In this document: piece by piece, positions 1 through 46,138 of the stretch
Layout: every line of letters starts with the position of its first letter
Numbering within the stretch: position 1 is the first letter of the stretch
NCBI GenBank assembly: GCA_035548655.1
Contig: DASZSN010000028.1
Coordinates: 1 to 46,138 of the forward strand
Source of the DNA: Minisyncoccota bacterium
GTDB lineage: Bacteria; Patescibacteriota; Minisyncoccia; Phycocordibacterales; UBA9973
Direction of reading: 5' to 3'
DNA: 46,138 nucleotides
Made by a program: the position numbers and the translations under genes
The notes under the pieces: model-generated
Database searches by the model: none
Told to the model about the DNA's origin: nothing
The model's input: the letters and a program-made list of their open reading frames with translations, nothing else

Positions 1-2
1 CC

Positions 3-2039
3 GACAAGCCGGATGAATTTACCAACAGTACCAATGCATCGATTTCGTTCACCGTTGATGACACCAGCGCAATCGTTGCGTGTGTATTTGATACCGCAAC
101 GGTTGATTGTAGTAGCGGTACGTACTCGACAACGGTAGGCGTCGGACCGCACACATTCACTATCACCGCAACTGACAGTGTCGGCAACACCACTACTGAA
201 GAGATTGACTTCACCGTCGATACCACAGCGCCAACCCTTTCAATCAATAACCAAACAACCAACGACAACACACCGACGATCACTGGTAGTAGTGATGACA
301 GCGCTGATGTATCTGTGACTGTAAATGGAACAACATATACTGCAACTCCTGATGGAAGCAGTGCATGGTCAGTGGAAATAACTGACACACTCGCTGATGA
401 TACCTATGATGTAACTGCTTCATCGACAGATGCCGCCGGAAACGTTGGCACCGCAAGCGGATCCATTACTGTCGACACGACACTGCCGGGAATTACGATT
501 GACCCAGTTGCAGCAAATGCAACAACCATCACCGGTACGACTGATGATGCAACAAACGTCGTTACACTCACTATTGATGGAACGGGTGTTGCCGTAACAG
601 AGGATGATGCCGGAAATTGGTCGGCCACCGTCCCTTCACTTTCTGAAGCAATCCACGATGTCACCGCAACCGCCACCAACACGCTTGGTAGCCATGCTGA
701 TCAAAGTACCAATCTCGTCATCGATACCACCGGACCCACAATCACCCTCAATGGTGACAATCCTGAAGTACTCGAAGTCGGTACCGCATATGTCGAACTC
801 GGTGCAACCGCAACCGATACTGTCGACACTTCAGTCGATGCCATCGCTGATGCATCCGCGGTTGATATGAATCACCTCGGCGATTATCCGGTCACCTATA
901 ACGCAACTGACTTTGTCGGCAACACTGCGGACTCGGTCACTCGTACGGTGAGTGTCGTCGATACGACCAAACCGGTGATCACGCTCAACGGATCAAACCC
1001 GATGTCGGTAGTCATCAATACCGCCTACACGGAACCGGGAGCAACCGTTTCTGATAACTACGACAGCGGACTTTCGGCAACGATCGATGGATCCGTTGAC
1101 ACCAGCACGCTTGGAAGCTATGAAGTCACTTACAATGCAACTGATACTTCCGGCAATATTGCCGACGAAGTAACTCGCACGGTCAACGTCGTCGAAGTTC
1201 CCGATACTACTCCTCCGGTCATCACGCTTAATGGATCGGGGTCAATGACGATTACTCTCAATGGTTCGTTCACTGATCCAGGAGCAACCGCAACCGATGA
1301 CAAAGACGGGTCTGTCGCGGTCACTGTTGGTGGAGACACTGTTGATACGGGAGTCGCCGGCACGTACCACATTACCTATGATGCAGTTGACTCGGCAGGC
1401 AATCACGCATCGCAAGTCGTTCGAACAGTCACCATAAAGAAACCAACATCAGGCGGTGGAGGCGGTGGCGGATCATCAAGTGGAGGCTCTTCGAGTAGTA
1501 CATCAAATACGACAACCACTACGACTCAAACGGGACAAGTGTTAGGTGAATCAACGACTTGTCTGCCCTACTTGTCACAAAATCTTTCACTTGGTGCAAA
1601 AAATGCCGATGTGCAAAAATTGCAATCATTTCTCAACGCGCAACTCGGTCTCTCGCTCTCGGTTGACGGCGCGTACGGACCAAAGACTGCCGCAGCGGTA
1701 AAAGCATTTCAATTGGCACATGCTGACAAGATTGCAACCGCATCAGGGACAGTCGACGAAACAACGCGAGCGCTCATCGACGAACTCTCCTGTGAAGGCG
1801 GCACGCAGGTGCTCGGCGCAGAGAAGTTTATCTTTACACAGACACTTCGAGTCGGTTCAAAAGGAAACGAGGTTACCGAACTCCAAAAGCGCCTCACTCT
1901 CGAAGGAGTCTATAGTGGTCCGATCACCGGATACTTCGGTCCACTTACCAAAGCAGGCGTGATCGCTTACCAAAATAAAAACGGACTCACTCCCGATGGA
2001 GTAGTCGGTCCGATGACTCGAGCGCTTCTCAATCAATAG
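3..2039 (+). CDS. Cell-wall-anchored surface protein, 5' end outside the window. It has bacterial Ig-like domains, three tandem DUF5011/HYR-like Ig repeats, a Gly/Ser/Thr linker and two C-terminal PG_binding_1 domains.
   Basis: Frame 3 is open from nt 3 with no stop before the listed ORF 315..2039, and the upstream translation continues the same DTTAP.../TATDSVGN style. Three modules repeat the pattern DTT.P.ITLNG...Y.E.GATA.D...G.Y.VTY.A.D..GN.A..V.RTV.V. The C-terminus (LQSFLNAQLGLSLSVDGAYGPKTAAAVKAFQ and LQKRLTLEGVYSGPITGYFGPLTKAGVIAYQNKNGLTPDGVVGPMT) fits the peptidoglycan-binding domain consensus. A hairpin terminator follows. Confidence 0.85.
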   Translation, partial: DKPDEFTNSTNASISFTVDDTSAIVACVFDTATVDCSSGTYSTTVGVGPHTFTITATDSVGNTTTEEIDFTVDTTAPTLSINNQTTNDNTPTITGSSDDSADVSVTVNGTTYTATPDGSSAWSVEITDTLADDTYDVTASSTDAAGNVGTASGSITVDTTLPGITIDPVAANATTITGTTDDATNVVTLTIDGTGVAVTEDDAGNWSATVPSLSEAIHDVTATATNTLGSHADQSTNLVIDTTGPTITLNGDNPEVLEVGTAYVELGATATDTVDTSVDAIADASAVDMNHLGDYPVTYNATDFVGNTADSVTRTVSVVDTTKPVITLNGSNPMSVVINTAYTEPGATVSDNYDSGLSATIDGSVDTSTLGSYEVTYNATDTSGNIADEVTRTVNVVEVPDTTPPVITLNGSGSMTITLNGSFTDPGATATDDKDGSVAVTVGGDTVDTGVAGTYHITYDAVDSAGNHASQVVRTVTIKKPTSGGGGGGGSSSGGSSSSTSNTTTTTTQTGQVLGESTTCLPYLSQNLSLGAKNADVQKLQSFLNAQLGLSLSVDGAYGPKTAAAVKAFQLAHADKIATASGTVDETTRALIDELSCEGGTQVLGAEKFIFTQTLRVGSKGNEVTELQKRLTLEGVYSGPITGYFGPLTKAGVIAYQNKNGLTPDGVVGPMTRALLNQ

Positions 2040-2057
2040 AAAGGAGACAACGCCAAA

Positions 2058-2088
2058 CAAAAAACAGCCGAAACTCGGCTGTTTTTTG
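2058..2088. terminator. Bidirectional intrinsic terminator between convergent genes
   Basis: The stem cagccga (2065-2071) pairs with tcggctg (2075-2081) around a 3-nt loop. An A-run lies on the left and tttttt on the right, so the hairpin can serve both the + gene ending at 2039 and the - gene ending at 2109. Confidence 0.7.
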
Positions 2089-2108
2089 TTTGGAGAAATC
2101 GTAAAACG

Positions 2109-2363
2109 TTATGAGAGATGTTTTGAAACGAGCTTGGTCATTTCAAACATCGAAACGGTCGCTTTGCCGCCAAAGACTTTTTTGAGCGCTTCGTCAGCAT
2201 TGATGTTGCGCTTGTTGACCGGATCTTGAAGACCGTTCTTTTTAATGTACACCCAGAGGGCTTTTACCACTTCAGACCGAGGCATCGGTCCCTTGCCAAC
2301 GACCGCGGCGAGATCGGCGCTGATGTTCATTGGCTTCATAAATGCAGAGTTAGCTTTTGGCAT
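2109..2363 (-). CDS. SWIB/MDM2-domain protein (84 aa, stand-alone)
   Basis: The sequence ...SADLAAVVGKGPMPRSEVVKALWVYIKKNGLQDPVNKRNINADEALKKVFGGK..VSMFEMTKLVSKHL matches the SWIB (BAF60b-like) domain signature known from Chlamydiae and other bacteria. Confidence 0.85.
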   Translation of the reverse strand: MPKANSAFMKPMNISADLAAVVGKGPMPRSEVVKALWVYIKKNGLQDPVNKRNINADEALKKVFGGKATVSMFEMTKLVSKHLS

Positions 2364-2445
2364 AGTACGTTTGAATTATTGGTTAATACGTTCATTGCGC
2401 GGACCGCTTCGGTGATACCACCAAAAGGTGAGATCCTTAGCGGTG

Positions 2446-2454
2446 ATTATAGCA
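2446..2454 (-). promoter_or_regulatory. Candidate extended -10 promoter (TGcTATAAT) for the SWIB gene
   Basis: The minus strand reads aaaaTGcTATAATcacc. The -35 is weak. An ~85-nt leader with small hairpins (accg-cttc-ggt, cacc-aaaa-ggtg) follows. Confidence 0.3.
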
Positions 2455-2478
2455 TTTTAAGGGTATTTTTGTACTCCC

Positions 2479-2655
2479 CTAGTTCGACGACCGCACCGTC
2501 ACCACCTTTGAGGTCTTGGTGTTGCCGGAGGTATCGGTAGCGATTGCTTTGAGGGAGTAGTAGTGGCGTTTTGTACTGGGGACTTGCCAGTCACAGGAGT
2601 ACGGAGCGGTGGTGTCGGTACAGACACGAGAGTTGCTCACGTAGAAGTCGACGTG
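2479..2655 (-). pseudogene. Remnant of the C-terminal Ig-like domain of a surface protein (last ~58 codons only)
   Basis: The C-terminal part of ORF 2479..2913 reads VDFYVSNSRVCTDTTAPYSCDWQVPSTKRHYYSLKAIATDTSGNTKTSKVVTV. This is the typical bacterial Ig-like pattern (V.FYV...T..PYS..W......Y.L.A.A.D..GN...S..V.V). The upstream 86 codons are Cys/His-rich nonsense lying antisense to the metzincin gene. Confidence 0.35.
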
Positions 2656-2712
2656 GTCGAATCGTTGACAGCAACATATCGAATGTTTTAGTATTAAACA
2701 AAATATACTTGA

Positions 2713-3396
2713 TTGAAAATGAAAACAAACCCTACAACGATCTTTCTTTTCGCTTTTTTTGCTCTTGGCGGTTGTAAAAAGCGCCGAACAGGAGATACGA
2801 TGCGACCACCTCAGAGGATGGTAACAGTCACTGGAAGAACCGTGATACGGTTGGTGAGCAAGGGAATCACGCTTGATGGCACCGGATGGTACTTCAACCA
2901 TCAGTATTTTCACCCGAGCGGACTTTCCGATGCATCAGTCCTTTACACAAGAGACTCGATGCAGAGGGAAATGATCAGGAGCGGCGTGGACGCTCTCGTT
3001 GTAACTGATGATGATACGCTCGCCTACAAGGCGGCGATACATCGACAGACAGTGGTCTTGACAGCTGACTCTGTCGCCTACATCGACGGTCGTAGCACCG
3101 GAAATGATGGAAGCGGTGGAACGGCGCTCCCGGGATCGTTTTATTACGAACAGGAGACGCCGGTGTTCGTCTGTACCAGATCACTCCGTTACAATGTCGG
3201 CGACATCATCCGCGTCTGTATGCATGAAATCGGGCATAGTGTTGGATTGAAACATACAAAAAACGGAAACAACGACTGGATGTCGAATTCTCCGGATTCG
3301 TATGGAAGAGATGGTTGGTATAGTGAGGGGGTGGAAAATATTGCCGGGGAGTTCGTCAGTGAAGAGGACTCTCTTATCACCGCATTCAACAACTGA
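2713..3396 (+). CDS. Metzincin-type zinc metalloprotease lipoprotein
   Basis: The N-terminal signal has a lipobox (FFALGGC). The HEIGHSVGLKH motif equals HExxHxxGxxH of metzincins/matrixins. A hairpin terminator follows. Confidence 0.8.
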   Translation: MKMKTNPTTIFLFAFFALGGCKKRRTGDTMRPPQRMVTVTGRTVIRLVSKGITLDGTGWYFNHQYFHPSGLSDASVLYTRDSMQREMIRSGVDALVVTDDDTLAYKAAIHRQTVVLTADSVAYIDGRSTGNDGSGGTALPGSFYYEQETPVFVCTRSLRYNVGDIIRVCMHEIGHSVGLKHTKNGNNDWMSNSPDSYGRDGWYSEGVENIAGEFVSEEDSLITAFNN

Positions 3397-3407
3397 CAGT
3401 ACCTAGT

Positions 3408-3436
3408 AGTTGCCTATTCATATAGGCAACTTTTTA
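3408..3436 (+). terminator. Intrinsic terminator of the metzincin gene
   Basis: The stem agttgcctat (3408-3417) pairs with ataggcaact (3422-3431) around the loop tcat, followed by ttttatt. Confidence 0.65.
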
Positions 3437-3589
3437 TTTGAACGCAAAATACATCAATACGATCGTGAGTGCATTGAGTACTACCAGCGCAACTGCTGTT
3501 TGTGATTTCGCCGGAAAAGGATGCATCAAAATATAGATTGTGTAGGTTATGGCAACAATCGCCGCGCCGAGAAAATTTCCTTTTATCAT
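3434..3589 (-). CDS. Possible small membrane protein (51 aa, two hydrophobic segments)
   Basis: This ORF falls below the track cutoff; I read it by hand as MIKGNFLGAAIVAITYTIYILMHPFPAKSQTAVALVVLNALTIVLMYFAFK*. I recognise no homology, and only the hydrophobic pattern supports it. Confidence 0.3.
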   Translation of the reverse strand: MIKGNFLGAAIVAITYTIYILMHPFPAKSQTAVALVVLNALTIVLMYFAFK

Positions 3590-3686
3590 GGATTTTTATC
3601 GTTATAGGTTATGATGGATCAATAAAACAATCGACCTTTGAAGCATAGCACTTTTTGCAGATTCGCAGTTCGCTATGGGGTTTTAA

Positions 3687-3705
3687 TGCGGAGGGTAAGA
3701 GAATC
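3687..3705 (-). repeat. Direct repeat of the 3' end of tRNA-Ser (partner at 3871-3889)
   Basis: tgcggagggtaagagaAtc at 3687-3705 matches tgcggagggtaagagaTtc at 3871-3889, with 18 of 19 positions identical. The second copy is the acceptor/T-stem 3' end of the tRNA gene. Confidence 0.6.
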
Positions 3706-3828
3706 TCACATTGCTTTGCTCGTTGAGAACCACTCGGTTCTCAATGTCATTCGACAAGCTCAGGACTGCTCTCCTCCACAGGGAAACTCCCGTTTCCCCG
3801 ACCCTCTTCCCGTTCGAATCTCTTCATA

Positions 3829-3872
3829 CAACAACAAAACCCCATATCATCTGATATGGGGTTTTGTTGTTG
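3829..3872. terminator. Very long perfect hairpin directly downstream of tRNA-Ser, a probable bidirectional terminator
   Basis: caacaacaaaaccccatatca (3829-3849) is the exact reverse complement of tgatatggggttttgttgttg (3852-3872). On either strand the GGGG core is followed by TTTTGTTGTTG. Confidence 0.55.
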
Positions 3873-3959
3873 CGGAGGGTAAGAGATTCGAACTCTTGAT
3901 GGGGTTTCCCCCATACCACCTTTCCAAGGTGGCGCACTAGACCGCTATGCGAACCCTCC
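3873..3959 (-). tRNA. tRNA-Ser (anticodon GGA), class II with a long variable arm
   Basis: The minus strand reads GGAGGGT-TC-GCA-TAGCGGTCTAG-TGC-G-CCACC-TTGGAAA-GGTGG-TATGGGGGAAACCCCATC-AAGAG-TTCGAAT-CTCTT-ACCCTCC-G. It has a 7-bp acceptor stem, a 3-bp D stem with GG in the loop, the anticodon loop TTGGAAA, an 18-nt variable arm, a TTCGAAT T-loop and discriminator G. CCA is not encoded. Confidence 0.9.
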
Positions 3960-4117
3960 AATAAAAATGGTCACCATATATGGTAACCTATGCTATTTAC
4001 TATGACAGGTATTTTCACCTTTTCGATTAAACCTCCCAAGTGCGTAAACTATCCAAATGAATATTCTCATGGTAACTTTATTTTCAAGGATTCTACTCTT
4101 TTTTTCAGAAACCGCAA

Positions 4118-4699
4118 TCACTTTTTCTTCGCCGCATCCATGATGCTCCAGAGATGCAGTGCGAGATAAGAATGCTCACCTTTGTGTGGAGCAGCGAGTT
4201 CGCGCATGAGTGTTTCGCTCGGTTCTGTGCGCAGTCCATACGCCTTTTGAAATCCCCTTCTGATCGCGAGATCACCTACCGGAAGCACATCGGGACGCCC
4301 AAGCGCAAAGATGAGGAACATGTGGGCTGTCCATACCCCGACACCTTTGACGGCAGTGAGATGCGCGATAATCTCATCGTCGGACATGCGCGGAAATTTT
4401 TTTGGATTGATGGTCCCGTCCAAAAATTTCCGCGCCAAATCTTTGAGGTATCCTGCTTTTTGTGCCGAGATACCCGCAGTGCGAAGTTTGGCAGGAGTGG
4501 CTTTCAGTACATCTTGTGGCGTGGGGAATTTCTTTTTTGGCCATAACATTTTGAACTTCTTTAAAATAGACGCCGCAGCTTTGTTTGAAAGTTGTTGATT
4601 GATGACGGAACGGCACAGTGTAGCGAAATGATCCTTTTTCACTTCGAGTGTGTAAAGCTTTTTCTTATCGATCGAAAGTTTTTTCACTTTTTTCTTCAT
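4118..4699 (-). CDS. DNA-3-methyladenine glycosylase II family (AlkA-like, HhH-GPD)
   Basis: The HhH-GPD signature is LTAVKGVGVWTAHMFLIFALGRPDVLPVGDLAIRRG, with a helix-hairpin-helix, a Gly/Pro loop and the catalytic Asp. The length is typical for the family. Confidence 0.85.
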   Translation of the reverse strand: MKKKVKKLSIDKKKLYTLEVKKDHFATLCRSVINQQLSNKAAASILKKFKMLWPKKKFPTPQDVLKATPAKLRTAGISAQKAGYLKDLARKFLDGTINPKKFPRMSDDEIIAHLTAVKGVGVWTAHMFLIFALGRPDVLPVGDLAIRRGFQKAYGLRTEPSETLMRELAAPHKGEHSYLALHLWSIMDAAKKK

Positions 4700-4791
4700 A
4701 TCGGTTTTATTTTTTCCTTTCTCTTATTCTAATATTCTCAAGAATATCAGAATAAGAAGGACGACACAGGTCTCTCCTAATGAGACAATCG

Positions 4792-5697
4792 CTAGATCGC
4801 CATATCATCGAGTGCTTTGATCCGTTCCGCGACCGGCGGGTGTGTCATGAACAGTCGTGCGATTCCAGCACCGGCCCGCGGACCAAATGGGTTTGCGATA
4901 TACATATGCGCGGTTGCGTTGTTGGCGGTTGCCATCGGACGACCGTATGCGGCGATTTTTTCAAGTGCGCTTGCAAGCCCCTTCGGATAGCGCGTGAGAA
5001 GTGCGCCGGATACATCAGCGAGAAACTCTCGTTTGCGCGAGATCGCAAGCTGGATGAGTTGCGCGATGATCGGCGAGAGGATGATAAAAATGATGCCGAT
5101 AAGCGCGAGGATGTTGACGCCGTTTCCTTCTCCTCGATCGCGAGTGCGGAGTCCCCCACCGAACCACATGCTTCGGGTGAATACATTGGCAAGAATCGCG
5201 ACAAAGCCGACGAGCACCGCCACCATACTTTGCAAGAGGATGTCACGATTACCGATGTGGGATAGTTCATGCGCAAGCACGCCTTGGAGCTCATTGGTGT
5301 CGAGAATCTGCAGAAGTCCTTGCGTAACCGCGACGCTTGCATGCTCGGCATTTCTGCCGGTGGCAAACGCGTTCGGTGCCATATCGGGAATGATGTAGAG
5401 CTTCGGTTTCGGCAACCCCGCAGTAATCGCGAGATTTTCAACAATCTTGTAAAGTTCCGGGTAGTGTGATTCGTCGGCAGGGACCGCGCGGACAAGGGAG
5501 AGCGCGATCTTGTCGCTTCGCCAATACGCAATGATATTCATCACCACCGAGAAAATAATCGCAATCGTGAGAATGCCCGGACTTTGATATTGCACCGCAA
5601 GGAAATACCCGAGCCCAATGACCACCGCCAAAAACAGCCCGACGAGGAGCCACGTCTTTCTGATGTTTTGAGACTGGTGAGTATAGATGGTCGCCAC
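4792..5697 (-). CDS. htpX: M48-family zinc protease HtpX
   Basis: The protein has N-terminal TM helices, the HELSHIGNRD (HExxH) motif, further TM helices and the C-terminal ...THPPVAERI motif typical of HtpX. Confidence 0.92.
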   Translation of the reverse strand: MATIYTHQSQNIRKTWLLVGLFLAVVIGLGYFLAVQYQSPGILTIAIIFSVVMNIIAYWRSDKIALSLVRAVPADESHYPELYKIVENLAITAGLPKPKLYIIPDMAPNAFATGRNAEHASVAVTQGLLQILDTNELQGVLAHELSHIGNRDILLQSMVAVLVGFVAILANVFTRSMWFGGGLRTRDRGEGNGVNILALIGIIFIILSPIIAQLIQLAISRKREFLADVSGALLTRYPKGLASALEKIAAYGRPMATANNATAHMYIANPFGPRAGAGIARLFMTHPPVAERIKALDDMAI

Positions 5698-5706
5698 AGG
5701 TTGAGT

Positions 5707-5919
5707 TTACTGCCGATTGGGCTGATAGTCAGGTCCGTTGGGGTTGAGGTTCGTTTGCGTGTAGCCGGCGGGAGCAGTGGGCTGATTTGAGAGATCTTGC
5801 AGTGTCGATTGCAGATCAGAGATATCGCGTCTGTTTTTAAGCGCTATCACGAGAACAACCACAGAGACTCCAAGCAAGAGGAAAAGAATGATGATGTTGA
5901 TTGTCGAATTTTTTTTCAT
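5707..5919 (-). CDS. Small membrane-anchored hypothetical protein (70 aa)
   Basis: A single N-terminal TM helix (INIIILFLLLGVSVVVLVIAL) is followed by a polar tail. The ORF is tightly packed between the Nudix gene and htpX. Confidence 0.5.
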   Translation of the reverse strand: MKKNSTINIIILFLLLGVSVVVLVIALKNRRDISDLQSTLQDLSNQPTAPAGYTQTNLNPNGPDYQPNRQ

Positions 5920-5923
5920 ACGA

Positions 5924-6400
5924 TTATTTTCTATTTTTTAATATGTTGTCTACCATTTCGATTTCATCCGCGATACCATCGATGAGATCGTAGGTTTTCG
6001 CTTTTTCGGCAGTGACCCATGCAGAGTCGGTGGTATCTTCGTCGTGCATTACATCACCAGAAACATACGGTGCATAATAACTAAGCACGACAACCGGGAT
6101 CCCATCAGGACGAATGAATGCAAGATCGAGGAGGTACTCACACTTGCCTATTTCTACACCAACTTCTTCTTTTATTTCGCGACGAATGCCGTTCTCAAGC
6201 GCATTGTACCACTGCCCCGCCGCAGTCGTCGGCGGCAAGTTGATATAGTCGTCAGTTTCGAGATTTCCCCCTGGTACAGTCCATTTACCCGGAAATGCTT
6301 TTTCGCGCATAGAACGCTTGGTGATGAGATACTGCCCATTATCACGGTAGATGATGACAGTCATGGCGATGCGGTGGAGTTTTTTGTCTTTGATCTCCAT
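5924..6400 (-). CDS. Nudix hydrolase
   Basis: The Nudix box is GKWTVPGGNLETDD...ALENGIRREIKEEVGVEIG (Gx5Ex7REUxEExGU). Confidence 0.85.
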   Translation of the reverse strand: MEIKDKKLHRIAMTVIIYRDNGQYLITKRSMREKAFPGKWTVPGGNLETDDYINLPPTTAAGQWYNALENGIRREIKEEVGVEIGKCEYLLDLAFIRPDGIPVVVLSYYAPYVSGDVMHDEDTTDSAWVTAEKAKTYDLIDGIADEIEMVDNILKNRK

Positions 6401-6407
6401 ATTGAAG

Positions 6408-6956
6408 TCAAAACTTCACTTCGACGGGCTGTTGCGCGGCATCACCATCAGGGAGATCAAAGAATTCTTTTTTCGTGAAGTGGAACATACCGGCAATCAT
6501 GTTTGACGGGAAACTTTGGAGCTTGGTGTTAAAGTCGCGAACGTTGCCGTTATAGAAGCGGCGCGCGGCCTGGATTTTGTTTTCGGTGTCGGAGAGTTCA
6601 TTTTGAAGTGCCAAAAAATTTTGGTTTGCTTTCAAATCAGGATATGCCTCCGCAACAGCAAACAAACTTTTGAGCGCGCCGGAAAGTTCTCCTTCTGCCT
6701 TTGCTTGATCGGTCATATTTCCCGCTCCCATCGCGACGGCGCGAGCGTTGGAGACTTTTTCAAACGCCGTACTTTCGTGCGCGGCATAGCCTTTGACCGT
6801 ATTTACCAAGTTTGGGATGAGATCATAACGGCGTTTGAGCTGGACCTCGATATCAGCCCATGCTTCGTCAACGCGGTTACGCCCCCGCACAAATCCGTTG
6901 TACGCGGCAACAAACCACAACACAATAATCGCAACAATAATCAATATAATCGTCAT
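6408..6956 (-). CDS. lemA: LemA family membrane protein
   Basis: An N-terminal TM helix is followed by YNGFVRGRNRVDEAWADIEVQLKRRYDLIPNLVNTVKGYAAHE..., the canonical LemA signature. Confidence 0.9.
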   Translation of the reverse strand: MTIILIIVAIIVLWFVAAYNGFVRGRNRVDEAWADIEVQLKRRYDLIPNLVNTVKGYAAHESTAFEKVSNARAVAMGAGNMTDQAKAEGELSGALKSLFAVAEAYPDLKANQNFLALQNELSDTENKIQAARRFYNGNVRDFNTKLQSFPSNMIAGMFHFTKKEFFDLPDGDAAQQPVEVKF

Positions 6957-8020
6957 ATAGGGGTATTGTACTCCTGTTGTCCGGTAGAAGCCAACGGCTG
7001 GAGATTCTTGAAAAAGCCGAGTCGTCCAATGAAGAGGAATGAAAAGATGATGACCATCATGAGGATGCCGTACGCCATATGCGTTCGATGGTGTTTTCGA
7101 TATTCGCTTGCCACCACACCGGCAGTCGCAAAAAAGAGCACAATGATGATAATGTCAAAGACGACACCGACAAACGAAGTGCTTTGTAGGAGTGCGCGTT
7201 TGTACCACGGAATGGATGCAGTGGGCGTTGCCTGTACATCTGTCGGCACAAGCGCCGGATCGGTATTTTGCACTTCGGCAAAGGCGGTGGTTTCGGCGAT
7301 GGTGTGGAGCGTATTGCCGGCACTCGTCGTCGACTCACCGGCAACACTGGACGATTCTGTCTTTGGTTGTTCAGTCGTCACCGGTGTTGGTGCATGAGTC
7401 GTCGTTGTCGTTGGGGCGGTAGCGACCGGTGTTGATTTCGGCGCGGTCGTTGCGGGCATGCCAAACATCTCGACGACGAACGTGGTCGTCTTGCCATTGT
7501 AGGTGCCGGTCGCAGTTGCGATCCCGATTTGGGTAAAGTTGGGGCTTAAGATGTTTGCACGGTGTGTCGGCGAGTTGAGCCACGCTTGTTCGACGGTGTT
7601 TGAATCATTGAAATTGATTGCGAGATTTTCTCCGGCATAGATAAAAGTGTAGCCGACCTCCCCAAACCAATGCCATGGAGTAAGTCCTGTGGGAGACGTG
7701 TGTGCGAAGTAGCCGTTCGTTGCCATGTCGTTTGCTTTCAGAGTTGCGGCACGCGTCAACACGTCGCTTACCGAAAGTGGTGTGAGTGAATTTTTCGTTC
7801 GAACATCGTTGGTGAGCGTCGCCACCACCGCCGGAAGCACATCAGCAGAGAGGCCAAAGGTGCCGGTAAATCGGGCAATCTGCGAAAACGAAAAGAGCGC
7901 GACCGAAACGATCAGGAGCGTTCCGATGGACCAGTCGCGCAAGACGCGCGGCAAAAATCCGTTGTGTTTCGTCGGGAGGATATGGTTTGCTATTCCCTGT
8001 GCGATGTTCCGATGAATCAT
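6953..8020 (-). CDS. Membrane protein with an extracytoplasmic CAP/SCP (PR-1-like) domain, a Thr-rich linker and C-terminal TM helices
   Basis: The CAP-domain pattern is ...MATNGYFAHTSPTGLTPWHWF...YAGENLA......VEQAWLNSPTHRANILSPNFTQIGIA. The stop overlaps the lemA start by 4 nt, which suggests an operon. Confidence 0.8.
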   Translation of the reverse strand: MIHRNIAQGIANHILPTKHNGFLPRVLRDWSIGTLLIVSVALFSFSQIARFTGTFGLSADVLPAVVATLTNDVRTKNSLTPLSVSDVLTRAATLKANDMATNGYFAHTSPTGLTPWHWFGEVGYTFIYAGENLAINFNDSNTVEQAWLNSPTHRANILSPNFTQIGIATATGTYNGKTTTFVVEMFGMPATTAPKSTPVATAPTTTTTHAPTPVTTEQPKTESSSVAGESTTSAGNTLHTIAETTAFAEVQNTDPALVPTDVQATPTASIPWYKRALLQSTSFVGVVFDIIIIVLFFATAGVVASEYRKHHRTHMAYGILMMVIIFSFLFIGRLGFFKNLQPLASTGQQEYNTPI

Positions 8021-8118
8021 GAGCTTGATTTTAACACATCAAAATAAAATGTAAATCCTCTGTCAACATCAGTGTGTGATGAAAAAATCCCCCTCGGGGG
8101 ATTTTTTCATCTGTCTTG

Positions 8119-11100
8119 TTACGCGTCGATGGTGAGCGTCGGCGCCGGTTCATTGAGTGTCGGGCATTGTATCTCGTTGATTCGGTGACGAGTCGTCTTG
8201 TAGACCCACCCAGTCGCTTGGTTGTTGTTCTTGAGTGTGATCCCCACCCATGGAGAGAGCACGTTATCTTTTTCCTTCAACTGAAATTGTTTGACCGCGT
8301 TGAAACTGTCTTTCCCAAAAATACCGTCGACGACAAGGTGCAGTCCGAGATAGGTGTTGAGGAACTGCTGAAGGCGAGAGACGTTGTCCTTGTCATTGTT
8401 CCCACCGAACTTGATGAAGTCAGTGAGATAGGCACTACAGGTGCTTTCACCCAATACTTGCCCTCCACCGGCAAATCCGAAGGAGCCGAATGTCGTGCCA
8501 CCGCTTCTTTCCTTGTTATCATCGGGGTTGTAACTATCCGGATTGTGCGCATTGCCATCGGTGTGACAGCCCGGATCAGCGCTATCGATCTTGCCATCAT
8601 GATCGTTGTCGATATCATCGGAACATTGCGGAAGGACCGTATCAACCGTTTTCTGTTCGTCGGTCGGTTCGAAGTCAAATGTTTTTGTATCTGTTCCGGA
8701 TCCACTGTCGATGCCAATAACAAATGCATCAATGTCTTCGGTGTAGCCGTCAGGATACGGTTCTCCAACGCGCATACCAAACCACGGATCACTTACTCGT
8801 ACTCGAATATTTGGATACGCCGCAAGGATATCGCTCCACGTTTGATACTGGGCACTCGAATTAGCAAATGGTGTCCCTGTTTGTGTAGGCCAAGATGAAG
8901 CTGATCCTCCACAACCAGTCATGCCGGACCAGCACCATAGTGCATTGCCGCTGTTTATTGCATCCCATGCTTGCCAACTATTTTGAATAACTGTTCCGTT
9001 TTGATCCGGAACAAACGCAAGTCGCTTTTGCCAGAGATCCGTTCCATCAAAATCAACATTGAAGTTGATGTACGCGGAACGATTGGCACTGCCGCCATTG
9101 CCTGCCGAAGGATTGTACGTACTAAATTTTAGCGTAGTGATATCGGAGAGTTTGACGCCGGCAAATTGATACGTTGCCAAGTTGCGACGTTCGTTGCCAG
9201 TGACACTTATTTGTGCACTTCCGTTCCCAAGCGGTGCCGTTGCCGGACCATCGACAAACGAACCGAGTGAATCATCGATCTGATCGTTCTCGTCGTTGTA
9301 GAAGAACCACTTTGTCGGATCATTTCCAACATCGGTGAGATTGGTCGCGAGATCAGCATCTTTCACCACGATAGTTTCTTCGGTGTTGTTCGGTTCTGAT
9401 TGCTGTTTCGTATTTGTAAAGGTGCAGGTGACTTCATCTCCCGGATGAACGGTCACTTGTTCTCCTTGCTCAACCGCTTGTCCAACGGACGCATCATCAT
9501 AGACACAGGATGCGCCGGAGAAATCCCAGCCGGAGGTATCACCTTCACTGATCGTGTACGATGTACCGCTTACTGCCGCCGGTACGTCAAATGTTTCTTG
9601 TGCACTTCCCTCTGTGGTCGCCAGATCAAATCCTTCATCTCCACCGAGACCGCTAAAGTGGAACGACCCGTTTCCACCAACAGTGTCTTTCACAACCGTG
9701 ATACTTGCCATTTTGTTGTAGGCAACACAGTGCGAAACTTCATTTGCAACAGAGAACGTTATTTCTTGATTGTCGTTGTCAGTCGGATTTGCATCTCCGT
9801 CTCCATAACAGTAGAGGCCGAGCATATCACTGCTTGGAAGCTGATTGCCATTGCTATCGAGTTCGGCAATGATGTAGCGCCCCGCAGTTGCGGCATCAGT
9901 AAGTGTCGTCACGCCGCTTTGATTGGTCGGACCAAAGTGCGTAAATGGTGTCTGGTCTCCATTAAGCCCAAGATACGGTCCGGTATCATTGGTGCTGTTG
10001 TTTGCATCATAGGTGTAACCAAATGACGCACCTGACTCTGGTACGCATCCGTTTGGAATAGTGTAATCTGCGTCATTGATATCCGTTCGGCTCGGACCGT
10101 TGTCGTCACGGTTGATTTGCGTTCCCGCCGGACACGTGTATTTGGTGATTTGAATCGTGCCGGTTGCAGGAGGAGTGGGTTGTCCGCACGGCTTGTTCAC
10201 GACGATGACATACGCATCAGCAGTGAGACCGGAGAAGTTCGGAGCTGTGGCGGTAAGTGCTGCGGATTCTGCATCGGAGAGACTCGTAAGCGACGACTTG
10301 TATCCTTCAAGTTGGTACTTCCCTTCCGGACAGCTTTGTGAATCAATCGGTTCAACTACACTCCCGTCGGTTATTTCCGATGTGGTGTAATCAGCAGGCG
10401 CCTGCATTGGGGATGTGTCGGCGGCATACTTGAGTGCCGCACCGCCGTGATTGTTTCCAAGCACATAGTCACCGCTCGTTGAAACACCGCCGTTTAAGTT
10501 CGCCGTTTGCCACGTCGCAGTCATCGGAAACGCCGGTGCGCCGGAATCGTCAGAGACTTGGCTCGTCATTTCGCCATTATCGAGGTATTTATAAATGTGT
10601 ACTTTGAGGAGGCTTGGCTGTGATCCTCCGCCGCATGTTTTGTTCCAGACGATGATGTATTGATTGCCGTCGATAGTAACGGAAGGAGTATCGGTCGTCA
10701 TTGTCGCACTTTCTGCGGCTTCAAGCGTCGAACCGGTAGTATATCCTTCGAGTGCATATGGTTTGCCGTCATCACAACTTGTACCGACAAGGTTTGAAGT
10801 CGTATCTTCATACGTCGAATAGGTACTCCCTGCGGTAATGGTGTTGGTTGATGCCTCATATGGCTGATCAGGAGTTGCCGAATTCCATCCGTTTGGATTG
10901 AGCGTAAACGGTGCGTTGTATGTCGGTGTAAACATCGGGAATGAAACGCCATTTACTGCATTGCTTGTTGCTTGCACGCCATCGACAAATTTGAAGATGT
11001 GCACTGCGCCATCGGTCGGCTCGTGTGTCGTCGGGTCGCCCATACAATTGAGCGAGATAGCATCGAGATAGCCTCCGTAACTCGTGTCAGTACCATTGTC

Positions 11101-13041
11101 ATAAAATTCAATTTTTGAAATCGAATTGTCGGCAACAAACGTTCGTGTAATCGGTTCCCACACAGTGTTGGTGTTGCTGGTACCGTCGGTACTCAAATCC
11201 GCGCCGAGCACTGAATCATCAACTTTTACTTGAATTGAGCTGTCAGCCGCATCGCGTCCGGGGCGAGGAGAATATTTAAAGCTCAATTGATATTCTTTCC
11301 CAGGAATTGTTGCGATGTTTTGCCAAATGGTGACCGGATGATCGCCGTCAAGTTCAGCAAGTTGGTTTCCCTCTGCAGGGTCGCCAACAACATGATTTTG
11401 TATTTCAAGACCAAGACGCCCATCGTCATGCGGGGTCACCCAACTTACAAGCCATCCGAGCACTGAGCTGGGATCGAGATTGATATCTTTGATGATGTCC
11501 CAACTACCAGATGTGAGTGCCGGTGCCTCAAACCCACCGTTTTCGAGAAGGTTTACACTAGGATCGCATTGGAGTGGTTGGGGTTGTGGTTCATCACAGA
11601 CTTGTTGTGTTGCCTCTACCGCATCAAGATCAAAGCCATCGGCGTCATTTGTCGTAAAGAGTGATGTGTCGGAGGTGTCAGTGATACGAACATATTTAAT
11701 CCATGCAAGACCGGTACTTGAGAAATCAATATCAGTGACTTTAGATGCGCTTGTATTGTCAGCAGTACCAGCAAGTTCCCATGTGCTTCCGTCTTGGCTA
11801 ACTTCGACAGTCGCCTTTTCAAGTGGATAAACACCGTTAGTTGCTTCGTGGATCGAAAGGTCAGGACCTGTTACATCAGGCACATATGAGTCAAAGGAGA
11901 GCGTTATCGATCCTCCAAATCCGAGACTGTAAAACCCGTTACTGCCACCGGAAGTCCAGTCAGAAGCGCCGAGCGCATCATCAGGATTGGAACGAGCGGC
12001 AAGCACTGCAGATCCGTCTTTGCGTGTACCTTGAGATGAGTCTACTACTGCATCTGCCCAACTACCATTTGGTTCATCAACACACTGTTGTGGAGATTCG
12101 ACTGGAACATTAAATCCGACGCAGTTGTACGTTTGTCCAGCTTGGACCGAATCGATTCTGTCGTAGTTGTCGTAGTTGAGCACGTCGCTATCGCAATAAA
12201 ATTCTGCAGAGACATCATCGTATGGAGATGAGACGCTTCCACTGAACGGAATGTACCCGTCTTGCGGTTCTTCTCGTACCCACAGCGCCGCCCCCGCAGG
12301 GACAGTTGCAGGCGAGCTCATTGAGAACTCTGTCCACGGACTACCGGCATCACCGATAGCATTATCACCGGGATTTCCCGCATCACTTGGCGCCCATTCA
12401 AAATTCCAATCGTCGGCGAGACGGCAGTGCCCATCACTTTGCGCCACCCAATCACTTGCGGTTGTTGCGGTAACATCAGGACCGCCTGAGCCCCAGTTCG
12501 GGAGATCACTCTCATCGTCACAGATTACTTTGGTTGCATCGACAGTCGCGGTCGTTGGGACCGGAACACACTGACCATCGACGAGTTGGTCGCTGTCCGG
12601 TACTGTTTTCTGGTATCCGTCTATGTTCGGACAAACGTCGTCGTCGTGGTGATCATCACCACCGCCATGGTCATCCCCGTGATGATTGTCATGATCATCG
12701 TTTGGATTGTGATCGCCGTTATTTCCGTGATCTTTGTTGTCATTTCCATTATCACCCTGGTGATTGTCGTTGTTATTGTTGTCATGATCGCCTTGGTTGT
12801 CGCCGTTGTGGTCACCATGAGAATTGCCGTCACCATTGTTGTCATGGGGATTGCCTTGGTTGTCGTCGTTGTTATTGTTGTTGTTCTGATTGTGTGGAGA
12901 ATTATCCCCCGAATTTCCTCCTTGCTGTGCGGATGCAGTCGCAAGTGGCAGTGCGGTGAAGGTGATAAGTGAAATAATCGTGAGAACGCCAACGACTCTG
13001 GCGGCCCAGTTTTTTCTATAAAAGATGGTGTGAGAATGCAT
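8119..13041 (-). CDS. Giant secreted wall-anchored multidomain protein (~1640 aa). It has a signal peptide, an Asp/His/Asn/Gly low-complexity tract, a DUF642/CBM-like domain, several prealbumin-like (SpaA/Cna-B-like) modules, a Ca-binding-like DxDxDxDG motif and a C-terminal PG-binding domain.
   Basis: The ORF is open from 8119 to 13158, but the best start is ATG 13041 (MHSHTIFYRKNWAARVVGVLTIISLITFTALPLATASA, a signal peptide). Recognisable motifs are LENGGFE...LEIQN...GNQLAELD...YQLSFKYSPRPG (DUF642-like), ...EVTCTFTNTK (prealbumin-fold style), CSDDIDNDHDGKIDSADPGC, and the C-terminal LQQFLNTYLGLHLVVDGIFGKDSFNAVKQFQ. Confidence 0.85.
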   Translation of the reverse strand: MHSHTIFYRKNWAARVVGVLTIISLITFTALPLATASAQQGGNSGDNSPHNQNNNNNNDDNQGNPHDNNGDGNSHGDHNGDNQGDHDNNNNDNHQGDNGNDNKDHGNNGDHNPNDDHDNHHGDDHGGGDDHHDDDVCPNIDGYQKTVPDSDQLVDGQCVPVPTTATVDATKVICDDESDLPNWGSGGPDVTATTASDWVAQSDGHCRLADDWNFEWAPSDAGNPGDNAIGDAGSPWTEFSMSSPATVPAGAALWVREEPQDGYIPFSGSVSSPYDDVSAEFYCDSDVLNYDNYDRIDSVQAGQTYNCVGFNVPVESPQQCVDEPNGSWADAVVDSSQGTRKDGSAVLAARSNPDDALGASDWTSGGSNGFYSLGFGGSITLSFDSYVPDVTGPDLSIHEATNGVYPLEKATVEVSQDGSTWELAGTADNTSASKVTDIDFSSTGLAWIKYVRITDTSDTSLFTTNDADGFDLDAVEATQQVCDEPQPQPLQCDPSVNLLENGGFEAPALTSGSWDIIKDINLDPSSVLGWLVSWVTPHDDGRLGLEIQNHVVGDPAEGNQLAELDGDHPVTIWQNIATIPGKEYQLSFKYSPRPGRDAADSSIQVKVDDSVLGADLSTDGTSNTNTVWEPITRTFVADNSISKIEFYDNGTDTSYGGYLDAISLNCMGDPTTHEPTDGAVHIFKFVDGVQATSNAVNGVSFPMFTPTYNAPFTLNPNGWNSATPDQPYEASTNTITAGSTYSTYEDTTSNLVGTSCDDGKPYALEGYTTGSTLEAAESATMTTDTPSVTIDGNQYIIVWNKTCGGGSQPSLLKVHIYKYLDNGEMTSQVSDDSGAPAFPMTATWQTANLNGGVSTSGDYVLGNNHGGAALKYAADTSPMQAPADYTTSEITDGSVVEPIDSQSCPEGKYQLEGYKSSLTSLSDAESAALTATAPNFSGLTADAYVIVVNKPCGQPTPPATGTIQITKYTCPAGTQINRDDNGPSRTDINDADYTIPNGCVPESGASFGYTYDANNSTNDTGPYLGLNGDQTPFTHFGPTNQSGVTTLTDAATAGRYIIAELDSNGNQLPSSDMLGLYCYGDGDANPTDNDNQEITFSVANEVSHCVAYNKMASITVVKDTVGGNGSFHFSGLGGDEGFDLATTEGSAQETFDVPAAVSGTSYTISEGDTSGWDFSGASCVYDDASVGQAVEQGEQVTVHPGDEVTCTFTNTKQQSEPNNTEETIVVKDADLATNLTDVGNDPTKWFFYNDENDQIDDSLGSFVDGPATAPLGNGSAQISVTGNERRNLATYQFAGVKLSDITTLKFSTYNPSAGNGGSANRSAYINFNVDFDGTDLWQKRLAFVPDQNGTVIQNSWQAWDAINSGNALWCWSGMTGCGGSASSWPTQTGTPFANSSAQYQTWSDILAAYPNIRVRVSDPWFGMRVGEPYPDGYTEDIDAFVIGIDSGSGTDTKTFDFEPTDEQKTVDTVLPQCSDDIDNDHDGKIDSADPGCHTDGNAHNPDSYNPDDNKERSGGTTFGSFGFAGGGQVLGESTCSAYLTDFIKFGGNNDKDNVSRLQQFLNTYLGLHLVVDGIFGKDSFNAVKQFQLKEKDNVLSPWVGITLKNNNQATGWVYKTTRHRINEIQCPTLNEPAPTLTIDA
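12637..12927 (-). repeat. Low-complexity coding tract: 97 codons built almost only from D, N, H, G and Q, with 14 His
   Basis: The translation is QQGGNSGDNSPHNQNNNNNNDDNQGNPHDNNGDGNSHGDHNGDNQGDHDNNNNDNHQGDNGNDNKDHGNNGDHNPNDDHDNHHGDDHGGGDDHHDDD. The other frames give poly-V and Cys/His artefact ORFs. Confidence 0.8.
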
Positions 13042-13213
13042 AAAAATAAATACAATAAATGCTACTAATAATCGACAATGGAAACGCCCAAGAGGAAGCA
13101 GGGTACATCGACGCCGACGTCCCTCGAAAGCTCTTATTGGCAAGACTAACACTGTCAATTTTCACTGTCAATACAAGAGTCTTCTGGATACTGTGCATGC
13201 ATAACCAAAGTGG

Positions 13214-13244
13214 CAAAACAGCCCCCTTTTGAGGGGCTTTTTTG
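13214..13244. terminator. Hairpin terminator downstream of secF
   Basis: The stem agcccc (13220-13225) pairs with ggggct (13233-13238), flanked by caaaac on the left and tttttt on the right. Confidence 0.6.
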
Positions 13245-13265
13245 CCGAAGGCGATTGTGGAAAGC

Positions 13266-14159
13266 TTACTTTTTCTTCGAGGATTTCTCCATGAGCACCA
13301 GGAGTGGGCTCGCAAGAAATATCGATGAGTACGTTCCGAAGAACATACCAATCGAGAGTGTGATGGCAAACAGTTGGGTACTCTTGGGGCCAAAGACCGC
13401 AAGAGAGACCACCATGATGAGCACCATGAGCGAAGTATTGATCGAACGAACGAATGTTTGCGAAAGACTCTTGCCTACCACATCACGAAACGGCATCCCG
13501 CGGTCGACGGTGATGTTCTCACGCACGCGATCAAAGACAACGATGGTATCCGCAATCGAAAGCGCGAGCGTCGTGAGCAGTGCGACGATAAAAAGCGTAT
13601 CGACTTCGGCACCAAGAAAGTGCGCGAGCAATGCGAACGCGCCGGATGGAATGACAACATCGTGGATAAGCGCGAGAATCACCGCAAAGGCGTACTTCCA
13701 TGACGAAACCGGCTTTGACACCTTTCGAAACGCATACGCCACAAAGAAAATAATGGCAACCAACACAAGGACGATAGAGACGATGGCCTTGTGCTTGAGC
13801 TCCGCTCCAACCGATGGACCGATGGAGGTAAAGCTCGTTTGTGTGGCGGGATATTTCCCCTTTTCTGACACCGCATCAATGACAGAGGCACGTTCTGTGT
13901 CGGTGAGGTCGCGCGTTTTTATTGAAACGCCATTCTCTCCGGTCGGCTGAACGAGCGCGCCGGTAAAGCCCGCGCTGACGAGGTCTTTTTGAATGGTGGT
14001 GATCTCCGGTCGAGTGCCGGTAAATGAAAGCTCAAGCGCGCTTCCGCCGGTAAAATCAATGCCGAGTTTCAAATGAAAGATTGCAATAGAAACAATCGCA
14101 AGCGCCACCAACGTGACTGAGATGCCGATAAATAATTTTTTGTATTTGATGACAAACAT
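13266..14159 (-). CDS. secF: Protein translocase subunit SecF
   Basis: An N-terminal TM helix is followed by GIDFTGGSALELSF and a C-terminal six-TM SecDF domain. The gene lies immediately downstream of secD. Confidence 0.92.
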   Translation of the reverse strand: MFVIKYKKLFIGISVTLVALAIVSIAIFHLKLGIDFTGGSALELSFTGTRPEITTIQKDLVSAGFTGALVQPTGENGVSIKTRDLTDTERASVIDAVSEKGKYPATQTSFTSIGPSVGAELKHKAIVSIVLVLVAIIFFVAYAFRKVSKPVSSWKYAFAVILALIHDVVIPSGAFALLAHFLGAEVDTLFIVALLTTLALSIADTIVVFDRVRENITVDRGMPFRDVVGKSLSQTFVRSINTSLMVLIMVVSLAVFGPKSTQLFAITLSIGMFFGTYSSIFLASPLLVLMEKSSKKK

Positions 14160-14168
14160 GATTGATCG

Positions 14169-15533
14169 TTATTTTGCTCTTTGATTTCTGGAAAATCCGC
14201 TACTAAAAAGTATCCTCCCCGCCCTTTTGCCTTCAAATGTAGGGAGCGCGCGCAACAAGACGCGTGTGATAGTGATCGCGGAGAGCAGACTGATAAAGAC
14301 ACCGAGTCCAAACGTAAGCGCAAATCCTTTGATCAGTGAGGTACCGAACCAGAACAAAATAATCGCGATGATGATGCTCCCGATGTTGGCATCCCGAATC
14401 GACGTCCACGCGCGATCAAACCCCGTCTCGATCGCCTCCGTCGTCTTTCGGCCGCGTGCACGCTCCTCGCGTGTTCGTTCAAAAATGAGAATGTTCGCGT
14501 CGACCGCCATTCCGATTGAGATGATAAATCCGGCGATACCTGCGGCGGTGAGTGTCACCGGAATGAGTTTGTAGAGCGTAAGCGTGATAGCACCATAGAT
14601 CGCAAGCGCAATCACCGAAACAAATCCGGGGAGACGATACCAGAGAATGAGGAACAACGCGATGATGAGAAATCCGACCACCGCCGCTTTGACACCGGCG
14701 TGCACCGCGGAGGCGCCAAGCACTGCGCCGATCGTTTGCGTTGAGGCGAGCGAGATCGGTACCGGAAGCGCGCCGGAGTTGAGGCGGCCGACAAGTGTCT
14801 TTGCTTCATCGGGGGTGAAGTTTCCGGAGATCTGCGCTTGGCCACCGGTAATCGCTTCCCGCACCACCGGGGCGGAGATCACTTGTCCGTCGAGATAAAT
14901 GGCGACCACTTTTCCGACGTTGTCTTTGGTGATTTGCGCGAAGAGTTTTGTTCCTTCGTCATTGAACTGCAGTGACACTACCGGTTCTCCGGTACTCGGG
15001 TTGAATTCAAGTGTCGCATGTTTGAGATATTTTCCGGTAAGTTGTGTCGGTACGAACGAGTCGCCCAGGTTGGCATTGAGTTGTACCTGGCCGTTTTTAT
15101 CGACGGTTGCTGTCTGCGGCTGCGGTTTTGCCGACTGCGTTCGAAACTCAAGGAACGGCGTTTGTCCGATCATCGCAATCGCTTTCGTAATATCGGTGAT
15201 ACCGGGAAGCTCGATCGAGAGACGGTGCTGTTTGGTTCCGCTCAAACTACTCGTTTCCACCTGCACGGTCGGTTCAGCGACACCAAAGAGATTGATGCGT
15301 CGTTCGATAACATCGCGAAGTGCGTTCATAGAATCCGTCACTTGACCGGCCGGAAGCTGACTGACATCCGCGTTGTACAACAGATGGCTTCCACCGGAGA
15401 GATCGAGCCCCAGATGGAACGGATGATTGGCAAGCCATGTCGGCGCATTCGCTTGTTGTGAGCGAAAAACACCGTAGGAGAGGATACTACCGAGAACCAG
15501 GACAATAATGGCAGTGATGTGTCGTTTCCGCAT
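14169..15533 (-). CDS. secD: Protein translocase subunit SecD
   Basis: Supporting motifs are LGLDLSGGSHLLY, a periplasmic P1-like head, GAVLGASAV... and a C-terminal TM bundle (FISIGMAVDANILIFERTREE). Confidence 0.92.
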   Translation of the reverse strand: MRKRHITAIIVLVLGSILSYGVFRSQQANAPTWLANHPFHLGLDLSGGSHLLYNADVSQLPAGQVTDSMNALRDVIERRINLFGVAEPTVQVETSSLSGTKQHRLSIELPGITDITKAIAMIGQTPFLEFRTQSAKPQPQTATVDKNGQVQLNANLGDSFVPTQLTGKYLKHATLEFNPSTGEPVVSLQFNDEGTKLFAQITKDNVGKVVAIYLDGQVISAPVVREAITGGQAQISGNFTPDEAKTLVGRLNSGALPVPISLASTQTIGAVLGASAVHAGVKAAVVGFLIIALFLILWYRLPGFVSVIALAIYGAITLTLYKLIPVTLTAAGIAGFIISIGMAVDANILIFERTREERARGRKTTEAIETGFDRAWTSIRDANIGSIIIAIILFWFGTSLIKGFALTFGLGVFISLLSAITITRVLLRALPTFEGKRAGRILFSSGFSRNQRAK

Positions 15534-15597
15534 AGAGATATGTGTTCGGTAGAGGCAATTCTAGCCGTTTTTCCCTTTTAATGCAAGGGTATTGTCA

Positions 15598-16146
15598 TTA
15601 CGCCACGTTGGAAAATTTTTTTGAAAAAATCACGTGAATGAACCTTGAAACGAGAAATCCGAGCGCCCACCCCGCAAGCACGTCCGATGGATAGTGCACC
15701 CCGACATAGATCCGCGATATGCCGACAAGAAGCGCATACACAATGAGCCACCACCCCAATCGACGGTGATAGAAAAACACCGCGGTCGCCATCGCCATTG
15801 CAACGGTCGCGTGACCTGACGGAAATGATTCGAACGCCGCGGCGTGCACCAGCTGATGCACGTGATCGAGGGTCACAAACGGTCTCGGTGCAGGAGTAAG
15901 CACCTTGAGAACGTACGTTGCCGCCCACGCGAGAAACGTCGACACAAGCACGCGCACCGCTTCCCCATCGCGCTCTAACATGCTCCGAGGAGACGATGCG
16001 TGTCGCGGCGCATAGATAAACAAATAATACATGAGTATCGCACCGACAATATAGAGTGCGTAGTTTGTAATAAAGACACCGCACCGATCAAGTGCTGATG
16101 AGCGTCCCGCGAGCGTATTGAAAAAATAAAAAATGGCAGTATTCAT
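15598..16146 (-). CDS. PAP2-family phosphatase (undecaprenyl-diphosphatase BcrC-like)
   Basis: The PAP2 motifs PSGHATVAMAMA and SRIYVGVHYPSDVLAG sit in a polytopic membrane protein. Confidence 0.85.
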   Translation of the reverse strand: MNTAIFYFFNTLAGRSSALDRCGVFITNYALYIVGAILMYYLFIYAPRHASSPRSMLERDGEAVRVLVSTFLAWAATYVLKVLTPAPRPFVTLDHVHQLVHAAAFESFPSGHATVAMAMATAVFFYHRRLGWWLIVYALLVGISRIYVGVHYPSDVLAGWALGFLVSRFIHVIFSKKFSNVA

Positions 16147-16148
16147 GA

Positions 16149-17273
16149 TTATGCGTATCCGAGAAATTCGTTATGTATGTCATCCGGATGAGTCGCGCGC
16201 TCATAACGCGCCATAGCAAGCACGATACCCAATCCGATGAATTCGCCGAGGAGATGTGAGCCGCCATAGCTCATAAACGGCAATGGAATGCCCGCAACCG
16301 GCATAACACCAAGATTCATCCCGATGTTGACCGCGATGTGCCCGAGCAAAAGTATGACAAATCCCACACAAAAGAGCGTCTCAAAGTTTGAAGCGCCGCG
16401 CTTGGCATGAAGCATGATGCGCCACAAGAGCACTCCGAAGCTCGCAAGTACGAGCACTGCCCCGAACAGTCCCCACTCTTCGGCAAACGCGGCAAAGATA
16501 AAGTCGGTTTGGTATTCGGGAAGATAGTTGAGACGACTTTGCGTCCCGTATCCAAATCCCTTTCCAAACACACCGCCGCTTCCCACCGCGATCATCGACT
16601 GGTATGCATTGTATCCAGATCCGCGAATGTCCGCGGCGGGATTGATAAAGTTGATAATACGATCCTTTTGATACGGCTTGAACAAAAATCCCCACGAGAA
16701 TGCAAATATCATCGCGCCGATACCAAAAACAAGGAGCATATGCCGTTTCGAAATGCCGGCAACAAGTGCCATCCCGAGCCACAGTGCGACAAAGACCATC
16801 GCGGAGCCAAAGTCCGGCTGTAAGAGAATGAGTCCGACCGGAAGCGCGATGTAGAGTGCGGAGATGAGCAAGTGGCGAATGCGGGCAATCTCAACGTGCC
16901 GTCGCCAAAAGTATTTTGCGAGCATGATGATGGCGAGTAGTTTGACGATATCGGTGGGTTGAAATGAGAACCATCCCAATCCAAACCAGCTTCTGGATCC
17001 TTTGACCGTTTTTCCCGCGACAAGCACCAAGATAAGAAGCGTAAGCGAAAGTCCGTACGCGAGCATGATGTAGCGCGAGTCACGCAAGAAACGAACGTCT
17101 ATATGCGCAATCAAAAACATCAAAAGAAACCCGACCGCAAGCCACAACAACTGGCGATGAAAGGTCGTCGACGGGCCGGCGAAGCTCGTCATCGTCGCAA
17201 GCCCGGCAAGTGCAATCGGGATGATTGATCCGACAAGCACCCAGTCAATTCCTCCGGTGATGCGCCGTATCAT
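16149..17273 (-). CDS. SEDS-family peptidoglycan glycosyltransferase (FtsW/RodA/SpoVE)
   Basis: The protein has about 10 TM segments. Conserved blocks are QPTDIVKL, LQPDFGSAMV, GSGYNAYQSMIAVGSGGVFGKGFG...LPEYQTDFIFA and GVMPVAGIPLPFMSYGGS. Confidence 0.9.
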   Translation of the reverse strand: MIRRITGGIDWVLVGSIIPIALAGLATMTSFAGPSTTFHRQLLWLAVGFLLMFLIAHIDVRFLRDSRYIMLAYGLSLTLLILVLVAGKTVKGSRSWFGLGWFSFQPTDIVKLLAIIMLAKYFWRRHVEIARIRHLLISALYIALPVGLILLQPDFGSAMVFVALWLGMALVAGISKRHMLLVFGIGAMIFAFSWGFLFKPYQKDRIINFINPAADIRGSGYNAYQSMIAVGSGGVFGKGFGYGTQSRLNYLPEYQTDFIFAAFAEEWGLFGAVLVLASFGVLLWRIMLHAKRGASNFETLFCVGFVILLLGHIAVNIGMNLGVMPVAGIPLPFMSYGGSHLLGEFIGLGIVLAMARYERATHPDDIHNEFLGYA

Positions 17274-18049
17274 AGTGCTTGCGCGTTAAACGGATTGAAT
17301 CGTGGAATCACTTCGACGCGTGCGGTCTGGTCTTTGAACTCTTGCGGCCAAGTGAAATAAACCGTCGCATTTCCCTGCGCGTCGAGTGACGCGAGGAATG
17401 ATTTTGAAACAGCAATCGCATTGTCGTCCTTGTCGTAGAGAATAGCGACGATATCCATGTCGGCAAATGCAAACCGTGATTGGTTTTCGAGTGTCACCGT
17501 AAGACGCGTTCCCTGCGGTATGGACTCGAGAAGCTGTCGATCGGTTTTGATGACGACGCTCGAAAATGATGAGGGAATCTTTTCCCATGGTACCGGTTGC
17601 GTGAAAGAAAATTGCACGGTGACGGGATTTGTATTGCCGACCGAAATCAACGTTTCGACGATCGCAGTGCGACCAAACGGTCCGATGAACGTCGTCCCAT
17701 CGCGAGTCGCGACGAGATTGTTTTTGTCATCGTAGAGTTTGAACTCATACGATGCCGCGCGAGATGCGGCGCCGGGGTTGCTATGTTCGATATACGCAAT
17801 CGCGTGCACAACACCGGGAGCGACCGTGAAGATGCGGCTCCAACGGACTTTCGGATCGGGAAGCTGATCGGGGCAATACTGCTGACATCCGCCGCCGCAG
17901 TCGACTCCGGTTTCAGCGCCATTTTGTTTATGGTCGAAACAGGTCGGCACCGTCGTCGTTGTTTTGTGTACAAAAAGCCCGACGATCACCGCAATGATGA
18001 CGAGGAAGTAAAAAAAGTAGAGAAGCTGTCTGCGAGATGACCATGACAT
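17270..18049 (-). CDS. Membrane-anchored hypothetical protein with a Cys-rich CxDxxQNGxExGVDCGGxC motif
   Basis: An N-terminal TM helix is followed by CFDHKQNGAETGVDCGGGCQQYC and a beta-rich domain. The ORF overlaps the SEDS gene start by 4 nt, which suggests an operon. Confidence 0.65.
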   Translation of the reverse strand: MSWSSRRQLLYFFYFLVIIAVIVGLFVHKTTTTVPTCFDHKQNGAETGVDCGGGCQQYCPDQLPDPKVRWSRIFTVAPGVVHAIAYIEHSNPGAASRAASYEFKLYDDKNNLVATRDGTTFIGPFGRTAIVETLISVGNTNPVTVQFSFTQPVPWEKIPSSFSSVVIKTDRQLLESIPQGTRLTVTLENQSRFAFADMDIVAILYDKDDNAIAVSKSFLASLDAQGNATVYFTWPQEFKDQTARVEVIPRFNPFNAQAL

Positions 18050-18063
18050 CCGCTTAGTATAGC

Positions 18064-18087
18064 AAAATCCGCCCTTCGGCGGATTTT
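18064..18087. terminator. Terminator of the 23S-5S transcription unit
   Basis: aaaatccgcc - cttc - ggcggatttt forms a perfect 10-bp stem about 24 nt downstream of the 5S 3' end. Confidence 0.65.
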
Positions 18088-18110
18088 GCGCTAAAAAAAT
18101 AAAATCCTTT

Positions 18111-18221
18111 GTTCTGGCACCTACCTACTTTCGCCCTTGCGGACTATCATCGGTTCAATAAGGCTTGACTTCTCTGTTCGGAATGGGAAGAGGTATTTCC
18201 CTTACGACAAAGCACCAGAAC
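18111..18221 (-). rRNA. rrf: 5S ribosomal RNA
   Basis: The minus strand reads GTTCTGGTGC...CCCATTCCGAACAGAGAAGTCAAGCC...GAAAGTAGGTAGGTGCCAGAAC. It has the conserved loop-C CCGAAC..GAAGT.AAGC block and terminal helix I pairing. The ends are accurate to within a few nt. Confidence 0.85.
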
Positions 18222-18554
18222 AAAAGATTCTAGTTGTAAACGTTTCAAATGATTTCCAGATTTCCTAATAGGAATCGGGCAATTAGTACACCTCGGCTGA
18301 ACGTATTACTACGCGTACACCTGGTGCCTATCAACGTGATCATCTCTCACGACCCTCAACGATACCTTATCTTGAAGCTGGCTTCACGCTTAGATGCTTT
18401 CAGCGTTTATCCATGCCGAACATAGCTACTGGGCGGTCCGTCTGGCGACAGAGCCCATAGACCAGAGGTTCGTTCATTTCGGTCCTCTCGTACTAGAAAC
18501 GAATCTTCTCAAGTATCAACGCCTGCAGTAGATAGGAGACCAACCTGTCTTACG

Positions 18555-19349
18555 CTTCTTTTCACACATTGCTGTATGGAATGGACTATAACTTCACCCT
18601 CACTTCGTTCGGGAGTTATCAAGTTCATCAAGTTTGTAAAGTTACAAAGTAGAAACAAAGTGCCTCGTACTTGATAACCTGATAACTTGAAAACTTTCAA
18701 CTCACGCAAAGCGTGGGGCTCAACAGTTAGTCTCTACGGGTCTAAATTAAACAGCTTTCAATGCATTGTCTACAGATTCTATTTCTTCAGAAGTACCAAA
18801 AGTTTTTAGTTCTTCGTCAGTAATAAGTTCTCTGTTTTCTTTGAATATTTCAAGTTGTTTTCTAAGAGCTAGATCGTTGAAATCAGGCTTGCCAATCTGA
18901 TTGAGCATATCTTTAATTCTTTTAAAGTTTGCTTTCATCTTTTGCAATATTTCCTGTCGTTCATTTTGAACATTTTCACCTTCATGGCTCATAGTAGTTC
19001 CCTCGGAATTAACCCCTAATGCAACAAATATAGCATAGGATTGGTCTCTTCCGATATTAGTTGAGCATGTCATCTGTTGTCACCAACAGCGACCGCCGTA
19101 ATTGGATGGTTCTCTGTACCCGCCTCATCAGCGGATATATCTTTCAATCAAAATGACTTGAAATCATCTTGATTGTCTTCGACGAAAAGACTAAAACAGT
19201 AAACCTGTTTATAATTTTTTATACTCCTTGTTTATCTCTCGGGACTCAGACGGCAAGAAAGTCAAAAGTTATCAAGTTAAAAGTTATCAAGAAAATTGCA
19301 AACGCAACTAACTTTACAAACTTTCAACTTTCAACTTTATAACTAACTT
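18555..19349 (-). mobile_element. Group I intron in 23S rRNA at the position equivalent to E. coli ~2593, carrying an unrecognised ORF
   Basis: In rRNA sense the exon flanks read GCTGGGTTCAGACCGT | CGTAAGACAGGTTGGTC, while E. coli has GGGUUUAGAACGU-CGUGAGACAGUUCGGUC. The 5' exon ends in U and the intron ends in G. A group I R-like element GTAGAGACTAAC (18726-18737) and an S-like element GAAGTTATAGTCC (18583-18595) can form P7. The ORF ends just before R, as it does in the second intron. I could not place a convincing P1/IGS near the 5' end. Confidence 0.75.
18747..19073 (-). CDS. Intron-encoded hypothetical protein, 108 aa as listed or 81 aa from ATG 18992, with no recognisable homing-endonuclease motif
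   Basis: This is a long open frame in an AT-rich, stop-prone insert. A GAGGGA box lies 6 nt upstream of the internal ATG at 18992. The product MSHEGENVQNERQEILQKMKANFKRIKDMLNQIGKPDFNDLALRKQLEIFKENRELITDEELKTFGTSEEIESVDNALKAV is predicted helical and K/E-rich. It has no LAGLIDADG, GIY-YIG, HNH or His-Cys box motif. Confidence 0.5.
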   Translation of the reverse strand: MTCSTNIGRDQSYAIFVALGVNSEGTTMSHEGENVQNERQEILQKMKANFKRIKDMLNQIGKPDFNDLALRKQLEIFKENRELITDEELKTFGTSEEIESVDNALKAV

Positions 19350-19980
19350 ACGGTCTGAACCCAGCTCGCGTACCTTTTTAATTGGCGAACAGCCAAACCC
19401 TTGGGACCTTCTCCAGCCCCGGGATAAGGTGAGCCGACATCGAGGTGCCGAACTCCGCCGTCGCTATGGACGCTTAGGCGGAACTAGCCTGTTATCCCCG
19501 GAGTAGCTTCTATCCGTTAATCTTCGGCCGCATCTAATGCGGACCGTCGGTTCACTATGTTCTGCTTTCGCACCTGCTCGACATGGCCGTCTTACAGTCA
19601 AGCTCTCTTATGCCATTGCACTATCGGCACGGTTTCCATTCGCGCCTAGAGAACCTTTGAACTCCTCCGTTACTCTTTTGGAGGATACCGCCCCAGTAAA
19701 ACTACCCGCCAGGAACTGTCTCGGCGCGTTTTTGCCGCGCCGGTTAGGATATGCCCAAGTACAAAGAGGTATTTCACTGGCGACTCCATGAACCCCAAAA
19801 GGTTCACTTCAAAGTCTCCCTCCTATGCTACGTAGTACACGAACATACCCAATACCAAGCTGTAGTAAAGCTTCCGGGGTCTTTTCGTCTAACTGCAGGT
19901 AACCGGCATCTTCACCGGTATTGTATTTTCACCGAGCAAATCCCCGAGACAGTTTCCCAGTCATTACACCATTCGTGCGC

Positions 19981-20024
<44 letters not shown>

Positions 20025-20839
20025 CATTGCGTGGTAGCTTGTTCAAATGTGTACTGATGTGTGTCAATTATTTACCAAATATGTATTGTGTTAACTCTCT
20101 GTCGCCAGAGAGGTCGGACTATATCTTCACTTCTTCGACAGTCGACGTTCCAATTTCGTCTTGAAGTGTCTTGCGTATAGTCTCTGAGGATTTTTCTACT
20201 TTTTTATGACGTCTTTTAATGAATACTTTCTTTTTCTTCCTTTTCCTTCATTGAGTGTTTCTCGAAGTTTGAGAACTCCTTGTAATCCTGATGGACTAAG
20301 ATGTTCTTTGTTATACATTCGAACAACAATCTGTTTGAAAATTGAAAAATTTTTCTTTTTTCTTGCAGAAATGAAGTGAAATCGTTCGAAAAAAGGAATA
20401 ACTTTTTCATATAATGAAGTACTGTTAGTGACTTCATAATAGACTACTCCATCACTTCTCTCGCGAAGAGTGCCGCATCCAAAGATTTTTTTAATCCATG
20501 AAAGAATCACTCGATCTTTTTGAGAAATATTGAATGAAGCAGTAATTTTCCATTCTTCTTTGTAATCAATTCTTTTTTTGATGGAAAGGTTAAAACTTCC
20601 TTCTCCATCGGTAAAACCAGCAATATAATATCCATCTTTTGGATCTATATTTTTGAGCCAATTTTCCATTTTTTATTTAAGACAGTAGAAATCTTTCCTG
20701 CTGATTGTCTGCGTCTGTATATTGTCACTGCTTCATCGACGTGAAGTGAGTAATACAGAATACTTTTTTTCCACCAGAGGCGGACCAGAGTTTCCAGCAT
20801 ATAGCAAGATTTATTTGCGTAACTACAACGGTCATGTCT
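20025..20839 (-). mobile_element. Group I intron in the helix-69 loop of 23S rRNA (E. coli ~1917) carrying a LAGLIDADG ORF
   Basis: The exon flanks read GGCCGTAACTAT | AACGGTCCTAAGGTAGCG. P1 forms between exon CGTAACTAT (20840-20848) and the intron guide GTAGTTACG (20818-20826), with a U.G pair at the splice site. The R element CAGAGACTATA (20176-20186) and the S element AAGATATAGTCC (20116-20127) are the classical group I core. The terminal base is G at 20025. Confidence 0.88.
20196..20669 (-). CDS. LAGLIDADG homing endonuclease, single-motif (homodimer) type
   Basis: The motif YIAGFTDGEGSF lies near the N-terminus, the size is 157 aa, the tail is basic, and the ORF sits inside a group I intron. 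Confidence 0.92.
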   Translation of the reverse strand: MENWLKNIDPKDGYYIAGFTDGEGSFNLSIKKRIDYKEEWKITASFNISQKDRVILSWIKKIFGCGTLRERSDGVVYYEVTNSTSLYEKVIPFFERFHFISARKKKNFSIFKQIVVRMYNKEHLSPSGLQGVLKLRETLNEGKGRKRKYSLKDVIKK

Positions 20840-21015
20840 ATAGTTACGGCCGACATTCACCAGGGCTTGTAACAGTCAGCAATGCGGATTGCTCCGCATC
20901 ACCGCCGTTAGTTAACCTTCTGGCATCGGTCAGGTGTCACCCCCTATACATCCTCTTACGAGTTCGCAGGGAGCTGTGTTTTTGGTAAACAGTTGCCAGG
21001 AATACTTTCGCTGCG

Positions 21016-21113
21016 CCCCGCCCTCTTTCCCAACAAATACATCAGTTCTACGCGCTTAAGGTCATCAGACGATAAACGTTGTATTGATGTATTTGCGAGG
21101 ATAGAGGGCGGGG
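21016..21113 (-). repeat. Hairpin insertion element, copy A, in 23S domain IV region (partner copy B at 23034-23116)
   Basis: ccccgccctctTtcccaacaaataCa...tatttgcgaggatagagggcgggg has a base stem CCCCGCCCTCT/AGAGGGCGGGG. It replaces a helix that I recall as roughly half this length in E. coli. Confidence 0.7.
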
Positions 21114-21656
21114 AAGCCTTATACCGAGGGTACGGCTGCTTGTTTGCCGAGTTCCTTGGGGATCTCTCACTCGTTCGCCTTGGTCTTCTCGACCTGATCA
21201 CCTGTGTCGGTTTGCGGTACGGGCTCTCTCATACTGGCTTTAGAAGTTTTTCTCGGAAGCGTGCTCACATGACTTCATCGTGGCGTACCACAACTTCGAC
21301 GCGTCACTGACAGTTCACATTAAAGTGAGGAAAACGGATTTACCTGCCTTCCCTGCTCGAGACACGCACCACAATCCAATAAGTGGCTCATGCTACTACA
21401 CTTCGTCGCTCCATCAAATATGAAAGGGGTGATGGAATATTAACCATCTGTCCATCGGTTACGGCGTTTGCCATTACCTTAGGCCCCGACTAACCCTGGG
21501 ATGATTGCCATTGCCCAGGAAACCTTGATCTTTCGGCGGGAGGGAATTGCACCCTCCTTGCGGTTACTTGTGCCAACATTCTTACTTCCACACGCTCCAG
21601 CATGGCTCACGCCTTTGCCTTCACAGCAAGAGTGGAATACTCTCCTACCGCTTGTG

Positions 21657-21806
21657 AATTTCATAAAGGAGAGAAGTTTCCTTCTCAATATATTTGGTAC
21701 CTGCACCTATGCAAGCATGACACATCGTTACTGTTATTTATCCAGTGTCAGCTGCATAGTGCAGGTAAAAGGAACAAGTCTGCTTTATTTTGTTCCTTTA
21801 TGAAAT
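21657..21806 (-). other. ~150-nt insertion in 23S helix 45 (a classical IVS site)
   Basis: The helix-45 stem gcttgtg...ccgcaagc is extended by aatttcataaagga...tcctttatgaaat, which encloses three internal hairpins (gagaag/cttctc, cctgcac.tatgca/tgcatagtgcagg, ggaacaa/ttgttcc). Confidence 0.6.
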
Positions 21807-22427
21807 CCGCAAGCCCTCAGTTTCGGTAATATACTTAGCCCCGATTATCTGCGGCGCGAGATCTCTCGATGAGTGAGCTGTTACGCTTTCTTTAAAAGAT
21901 GGCTGCTTCTAAGCCAACTTCCTCATTGTCGGAGAAATCTCACCTCCTTAAGACGCACTTAGTATATATTTAGGGACCTTAACTTGAGATCTGGGCTGTT
22001 TCCCTTTTGTCTGACGGAGCTTAGCCCCCGTAGACTAACTGCTATGTTATAACGCTTGGTATTCGGAGTTTGATAGGTGTAGCGAGATTGCTCCCTGTCT
22101 AAACCTTCCAGTGCTCTACCCCCAAGAGGATCACATAACGCTAACCCTAAAGCTATTTCGGAGAGAACCAGCTATTACCAGGTTCGATAAGCTTTTCACT
22201 CCAACCCACAAGTCATCCGAATGCGTTGTACGACATACCGGTTCGGGCCTCCAGAGATCTTTCGAACTCCTTCACCCTGCTCATGGGTAGCTCACCTGGC
22301 TTCGGGTCTTATGCATACTACTAAACGCGCTATTCACGCTCGGTTTCCCTACGGCTTTGCGGTTGCCCGCTTTGCCTTGCAGCATACATAAACTCGTTGG
22401 CTCATTCTTCAATAGGCACGCCGTGAC

Positions 22428-22563
22428 GGACATCACGCAATGCGCAATGCCAAGTACCAAGTCAAAAGTCATCGCGTTGAAAGTGAGTCGAAAATAATCG
22501 CACTCTCTATATAACGTGACAACTTGAAAACTTGAGACTTGCATCACACCCTGTGTGATGCCC
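22428..22563 (-). other. ~130-nt insertion in 23S helix 25 (a classical IVS site) containing AAGT/CAAG-unit repeats
   Basis: The flanks GGCACGCCGTGAC...GCTCCGACTCCTTGTAAGC correspond to E. coli GGTACGCAGTCAC...GCTCCCACTGCTTGTACG. The insert carries acaacttgaaaacttgagactt and the hairpin gcatcacaccctgtgtgatgc. Confidence 0.55.
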
Positions 22564-22617
22564 GCTCCGACTCCTTGTAAGCATATGGTTTCAGTTCTAT
22601 TTCACCCTCCTTTCGGA

Positions 22618-22660
<43 letters not shown>

Positions 22661-22870
22661 TTTACCTTGTATGTAGCCTTACCAGTTAGTTCTGGCAGAT
22701 TCCTCCCGGCTATTCGTGTCCGGAAGTACTCAAGAAAAACGACAGAAAAGGAAATTGCATTTCAAGTACGGGATTATCACCCTCTATGATGGTGGTTTCC
22801 AACACCTTCCTCTATACAATTTCTTTGTAACTTTTCTCAATAAATTGACGTCGTCCTCTTACAACCCCCA

Positions 22871-22986
22871 AGCATCACGCAAAGCGTGATAATAACCAAT
22901 CATCAAGCACCACTAACCAAACGAGTCGCGCTCGTTGATTATTGATTATTGAAATTTGATTATTGCATCACGCTCTCTGTGATGCT
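22871..22986 (-). other. ~115-nt insertion in 23S domain I forming a long A-U/G.U helix
   Basis: The terminal hairpins are gcatcacgcaaagcgtgat and gcatcacgctctctgtgatgc. The arms aataaccaatcatcaagcaccactaaccaaacgag and ctcgttgattattgattattgaaatttgattatt pair well only in the rRNA-sense strand, where C/A mismatches on the + strand become G.U pairs. Confidence 0.5.
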
Positions 22987-23033
22987 CAGGTTTGGGCTTC
23001 TCCTCTTTCGCTCGCCGCTACTTAAGGAATGTG

Positions 23034-23116
23034 CCCCGCCCTCTGTCCCAACAAATAAACCATTGAATGTACATAGAAATAGTATCAACGATTTATTTAC
23101 GGAGAGAGAGGGCGGG
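23034..23116 (-). repeat. Hairpin insertion element, copy B, in 23S domain I (partner copy A at 21016-21113)
   Basis: ccccgccctctGtcccaacaaataAa...tttatttacggagagagagggcggg is inserted between CGCCGCTACTTAAGGAAT and TTGTTTTCTTTTCCTCC. The first 26 nt match copy A at 24 of 26 positions, and the closing stem is the same. Confidence 0.7.
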
Positions 23117-23559
23117 ACATTGTTTTCTTTTCCTCCAGGTACTGAGATGTTTCACTTCCCTGGGTTCGCACCACACCCCACTTATGTGGGTGGGTCATCG
23201 AGGTTTGCTCGATGGAGTTTCCTCATTCGGACATCTCCGGATCAAAGGTTGTTAGGCACCTCCCCGAAGCGTATCGCCGCCTCCCGCGTCCTTCATCGCC
23301 ATGTAAAGCCAAGGCATCCGCCATATGCTCTTATTTAAATTTCCTATTAGGAAATCTAGAAATCATTTTCATCCTCTCACTCAGATTTTGAGCGAGAGGG
23401 TAAGCCGCTCATTTATCACCGCTGACAAACGATCGGCTCTTCTCTGCCTCTCCTACCTGCAATCCCACCGGGTGGCGAGATTTCTTGAACGCTGGCGCAT
23501 TCAACAATACGAAGGGCAGCATATAGTTTTCAAAAAACACCTATTGATTGATCTGGACG

Positions 23560-23580
23560 AAAAAACCGCCTTTCGGCGGC
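23560..23580 (-). terminator. Terminator-like or attenuator hairpin in the 23S leader
   Basis: The minus strand reads GCCGCC-GAAA-GGCGGT followed by TTTTTT, about 65-80 nt downstream of the consensus promoter. The 5' arm (plus-strand 23576-23581) can alternatively pair with GCGGCA (plus-strand 23604-23609). Confidence 0.5.
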
Positions 23581-23649
23581 ACATGCCAACAACGAGCTGG
23601 TTATGCCGCTTGGGGAGTGAATGTTTCGTTAGTAATCATAGGCGGGGTC

Positions 23650-23678
23650 ATTATATACGAGCCCAAAAAAGCTGTCAA
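23650..23678 (-). promoter_or_regulatory. Consensus sigma-70-type promoter (TTGACA-17-TATAAT) facing the 23S-5S genes
   Basis: The minus strand reads cTTGACAgcttttttgggctcgtaTATAATgacc. The -35 lies at 23673-23678, the -10 at 23650-23655, and the spacer is exactly 17 nt. Confidence 0.6.
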
Positions 23679-23695
23679 CAAAGATCCACAACAAG

Positions 23696-23727
23696 AACAG
23701 CGCTGGAGTATTCCAGCGCTGTTTTGC
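23696..23727. terminator. Hairpin terminator downstream of the TM-helix protein gene
   Basis: aacagcgctgga - gtat - tccagcgctgtt forms a 12-bp perfect stem, flanked by T-rich sequence on both strands. Confidence 0.5.
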
Positions 23728-23763
23728 AGAGGATAGCCTTTAGTGCGCCAAGGGCGCGGGTGT

Positions 23764-24450
23764 TTATTTTCGTGACGAGAGTTCTTCGGAGACGCGACTG
23801 ACCCAGCGGCCAGCAGTATCTTTTCCACCGAGACCAAAGGCGAGACCAAATGCGATCGCGAGCATGAGCACGAGACCGGTAAAGAGGATCTGACCAAAGT
23901 AGCCAAAGATGCCGAGCTTATCGAGTGCTGTAACAATGGCGATGATCCAAATCGCGTAGTAGGCGATTGAACCGATCATGCGAGCCGAACGAACGTTTGC
24001 CACCATTGCAGATCCTGAAACGATCTTTCGAACGAAATCAGCAAGCACGGTACCGGCAACAAGAACGAGGACAGCAATGATAACGTTGGGGATGTAGAGC
24101 ACGATTTCCTTGAGGAATGCGCTCACTTGATCGAGACCGAGGATGTTGACCGAGGCCATAAAGAAGCCAAGGATGATGAGCCACTTTACGAGCCAGCCGA
24201 TAACGCCACCGATGTGTAGTTTCCATCCTGCTCGAGCAAGTGCTTCATCGGTTGCCGCACCACGAAAGAGTTTGTCGAGTTTGAGCGCGTCAACGCCGGC
24301 AACGATGAGCTTGGCGATCGTTACTGCAACGATCCAGCCGATAATAAAGATAATGATTGCAAGCAAGATCTTTGGCACTGTCTGGATGAATCCGTACCAG
24401 AGGCCTTGTAGTGACACAAGAAAGACCTGACTCCACGTTTGAATAAGCAT
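23764..24450 (-). CDS. Polytopic membrane protein with conserved TM-helix repeats (mechanosensitive-channel-related family); function uncertain
   Basis: Hydrophobic helix pairs repeat (ILLAIIIFIIGWIVAVTIAKLIV..., VIIAVLVLVAGTVLADFVRKIV..., YYAIWIIAIVTAL...LVLMLAIAFGLAFGLGG). The pattern resembles the Conserved TM helix repeat family. Confidence 0.7.
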   Translation of the reverse strand: MLIQTWSQVFLVSLQGLWYGFIQTVPKILLAIIIFIIGWIVAVTIAKLIVAGVDALKLDKLFRGAATDEALARAGWKLHIGGVIGWLVKWLIILGFFMASVNILGLDQVSAFLKEIVLYIPNVIIAVLVLVAGTVLADFVRKIVSGSAMVANVRSARMIGSIAYYAIWIIAIVTALDKLGIFGYFGQILFTGLVLMLAIAFGLAFGLGGKDTAGRWVSRVSEELSSRK

Positions 24451-24645
24451 AGTAATGTACGCGAATGCGTCGGTATTGAAAAGCTATTTAATAAAATTAC
24501 GCTACTGCAGGGGGACCCCCTCAGTACCCCCTAAGTATACCTCCACCCCCTTGAGATGGCAATCGACCTTGATTTATCAAGGGGGAAAACTCAATCAGCC
24601 TATTTTTGAGGCTTTTGATGATGTTGAGGGGTGCAAAAGGATCCC

Positions 24646-25296
24646 TTAGACAGTGTTTGGTAGTACAAACGAAGAAAAATCCTTTGAGGCAATGAGTCGT
24701 TCGTGCGGATAGTCGAACACGTCTCGGATGAGTTTGTCATACATGGAGACGCGATACTTGAAGTCATTGGTGTCAAAGACTGCATAGGCAAGCTCGCGGC
24801 CAAGTTCACTTTCGAGTATTGAAACCGCTTTCTGAATGACCGAACGGCGGAGATGGTCACCGACGATGAGCATATCGAGTCGATTGCCTGAGTGTCCGAT
24901 AAAAATACCGGAGACGACAAAGAGATGGATGCGTCCTGCGGAGCGAAATCGTTTGACCAGATCAGCATGTTTGAAAAAGTCCCCTTCTACGAGCAGTTGG
25001 CGAAGTTCGCTGATATACGGAAAGTCCCCATTGAGGAACCAGCCGCTGGTGCGTTTCTTTTTCGTTTTTCCGGTACGCTTGTTTTCAATCTCTTTGATAA
25101 ATGAATGCTTGTGGATGAGCCCCACGCTTGCAAGCTGAAGTACTACGCGCCGCGCAACACCGGAGCCGACACGCGAACGCAGTGCGACATCGGTTGCTTC
25201 AAACCCTTGCGTCGGGTTCAGAAGGAAGAGTCGCATCACCTTGACTCGCGCCACGCCACCCAATAACTTGCCCAAAATATCGAGACTTTCTTTCAT
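24646..25296 (-). CDS. Hypothetical protein with an N-terminal winged-helix-like DNA-binding domain
   Basis: The N-terminal sequence RVKVMRLFLLNPTQGFEATDVALRSRVGSGVARRVVLQLASVGLI resembles an ArsR/MarR-style wHTH. I did not recognise the C-terminal ~120 aa. Confidence 0.65.
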   Translation of the reverse strand: MKESLDILGKLLGGVARVKVMRLFLLNPTQGFEATDVALRSRVGSGVARRVVLQLASVGLIHKHSFIKEIENKRTGKTKKKRTSGWFLNGDFPYISELRQLLVEGDFFKHADLVKRFRSAGRIHLFVVSGIFIGHSGNRLDMLIVGDHLRRSVIQKAVSILESELGRELAYAVFDTNDFKYRVSMYDKLIRDVFDYPHERLIASKDFSSFVLPNTV

Positions 25297-25307
25297 AGCT
25301 ACTGTCG

Positions 25308-25337
25308 ATTATAGAATTCTTGGCGCTCTTGTGACAA
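25308..25337 (-). promoter_or_regulatory. Promoter TTGTCA-18-TATAAT, with only 11 nt between the -10 and the ATG (near-leaderless mRNA)
   Basis: The minus strand reads cTTGTCAcaagagcgccaagaattcTATAATcgacagtagctATG. The -10 lies at 25308-25313 and the ATG at 25296. Confidence 0.5.
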
Positions 25338-25338
25338 G

Positions 25339-25370
25339 AAAAAAACCGTGTCGGAGTTGTCCGATACGGC
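25339..25370 (-). terminator. Terminator of the secreted-protein gene 25397..25786
   Basis: The minus strand reads CCGTATCGG-acaac-CCGACACGG followed by TTTTTTT. The stem has one mismatch. Confidence 0.45.
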
Positions 25371-25396
25371 TTTTACAATAGGCGAAATCTGCATTT

Positions 25397-25786
25397 TTAC
25401 GGTTTACACCTTCGATGGTCAAACCCGGAAGAACGCCATACTTCTTTAAAACAAACAAATTTCATTCCATCCCTGCCACCTGAAGTTGCGGTGATGGTAA
25501 TAGTGATGGGGGTTGAATACGTCACGGCAAACGTCCCCTCGCCGGAGGTAGTCGCATCGTAACTTACCGTTCCGTAGGGGCCGGTAAACACAACCTGTTT
25601 TTGATTCCACCCTTTTGATTCCCACTTGAGGTCAAGGATGGCAAGAAAGCTCCCGCCACCAAGGTCATACTTTGTGACGGTTAAACTTTGTTGTTCGACG
25701 CAGTTCTGCGCCGAAACTTTCGAAGCCGGCGCCATGGTTACCACACAGAACAGTGCGATACCAACAAGACTTTTTTTAATGTTCAT
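25397..25786 (-). CDS. Secreted hypothetical protein (129 aa)
   Basis: A signal peptide MNIKKSLVGIALFCVVTMAPASKVSAQ is followed by a beta-rich body. Confidence 0.65.
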   Translation of the reverse strand: MNIKKSLVGIALFCVVTMAPASKVSAQNCVEQQSLTVTKYDLGGGSFLAILDLKWESKGWNQKQVVFTGPYGTVSYDATTSGEGTFAVTYSTPITITITATSGGRDGMKFVCFKEVWRSSGFDHRRCKP

Positions 25787-25878
25787 GTGTTATTTTTTTT
25801 GAGAGTGAAAAAAATGGTTTTCAACTACAGTACCACTTGAATTTAATTTGTCAATCTATCTACTGATTTGATTAAACC

Positions 25879-25910
25879 AAAAAACACACTCCAGATGGAG
25901 TGTGTTTTTT
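25879..25910. terminator. Bidirectional terminator downstream of rplL
   Basis: aaaaaacacactcc - agat - ggagtgtgtttttt. Confidence 0.7.
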
Positions 25911-25923
25911 AAAGTAAGATGTA

Positions 25924-26292
25924 TTACTTTAGCTCTACTTTTCCGCCCGCTTCTTCGATGCCTTTCTTGAAGGCTTCGGCTTCGTCCTTTTTCATTCCCT
26001 CTTTGAGGGTGGACGGTGCGGCGTCAACGAGATCCTTGGCTTCTTTGAGTCCGAGGCCGAGTACTTCTTTGACGACTTTCATGACGGCGATTTTTTGTTC
26101 GCCGGCGCTCGCGAGAACAACTGTGAAGGAATCTTTTGCTTCCTCAGCACCGCCTGCGGCGGCACCAGCGGCCGGAGCCGCGGCGACCGCGGCGGCGGAA
26201 ACGCCGAATTTTTCTTCGATTGCTTTTACGAGTTCATTGAGCTCAAGCACTGATGCACCTTCGAGCTCGGTTAAAAATGAATCAAATTTCAT
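25924..26292 (-). CDS. rplL: 50S ribosomal protein L7/L12
   Basis: An Ala-rich hinge ([21 protein letters not shown]) is followed by the C-terminal domain [24 protein letters not shown]...[27 protein letters not shown]. Confidence 0.95.
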
Positions 26293-26344
26293 AATAATTA
26301 GTTGGTGGTTACTAGTAAGTAGTTGATAGAAAACGCATTCGACA

Positions 26345-26836
26345 TTACGCGCTTTTCTGTTTTGCTATCTCATTCACGGCAATCGCGAGTCGCTGTATCG
26401 GACTCTTGAGGAGATACGCCAATTGTGAGAGCAGTACCTCGCGTGATGGGATGGTTGCGATGGAGAGCATCGCTTCTTTTGTTTTGTATTCTCCTTCAAA
26501 GATTCCGCCGGCGATTGCGAGCATGTCTTTGTTGGTCTTTTGAAATTCGTACACTTCGCGAGCAGGCGCGATTTGATCCGTGCCATACGCGATTGCGATT
26601 TCACCGGAAAGCTCCGGGAGCTCGCCCTTATAGCCACGTTCATTGAGTACGCGGGTGAGAAGTGTTTTCTTCCCTACTTTGTAGCCAACGCCGGCACCGG
26701 TGAGCTTGCGACGAAGCGCGTTTGCCGCTTTGACGGTGAGTCCTTTGAATTGGACGAACACCACGGTTTCAGCGCCTTTGAGAATATCAGAAAAAGAAGC
26801 GACAATCTGTCCTTTTTTCTCTTTTGAAATTGCCAT
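26345..26836 (-). CDS. rplJ: 50S ribosomal protein L10
   Basis: The sequence [45 protein letters not shown]...GKKTL is the L10 signature. The gene lies immediately upstream of rplL. Confidence 0.95.
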
Positions 26837-26944
26837 TATAGTTAGTTATCAAGTTTATAAAGTTTATACAGTTTATAAAGTAAAAGTCACCAATACTACG
26901 TGTGTTAGCTTGATAACTTGATGAACTTTACAAACTTTCAACTT
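26837..26944 (-). repeat. AAGTT-unit repeat module occupying the last 108 nt of the rplJ 5' leader
   Basis: Tandem 9-mers are aagtttata (26851-26859), aagtttata (26860-26868), cagtttata (26869-26877) and aagtaaaag (26878-26886). The inverted repeat agttatcaag (26842-26851) pairs with cttgataact (26909-26918). The 21-mer aactttacaaactttcaactt (26924-26944) is identical to 19310-19330 inside the 23S intron. Confidence 0.7.
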
Positions 26945-27050
26945 GTCGCCCTTTGCGACTGTGTAGAGAGTTTCGACCTCGGCAGGTTCTCTTTATGCGC
27001 CCCTCGCTTGCGCTCGGGGTCTGCGACCCGCTGTCTTTGATCTACACAAG
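26945..27050 (-). promoter_or_regulatory. Structured GC-rich leader, possibly an L10-leader-like autoregulatory element
   Basis: The closing helix TGTGTAGA/TCTACACA (27041-27048 with 26960-26967) encloses GC-rich hairpins with internal loops (CCCCGAGCGCAAGCGAGGGG). A small hairpin GTCGC-AAAGG-GCGAC follows. The position directly between the promoter and rplJ is as expected for the L10 leader, but the identity is not verified. Confidence 0.35.
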
Positions 27051-27054
27051 CATC

Positions 27055-27082
27055 ATCTTAGCAGAGGATTTTATTTCGTCAA
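27055..27082 (-). promoter_or_regulatory. Candidate rplJL promoter TTGACG-16-TAAGAT
   Basis: The minus strand reads gtaTTGACGaaataaaatcctctgcTAAGATgatg, immediately after the upstream terminator. Confidence 0.45.
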
Positions 27083-27085
27083 TAC

Positions 27086-27113
27086 AAATCCGCCACTATC
27101 ATGTGGCGGATTT
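27086..27113 (-). terminator. Terminator of gene 27139..27639
   Basis: aaatccgcc - 10-nt loop - ggcggattt. The stem sequence is the same as in the rRNA terminator at 18064-18087. Confidence 0.5.
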
Positions 27114-27138
27114 GCGGAAACAATCGATACAACGAGAA

Positions 27139-27639
27139 CTACTGTACGACGATCGTCGCACCAGTGTCAGTGCCATCGCAGGTCACCATGAGCGTCCCGG
27201 GGTCAAGGTTGAGCCACGAGAGCGTGTAGTGATGCGCGCCGACGGTATAGGTCTTTGGACCGATGGTGATCTTGTGCGGCGTGTCGGTGTTGTTATCCAC
27301 CATGATGGTCGTTCCTTTCAGTTGTGCTTGTTTGGTCGGGGTCATCTGACAGTTGTCATTTGCCTGAATCATCTTGTCAGCATAGGCGGCAAGAGCATCA
27401 GCGCGAGAGAGCGGGCTTGCCGACGAAGCCGTGGTGCTGTCGGTGGTACTCTCCGTTTTGTCTGTCATTTGATCGGAAGTCGTCTTGGTATCGCCACCCT
27501 TTCGAAGGTGTGGAACCACAACCAAAAGGATGAGGACGACAAGGACGATCGCTCCTGAAATAATAAGGTTTTTCTTACTGCTAGTGGGGTTCGGCACGTT
27601 TGACGGCGTGCCATTGGGATTGCTGTTATTATTTTCCAT
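27139..27639 (-). CDS. Membrane-anchored hypothetical protein (166 aa)
   Basis: An Asn/Pro-rich N-terminus is followed by one TM helix (LIISGAIVLVVLILLVVV), a Ser/Thr-rich linker and a small beta domain. Confidence 0.6.
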   Translation of the reverse strand: MENNNSNPNGTPSNVPNPTSSKKNLIISGAIVLVVLILLVVVPHLRKGGDTKTTSDQMTDKTESTTDSTTASSASPLSRADALAAYADKMIQANDNCQMTPTKQAQLKGTTIMVDNNTDTPHKITIGPKTYTVGAHHYTLSWLNLDPGTLMVTCDGTDTGATIVVQ

Positions 27640-27681
27640 ACCGGCTAGTGTATCACAGGAAAATATTTACATATTTAAAAA

Positions 27682-28980
27682 TTGTTATATAATAAAATCG
27701 TGACTAAAGACCGAACAACGGTGCTTTTTTTAGGGGATGTGATTGCGCTCGCACTCTCCCTTTTTCTTATGCTTGCAATTCGTTTTGATTTCAATGCGCA
27801 ACGAGCAGTCGTCGTATTGCAAGTAAAAATTTTTCTTTTTCTATTTGTGTTATGGCTGATAATTTTTTTTATTTTTGACCTCTACAACTTGCGTCTAGTG
27901 AATCCAAACCCTCGTAATATCGGTTTACTTGCGATCGCCATCGTCACCGCTTCCCTTGCGAGTGTTTTAGTATTTTATATTTCGGCATATAACGGGATAA
28001 CACCAAAGACAAATTTGGCGATTGTTGCTGTTATTGCATTTGTTCTCTTAGTTTTTTGGCGACGATTGTACTATACGCTCTTCTCTTCACGATTTGTCCA
28101 GCGGATAGCGGTGATCGGGGAAGGTCCCGCGGTTGATCACCTACTTACAGATATGAAAAAAAATCCGCATATAGGGAAAGTCATCCACGTTCAGAAAAAA
28201 TATACGGATGCCACTGACATACCGTCAATCGATATATTAATCGCCCACAATGTCGACCTCGAAGGATTGTTCTATGTTTCAAGAGAAAAAGACTGTGAGA
28301 TTTTTTCGTTGTTTGAGGCATATGAAGCGCTTTTGGGAAAGATACCAATCACGTTGATGGATGACGAAAAAGCGGTAGAGGTACTTACTAGGAAAAATAT
28401 GCTTACTTATCGATTCATTGGACGATCCTTCGAGATTATCATCGCGCTCATCGTTATTGCTCTCTCTTCTCCCTTTTTGATTCTTGCAATCTGCGCAATA
28501 CTCATCGAAGATGGGAGACCCATTTTTATTCGTCAAAAACGTGTCGGAAAAAATGGCAAACAATTTCTACTCTACAAACTACGAACGATGGTAAAAAACG
28601 CTGAGATAAATGGCGCACAGTGGGCAGACAAAAAAGATCCGCGCGTGACTCGTGTGGGACGCATCTTACGCAAGACACACCTCGATGAAGTGCCACAGAT
28701 GATAAATATTTTAAAAGGCGATATCGCACTCATCGGCCCACGACCGGAACGGCCAGAGTTCGTCCATGAACTCGAGAAAGCCATCCCCTATTATTTCCTT
28801 CGCCACACGGTAAAGCCCGGGTTTACCGGCTGGGCGCAAATCAAGTTTCGCTATGCACGAAACATCGATGATGCAAAAGAAAAGTTTGAGTACGATCTCT
28901 TTTATTTGCTCAAGAGAAATCCGTTACTCAATCTTGGTATCACATTAAAGACTGTGCAGATTATTTTTACGCATCAATGA
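27682..28980 (+). CDS. Polyprenyl-phosphate glycosylphosphotransferase (bacterial sugar transferase, WbaP/EpsL-like initiating enzyme)
   Basis: N-terminal TM helices are followed by the C-terminal signature [24 protein letters not shown]......[42 protein letters not shown]....[17 protein letters not shown]. The start is uncertain: TTG at 27682 in the track, or possibly GTG at 27700. Confidence 0.88.
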
Positions 28981-29948
28981 ATACCGTTCCCTATTACGCC
29001 TATAAAGTGAAGCATGTCATTCTCAGTTGGGTAGTTGCTTTTTTTTCAAAACGCGTCAGCCTCACACAAAGTGGCAGCTATGAACTGCGCAGAGGAGAAT
29101 TTCCAGGAAACATTGTCGCCGTTCGATTTGCATTTGACAATCGACTCATGCACCTTGGGGATCAATTATTTCACTTGGGGACAATGCGCGCATTAATTCA
29201 ATCGGGCATCGATACCGCAATTGTTGGACCAACGCCACTCGCGCCACTTTTTGATAGATTGGGAATCAGAGTGACAACCTCAACAGACGTTGAGAAACTC
29301 CCTGGTGTTTTAATTATTACAAAAAAAGAATTGTTCTGGCAAACCACTCGATCATTTCCCCAAGCATCTGCCCTGTGTCTAAATTATAAATCACTCGGCG
29401 ATCTTCGTATTGGAGATTTTATCCATTCCGAAGTCTGTCGTATTTTTAAAGAGGTAAAAAAAGACCCAATTCAACCACTTAGTACCGATCTCTGGAAGCT
29501 TCCTACTTTTCCTCTGCATGCAAATACATCATTTGCCAGCAAACATACTAACTGCATTATTTTTAACGATTTTGTTGCCTCCGGCTTTTTAGGGATTGCC
29601 AAACAACGAAAACATTTACACAACATCGCACAAGAACAGAAGAAGGAACACATGGCTCATTGTGTCTATGTCGGAAGTGCCAAAGAGGCATGTACCAGCG
29701 CTCCGTTATTTATTGATAGCGACCTGCGTGGAAAACTTTCTCTTATGGAACTCATTGAACGTATTGCTGACTCTACAGTTGTGGCGGTAATCTCTTTTGA
29801 TACGTTTATTGCGCATCTCGCTTGTTTATATGGAAAAAACGCAACAATCGTTCCACGCCGACGTACGTGGAAAAGCTGGATCAAAAAGCATTTCTTCCCT
29901 ATGAGCGTATTTGCTCCTGAAACCATCGTTGAGATCAATAGCCTATGA
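28977..29948 (+). CDS. Probable GT9-family (heptosyltransferase-like) glycosyltransferase
   Basis: The N-terminal HLGDQLFHLGTMRAL and the C-terminal LSLMELIERIADSTVVAVISFDTFIAHLACLYGKNATIV resemble the GT9 pattern (..L.eL..li..a.l.I..DSG..HLA.A.G.p). The start overlaps the upstream stop by 4 nt. Confidence 0.55.
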   Translation: MNTVPYYAYKVKHVILSWVVAFFSKRVSLTQSGSYELRRGEFPGNIVAVRFAFDNRLMHLGDQLFHLGTMRALIQSGIDTAIVGPTPLAPLFDRLGIRVTTSTDVEKLPGVLIITKKELFWQTTRSFPQASALCLNYKSLGDLRIGDFIHSEVCRIFKEVKKDPIQPLSTDLWKLPTFPLHANTSFASKHTNCIIFNDFVASGFLGIAKQRKHLHNIAQEQKKEHMAHCVYVGSAKEACTSAPLFIDSDLRGKLSLMELIERIADSTVVAVISFDTFIAHLACLYGKNATIVPRRRTWKSWIKKHFFPMSVFAPETIVEINSL

Positions 29949-30763
29949 CAACACTGCGAATGAATAAAGCCGTCGTCGATCTTGATTGGGGTGATGGAAT
30001 CACACTCCCAATTGTTGTCGGCGTTGAGTTTAGTGATGATGTTTCATTTTTTACATTAGAAAAAAACAGTCAGGCGGTACGCGCTGTTTGTGTCGAACAT
30101 GTCATTGGTCATAACACCGAACACTCAGTGCTTGATGTTGAGCTACATCAAATTCGCGGCGTGCTGGATATGACGAACAGTATTCACAATTTAACACTCC
30201 ACCGAAAACAACTGCTCACCGTAACAAGTGATGGTTCTCTGCTTGATTTTGTCTCACGGTATGTGTTTCCAAAAGAAATGTTTACCACTGCACAAATCGG
30301 GGATGTCACAATAGAACATCGAGGGGTAAATGTTTATTACCAGTACCACGCCAATCACCAAGTGAAACTTTTTGGTCCAAAGGGAGAAGTCTGCATCCAA
30401 TTGCACGGGTGGAGTGGAGAAGGATTTCAGCCGTTTATTTATGTTCGAGACGAACCGACTCGATGGATTGTGCATATACGACTACTTCCGATACGAGCAA
30501 CGAAAAATCAGGTGGTGGTGAAATACAACAGTCGCTGGTATAACAAAGCCCTTCCTCCATTCATCCAGCGCATCATTCCGACATTCATTAAAAATAAGTT
30601 GTTATATCAAGGAGAACGAAAACGACCGTGGACATTTATTGAGAAACTTTTCTATTATCTCTTTCCCTTTTCCGCATACCCGCTTGGAGAAGTAGCACGA
30701 TCAACGATTCTCAGCATTGACTCGTCTTGCTCATTTATTGCAAATGAGTCGATGACTCCGTAA
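29945..30763 (+). CDS. Hypothetical protein (272 aa), no recognisable domain, third gene of the + strand glycan operon
   Basis: The start overlaps the upstream stop by 4 nt. The composition is coding-like. I recognised no motif. Confidence 0.6.
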   Translation: MTTLRMNKAVVDLDWGDGITLPIVVGVEFSDDVSFFTLEKNSQAVRAVCVEHVIGHNTEHSVLDVELHQIRGVLDMTNSIHNLTLHRKQLLTVTSDGSLLDFVSRYVFPKEMFTTAQIGDVTIEHRGVNVYYQYHANHQVKLFGPKGEVCIQLHGWSGEGFQPFIYVRDEPTRWIVHIRLLPIRATKNQVVVKYNSRWYNKALPPFIQRIIPTFIKNKLLYQGERKRPWTFIEKLFYYLFPFSAYPLGEVARSTILSIDSSCSFIANESMTP

Positions 30764-31675
30764 AAACAACGCTCCAGCAAATGGCGCGTAGTCATAGTAA
30801 TTATTGTATGACTCCCAATACTGTTTCTCTTCACCGTCGACAAGGACAAGTGGAAGTGGCATACCATCCGCTCGATGATGGGCTTCGATGAACGCAAGAA
30901 TATGGTCAAGCATCCGAAGATACCGTTCGTCGCTTGAATACGCATAGCCGACAGAAAATGCATAGATGAGTGCTGCGTATCCGAAGAGTTGTTTTTTCCC
31001 GCGACCGACAGCAATAACCTCACCGTTTTTTTTATAAGATTCCATTACAAAAAAGAGCCCGTCAAAAAAAACTTTTTTGAAAAAATTCTTTTTTGTCACA
31101 TTCCACAGATCAGCAAGCATAACAAGCATAAAGGCATGATATTGATCTGACCGGTAAGCCTCACGTCTGTCCTTTAGGATCATACGCCCGAGGCGCCGAT
31201 CGAGAAGCAGACCGCCTTTGAGCCGATTTATACGAACTACAAGCACGGCAATGAAGATAAGCGCATTTCGACGCACACCAGAAGCGGTGATGATACGCAA
31301 TAAAAGTCTCAGCAGTATCCAATTTGTCGGCTTTTGTCGTATTGCACGAAGCAGTGGTATGTTCTCCTGAATCGCTCCGTTGATAAGGTAATGAGCGTAA
31401 AGAATGAACTCGTTGTGGTCTTTGACTTCTTGATACTCTCTTTTCTTTTCCTCCATCGCGGCAAGAGCCTTTGTGGAAAGTGCCGATTCACCAAGATACG
31501 ACCAGAGTGTCGCCGCATACGCTTCTCCATAGAATGTTCTCGAAGAAAATCCGTGTTGACCAAATTCTTTCTTGAGCCAGTCGGAAAGCGATACACCGAG
31601 AAAATACATCCTTTTGCATATCTCTTTTGTCTGCATTACCATAGGGATAGCGAAACTATACCATGGATACCCCAC
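30731..31675 (-). CDS. Hypothetical protein (up to 314 aa), helical-repeat-like, no recognisable domain
   Basis: This is a long ORF with aromatic-rich helical segments (YGEAYAATLWSYLGE, FGYAALIYAFSVGYAYSSDERYL). The true start may be an internal Met (31642 or 31636), because ATG 31675 overlaps the divergent GT2 start. The 3' end overlaps the convergent gene by 33 nt. Confidence 0.6.
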   Translation of the reverse strand: MGYPWYSFAIPMVMQTKEICKRMYFLGVSLSDWLKKEFGQHGFSSRTFYGEAYAATLWSYLGESALSTKALAAMEEKKREYQEVKDHNEFILYAHYLINGAIQENIPLLRAIRQKPTNWILLRLLLRIITASGVRRNALIFIAVLVVRINRLKGGLLLDRRLGRMILKDRREAYRSDQYHAFMLVMLADLWNVTKKNFFKKVFFDGLFFVMESYKKNGEVIAVGRGKKQLFGYAALIYAFSVGYAYSSDERYLRMLDHILAFIEAHHRADGMPLPLVLVDGEEKQYWESYNNYYDYAPFAGALFLRSHRLICNK

Positions 31676-32439
31676 CCCTCGTGAGCATCATCGTGACGGC
31701 ACGAAATGTTGAAAAATACGTGTCCGATCTCTATAAAGGTCTTCGTTCACAAACAGAGCAACGCTGGGAAGCGATTGTCGTCGATGACGGTTCAACCGAT
31801 GGGACAGCGGATCGTTTCGAGGCATTACAAAGAGAAGATCCTCGCATTCACCTGTACCGAGAAAATCATATTGGAAGGATACCGGCACTTCATCGCGCCC
31901 TTGATAATGCGACAGGAGCATACATTGCCATTCATGATGCCGACGATATCTCATGTGCGCAAAGGATTGAAAAACAAGTTCATTTTTTGGAGCACCACCC
32001 GAAAGTGGGTATGGTTGGCTCGTTTGCTTCCGTCATAGACGCATCGGGAACTCCCACTGGTAATGTCATCACCGCGCCGACAACGCATCGCGATATCAGG
32101 CGTGTCATCATTCGATACAATCCATTCGTGCACAGCTCGGTAATGTTCCGCAAAGAAGCGCTTTTTACAAACGGCGTGTCGCCATATTCGCAGCGATTTA
32201 TTCCCGGTTTTGAATGGGAAGTGTATGTACACGTAATGAAGAAATGGGAAGTAGCGAACATTCCTGAATGTCTGGTGTCATACCGAATACATGAGACAAA
32301 TCTCACAAAATCCCGAAGTGCGATAAAACGACTCCTTAACACAACACGAGCTCGCTGGTATGTATTCAAGACGCTCAAACTACCATGGTATCACTTCCCT
32401 TTTATTTTCTCGGGTGTACGAGACATCCTTCATTGCTAG
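31663..32439 (+). CDS. GT2-family glycosyltransferase
   Basis: Supporting motifs are VSIIVTARNVEKYV....VVDDGSTDGT....IAIHDADDIS (the GT-A fold DxD region). Confidence 0.88.
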   Translation: MDTPPLVSIIVTARNVEKYVSDLYKGLRSQTEQRWEAIVVDDGSTDGTADRFEALQREDPRIHLYRENHIGRIPALHRALDNATGAYIAIHDADDISCAQRIEKQVHFLEHHPKVGMVGSFASVIDASGTPTGNVITAPTTHRDIRRVIIRYNPFVHSSVMFRKEALFTNGVSPYSQRFIPGFEWEVYVHVMKKWEVANIPECLVSYRIHETNLTKSRSAIKRLLNTTRARWYVFKTLKLPWYHFPFIFSGVRDILHC

Positions 32440-33486
32440 ATGATGCGCAAGTGCAAGGAATTCTCTGTCGAGCACAACGTTCATTTCATAAAGGCGAGCA
32501 ATATCCACTGCCTGTTGGCATGCACGGGCACGTATGGGTAAATACTCTTTCATGCATTGTTCAAGTGCGATGATGAGTCCTTCTGCGTCAGAAAAAATTG
32601 TTACTGACTCCTCCAATTCTCGTGGACAGGCAGGGAGATGTACGATCGAAGGAATACCAGCAGAAAGTGCCTCAAGTAACGACAACGGACTTGCCTCGAA
32701 TCGTGATGAAAGCACAAACACATGCGCATGGTCGCGCATATATGACAATACAACATCGCGGTCCTTCCAACCATGGTATGTGATGATGGAATCGCTGTTG
32801 CCATCAACGCCAAATATCTCAAGTTGAATTGATGTTCCCTTATGAGCGATTGCACGCACTGCATTCGTCACCCATTGCAGTTGTTTGATACGATCATCGC
32901 GTCCGATCCAGACCACTGTAAAAGGTTCTTTTTCCGGGGTATATGTCTTTTGTAGCGGCACAGTTGGAGATGTAATGAAGTTAGTACTTGCAATATATTT
33001 TTTACTATTATGTCGATCAAAAAATGCATCCGCCTTTCGCGAAGCCGAAACGATAAAGGCAATTTTTTTCAGAACAATACGAGTGTACCAATAGATGGGT
33101 GTGTACAAAAACATGGACACAGTTCGGAGTGACGCTCGCATGCAATCAAGATCAGCGGGTTCTCGATAAACGAGTTTTTGAAACGCCGCTCCATATAACC
33201 CAATGCTATGCGAAATCACAAGATCGACATCTCGGATATCTCTACGAAAAAAAAGTGGTGCAATAAGATTGTTGAATGCTACGAACTTTTTTGGGAGTAC
33301 GCGCGGAACAGAGCTATAGTGGAACAAACTATCATTGGGCACCTGATCACGAAAAAGTCCTATCGTCACTGAAACTCCCCTTCCTTGCAGGTAGTGCGCG
33401 ATACCGAGAAGCACCTGCTCAGCACCACCGCGCCATCCTCCCTGCCAGATAAAAACTTTTTTTATTGGACTTTTATTGTATTTCAT
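32380..33486 (-). CDS. GT4-family (group 1) glycosyltransferase
   Basis: The C-terminal region reads ...VFVLSSRFEASPLSLLEALSAGIPSIV (the E-x7-E region of GT-B retaining enzymes). The N-terminus has GGWRGGAEQV. Confidence 0.85.
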   Translation of the reverse strand: MKYNKSPIKKVFIWQGGWRGGAEQVLLGIAHYLQGRGVSVTIGLFRDQVPNDSLFHYSSVPRVLPKKFVAFNNLIAPLFFRRDIRDVDLVISHSIGLYGAAFQKLVYREPADLDCMRASLRTVSMFLYTPIYWYTRIVLKKIAFIVSASRKADAFFDRHNSKKYIASTNFITSPTVPLQKTYTPEKEPFTVVWIGRDDRIKQLQWVTNAVRAIAHKGTSIQLEIFGVDGNSDSIITYHGWKDRDVVLSYMRDHAHVFVLSSRFEASPLSLLEALSAGIPSIVHLPACPRELEESVTIFSDAEGLIIALEQCMKEYLPIRARACQQAVDIARLYEMNVVLDREFLALAHHLAMKDVSYTRENKREVIPW

Positions 33487-34360
33487 ACCGCAATGCCTCT
33501 ATAAAACTACCGAATAAATTTTCCCGCCATATGATTGATCGAATACTAGTTTCAAAAAACGAAAAAATGATGATCGGCACGTGGTACAAGGGTAAGAAGT
33601 GTTTTTTAAAAAAATAAAACTTGTGCGTGAGATAAAAAAAATACCAACGACATCGATCGTGCTCACGATTCCCCCCGGCGGATGCCTGAAGATGGACAAG
33701 AGAAAACGACGAAATATACCAGAGTTGCACTTTATTTTCCCGCTCAACGGATAGGCTGAAATCAGCATCATCGAGATACCCATTCCCCATTCCAAGGGTC
33801 GGGTCAAACCGCACCGTTGCGCAACAACTTCTTTTAACAACCATCATACAACCAGGAAGATGATGTACACGCTTTGGATGGGAGTAAACAATGTCAAACC
33901 CTCCCGACAAATACCCAAGCAGTGGGAAGATAGCGCCCGGAGTGATCCATGAAAAAAATCTTGCAAATGAGGACGAACGTATTGGCCGATGTCTCTCAAT
34001 ACGACAAGAAAATACATCGTAGTGTTCGACGTACTTTGAAACATTCATGAGAAAATCACGGCTGAGCAGTACATCATCGTCCAAAAAGATCAGATGCGTT
34101 CCTTGTGCTTGATCAATTGCTTTATTGCGCGCAACGGAAGAATTGAGACGAGAAGATGAAGCGATGTAACGGATGGAAAGCGCTTGTTCGTATGATCTGA
34201 TAATTGCCTCGGTTTCTTTTTCACCTCCGTCATTTACCACCACCACTTCAAACCGCGGGCTTTGCACATCTAGTGACACAAGATTAGCAAGCACTTGCTT
34301 GATAAGTGTCGGTCGATTAAATGTTACGATGATGATTGAAAATTGTGGGTGGCTATTCAT
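33473..34360 (-). CDS. GT2-family glycosyltransferase
   Basis: Supporting motifs are FSIIIVTFNRPTLIKQ...VVVNDGGEKET...LIFLDDDVLL. The preferred start is ATG 34360 (MNSHPQF), which overlaps the upstream stop by 8 nt. The ORF is open to 34420. Confidence 0.85.
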   Translation of the reverse strand: MNSHPQFSIIIVTFNRPTLIKQVLANLVSLDVQSPRFEVVVVNDGGEKETEAIIRSYEQALSIRYIASSSRLNSSVARNKAIDQAQGTHLIFLDDDVLLSRDFLMNVSKYVEHYDVFSCRIERHRPIRSSSFARFFSWITPGAIFPLLGYLSGGFDIVYSHPKRVHHLPGCMMVVKRSCCATVRFDPTLGMGNGYLDDADFSLSVERENKVQLWYISSFSLVHLQASAGGNREHDRCRWYFFYLTHKFYFFKKHFLPLYHVPIIIFSFFETSIRSIIWRENLFGSFIEALRYEIQ

Positions 34361-35420
34361 AGAGTGATTGATACACAGCATTTGTTTGTTGCGCCACATT
34401 CTTCCATGAATATTGTTCACGAAGTGTCTCCATTAGTTGCCGTTGCCGATCATAGAGATGACGATCGGTGATAAGGCACTTCATGGCAGTAGCAAGTGCG
34501 ACAGGGTCATTCGGGGGAACATATATTCCTTGTGATTGCGTATATTCAACAAATGGCTCAAGTGCCGTCATGATTGTCGGCGTACCAGCAGCAATCGCTG
34601 CGCTCAATATACCAGACATGGTAACACGACGATACGGCAAAAGTACTGCATCAGCGACCTGAAAAAACGTCTCGTACTTCTTGTCAGAAATGAATGCTCC
34701 TTCGATGGATACGATAGCTTCGAGGTGTTTTTCCCTCACCAGACGCATGAGTCCATCATAGTAGTTTCGATTGTAGATTTTCCCTACGATATGAAGCCGA
34801 GCACGTACTCCTTGGTCACGCAATATTTCAATCGCTCTAATGGCACTATCACATCCTTTCCATGGAGCAATGAAACCGATTTGGAGGAAGGAAAAAATCA
34901 CTTTTGGCGAGCGTGGCGATGGCTGTATGGAGATGGCAGAAGAAACGCCATGACGGATGACCGTTGTTTTTTTCTGTTGTCGGAGAGAAAGCAGATGCTT
35001 GTGGTACATCGAATGTACAATAAGATGACTGGCGAGACAATAATGCATCCGCGCAAGAGCGTCGAGTATCAACCGCAACGGTCCGTTATTTTTCGCCTCG
35101 TGTATGGTTAAAACAACCCTTGTTCCTGTCACGCGAGCAAATAAAAGTATCGGGAGCAAATGATACAAATATAGGGAAGGAACATAGTGAATATGAACAA
35201 TATCAGCGCGTAAAAGACGGATGCCCTTTAACACAATGATTTTTATCGGAGCAAAGAAACGAGAACGATACCGTAAATAGTTCCACGGAAGTATTGACAA
35301 GTGTATATCTGGGAAGGCCGTAGAAAGCGCGCGAGTGAGGAATTCAACATAGTAACGAATTCCATCTTCTGCGGGGGCGGCAGGAGCAATAACAATCAAA
35401 TGTTTTTTATATGATGCCAT
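34353..35420 (-). CDS. GT4-family (group 1) glycosyltransferase
   Basis: The sequence has HIHYVPS..., ...LLPYRRVTMSGILSAAIAAGTPTIMT... and the GT-B C-terminal domain. The preferred start is ATG 35420 (MASYKKHLIVI). The ORF is open to 35495. Confidence 0.85.
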   Translation of the reverse strand: MASYKKHLIVIAPAAPAEDGIRYYVEFLTRALSTAFPDIHLSILPWNYLRYRSRFFAPIKIIVLKGIRLLRADIVHIHYVPSLYLYHLLPILLFARVTGTRVVLTIHEAKNNGPLRLILDALARMHYCLASHLIVHSMYHKHLLSLRQQKKTTVIRHGVSSAISIQPSPRSPKVIFSFLQIGFIAPWKGCDSAIRAIEILRDQGVRARLHIVGKIYNRNYYDGLMRLVREKHLEAIVSIEGAFISDKKYETFFQVADAVLLPYRRVTMSGILSAAIAAGTPTIMTALEPFVEYTQSQGIYVPPNDPVALATAMKCLITDRHLYDRQRQLMETLREQYSWKNVAQQTNAVYQSLYE

Positions 35421-36882
35421 AACGAGAAAAAAGCGTTCGTTGCAACCAGTAAACGACAGCTCCATAGATAACTCCTCCACACAAAATAACTGCAATGATT
35501 GACAAATGCAACCGCATGCACAACACGAGCATTCCCACCATCACTGCAGCACTAGCGCACGCGCAGGCAATGTTGGAAACGATTACCCTTCCATAGAGAT
35601 TGATTTTTTTTCTTCGTATCACCACAATGTATGTCACAAGCATGAACACCATCGTGATCAATGTCGATAGAGCAGCACCATAGAGACTAAAGTGTGGGAT
35701 TAATACAATATTGAGTGCGATATTGACCAGCGCCCCCAGTAGTGACACTTTCAAGACCATCTTTTGTTGATTGAGAGAAACAGAGAGAAAAATAAACGCG
35801 CTAATCAATGCATTGATACAAAAAGAAATCACTGTAATGCGCAACGCCGCGACTCCGCCGCCATATGCCGCTCCGTAGAGAAATGTCATCAGCGATCGAG
35901 CAACGACGATACCACCTACCGCAATGGGGATTGCAAAAAGAGTTATTGATGAAACCAGCTTTGTCATGATCTGTTCTAGCCGACCATTTACTTCATGTGC
36001 CGCCTTGCTCAATAACGGAAACGTACTACGAACTAATAGCGCGGAAGGGAGAACAGCAATCAATCCGATTTTTACACCCGCTTCATACCATCCCACTTGC
36101 GTTATTTGCTTCAAATACCCCATCATCACTGTGTCAATATTGTTGTAGATAATCGAGAAAAAAGCGACAAATGCAAGTGGCCATGACTCTTTTAAAAGAA
36201 ACGTCCATATTTTTTTATTGAATGAAAAAGAAACAGGTGCCACCGTTTTTTGAAATACGAATCCGCTGATACAGATTGCGACGAGAACACCTATCATATA
36301 GCCGTACGCCGCAGAGAGCGCTGCTGGAGTGATTGAGAGAAACAGCCAGACAAACGCAGCGGTACTGATCGTTTCGATAATTTGAAGGGTTGCTTCATAA
36401 CGCATTTTTTGAATCGAACGAAAGAATGCGTCAAAGATATCGGCAAAGTTTTGGATGATTGTAAACCCTCCAAGAACAAGGATCAGCCTTCGCATCTCTC
36501 CGGTAGGATCATTAACGGTAAAGCTGGCGAGCGCGATGACACAAAATGCGACAAGGGAAAGAAACAGTTTCAATCCAATAACATCAGCAATTTCTTTCGG
36601 TGGTAACGTTCCGCGTGCATGGTGTTTTGTCACGATAGATGAAAGCCCTCCGTCAGCAATAATTACAAAAATAGAGACAAAAGAAAGCGCGAACGCAAAT
36701 GATCCATACCGTGCCGGACCGATCAGTCGGGCTAAATAGATGACGATACCCAATTTCACCGCTCGGGAAAACACTTCACCAGCCATTAGCCATGTGGCAT
36801 TTTTCACAATCGGATGCGATAGAATTTTATTGTATGAAACCATATTGTCTATTAGAAACGCGCCCAGATAGCACATCGTCAC
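35407..36882 (-). CDS. Wzx-type polysaccharide flippase (MOP superfamily)
   Basis: The protein has about 12-14 TM helices. The N-terminal sequence ATWLMAGEVFSRAVKLGIVIYLARLIGPARYGSFAFALSF is typical of polysaccharide biosynthesis (Wzx) proteins. Confidence 0.88.
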   Translation of the reverse strand: MTMCYLGAFLIDNMVSYNKILSHPIVKNATWLMAGEVFSRAVKLGIVIYLARLIGPARYGSFAFALSFVSIFVIIADGGLSSIVTKHHARGTLPPKEIADVIGLKLFLSLVAFCVIALASFTVNDPTGEMRRLILVLGGFTIIQNFADIFDAFFRSIQKMRYEATLQIIETISTAAFVWLFLSITPAALSAAYGYMIGVLVAICISGFVFQKTVAPVSFSFNKKIWTFLLKESWPLAFVAFFSIIYNNIDTVMMGYLKQITQVGWYEAGVKIGLIAVLPSALLVRSTFPLLSKAAHEVNGRLEQIMTKLVSSITLFAIPIAVGGIVVARSLMTFLYGAAYGGGVAALRITVISFCINALISAFIFLSVSLNQQKMVLKVSLLGALVNIALNIVLIPHFSLYGAALSTLITMVFMLVTYIVVIRRKKINLYGRVIVSNIACACASAAVMVGMLVLCMRLHLSIIAVILCGGVIYGAVVYWLQRTLFSRYGII

Positions 36883-37550
36883 TTACGAATAGCAACCATG
36901 AGGTGATATGAAAACGGTCCCGCAGAGAGTGAGTAATCATATCCACCAATGCGAGCAATCTTTGAAAGTATCGGTGAACGCAATGACGGAATACGTCGTA
37001 ATGGAGCAGTCACTAGTCGTGCAAGTTGCGAAAGACCAATACCTCGTCGTTCATACGCGACAAGCGGATGCCCCACAAGATATGTACGAATACGCCTGAA
37101 AGAATAGTGTCGATGCCAAGGAGCGGTTGTATTGGCGGTGAATACCTTTTTTAGATTTGCAGGGTCAAAAAGCGCCGCCCAACCACGATACGGAACTGAA
37201 ATAATAAGCACTCCATTTTTGGAAAGCATGGAACAGAGTTTATCGAGAACTAGTTGTTCTGTACCTCGTGTGACATGCTCTAAAACATCAAGCAAAAGAA
37301 TAACATCGAAAGAATCGGCAAAAGAAGCCGAGAGAATATCAGTCTCCACCACCGGAATATCAACAACAGACTTCGTATGCGCAACATGAATCGGATCGGT
37401 ATCTAATCCAAAAAGATGAGTATATCCCCGTTCTTTCAAGAGCTTCAGTGTTTCTCCGTTGCCACATCCCGCATCAAGTACCGATGCGGAAAGAGGAATG
37501 CCGCATTTTTCGAGTATTCCAATTGTCAGTGTTGATCGATTCATTTTCAC
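36879..37550 (-). CDS. Class I SAM-dependent methyltransferase
   Basis: Motif I is VLDAGCGNGE, with the post-I acidic residue in LFGLDTD and motif II in DVILLLDVLEHV. Confidence 0.85.
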   Translation of the reverse strand: MKMNRSTLTIGILEKCGIPLSASVLDAGCGNGETLKLLKERGYTHLFGLDTDPIHVAHTKSVVDIPVVETDILSASFADSFDVILLLDVLEHVTRGTEQLVLDKLCSMLSKNGVLIISVPYRGWAALFDPANLKKVFTANTTAPWHRHYSFRRIRTYLVGHPLVAYERRGIGLSQLARLVTAPLRRIPSLRSPILSKIARIGGYDYSLSAGPFSYHLMVAIRK

Positions 37551-37718
37551 GTTAAAAAAGTGAGTGCGAGTGTTTTGTTTTATACCGTCTGGATATGTAA
37601 CTTATTACTTATTCATAGCGGTCAAATATTTTTCAAAGCTTTTGTTTTGGGCAATTCTCATATCTGTTCGAGACGGTATTTCAAATTTGAAACAGTGTGA
37701 CATAGTTACCTCGATATA

Positions 37719-39851
37719 TCAATTAAATTCGACAACCGGCCATACATTTTTATTGATATATTGCAGAAGTGATTGAAGCGAACTACTATTGGAATAGTTG
37801 TTTTCGATAAGACGATTTGCAATGCGGTTAATCGTATCTTTATTTCGCGTATGATAAAAGAACTGTAGAAACGCAAGATAGGCGTGTTCGTTTCCTTGCA
37901 CATTGTTGGAAAAGAGGCTCGGTGTTTCATTGAACGCCGTTTCAAATGCATCAAGCGCCTCTTGGTAATGAGTCGGACCGGCAAGGTACAAAACGGTGCC
38001 ATAGTAATAGTAGTCCTTGGTGACATGAACACCGCTGTGTATGAGATCGCTCACTTCGGCAATCGCCGCGTCATATTTTTTTTGATATGCCAGTGAAAGC
38101 GCGAGGAGATAGTGATATCCGGGGTACAAGGGATTCCATGAGATGAGTGTCCGCACGTCTGCTTGTGATTCTTGGAGAGATTGCGTATCCCCCTTTGCAT
38201 TAAGCGCATCGGCGAGTTGTACGCCAATGCGATAATCCTTTGGACGCCACGCAAGATACGCTGTTCCGACATCAATCGCTTTATTAAGAAGCGTGAGCTG
38301 AACATCGTTTCGATGTTGGTTATAGCCGTTCGCCGCACTATCAAGAAAATTGTTGATGGTGTTGCCTTCGGCATAAGTATGATGTTTGAATATACGATCA
38401 ATCTTTGTTACTGCGTCAGTGGCAGTATGTCCTGATACTAATGAGACATATCGCCTCATCCCCATATATCCGGGAAAAAAGTTGTCAACAAACGCAAACA
38501 AAAGAAACCCTGAAAAAAGCACCAATCCAATCATTGTCGCGTTGCTCACCGATCGCGCCGTTGCCGGTGGTGGTGCTTTGACGTCTGAAAACAGTATCAT
38601 AAAGGAGAGTACTGCATAAAAGGCAATCCATGTCACTGGCGCATCGAAAAGAAACATGAGGTGTATCAGGTACGCAATGGAGAAAAAGAGCGCCCCCGCA
38701 GTCGGCCAAAATGATTTGATACGAGAAATGCTACGGGCAAATGAAACCCAAAGCCCGCCATACGCCAAAAGTCCGAGGATCCCCGTTGTGACCAGTATGT
38801 CAACGAGTTTATTGTGTGATCGATCGAAAATAGTGGGGTCATAGCTATAAATGCCCGGATCATAATGCTTGCTGAACGCAAGGACAAAATTTTCAGGTCC
38901 CCAGCCGATAAGTAGTTTTTTTATACCCTCCTGAGAAGGTGACAGCGAATGTAACGATATTTTCCAAACAATTTCACGTGATTTTATTGTTGCAATATCT
39001 TTGTTTTGAACAAGTGTCGCTCGCGAAAAGCCCGGGATTGATTGCCAAAAGTTGCTTGTGCGGGTTGAGAAATAGATGATTGAGAAAAGCCCAATGAGAG
39101 AAAGGGAGATAATCGCAAGTAGTCGGACTTGCATTCTTCCAACATACATTGCCTTACCACGGAATGCCGCAAACAAAAAGGAGATGAAGAGCCCAATGCC
39201 GAGTCCGAGCATTGTTCCTCTGGTCTGCGAAAGGACAATACCCCCAATACTTCCGACAAACATAAGCACGCTGAGCAATTTCCACAAAAGACGTCGCGTG
39301 TCTCCAAAGACGACAATCGAACAGAAGAGTGTGAACAAAAGGTATCCTGCAAGAAATGACGGGTTGCCGATCAATGAGTATGGTCGGTCAATACCCGCAG
39401 CCACTTGTGCATACTCCTTGATAAGTACAACAAGTGATACAAGAAGAGTGATTTTAAAAAAGATATACCATTCCTTTTTTTCGAACAAAAGTGATGTGAG
39501 GAAGAAAAATACGAAAAGGAAAAGCAATACTGCAAATCCTCCGTTTCGATCGACATTCCCCCACAGTGCACCGTATCGATCAAATGCAAAGAGTGTGCTG
39601 ATACCAAAAATCGCGGTAAATACCCCGAGAAAAATCGCTATTGAATGTTTTCGTAACCGAAGCACCCCTTCCACCATCGATGTTCGAAATGAGTGGTCTG
39701 TGATGTAACCAACCGTAGTTGCAACGACAGCAACAACGACAAGTGTCATAAATACGAAGCTTTCACCGGCACTGGGAGCAAACACCCCTTTATCAAAAGC
39801 GAGTGGCACCACGGAAACAAGGAGAAGGCAGTAGATAATAAACTTTTTCAT
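37719..39851 (-). CDS. O-antigen ligase/polymerase-like (Wzy_C domain) membrane protein with C-terminal TPR repeats
   Basis: More than 10 TM helices carry the loop motif LSQTRGTMLGLGIGLFI. The C-terminal soluble part has TPR-like repeats (YLLALSLAYQKKYDAAIAEV, YYYGTVLYLAGPTHYQEALDAFETAF). The preferred start is ATG 39851 (MKKFIIYCLLL). The ORF is open to 39893. Confidence 0.85.
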   Translation of the reverse strand: MKKFIIYCLLLVSVVPLAFDKGVFAPSAGESFVFMTLVVVAVVATTVGYITDHSFRTSMVEGVLRLRKHSIAIFLGVFTAIFGISTLFAFDRYGALWGNVDRNGGFAVLLFLFVFFFLTSLLFEKKEWYIFFKITLLVSLVVLIKEYAQVAAGIDRPYSLIGNPSFLAGYLLFTLFCSIVVFGDTRRLLWKLLSVLMFVGSIGGIVLSQTRGTMLGLGIGLFISFLFAAFRGKAMYVGRMQVRLLAIISLSLIGLFSIIYFSTRTSNFWQSIPGFSRATLVQNKDIATIKSREIVWKISLHSLSPSQEGIKKLLIGWGPENFVLAFSKHYDPGIYSYDPTIFDRSHNKLVDILVTTGILGLLAYGGLWVSFARSISRIKSFWPTAGALFFSIAYLIHLMFLFDAPVTWIAFYAVLSFMILFSDVKAPPPATARSVSNATMIGLVLFSGFLLFAFVDNFFPGYMGMRRYVSLVSGHTATDAVTKIDRIFKHHTYAEGNTINNFLDSAANGYNQHRNDVQLTLLNKAIDVGTAYLAWRPKDYRIGVQLADALNAKGDTQSLQESQADVRTLISWNPLYPGYHYLLALSLAYQKKYDAAIAEVSDLIHSGVHVTKDYYYYGTVLYLAGPTHYQEALDAFETAFNETPSLFSNNVQGNEHAYLAFLQFFYHTRNKDTINRIANRLIENNYSNSSSLQSLLQYINKNVWPVVEFN

Positions 39852-39883
39852 TGTATGCTTCGAATAGTACCAAACGGAAAAAC

Positions 39884-39921
39884 AAAAAACCACCGCACCG
39901 CTTTCGCGGGGGTGGTTTTTT
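39884..39921. terminator. Terminator downstream of the Ser/Thr-rich surface protein gene
   Basis: aaaaaaccaccgcaccgc - tttc - gcgggggtggtttttt, with an A-run on the left and a T-run on the right. A second small hairpin tctagac-tatgt-gtctaga lies at 39929-39947. Confidence 0.6.
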
Positions 39922-39962
39922 GTTTCCTCTAGACTATGTGTCTAGATTCACCGAACTGTTCC

Positions 39963-41849
39963 TTATTCTCCAAGGTATACAGTCGAGGTGTGGAAGTTGG
40001 ACAGACCGCTCGTGACAGAGAGGTCGCGATCGGTGTCATTCAAGCCGTAGCTGAAGCCGTCGATTGCAACTTTGTCAGATGAATCATTACCCTGGAGGTA
40101 GAACGAGAGTGTGAACTGCTCGGTCGAGCCTGAGGTAATGAGGTAGTCGGTGCTGTTGTCAACAAGACTGCTGTCTTGAGGATCAAGTGTTACAGAGTTG
40201 ACTGTTGCACCTCCGGTAACCGTGTAGCTGATTGCTGCGGTCGACGGGAAGGTAGCATCATTTACCAACGGATTGCTGTTGAGGTAAATGTCGTCATCTC
40301 CTGCATTTACGTTAAAGACAAACTTCGCAAGGTAGATGTCAGTCGCTGTATCGCTCTGGAAGAACGAGGTAAGCGAAGGAGTTCCAACAAGCGAGATTGA
40401 CGGAGCATTGAGTGACAACGAGTGCGTCTTTGAAGTAGACGAACCGGTGACAGTCACAGCATCTCCATTTGAAACGCTTTCAGCAGTGACAGCAGATCCG
40501 GTAACGGACGACACGATAGTCGTACCAGCACCGTAATTGCCGCTCTGGTTGTTGTACTTGACGTACACATCCACTTGAACGCTGTCATCGCCCGGTACTA
40601 CCACCTCATTGTCATCAAACGCAAAGGTGTAAGTAGCCGTACCATCACCGTTGGTAACACTGTCAGTATTACTGTCAGAATCGTAGGTGTTGCCATCGAT
40701 CTTGAGCTGTACTGAATCAATGATGTCATCCGGTGAATCAGACGAAGCAGTGTTTGACGCATCGTCGATAGTAAGGACAACTGGGATTTCATCGATTTGA
40801 ACATCATTTGCATCAGTACCACTCTTGAGCTTGAATGATTGCACCAAGTAGTTGTCTGATGTGCTGTTTTCCTTCACGATGAAGTTCGTTGACTGCGGGT
40901 TCGAGGTTGATGCCGTCACAGAGAGGTCATCATTTGCAGATGCGGACTCAAAACTAAAGGTCTGAGTATCAACATCACCTGTATCACCGGTGAGGATTGC
41001 TCCTGTTGCATCGTTGAAGCGAACTGAAGCGATTTGGGCAACCCAGTTTGCATCTTGATCATCGGTGTCAATCGAATCCTTTGCAGTAACTGCAACGTAG
41101 AACGTTGAGGTCTGATCCTTATCTACGACTGCGTTTGAGAGGCTGATCGTACCGGTGTAAAGATCGGTGTTGTCATCTGAACTTCCCGCTGAGCGAGTAA
41201 AGTCAGACTGATCAGCTGATCCAACCTTCGTCGAACCTTGCCATACGCTCACGCTGTCAAGATATCGATCGAGACGCTCTGAGCTCGTTGCGGTACCGTC
41301 GTTCCAGAGTTCAACTTTTGCAGAAGTAACTGCAACATCGGAACCTGTTGCTTTCACTTTGAAAGCGAGGACTTTGATATTGGTGTCACCTTCCGCTACG
41401 GTGTTCTCTGTTCCGGAGGTGGTGTTGGTGATAGTGACATCACCTGCGCCACCGGAAAGACCGGTAGAGGTGCTTCCGCCACTAGTCGGGGTACATACGT
41501 ATCCTGCCGGGCAGGTAGCTGTGCCAGTGCCGGTTGAAGTCGTACTACCGGTTTCCATTGCAAGCTTTGCGCCGGTCATAGGACCAACAACGCCGTCTGC
41601 AGTGAGACCGTGAGAGGACTGGTAGCACATAACGGCTGCCTTGGTCAAAGAACCAAAGTAACCGGTTGCAAGTCCAGAACCAACCTTACACGAAGTCGTG
41701 TTGAGGGTCATCTGGAGTGAAGTAACTTGTGCGCCGGTTGAACCCTGCTTCAAAGTTACTGTGTGCACATAGGCTGCATCAGCTTTTGCCGCGAAAACCG
41801 CGAAAGCAAGCACGAGTGCGCCTACGAAAAATTTCTTACTAATAGTCAT
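39963..41849 (-). CDS. Secreted wall-bound Ser/Thr/Asp-rich surface protein (possible S-layer-like protein) with an N-terminal PG_binding_1 domain
   Basis: A signal peptide (ALVLAFAVFAAKADA) is followed by LKQGSTGAQVTSLQMTLN...GYFGSLTKAAVMCYQSSHGLTADGVVGPMT. About 530 aa of beta-rich, S/T/D/N-dominated sequence follows. Confidence 0.8.
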   Translation of the reverse strand: MTISKKFFVGALVLAFAVFAAKADAAYVHTVTLKQGSTGAQVTSLQMTLNTTSCKVGSGLATGYFGSLTKAAVMCYQSSHGLTADGVVGPMTGAKLAMETGSTTSTGTGTATCPAGYVCTPTSGGSTSTGLSGGAGDVTITNTTSGTENTVAEGDTNIKVLAFKVKATGSDVAVTSAKVELWNDGTATSSERLDRYLDSVSVWQGSTKVGSADQSDFTRSAGSSDDNTDLYTGTISLSNAVVDKDQTSTFYVAVTAKDSIDTDDQDANWVAQIASVRFNDATGAILTGDTGDVDTQTFSFESASANDDLSVTASTSNPQSTNFIVKENSTSDNYLVQSFKLKSGTDANDVQIDEIPVVLTIDDASNTASSDSPDDIIDSVQLKIDGNTYDSDSNTDSVTNGDGTATYTFAFDDNEVVVPGDDSVQVDVYVKYNNQSGNYGAGTTIVSSVTGSAVTAESVSNGDAVTVTGSSTSKTHSLSLNAPSISLVGTPSLTSFFQSDTATDIYLAKFVFNVNAGDDDIYLNSNPLVNDATFPSTAAISYTVTGGATVNSVTLDPQDSSLVDNSTDYLITSGSTEQFTLSFYLQGNDSSDKVAIDGFSYGLNDTDRDLSVTSGLSNFHTSTVYLGE

Positions 41850-42093
41850 ATTTTTTTATCGTTTTTAATGCATGCGTACTATATAGATGTAGTTCGACAA
41901 AACTACGGTACGCGATGGTGCTTTCAACGAAGCGTCTTTATCGCACTTCATCAAAGCAATACAGACAAGGATAGAAACTATCGCCATCTGTTGTGTCGAC
42001 AGGGCCGATATCGTCCCCCACCTACACTGTCATCATCGTTTGCGCTAATGACAAAGTAGGTGAGGGAATAATGGCCGTCGAGAACTAATAACT

Positions 42094-42115
42094 AAAAAAC
42101 ACTGTTAAAAACAGT
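42094..42115 (-). terminator. Terminator-like or attenuator hairpin inside the long leader of the surface-protein gene
   Basis: The minus strand reads ACTGTT-TTTT-AACAGT followed by gTTTTTTag. It lies about 100 nt downstream of a candidate extended -10 element. Confidence 0.35.
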
Positions 42116-42199
42116 ATCTGTCGCTATGTTGTTTTCAACGACCATTTCGCGTGGTCCCACCACGCTGGTCCATTGTTTTTAAACAATGAGACTTCCACC

Positions 42200-42208
42200 A
42201 TAATACCA
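42200..42208 (-). promoter_or_regulatory. Candidate extended -10 promoter (TGgTATTAT)
   Basis: The minus strand reads ccgtgTGgTATTATggtgg. A weak TTGGCT lies 18 nt upstream. Confidence 0.3.
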
Positions 42209-42331
42209 CACGGCCCCCAAAAGAGCCAATGTTTGTATTGTGGAATTTGCACAGTATACGATGTTCATCGATTCAGTGCAAAAAAGGTGGTTTGGACCAC
42301 TTCACACATGACGATGGACAATACGCCTTTA

Positions 42332-42982
42332 TTACAAGGACGATCCGGGTATTTCAACAGGCAGATAGATACTCCAGCGTCTGTCACCAACTCGTCGTAC
42401 CTTTCCCTCCTGGACAAGCGCGCCAAGCTCGCGTTGGATTGTCTTTTCACTGACGCCAGGAAACAGTAGTGCAATGTCCTTTACATTTGATGATTTCCTT
42501 CGATTGATGAAAGAAAGTATATCGCTTTTTCTCTTTGTTCTCTTTTCATCGACGCTTTTATTTTGTCCTTTATTGGTAGAGAGATGTCCTTTTGTATTTA
42601 TAAAAGACATGTCCTTTATAGGGACTGGTCTCGGGAGATACTGTCCTTTATTGCTCTGGTCCGGAGAGAACAACATCGAGAGACTTTCCTCTTCTTGAGA
42701 AATCGCTTTTATATAGTACTTCAGTTCGGCTTCGATAATCCGGGCATTCTTTTCTGATAGAACCATGGCGAGAACACCAACCTCAAGGAGGTTTTTTATT
42801 TCTTCCCCTATTGTCTCTTTTTCATCATGTGAAGCGCTTACAAGGTCAACTCCAAGGGATCGAAGCTCCAGTCGAAGCGGGTCGCTTTCTGACAAATGTC
42901 TGGTCACCAAGTAGAGGGCAGCGGCTATCTTCTGTCCTTTAGAATTATCTTTGTAGTCTTTTGGTGATTCAATTTTGAGCAT
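42332..42982 (-). CDS. Hypothetical protein with a C-terminal winged-helix (DeoR-like HTH) domain and an internal NKGQ-type short repeat
   Basis: The C-terminal sequence VKDIALLFPGVSEKTIQRELGALVQEGKVRRVGDRRWSIY is HTH-like. The central region is low-complexity: SNKGQY..NTKGHLSTNKGQNKS. Confidence 0.7.
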   Translation of the reverse strand: MLKIESPKDYKDNSKGQKIAAALYLVTRHLSESDPLRLELRSLGVDLVSASHDEKETIGEEIKNLLEVGVLAMVLSEKNARIIEAELKYYIKAISQEEESLSMLFSPDQSNKGQYLPRPVPIKDMSFINTKGHLSTNKGQNKSVDEKRTKRKSDILSFINRRKSSNVKDIALLFPGVSEKTIQRELGALVQEGKVRRVGDRRWSIYLPVEIPGSSL

Positions 42983-43119
42983 TGTGGCGAGTTGTGTCTT
43001 ATAAAAGATTGTCTTTTACTTTCACAACTATCGGACACCATTATAAAGGACAGGTTGTACTTGTAAACATTCACCTGTGTTGCAATTATCCTTATATTGC
43101 AATCTTTTTTCAAAAAAAG

Positions 43120-43128
43120 TGATATACT
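43120..43128 (+). promoter_or_regulatory. Candidate extended -10 promoter (TGaTATACT) for ftsK
   Basis: aaagTGaTATACTgctgag lies about 25 nt upstream of ATG 43154. The inverted repeat ttgcaat-N9-attgcaa lies just upstream (43079-43101). Confidence 0.35.
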
Positions 43129-43153
43129 GCTGAGACATTTCACTTATTTTCCT

Positions 43154-45301
43154 ATGGCAAAAAAGAGATTGCAGAAGAAGAAAAGCGCTGGCCGTACCGT
43201 GTGGGGGCTCATTCTTTTGCTTATCGGACTTGTCACCCTTGCAGGCATGCTCGGAGGAGCCGGTGCAGGTGGGAGTATCTTTGCAGGAATCGCCAATTGG
43301 CTCTTTGGTATCGGCGCAATCATCGTGCCGGCAACCCTCGTAACATACGGTATTTTGATTCTTCGAAGGAGAACACTCGGAGCGACTCGCCGGCAATGGA
43401 TAAGTGGCTCGATCGGCATTTTGGCTCTTCTTGGGCTTGTTTCGACGGGGACCAACTATCACGGCGGTATCATCGGTCGAGGCGTCGCATCTCCTCTTCT
43501 TTCGGCGTTTGATCGCCTCTTTGGGACGATTGTCCTTCTTTTCATCACCGTCGGCGCGCTCATCATCTTTTTTGATCGATCGCCAAATATTTTTACTTTT
43601 TTCGCGACTCTCTGGAGACGAATCGCTCACTTCTTTTCATCGTTTGGAAAAAGGAAAGACAACGAAGAGCTCGAGGACGAAGAGGTATTTACCGACTATC
43701 AAGAAGATGAGCAAGAGCCTCTCCCCGCTGTCTCTGGAAAAGAAAAAGAAGTCGTGGTCAACGACAGCACCGCAGGCGAGTTTTCGATCAGTGAACCGAA
43801 GCGACGCAAGCATATCGGCGACTATGTCCCTCCCCCACTGTCGCTTCTTGAAAGCGATCGAGGCAAGGCAAACGTCGGTGATGTGAAGGCGAACGCAAAT
43901 ATCATTCGCCGCACACTTGCAAACTTTGGTATCGAAGTGGAAATGGATGAAGTCACGATCGGACCGACGGTCACTCGCTACGCGCTCAAGCCGGCCGAAG
44001 GAATGAAACTCTCCCGCATCGTCGGACTGCAAAACGATCTCGCACTCGCGCTTGCCGCCCATCCGCTACGCATCGAAGCGCCGATCCCTGGCAAATCCCT
44101 CGTCGGTATCGAGATCCCGAACAAAACGAAAGCAACCGTCGGACTCGCCTCTCTCCTCTCCGATCAAAACTTTTCTCAAAATCCAAAGCCGCTTCTATGC
44201 GCGATCGGAAGAAACATCTCCGGAAAACCGGTCATCAAAAGTATCGCGAGCATGCCGCACCTCCTCATCGCTGGTACGACCGGTTCAGGAAAATCAGTCA
44301 CTATCCACGCTATCATCACGTCACTCCTCTATCACCACGGTCCTGACGACCTGCGATTTATTTTCGTCGACCCGAAACGCGTCGAGCTTCCCCTCTACAA
44401 CGGTATCCCTCACTTGCTCACTCCCGTAATCACTGATCCGAAAAAGACGATTCTCGCACTCAAATGGGCGGCAACGGAAATGAACCGCCGTTATGACATC
44501 CTCGAAGCAGAATCTACGCGCGATATCAGCTCCTATCACAAGAAACTCGAGAGTGGAAAAGTACGCAGTGCAAGTGACGAAGAACCGGATCGTATGCCCT
44601 ACATCGTTATCATCATCGACGAGCTTGCGGACATCATGCAGGCGTATCCACGCGAGCTTGAAAGTGCGATCGTGCGCCTCGCCCAGATGTCGCGTGCGGT
44701 AGGTATCCACCTCATTCTCTCCACTCAACGGCCGGAGGTGAACGTCATCACCGGACTCATCAAGGCGAACATCCCTGCTCGTGTCGCGCTACGTGTACCG
44801 ACGCAAATCGACTCTCGAACCATCCTGGATGCCGCCGGAGCAGAGAAACTCCTCGGCGCCGGGGACATGCTCGCCATTATTGGGGACAACCAGGCAGAGC
44901 GCCTCCAGAGCGCCTTTATCACTGAAGAAGAGGTCAAGAGCGTGGTAAAATACCTCAAGGACGAGTTCAAAGGCGACGAACGCGATACTATCGAGCTCGC
45001 GGGGTCTATTTCCTCGGAAAAGGCCATGTTTGGCGATGATCTCGATGGGGACGATGACGAACTCTACGAAGAGGCGCGTCAGATCGTAATCGAAGCCGGG
45101 AAAGCCTCCACCTCCTATATCCAGCGCAAGCTTAAAGTCGGCTACGCGCGCGCCGCGCGGCTCATGGACATGCTGGAAGAACGCGGAGTCATCGGAGGCG
45201 CCGACGGCGCAAAACCGCGCGAGGTGCTCGTCGAGGGAATAAAAAATCCCACAAGCGATGAGGTAGCAAACGATTTGGATCACCTACAAAACAATGATTG
45301 A
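43154..45301 (+). CDS. ftsK: DNA translocase FtsK/SpoIIIE
   Basis: N-terminal TM helices are followed by an acidic linker. The motor domain has Walker A (LIAGTTGSGKS) and Walker B (IVIIIDELADIM). The C-terminal gamma wHTH is ASTSYIQRKLKVGYARAARLMDMLEERGVIG. The preferred start is ATG 43154 (MAKKRLQKKK). The ORF is open from 43097. Confidence 0.93.
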   Translation: MAKKRLQKKKSAGRTVWGLILLLIGLVTLAGMLGGAGAGGSIFAGIANWLFGIGAIIVPATLVTYGILILRRRTLGATRRQWISGSIGILALLGLVSTGTNYHGGIIGRGVASPLLSAFDRLFGTIVLLFITVGALIIFFDRSPNIFTFFATLWRRIAHFFSSFGKRKDNEELEDEEVFTDYQEDEQEPLPAVSGKEKEVVVNDSTAGEFSISEPKRRKHIGDYVPPPLSLLESDRGKANVGDVKANANIIRRTLANFGIEVEMDEVTIGPTVTRYALKPAEGMKLSRIVGLQNDLALALAAHPLRIEAPIPGKSLVGIEIPNKTKATVGLASLLSDQNFSQNPKPLLCAIGRNISGKPVIKSIASMPHLLIAGTTGSGKSVTIHAIITSLLYHHGPDDLRFIFVDPKRVELPLYNGIPHLLTPVITDPKKTILALKWAATEMNRRYDILEAESTRDISSYHKKLESGKVRSASDEEPDRMPYIVIIIDELADIMQAYPRELESAIVRLAQMSRAVGIHLILSTQRPEVNVITGLIKANIPARVALRVPTQIDSRTILDAAGAEKLLGAGDMLAIIGDNQAERLQSAFITEEEVKSVVKYLKDEFKGDERDTIELAGSISSEKAMFGDDLDGDDDELYEEARQIVIEAGKASTSYIQRKLKVGYARAARLMDMLEERGVIGGADGAKPREVLVEGIKNPTSDEVANDLDHLQNND

Positions 45302-45373
45302 TGCCACAATGAGCATAAAAACTTTTTCCAACAGATCATCACGAACAGTTTTGTACGTAATGGAACCATAACC

Positions 45374-45781
45374 ATGCCATACACATTCAAGAAAAGAACA
45401 CTGTCATCTGCCGCACTCCTTCTCGGAGTGATTGCGTGTGCGGCGATTGCACTGGTGTTTACGAACATGAAAGACGCGATTTTTGGCACACCGTTTTCGG
45501 TAAACACCGCAAAAGATGGCGCGACGGTGCAGGCGGCATTTTTGCCGGTAAGCGGCAATGCCGGACGCGCGCGTGACGTATTTATCAACGGACGACCGGT
45601 GGCACTCGACCGAGAAGGAAACTTTGCCGATGCGGTACTCCTCTCTCCCGGTTACAACACGGTTGCCGTATCGCTTCGTGATCAGTTCGGCAAAGAAAAG
45701 ACTCGTCTCTATCATCTGGTGCTCGAAGGAGAATCCGCGGGAGCGATTGCTCAGACACCGAACGCCACTTATCAACAATAA
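45374..45781 (+). CDS. Membrane-anchored hypothetical protein with a small Ig-like/beta-sandwich domain
   Basis: An N-terminal TM helix ([16 protein letters not shown]) is followed by ...[50 protein letters not shown], a pattern seen in Ig-like domains. Confidence 0.6.
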
Positions 45782-45792
45782 TTTTAATTTGT

Positions 45793-46138
45793 ATGCCAAA
45801 AAAACCGGCGAAAGCACCGAAAGAAAACAACAGTTCCATCGATGAAACGATAAAATCCATTCAGACAAAATTTGGCGAGGGCGCCATCATGAAGCTCGGC
45901 GAAGCGCCGAAAGTGGGCGTGAGCGCCATCCCGACCGGTTCTATCGGGCTTGATATTGCACTTGGTATCGGTGGACTTCCTCGCGGACGTATTATCGAGA
46001 TCTTTGGACCCGAGTCTTCCGGAAAAACGACACTCGCTCTCCATGTCGTCGCCGAAGCGCAAAAAACGGGCGGCATTTGTGCCTACATCGACGCCGAGCA
46101 CGCGATGGATCCTGAATATGCGGGGAAAATCGGCGTTA
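45793..46138 (+). CDS. recA: Recombinase RecA, 3' end outside the window
   Basis: This ORF is not in the track because no stop occurs before the window end. The hand translation is [37 protein letters not shown]...[70 protein letters not shown], with Walker A at GPESSGKT. Confidence 0.93.

Follow-up and report, generated by a model that had tools for sequence, protein, structure and literature searches.

[quoted passage not shown] Its length and ends were confirmed. The exon junctions were read directly from the sequence (...GGGUUCAGACCGU, intron, CGUAAGACAGG...), the first intron base being A 19349 and the last the terminal omega-G at 18555, in the 3′ end ...AAAAGAAG. The junction aligned as ACCGU/CGUAAGACAG in the window and AACGU/CGUGAGACAG in E. 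coli. This places the insertion after what we take, in E. coli numbering, to be 23S U2593, between U2593 and C2594, at the I-CreI (L2593) site. Position 2593 is a recurrent insertion site in the 23S rRNA of CPR bacteria (Tsurumaki et al. 2024, PMC11270868), and 85 further introns were collected at the U2593/C2594 junction. The 3′ exon (18290..18554, lower coordinate approximate) was identified from its sequence, which contains the sarcin-ricin loop AGUACGAGAGGACC. It was left out of the Rfam LSU match, which stopped at 19289.

Every conserved block of the P3-P9 core was present, including the P3/P7 pseudoknot. The internal guide sequence UUACG/GCGGUC (19091..19101) was recognised from sequence and covariation. 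Its GCGGUC half (19096-19091) paired with the 5′ exon GACCGU as P1, with a U.G pair at the 5′ splice site, and its UUACG half (19101-19097) paired with the 3′ exon CGUAA as P10. P10 covaried in 72 of 75 introns (CGTGAG with xCACG in 60 of 63, CGTAAG with xTACG in 12 of 12). In an alignment of 20 short family members, 96% of cells were paired and 30 of the 50 pairs showed compensatory changes, with slid controls at 32-42%. The Rfam model for group I introns (RF00028, Intron_gpI) aligned to P7-P9 only and scored 29.6 bits, under its gathering score of 50. The model could not span the 257-nt insert in L6 or the insert of about 250 nt in L1, and the shortfall is not decisive against the assignment. 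The intron is an ordinary member of the CPR/Patescibacteria group I intron family at 23S position 2593.

The core was assigned manually against the conserved family blocks. Its 5′ half (19000..19066) overlapped codons 3-25 of the longest reading of the open reading frame described below. It comprised the P3 5′ strand GCUCAAC (19066-19060), P4 UCGGAA (19054-19049) followed by P5, P4′ UUCCGA (19008-19003) and the P6 5′ strand GGG (19002-19000), and P3, P4, P5 and P6 were supported by family covariation. Beyond L6, the stretch from the P6 3′ strand to the P3 3′ strand (18718..18740) held CCC (18740-18738), J6/7, the P7 5′ strand GACUA (18732-18728) and the P3 3′ strand GUUGAGC (18724-18718), the last a perfect 7-bp complement of 19066-19060. 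P7 and P3 covaried across the family. The 3′ end (18555..18588) consisted of the P7 3′ strand UAGUC (18588-18584), a P9 hairpin with a GCAA loop (18578-18563) and a tail to omega-G; P7 and P9 were supported by family covariation and by the partial Rfam alignment.

Several peripheral elements were also recognised. The P1 loop held a 5′ hairpin (19255..19349), seen in the minimum free energy (MFE) fold and in tandem and inverted repeats, and made of short AAGUUGA and CUUGAUAAC units; equivalent repeat hairpins were present in four sister introns (L017, L024, L090 and L126). The same repeat motifs recurred in P8, which carried a large insertion (18597..18717). The E1 element GCCGUCUGAGUCC (19242..19254) was the complement of the last 13 nt of the 5′ exon. 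Across the family (R)UCUGAAYCC was conserved in E1, and a C-to-T variant of the exon covaried with a G-to-A change in E1 in 6 of 6 cases. A P2 hairpin, CUGUUG-GUGA-CAACAG (19074..19089), was supported by compensatory changes in seven of the nine family P2 pairs. A search for an internal promoter or terminator gave nothing above chance. In site, P1-P10 core fold and the use of L6 as a cargo slot, the intron resembled the CPR introns at position 2593 (PMC11270868) and the Chlamydomonas Cr.LSU / I-CreI intron. It differed from both in the roughly 250 nt inside its P1 loop, in its repeat-laden P8 and in a cargo unrelated to a LAGLIDADG gene.

The open reading frame in L6 and its predicted product

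L6 contained an insert of 257 nt (18741..18997; 43% A) that was weakly structured (MFE per nt -0.18, z -1.8). We regard L6 as a peripheral loop bearing what appears to be a lineage-specific A-rich insert. Within the family L6 length varied continuously from 9 to 479 nt, and the core blocks CCGAGGGAA...CCCGUAGAGACUA bracketed it. The listed open reading frame (18747..19073) encoded 108 aa, and an internal ATG at 18992 gave a form of 81 codons plus a stop (18747..18992; TAA 18749-18747). This shorter ORF filled L6, the slot that the first-pass annotation had likened to that of the LAGLIDADG ORF in the other intron of the window (L1917, 20839..20025), and the comparison was borne out. So was its placing of the ORF end close to R/P7, the stop ending 9 nt before GUAGAGACUA (R/P7) and 6 nt before the P6 3′ strand CCC.

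The 108-aa form exists as a frame. However, its first 27 codons (18993..19073) are the conserved P3-P4-P5-P4′-P6 core read in frame, and this extension was predicted to be disordered (pLDDT 43-47). Its ATG at 19073 lay within a J2/3 stretch, (G/A)UGACAUGCUCAAC, common to the window intron and its metagenome relatives L126-L129, while L115 had only AUGCUCAAC of this stretch. The likely coding unit, if there is one, is 18747..18992. The GAGGGA noted earlier before ATG 18992 is no evidence of a ribosome-binding site. It turned out to be part of the invariant ribozyme core CCGAGGGAA (P4′/P6), which every one of the 63 signature-matching family members had, whether or not it carried an ORF. The 24 host genes, the LAGLIDADG gene and both starts of the ORF were inspected by eye, and upstream of the genes no motif resembling a Shine-Dalgarno sequence was seen. 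Since the host genes checked lacked one, AUG 18992 would not need one either. The ORF may be, or may once have been, translated from the excised intron or from pre-rRNA, starting at AUG 18992. This start codon, 7 nt beyond the P6 5′ strand, adjoins structured core RNA, and initiation there would compete with P4-P6 folding.

As noted at first, the 81-aa form lacks Cys, the sole Cys lying in the 27-residue extension, and contains a single His (residue 3), and the product was predicted to be all-helical. A single-sequence AlphaFold2 model of the 81-aa form had four helices and no strands (pLDDT 87, pTM 0.70), though such confidence for a helix-prone, K/E-rich sequence is weak evidence for a real protein. 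Amphipathicity was rejected as protein-level evidence, being marginal (p ~0.06). Tryptic peptides of the product would include ANFK and DMLNQIGKPDFNDLALR.

The LAGLIDADG, GIY-YIG, HNH, His-Cys and PD-(D/E)xK motifs reported missing at first reading were also absent from searches of Pfam, NCBIfam, PHROGs, the PDB, Foldseek and a profile of sister genes. For LAGLIDADG (PF00961 and relatives) there was no Pfam match at E = 10 and the model was all-helical, and no family of GIY-YIG, HNH, His-Cys box, PD-(D/E)xK or EDxHD nucleases was matched in Pfam, NCBIfam or PHROG. Kinship with the window's own LAGLIDADG protein was rejected (BLASTP E = 2). Foldseek against the PDB and BFVD gave a best match of E = 1.3, and the PDB matches were generic or designed helical bundles only. 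We conclude that the product is not a nuclease.

Two phage leads were rejected. The product shares a short amphipathic-helix motif, KRIKDMLNQIGKP, with phage lambda CIII (PF02061 / phrog_550; PHROG E = 1.9e-4, Pfam E = 0.032), but its Pfam score was 14.7 bits against a cutoff of 25.7, an unrelated PHROG scored equally and tblastn found no match to a phage cIII gene. The PHROG match was marginal against nine shuffled controls, which reached E = 0.008; the E-values therefore seem too favourable, perhaps about tenfold. A PHROG match to a Staphylococcus Kayvirus primase was marginal against shuffled controls and fell in the C-terminal tail of a primase of ordinary type (355 aa; tblastn E = 0.04) rather than in an intron ORF. 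In being a small all-helical protein encoded within a 23S rRNA insertion, the product resembles 23S_rRNA_IVP (PF05635). However, 23S_rRNA_IVP proteins are encoded in intervening sequences excised by RNase III and not in group I introns, and the family was not matched in Pfam at E = 10 and was absent from 43 Foldseek PDB matches. 23S_rRNA_IVP has been reported in CPR insertions (Tsurumaki et al., PMC11270868).

Searches for relatives returned the sequence itself alone among 5.8 billion protein clusters and, among 1.84 billion representatives, itself and two repeat proteins. The latter, an F-box/leucine-rich-repeat protein (P0002) and a tandem-repeat surface protein (P0003), owed their scores to summing over seven repeats, which does not indicate homology. 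No relative of the ORF was found in three contig collections (genome, metagenome and viral), and the viral contigs held neither such a relative nor the long-L6 form of the intron. The nearest intron relatives (75-80% core identity) had L6 inserts of 23-96 nt without the ORF insert. Under the refuting condition set at first reading, the suggestion of a conserved intron-associated factor was not upheld, as no relative was present in 89 other introns at the site or in the databases. Copies of the intron were found in seven runs, which belonged to four studies, one of soil, two of the rhizosphere and one of freshwater sediment. Two runs held complete identical intron contigs, and in five more, identical fragments bridged from the ORF into the core at either end. 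Identical copies in independent runs show that the intron sequence is not an assembly artefact. There were no sequence variants among the copies, and hence no sign of purifying selection. None of the RNA runs held the sequence. Synteny did not lead to orthologous rRNA operons either, as the flanking 259-aa protein had no relative above 64% identity and the Logan contigs broke at the rRNA.

An I-CreI-type LAGLIDADG gene was present in 12 of the 90 site-2593 introns examined, the window included. These sister L6 genes (147-206 aa, about twice the length of the 81-aa product) were relatives of I-CreI, I-MsoI and I-CvuI, with E-values down to 1e-42 for single-domain forms and about 1e-69 for engineered single-chain forms. 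It is possible, if doubtful, that the insert is a relic without present function: a former cargo gene that has eroded or was of an unrecognised type, or coding DNA captured in break repair. The insert occupies the endonuclease slot, and its frame reads CCC GUA GAG ACU as P-V-E-T, exactly like sister LAGLIDADG genes ending in ...PVET. The graded length of L6 and the ORF-less state of the nearest relatives recall the cycle of endonuclease gain, decay and loss among sister introns without ORFs or with degenerate ones, and degenerate ORFs with large deletions have been reported in CPR rRNA insertions (Tsurumaki et al., PMC11270868). Residues 56-79 also resembled the C-terminal tail of a NUDIX protein in the window (13 of 28 identical; 0 of 400 shuffles reached the score against the window), but this likeness spans one third of the ORF at about 65% DNA identity, and had the insert been captured from a conserved gene, the protein searches should have led to that source. 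No similarity was seen to Pfam, NCBIfam or PDB families, and a six-frame scan for a remnant of the sister I-CreI-like genes found none in any frame. A truncated known endonuclease, which the first-pass annotation had held open, scored 0.9 bits against the profile of the 12 sister genes, and 675 of 2000 shuffles did as well. An apparent likeness to the C-terminal helices of I-CreI-type proteins was rejected at an hhalign probability of 0.3%. In addition, a relic under no selection should have gained stops over 81 A/T-rich codons.

Coding-like statistics of the L6 frame

The L6 insert could instead be an untranslated A-rich spacer that is stop-free in one frame by luck, which we consider unlikely. 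Such an origin would be in keeping with the lack of any homologue, variation or expression data for the ORF, and a selection bias is present, as the window was picked at first reading for having an ORF. The argument made then, that an open frame of more than 100 codons is unlikely to arise by chance, does not hold when the whole intron is considered. Of its dinucleotide shuffles, 6.5% contained an open frame of 110 codons or more, and 0.8% an ATG-initiated ORF of 108 codons or more. Obvious chance ORFs of 83-110 codons were found in sister introns, some of them antisense to the ribozyme, and ORFs of at least 81 codons occurred in about 8% of the ORF-less ones. Since chance ORFs in sister introns reach 110 codons, ORF length alone is weak evidence.

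The argument does hold within L6. The insert had no stops in the ORF frame, against 7 and 10 in the other two sense frames, and dinucleotide shuffles of L6 were equally open in a sense frame in 0.17% of cases (p ~0.002) and in any of six frames in 3.1%. Off-frame stop density was 0.09-0.12 per codon, as in real genes and unlike stop-poor sequence. Codon-position chi-square was 28.5 (p = 8e-5), a value matched by 0.3% of those shuffles that stayed open. A tandem-repeat origin of this periodicity was rejected because there was no repeat inside the ORF and the 3-base periodicity was spread across lags. A model trained on endonuclease genes of introns gave an in-frame codon log-odds of +0.16 bits per codon, inside the range of real endonuclease genes (0.005-0.22), whereas 41 of 42 chance ORFs scored 0.006 or less. 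Under a host-gene model, frame discrimination was 0.89, above all 42 chance ORFs. Finally, among 20 long L6 inserts this one had the least structure, the other 19 having z of -3.8 to -9.5. The other inserts of intermediate length folded strongly into hairpins and had stops in every frame, whereas this one lacked structure, was open throughout one frame and showed codon bias.

Cargo of the intron

The best explanation, to which we give a probability of roughly 45%, is an orphan coding sequence restricted to this lineage and encoding a small acidic protein of four helices, a passenger gene in the endonuclease slot that does not code for a nuclease. Such a passenger gene would most likely be genuine but young or fast-evolving. 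The first-pass annotation had proposed a maturase, an RNA chaperone or a protein that binds repeats. A role specific to this intron, in aiding its folding, could be favoured by the position of the ORF in cis, the basic patch KMKANFKRIK on its first helix and the large repeat-rich additions in L1 and P8, which might need folding help; we consider it very improbable, as the product has a net charge of -4 (13 K+R against 17 D+E), is not LAGLIDADG-derived, unlike known group I maturases, and matches no nucleic-acid-binding fold, and as the four sister introns with similar repeat hairpins have no such ORF. The product is probably not a splicing cofactor, and splicing would be carried out by the RNA core alone.

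To our knowledge, group I introns carry almost only homing endonucleases or maturase derivatives. If the endonuclease slot did yield a translated protein other than a nuclease, this would be intron cargo of a new kind and possibly a case of gene birth in a ribozyme loop. The CPR survey annotated only ORFs with Pfam domains, and domain-less cargo was thus outside its scope (Tsurumaki et al., PMC11270868). From one sequence without relatives the case for new cargo cannot be made now, and the narrower practical value of the analysis is a validated structural map of the 2593 intron family.

The sister intron L087 encoded a second orphan in L6, a 62-aa ORF with gene-like codon statistics and unrelated to the 81-aa ORF. 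These are the two orphans so far, and both lie in the frame that reads the P6′/P7 core as P-V-E-T. A tRNA-like sequence considered in the L6 of intron L067 was rejected, as ARAGORN found none. It is conceivable, though we regard it as a long shot, that L6 of CPR rRNA group I introns is where small, helical, lineage-specific proteins other than endonucleases have their cradle or landing pad. If so, the orphans of L6 would represent either genes that arose de novo in a ribozyme loop where they are tolerated, or a new class of intron cargo with an action on the host.

The intron at 23S site 2593 and its family

A 23S-5S rRNA operon lies on the minus strand of the window, its 23S gene split by two insertions. 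The downstream insertion follows the 5′ exon ...GGGUUCAGACCGU, is 795 nt long (19349..18555, minus strand, last base G) and gives way to the 3′ exon CGUAAGACAGGUUGGUC..., which continues through the sarcin-ricin loop. We take its position to be after U2593, the I-CreI site, with E. coli AACGU followed by CGUGAGACAG as the reference. The Rfam group I model scored 29.6 bits on this intron, under the gathering score of 50, and aligned to P7-P9 alone. Therefore, the group I case was built by comparison among introns. In a scan of 185,579 species genomes for the 5′ junction with non-exon bases after it, at least 119 loci were detected, and the intron was delimited in 85 of those listed. Metagenome contigs were scanned with the P3-P4 block common to the window intron and L115, one of the sister introns, which added four further close relatives, L126-L129.

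The strict signature ACGGCGG ... CCGAGGGAA ... CCCGUAGAGACU was matched by 63 of 90 introns (window included; junction loci being the matches listed). When 20 short members were aligned on the proposed structure (P10 and P2-P9, P7 pseudoknot included), 96% of cells were paired and compensatory changes occurred in 30 of the 50 pairs (slid controls, 32-42%). In the guide sequence at 19101-19091, UUACG pairs with the 3′ exon and the adjoining GCGGUC with the 5′ exon, placing a U.G pair at the splice site. The 3′-exon pairing covaries in the family: CGUGAG exons occur with xCACG (60/63) and CGUAAG exons with xUACG (12/12). The window intron has every core block. The junction, guide pairing, core blocks and covariation thus uphold the first-pass annotation of a group I intron at the I-CreI-type site, and the intron is a member of an already described class. 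Tsurumaki et al. 2024 (PMC11270868) count site 2593 as one of the recurrent 23S insertion sites in CPR, which mostly have LAGLIDADG_1 genes or lack an ORF.

Among the matches listed, the nearest introns were L127, L129, L128, L126 and L115, 75-80% identical over core segments, with L6 inserts of 23-96 nt that hold no ORF; no closer relative was found in the collections among these matches. The best match of the flanking protein was 64% identical. The second 23S intron, after U1917 (20025-20839, minus strand, 815 nt), encodes a 157 aa LAGLIDADG_1 protein (20196-20669, minus strand, Pfam 2.5e-21).

Several further features of the locus were recorded. The Rfam bacterial LSU match (19289-23344) ends at 19289 yet purports to span the full model, and leaves out the true 3′ exon beyond the intron (18290-18554, about 265 nt, with the sarcin-ricin loop). 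Automatic annotation would cut the 23S gene short. Compared with the bacterial model, the 23S gene is also enlarged by several large non-intron expansions at about 22400-23200, minus strand; near model positions 224, 282 and 583 these measure about 92 nt, about 108 nt and more than 150 nt. A second exon-binding element, E1 (GCCGUCUGAGUCC, 19242-19254, minus strand), precedes the canonical guide sequence by about 150 nt and is complementary to the final 13 nt of the 5′ exon (19350-19362). Its conserved family form is UCUGAAYCC, replaced by UCUAAAYCC in all six introns with GGGUUU for GGGUUC in the exon. E1 would be either a competitor of P1 or its partner in a pseudoknot. The element UUAGUCUUUUCG in the P1-loop domain (19183-19194), with identical or near-identical copies in L115 and L126-L129, is complementary at 10 of 12 positions to the R/P7 5′ strand CGUAGAGACUAA (18727-18738, minus strand), which makes it a potential competitor of the P7 3′ strand. 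The window has 11 copies of the short motif AACTTGATAACTT and 5 of AAGTTGAAAGTT (1.2 and 0.4 expected), in the P8 insert (18613-18703), the 5′ hairpin (19258-19345), another 23S expansion segment (22513-22533) and an intergenic region (26843-26944) upstream of the gene for ribosomal protein L10 (26345-26836). The hairpins of other family introns are built from different short repeats.

Position and predicted product of the L6 reading frame

The 81-codon ORF (ATG at 18992, minus strand) starts 5 nt into L6, the loop closed by P6, and 7 nt past the P6 5′ strand GGG; it stops 6 nt 5′ of the P6 3′ strand. The corresponding position holds an I-CreI, I-MsoI or I-CvuI homologue in 12 of the 90 introns (junction loci being the matches listed), with E-values as low as 1e-42 for single-domain PDB chains and about 1e-69 for engineered single-chain forms. 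The ORF is thus in the endonuclease slot, as had been proposed, and the LAGLIDADG_1 gene of the U1917 intron likewise ends about 10 nt 5′ of its R element. The GAGGGA before the ATG, noted earlier, is part of the invariant core CCGAGGGAA (P4′/P6), present with or without a following ORF. The 25 nt before 24 host genes, the LAGLIDADG gene and both ORF starts were inspected by eye; the genes showed no Shine-Dalgarno-like motif, and initiation in this host is probably independent of SD pairing. GAGGGA is for both reasons no evidence of translation. Several of the host genes have A/T-rich leaders.

A 108-aa reading had been suggested as well. It starts at an AUG (19073) in the J2/3 stretch (G/A)UGACAUGCUCAAC, common to the window intron and L126-L129, and past that AUG it is translated P3-P4-P5-P4′-P6. 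AlphaFold2 left this extension disordered (pLDDT 43-47), the other 81 residues keeping the same four helices, and on these models the translated form, if any, would be the 81-aa one.

Word-indexed search of 5.8 billion clusters recovered only the ORF protein itself, on one contig. Exhaustive phmmer against 1.84 billion representatives detected no relative; two additional repeat proteins had scores that were sums over seven repeats. No match came from peptide-pattern scans of the contig collections (genome, metagenome and viral), and tblastn against the 119 junction loci listed gave a best E of 0.26. No significant match was found in Pfam, NCBIfam or PDB sequences, and Foldseek against PDB and BFVD reached E = 1.3 at best, and its PDB matches were helical bundles, either generic or designed. 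Two matches in PHROG (E about 1e-4) covered overlapping residues but came from unrelated families, one being the tail of an ordinary phage primase, and they improved on the best of nine shuffled controls by a factor of only 50-100. We regard them as noise or, at most, a common amphipathic-helix pattern. The reported lack of a homing-endonuclease signature was therefore confirmed. The predicted product is not a nuclease, since it has no such motif, is all-helical, contains a single His but lacks Cys, and reaches only about half the length of the endonucleases in sister introns. A direct test of the ORF as a truncated I-CreI-type gene was negative, and this was one of the outcomes that the first-pass annotation had named as fatal to its claim of an intron-associated factor. 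Another, a lack of homologues in related introns, is what was found, and a conserved intron-associated factor is on that ground not supported.

The exact sequence was present in seven runs, which belong to four studies (one of soil, two of rhizosphere and one of freshwater sediment), and all copies are identical. This confirms the assembly but leaves zero substitutions for a selection test. It was found in none of the RNA runs.

Coding signal and competing explanations

Within L6 the ORF frame has no stops, against 7 and 10 in the other two sense frames. Base composition varies by codon position (chi-square 28.5), position 1 being G-enriched and T-depleted, and only 0.3% of the L6 shuffles that stay open reach this value; no tandem repeat was found as a source of the periodicity. 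Under a codon model trained on 13 intron endonuclease genes, the in-frame score of the ORF was +0.16 bits per codon and its off-frame scores were -0.43 and -0.73. The range for real endonuclease genes, each left out of training, was 0.005-0.22, and 41 of 42 chance ORFs gave at most 0.006. With a host-gene codon model its frame discrimination (0.89) was above all 42 chance ORFs. With a z of -1.8 (versus -3.8 to -9.5), the L6 RNA was the least structured of 20 long L6 inserts, and it was also the richest in A; the remaining non-coding inserts form tight hairpins. Considered jointly, stops, codon-position bias, codon models and weak L6 structure show a sequence that behaves as coding DNA does. 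We tentatively favour, at roughly 45%, a genuine orphan protein-coding passenger with no assigned function.

A non-functional relic or captured fragment of coding DNA is possible, if unlikely. The ORF uses the frame that yields P-V-E-T from the P6′/P7 core in sister endonuclease genes. Its final third is similar to the C-terminal tail of a NUDIX protein in the window, with a score unmatched by 400 shuffled queries, although DNA identity is only about 65%. The similarity joins 5936-6016 (minus strand) to 18756-18827 (ORF residues 56-79, 13/28 identical), and both segments end 2-3 codons before the stop.

A pure chance frame is a little less likely again. Open frames of at least 110 codons arose in 6.5% of dinucleotide shuffles of the whole intron, and ORF-less sister introns hold meaningless ORFs of 83-110 codons, several antisense; ORF length by itself is weak evidence. 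The earlier argument that over 100 codons would hardly arise by chance fails on these shuffles and stands for L6, where only 0.17% of shuffles were equally open in a sense frame. A maturase or chaperone, a functional variant that we judged separately, is improbable, since the net charge of -4 argues against a maturase or nucleic-acid-binding role.

Orphan frames in the L6 loop

L6 in this family is most likely a tolerated insertion point, cycling between endonuclease genes, hairpin extensions and near-absence. The window L6 contains a lineage-specific insert with gene-like statistics and a confidently predicted small helical fold, without relatives. A second orphan ORF (62 aa, intron positions 196-384) lies inside the 296-nt L6 of L087, a sister intron from MAG Patescibacteria STB_78 (JAQTVB010000026.1). 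Unrelated to the window ORF, it is all-helix-looking, is in the same P-V-E-T frame, had no Pfam match or homologue, and, the window ORF aside, showed higher codon periodicity and codon log-odds than any other ORF that does not encode an endonuclease. Together the two hint at a pattern of orphan ORFs in L6, which two cases do not establish. The finding is of modest interest now and would gain if divergent copies or peptides were found. Since the published CPR survey kept only ORFs with Pfam domains (Tsurumaki et al. 2024, PMC11270868), this variant of a described intron class, whose endonuclease slot carries an ORF of another kind, lay outside the reach of that survey.

Follow-up and report, generated by a model that had tools for sequence, protein, structure and literature searches.

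Why do the leader of a ribosomal protein gene and an intron of a 23S rRNA gene share an exact 21-nt sequence? In the stretch of DNA analysed here, 46,138 nt long and referred to below as the window, the 21-mer AACTTTACAAACTTTCAACTT occurs identically at 26924-26944, in the 108-nt segment that precedes rplJ, and at 19310-19330, in a group I intron of the 23S rRNA gene. The original prediction, which drew attention to this match, held that it could not be chance and offered three readings: a small mobile structured-RNA module (MITE-like), a binding array for the product of the intron open reading frame (ORF), and a translational regulator. The match itself is exact. We conclude, with a probability of roughly 0.6, that the 108-nt segment is a copy of a dispersed, AU-rich, self-complementary hairpin element that resembles the intervening sequences of rRNA and is tolerated because it folds on itself.

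The rplJ locus and its 108-nt segment

The minus strand of the window carries the 23S rRNA, 5S rRNA, rplJ and rplL genes, rplJ and rplL being located 3.5 kb upstream of the 23S gene. Over 20.5 kb the window is identical to contig CAZMBW010000010.1 of the metagenome-assembled genome GCA_964564945.1, and the source labels on homologues of its L10 protein, where named, are Minisyncoccia, Paceibacterota or Patescibacteria group, which places the organism among the ultra-small CPR bacteria. Our survey of the source genome covers about 52 kb, composed of the 46-kb window and 5.9 kb further along the same contig. The features needed here are the following.

18240-23344, minus strand: 23S rRNA gene, about 5.1 kb
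26345-26836, minus strand: rplJ, ribosomal protein L10, 163 aa (Pfam Ribosomal_L10 and homologues)
26837-26944, minus strand: element D, AAGUU/AACUU-unit hairpin from the L10 leader to the rplJ start (sequence, fold, Tandem Repeats Finder and the covariance model R1 described below)
26945-26960, minus strand: small GC hairpin GUCGC-AAAGG-GCGAC between leader core and element D (sequence, fold)
26961-27047, minus strand: L10 (rplJ) leader core, GUGUAGAUCAAAGACAG...CUGCCGAGGUCGAAACUCUCUACAC (conserved in the relatives L006, L007, L008, L181, L182 and L184)
27055-27082, minus strand: promoter-like TTGACG-16-TAAGAT, upstream of the leader (promoter prediction, sequence)
27087-27116: hairpin terminator of the gene upstream of rplJ (sequence and terminator prediction)

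Read from 5′ to 3′, rplJ is preceded by the terminator of the preceding gene, the promoter, the leader core, the GC hairpin and the 108-nt element D. A check of upstream sequences found no Shine-Dalgarno sequence before rplJ or before 15 of the 16 genes around it. A small hairpin analogous to GUCGC-AAAGG-GCGAC is present at the corresponding place in L006.

Element D is built of AAGTT-type units, as originally described: Tandem Repeats Finder reports a period of 9 with 4.0 copies at 26846-26881 and a period of 8 at 26909-26928. In RNA sense, the predicted hairpin has a 5′ arm at about 26943-26905, a loop at about 26904-26883 and a 3′ arm at about 26882-26844, with a folding energy of -25.4 kcal/mol (z -2.5); the sense strand folds more stably than the antisense strand by 5 kcal/mol. 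The AUG (26836-26834) and the 7 nt before it (26843-26837) are unpaired in the predicted minimum-energy fold, which places the base of the hairpin 7 nt from the start codon rather than the 5 nt first proposed for the 3′ arm.

Comparison of the leader among relatives, a check suggested by the original prediction, finds no element D in L006, L007, L008 or L181, the L10 proteins of which are 73-81% identical to that of the window. These four keep the leader core, followed by an AT-rich spacer of 21-44 nt before the rplJ ATG. In L004 and L005, an unrelated hairpin takes the place of element D, and L002 and L003, which are other assemblies of the window organism, are identical to the window over the leader. 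Thus, relatives conserve 26961-27047 and not 26837-26944, and element D is not part of the conserved L10 leader. The Rfam L10_leader model (RF00557) gives a weak match at 26871-27058, with 26.5 bits against a gathering score of 44; assignment of element D to the leader was rejected because this match is sub-threshold and relatives keep the leader without the element.

Three other identities of element D were considered and rejected. As an intrinsic terminator, it has no U-run and no terminator-prediction match; as an internal promoter, it has no minus-strand promoter match; and against a role as a Shine-Dalgarno substitute, arrays of the family occur in both orientations.

Four hairpins of one type in the window

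The pattern AAGTT-N2-4-AAGTT-N2-4-AAGTT has 6 matches in the window and none in 100 shuffles, so that the original statement that the sharing cannot be chance stands against random sequence; as proof of direct copying between intron and leader it does not stand, as set out below. Strict and relaxed window scans both place clusters of AAGTT/AACTT solely at 18600-18700 (element A), 19259-19349 (element B), 22459-22540 (element C) and 26840-26944 (element D). All four are predicted hairpins in which the 5′ arm carries AAGUU units and the 3′ arm AACUU units (z -2.5 to -7.7), and Tandem Repeats Finder detects a period of 7-9 in the two arms of each of A, B and D and in a single arm of C. Each of the four folds better in the transcribed sense, whereas the copies in the untranslated regions (UTRs) of L199, L207 and L204, described below, fold no better in sense than in antisense. 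Similarity among the window copies is modest and their loops differ. A pair of window copies has 8-17 9-mers in common (0-5 where element C is involved), which is no more than they share with the copies of L199 and L207.

The same four sites are recovered by an independent model. The covariance model R1 was built from 14 hairpins of other CPR genomes and contains no window sequence. In the 46-kb window it scores element D at 52.5 bits (E 1e-5), element B at 40.7 bits, element A at 32.0 bits and element C at a marginal 17.2 bits (E about 2); nothing besides A-D appears at E <= 10 in the 46 kb, and nothing in the 5.9 kb more of the contig. Because its R1 score is marginal, element C is counted as a member on a separate three-part alignment. 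The unit registers are ambiguous, RNAalifold on the central hairpins therefore gave 6 pairs only, and R1 is thus mostly a sequence model.

Elements A, B and C in the intron and the 23S rRNA

18555-19349, minus strand: group I intron at E. coli 23S position 2592/2593, called the 2593 intron (Rfam, mapping to E. coli 23S)
18747-19073: orphan 108-aa ORF within the 2593 intron
19256-19349, minus strand: element B, AAGUU/AACUU hairpin in the P1 loop (L1) of the 2593 intron (fold, R1)
18598-18712, minus strand: element A, P8 extension of the 2593 intron (Rfam group I alignment, fold, R1)
22428-22563, minus strand: element C, three-part insertion in place of the 23S helix 25 loop (mapping to E. coli 540-553)
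22868-22990, minus strand: sister insertion at E. coli 23S 278-442 (fold -54.4 kcal/mol, z -7.7)

Mapping to E. coli bears out the intron boundaries (18555-19349, at 2592/2593) and the helix 25 location (540-553) given in the original prediction. The complementary arms that it placed in intron helices are also seen, elements A and B folding as hairpins (z -3.0 and -7.7, respectively). Two of its details change: the match at 18669-18687, reported as 16 of 18 positions, comes to 14 of 19 in that register and 16 of 19 in a shifted one, and the recurrent 13-mer is present but starts at 18684, not 18683.

Element B (-36.3 kcal/mol) starts with the intron itself, at its first nucleotide, and is followed by the internal guide sequence GCCGUCUG at about 19248-19255. 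As GCCGUCUG can pair with the exon end CAGACCGU, element B would fill the P1 loop. Element A lies between the conserved R and S elements of the Rfam group I alignment, that is, in P8. It consists of a mini-hairpin, CACGCUUUGCGUG, followed by a long AAGUU/AACUU hairpin, and is closed by CCCCAC/GUGAGGG. The L007 homologue of this intron, inserted at the same 23S position, is 411 nt long and has no ORF; it carries a 36-nt L1 hairpin at the site of element B and a 16-nt P8 hairpin, GUGCUCGCAAGAGUAC, at the site of element A. The 108-aa ORF of the window intron matches no Pfam family above threshold, and a search of 5.8 billion proteins gave no homologue. A LAGLIDADG gene is present in the other 23S group I intron, at E. 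coli position 1917, and the AAGTT element is absent from that intron.

Mapped onto E. coli, the helix-tip insertions of the window 23S rRNA lie at about position 230, at 278-442, in helix 25, in the helix-45 region and in helix 63. At helix 25, the empty site of L007, L008 and L181 reads GGAGCGGG-TATTTATA-TCCGTCACGG. In the window these flanks are 122 nt apart, element C taking the place of TATTTATA between the conserved GGAGCGGG and TCCGTCACGG. Its three parts are a mini-hairpin (GCAUCACACAGGGUGUGAUGC), a long AAGU/ACUU hairpin (22455-22541) and a second mini-hairpin (GCAUUGCGCAUUGCGUGAUG). Homologous helix 25 insertions are present in L207, L208 and L199, and L202 and L212 have other insertions at this site. 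The sister insertion at 22868-22990 has flanking mini-hairpins of the element C type, but its arms are made of AAUAAUCA/UGAUUAUU units. The mini-hairpin CACGCUUUGCGUG (CACGCTTTGCGTG) of element A is also found in this 23S insertion, at 22872-22890.

When filled and empty sites are compared, no duplicated flank is seen at helix 25, L1 or P8; the loop is replaced. Elements A-D are all gains with respect to the closest relatives.

The hairpin family in other CPR genomes

We gathered 61 CPR rplJ loci (442 kb) by L10 homology alone. The commonest periodic 5-mer array in this set is AAAGT/ACTTT, which is confined to six loci. In L199, the L10 of which is 46% identical to that of the window, AAGTT/AACTT hairpins precede the rplJ ATG, downstream of the leader, and are also found in the rplJ-rplL spacer and, within the 23S rRNA, in helices 25, 45 and about 63. 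L207 and L208 (L10 42% identical to the window) have one copy in the rplJ-rplL spacer and three in the 23S rRNA, including helix 25. L204 has one hairpin of the family in the leader and one in the rplJ-rplL spacer. In L189 a family copy lies downstream, and the hairpin in the leader is built of a different unit, AGCTGAT. The carriers belong to three L10 clades, and presence is patchy inside each. At least three CPR clades thus contain the family.

The rRNA copies are alike in plan, with a long AAGU/ACUU hairpin between two mini-hairpins, the first of which is GCAUCACA...UGUGAUGC. When eight rRNA copies from three lineages are aligned, 10 of the 32 predicted pairs show compensatory double-sided changes. 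Copies at different kinds of site can be closely alike within one genome. The leader copy and the helix-45 copy of L199 have 27 9-mers in common, including the non-periodic loop GAATGCAAATGCAT, which shows that copies move between mRNA and rRNA sites. The L207 copies are likewise more alike than the window copies, with up to 73 shared 9-mers and flanking mini-hairpins in common.

No Rfam family matches these elements, and we found no description of the family in the literature, in searches that included the unit strings.

What the 21-nt identity means

A scan for AAGTT-N2-4-AAGTTTGTAAAGTT in one genome per species returned at least 120 loci. The matches listed are nearly all from Bacteroidota, Ignavibacteria or CPR and are spacer arrays of (N2-4)AAGTT, direct or in hairpin form. 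The exact window 21-mer is found in about 13 of the 120 listed loci of unrelated genomes, and in two viral contigs. As the 21-mer recurs in unrelated genomes, and as the window copies are no closer to one another than to those of L199 and L207, the identity is not evidence of recent exchange between intron and leader. It amounts to three units of a shared vocabulary and is not proof of recent copying.

Across the CPR and Bacteroidota/Ignavibacteria genomes, the arrays are to a large extent what the original prediction had set against its own claim, common spacer arrays with no positional preference. In Bacteroidota and Ignavibacteria the family grades into plain direct arrays of AAGTT, and such arrays could be ordinary simple-sequence repeats. 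Of 197 arrays, 177 lie outside long ORFs. Their orientation relative to neighbouring genes is 37 versus 61 on the 5′ side and 59 versus 43 on the 3′ side, with no clear bias, which speaks against the class in general acting as a sense-specific RNA. The genes that flank CPR copies are diverse (rpsM/infA, rplO/secY, rpmF, gatCA, parAB, ksgA, uvrD, greA, pheS, murB and others). Among viral contigs, the real pattern gives 25 and a reversed control 26, so no claim of phage enrichment is made; several of the real matches are non-coding AAGTT arrays, whereas the control matches are mostly coding. Enrichment in rRNA and rplJL loci was also considered and is not significant: the loci had been selected for rplJ, and most of their non-coding DNA is rRNA.

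Origin and role of the element

In the reading that we favour, a dispersed hairpin element tolerated because it folds on itself, each arm is an array of units 7-9 nt long, of AAGUU type in the 5′ arm and of AACUU type in the 3′ arm. Each window copy sits where the RNA accepts a stem-loop without losing its own fold, namely the leader spacer, P1, P8 and helix 25, and would be tolerated there because it closes on itself and so reunites its flanks. By analogy, the 23S copies may correspond, in CPR, to classical intervening sequences, whether RNase III excises them or they persist as an expansion. After insertion, the arms would turn over by slippage within the shared unit vocabulary, and for this reason, too, identity of the 21-mer is not evidence of recent copying. 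Transfer between sites within the window genome is suggested by analogy with L199. From the filled and empty sites, the copying is not of the classical cut-and-paste kind with target duplication.

The mobile structured-RNA module of the original prediction survives in part in this reading: the family is dispersed and self-folding, its sites are empty in close relatives, and the L199 copies share a loop. Its MITE-like character is not borne out, as there is no target-site duplication, the termini are not defined and the window copies are not near-identical. Within the rplJ mRNA, element D is most likely a near-neutral passenger, given the diversity of flanking genes, the lack of orientation bias, the unpaired AUG and 7 nt before it, and the lack of Shine-Dalgarno use.

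The first alternative is in-situ expansion of simple sequence, in which slipped-strand duplication of AAGTT-like seeds, with compensatory slippage on the opposite arm, would lead to convergence on a favoured unit without any transfer. Much is compatible with it: both arms of every copy listed are tandem arrays of period 7-9 (for element C, one arm by Tandem Repeats Finder), and unit order and number vary between copies. L007 has a short L1 hairpin, CGAGTAATTATAAGAT..., similar to the base of element B, AAGTTAGTTATAAAGTT. Other units occupy equivalent positions (AATAATCA in the window 23S rRNA and AGCTGAT in the L189 leader), the long direct AAGTT arrays of Bacteroidota and Ignavibacteria often lie beside arrays of other 7-9-nt units, and the 21-mer recurs in unrelated genomes. 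Against it, the leader and rRNA copies of L199 share a non-periodic loop, those of L207 share flanking mini-hairpins, and the mini-hairpin CACGCTTTGCGTG is common to element A and the 23S insertion at 22872-22890. The three-part plan at helix 25 is kept between clades with L10 proteins 42-46% identical and is absent from closer relatives. We regard expansion in place as unlikely, albeit deserving of weight.

A wider reading would give the hairpin itself a role or a means of spread. It might be a conserved CPR-wide module, common to the 23S precursor (helices 25, 45 and 63), group I intron loops and the UTRs of the rplJ-rplL operon, that serves as a shared recognition element, for example for RNase III or a double-stranded-RNA-binding factor, and couples processing or translation of the L10/L12 mRNA to rRNA maturation; or it might be a new kind of mobile RNA-hairpin element that colonises rRNA, introns and mRNAs without target duplication. 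We consider this quite unlikely.

At the rplJ locus, the copy could be a functional cis-regulatory hairpin, acting as a site for RNase III or a double-stranded-RNA-binding protein or modulating access of the 30S subunit, and it might couple L10/L12 synthesis to rRNA maturation. L199 and L204 do have family hairpins that separate the leader from the AUG, a hairpin of another unit stands there in L189, and the rplJ-rplL spacers of L199, L204 and L207/L208 hold further family hairpins; the greater stability of the window copy in sense, by 5 kcal/mol, and its base 7 nt from the AUG would also suit such a role. Nevertheless, none of the four closest relatives with this leader has the element, the UTR copies of L199, L207 and L204 gain no stability in sense over antisense, and the family lies without orientation bias beside genes as unrelated as parAB, ksgA, uvrD, gatCA, murB and pheS. 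The concentration in rRNA and rplJL is not significant given the share of rRNA in the non-coding DNA sampled. Regulation by element D is thus improbable, and the rplJ-specific translational regulator of the original prediction is not upheld.

That prediction's other proposal, a binding array for an intron-encoded homing endonuclease or maturase shared between the intron and its surroundings, has in its favour the two copies within an ORF-bearing intron and is hardly credible: the 108-aa ORF has no homologue or Pfam family above threshold, family members occur in genomes and at loci without intron or ORF, and the real LAGLIDADG gene lies in the 1917 intron, from which the AAGTT element is missing. 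Chance low-complexity sequence without shared origin or meaning, which the AT-rich composition, the short repeated units and the viral control (26 contigs with the reversed pattern against 25) might suggest, can be dismissed almost entirely in view of the 6 matches against 0 in 100 shuffles, the recovery of exactly four sites by an independent model, the same arrangement in other clades and the mostly coding, non-array nature of the viral control matches.

Returning to the dispersed hairpin element, its significance would lie first in rRNA: CPR rRNA genes are heavily interrupted, and at least some of their short non-intron insertions belong to one recognisable hairpin family. The same family is seen in intron loops and mRNA UTRs, and at the same sites in clades with L10 proteins about 45% identical. 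It links rRNA intervening sequences to dispersed intergenic hairpin repeats and provides a concrete sequence model for a census of both. It also raises the questions of how a hairpin spreads without target duplication and whether RNase III acts on rRNA and ribosomal protein mRNA through a shared element. Finally, it advises caution, as exact 20-nt matches between unit-built repeats are not a sign of recent copying.

Comparison with known systems

Intervening sequences (IVSs) of 23S rRNA are located in helices 25 and 45 in Salmonella, Campylobacter, Leptospira and Coxiella; RNase III excises them from the precursor and the ends are not re-ligated, so that the 23S rRNA is fragmented. The hairpins described here resemble them in position, element C replacing the terminal loop of helix 25 and L199 having copies in helices 25 and 45; in form, being extended AU-rich stem-loops of about 90-140 nt with several similar copies in one 23S gene; and in sporadic presence among relatives, the window, L199 and L207/L208 having them and L007, L008 and L181 lacking them. 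They differ from IVSs in that the family also occupies mRNA UTRs (element D) and group I intron loops (elements A and B), in that the arms are periodic arrays of 7-9-nt units, and in being known here from sequence and predicted fold. Short non-intron insertions at the classical IVS sites of CPR 23S genes have been noted as uncharacterised, probable IVSs and presumed RNase III substrates (PMC11270868); IVSs of bacterial 23S rRNA are also covered in PMC2801512 and PMC4990558.

The family can also be set beside dispersed palindromic repeats, with which it has in common that it is short, self-complementary, scattered in non-coding DNA, present or absent between relatives and able to sit inside structured RNA genes and introns. 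Such repeats include REP/BIME, Correia elements, RUP and the Rickettsia palindromic elements, and the palindromes of green-algal and yeast organelles invade spacers, introns and rRNA genes. The family described here, however, has no terminal inverted repeats distinct from its body and no target-site duplication, and its copies are heterogeneous in length and unit order. Compared with a MITE, it lacks target-site duplication at helix 25, L1 and P8 and is an imperfect palindrome with variable ends. Its extragenic hairpin form and lack of target duplication would fit a palindrome of REP/RAYT or IS200/IS605 type, which is typically present in many copies.

Eukaryotic rRNA expansion segments were reportedly described by Hancock and Dover as cryptically simple and as evolving by 'compensatory slippage'. 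The likeness is that helix-tip insertions share short motifs and that the arms stay complementary as their units turn over. The present family differs in being bacterial, in the occurrence of the motif in mRNA leaders and intron loops, and in the conservation of non-periodic loops and mini-hairpins between clades.

Arrays of the TAACTGA heptamer are intergenic short direct repeats of Beggiatoaceae, Cyanobacteria and Bacteroidetes (PMC4679880), and long simple-sequence repeats are treated in Mrazek 2007, as cited in PMC4679880. Repeats of the TAACTGA type resemble the present ones as arrays of 7-9-nt units in spacers, often just upstream of start codons, and in their patchy phylogeny. The unit is another one, however, and the CPR copies are mostly pairs of inverted arrays that give hairpins and lie inside rRNA and introns as well.

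Finally, the L10 leader (RF00557), the autoregulatory 5′ UTR of rplJ, shares its UTR with element D, which lies directly 3′ of the leader core and is not a part of it. What sets the present case apart is one hairpin family, with arms of periodic units, across rRNA helix tips, intron loops and mRNA UTRs.

[quoted passage not shown]

22868-22990, insertion in the E. coli 278-442 region, with arms of AAUAAUCA/UGAUUAUU units
21650-21814, helix-45 insertion of ~145 nt, closed by a 21-nt inverted repeat
L212 14929-15003, tRNA-Lys(CUU) gene on a related CPR contig, within the helix-45 insertion of its 23S rRNA gene
21016-21113, GC-ended hairpin inserted in helix 63 (E. coli 1704-1770)
23032-23119, GC-ended hairpin inserted at E. 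coli 227-233

The first of these insertions is predicted to fold into a single long helix (-54.4 kcal/mol, z -7.7). It is flanked by the same mini-hairpins as the insertion in helix 25, whereas the arm units of the two differ, which suggests that arm units are replaceable within a retained frame.

The helix-45 insertion is closed by the 21-nt inverted repeat GCUUGCGGAUUUCAUAAAGGA/UCCUUUAUGAAAUUCACAAGC. This closing stem is conserved in two close relatives (L007 and L008) and in two further CPR loci (L187 and L212); the interior is different in each. In L212, the interior holds the tRNA-Lys(CUU) gene, implying that either the tRNA splits the 23S gene or the rRNA precursor releases the tRNA.

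The GC-ended hairpins at helix 63 and at E. coli 227-233 constitute a second hairpin family within the 23S gene, unrelated to the AAGTT-unit family. They have the form CCCCGCCCTCT...AGAGGGCGGGG, are ~90-100 nt in length and are 81-88% alike over aligned arm segments of 27-33 nt. Matches of these hairpins to plant MITE-derived miRNA families in Rfam were below threshold and spurious, and there was no other Rfam match.

The intron ORF

The intron at 23S position 2593 contains one further feature:

18747-19073, minus strand, ORF of 108 amino acids

A search of 5.8 billion proteins gave no homologue of its product, nor did any Pfam family score above threshold. The homologous intron of L007 lacks the ORF, which may not be a real gene.

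AAGTT-unit arrays in other genomes and phages

Among the listed matches to the AAGTT-unit pattern (L034-L153), (N2-4)AAGTT units form long direct arrays in spacers of Bacteroidota and Ignavibacteria (for example, L053, L056, L084 and L120). In this set the arrays run to as many as 20 units or more, are frequently located at contig ends and often neighbour arrays of other 7-9-nt units (CCAGCAT, AGAAGTT, AATACTC and GAATGCT). The class appears to be widespread; we found no published description of it in the literature.

In four phage contigs (L021, L027, L028 and L032), an AAGTT-unit array occupies the spacer immediately 5' of a start codon. In L027 the array separates a probable tail tube gene (unannotated, and assigned by gene order only) from the next gene, and L021 contains the exact 21-mer shared by the rplJ leader and the intron. 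Across viral contigs as a whole, the pattern is counted no more often than its reversed control.

Translation starts and the rplJ leader

Around rplJ (window 16345-36836), 15 of 16 genes have no upstream Shine-Dalgarno sequence, and the organism therefore seems to initiate translation without one. Positions in the matching database record run 16401 ahead of those in the window, which would place the window's end at 62539, past the contig's stated length of 60170; the window may derive from a longer version of that contig. In the window's clade, the L10 leader is not followed by a GC hairpin and U-run. Many more distant CPR relatives (L186, L191, L193, L195 and L197) have, upstream of rplJ, an L10 leader and then a GC hairpin with a U-run, an arrangement that looks like an attenuator terminator.
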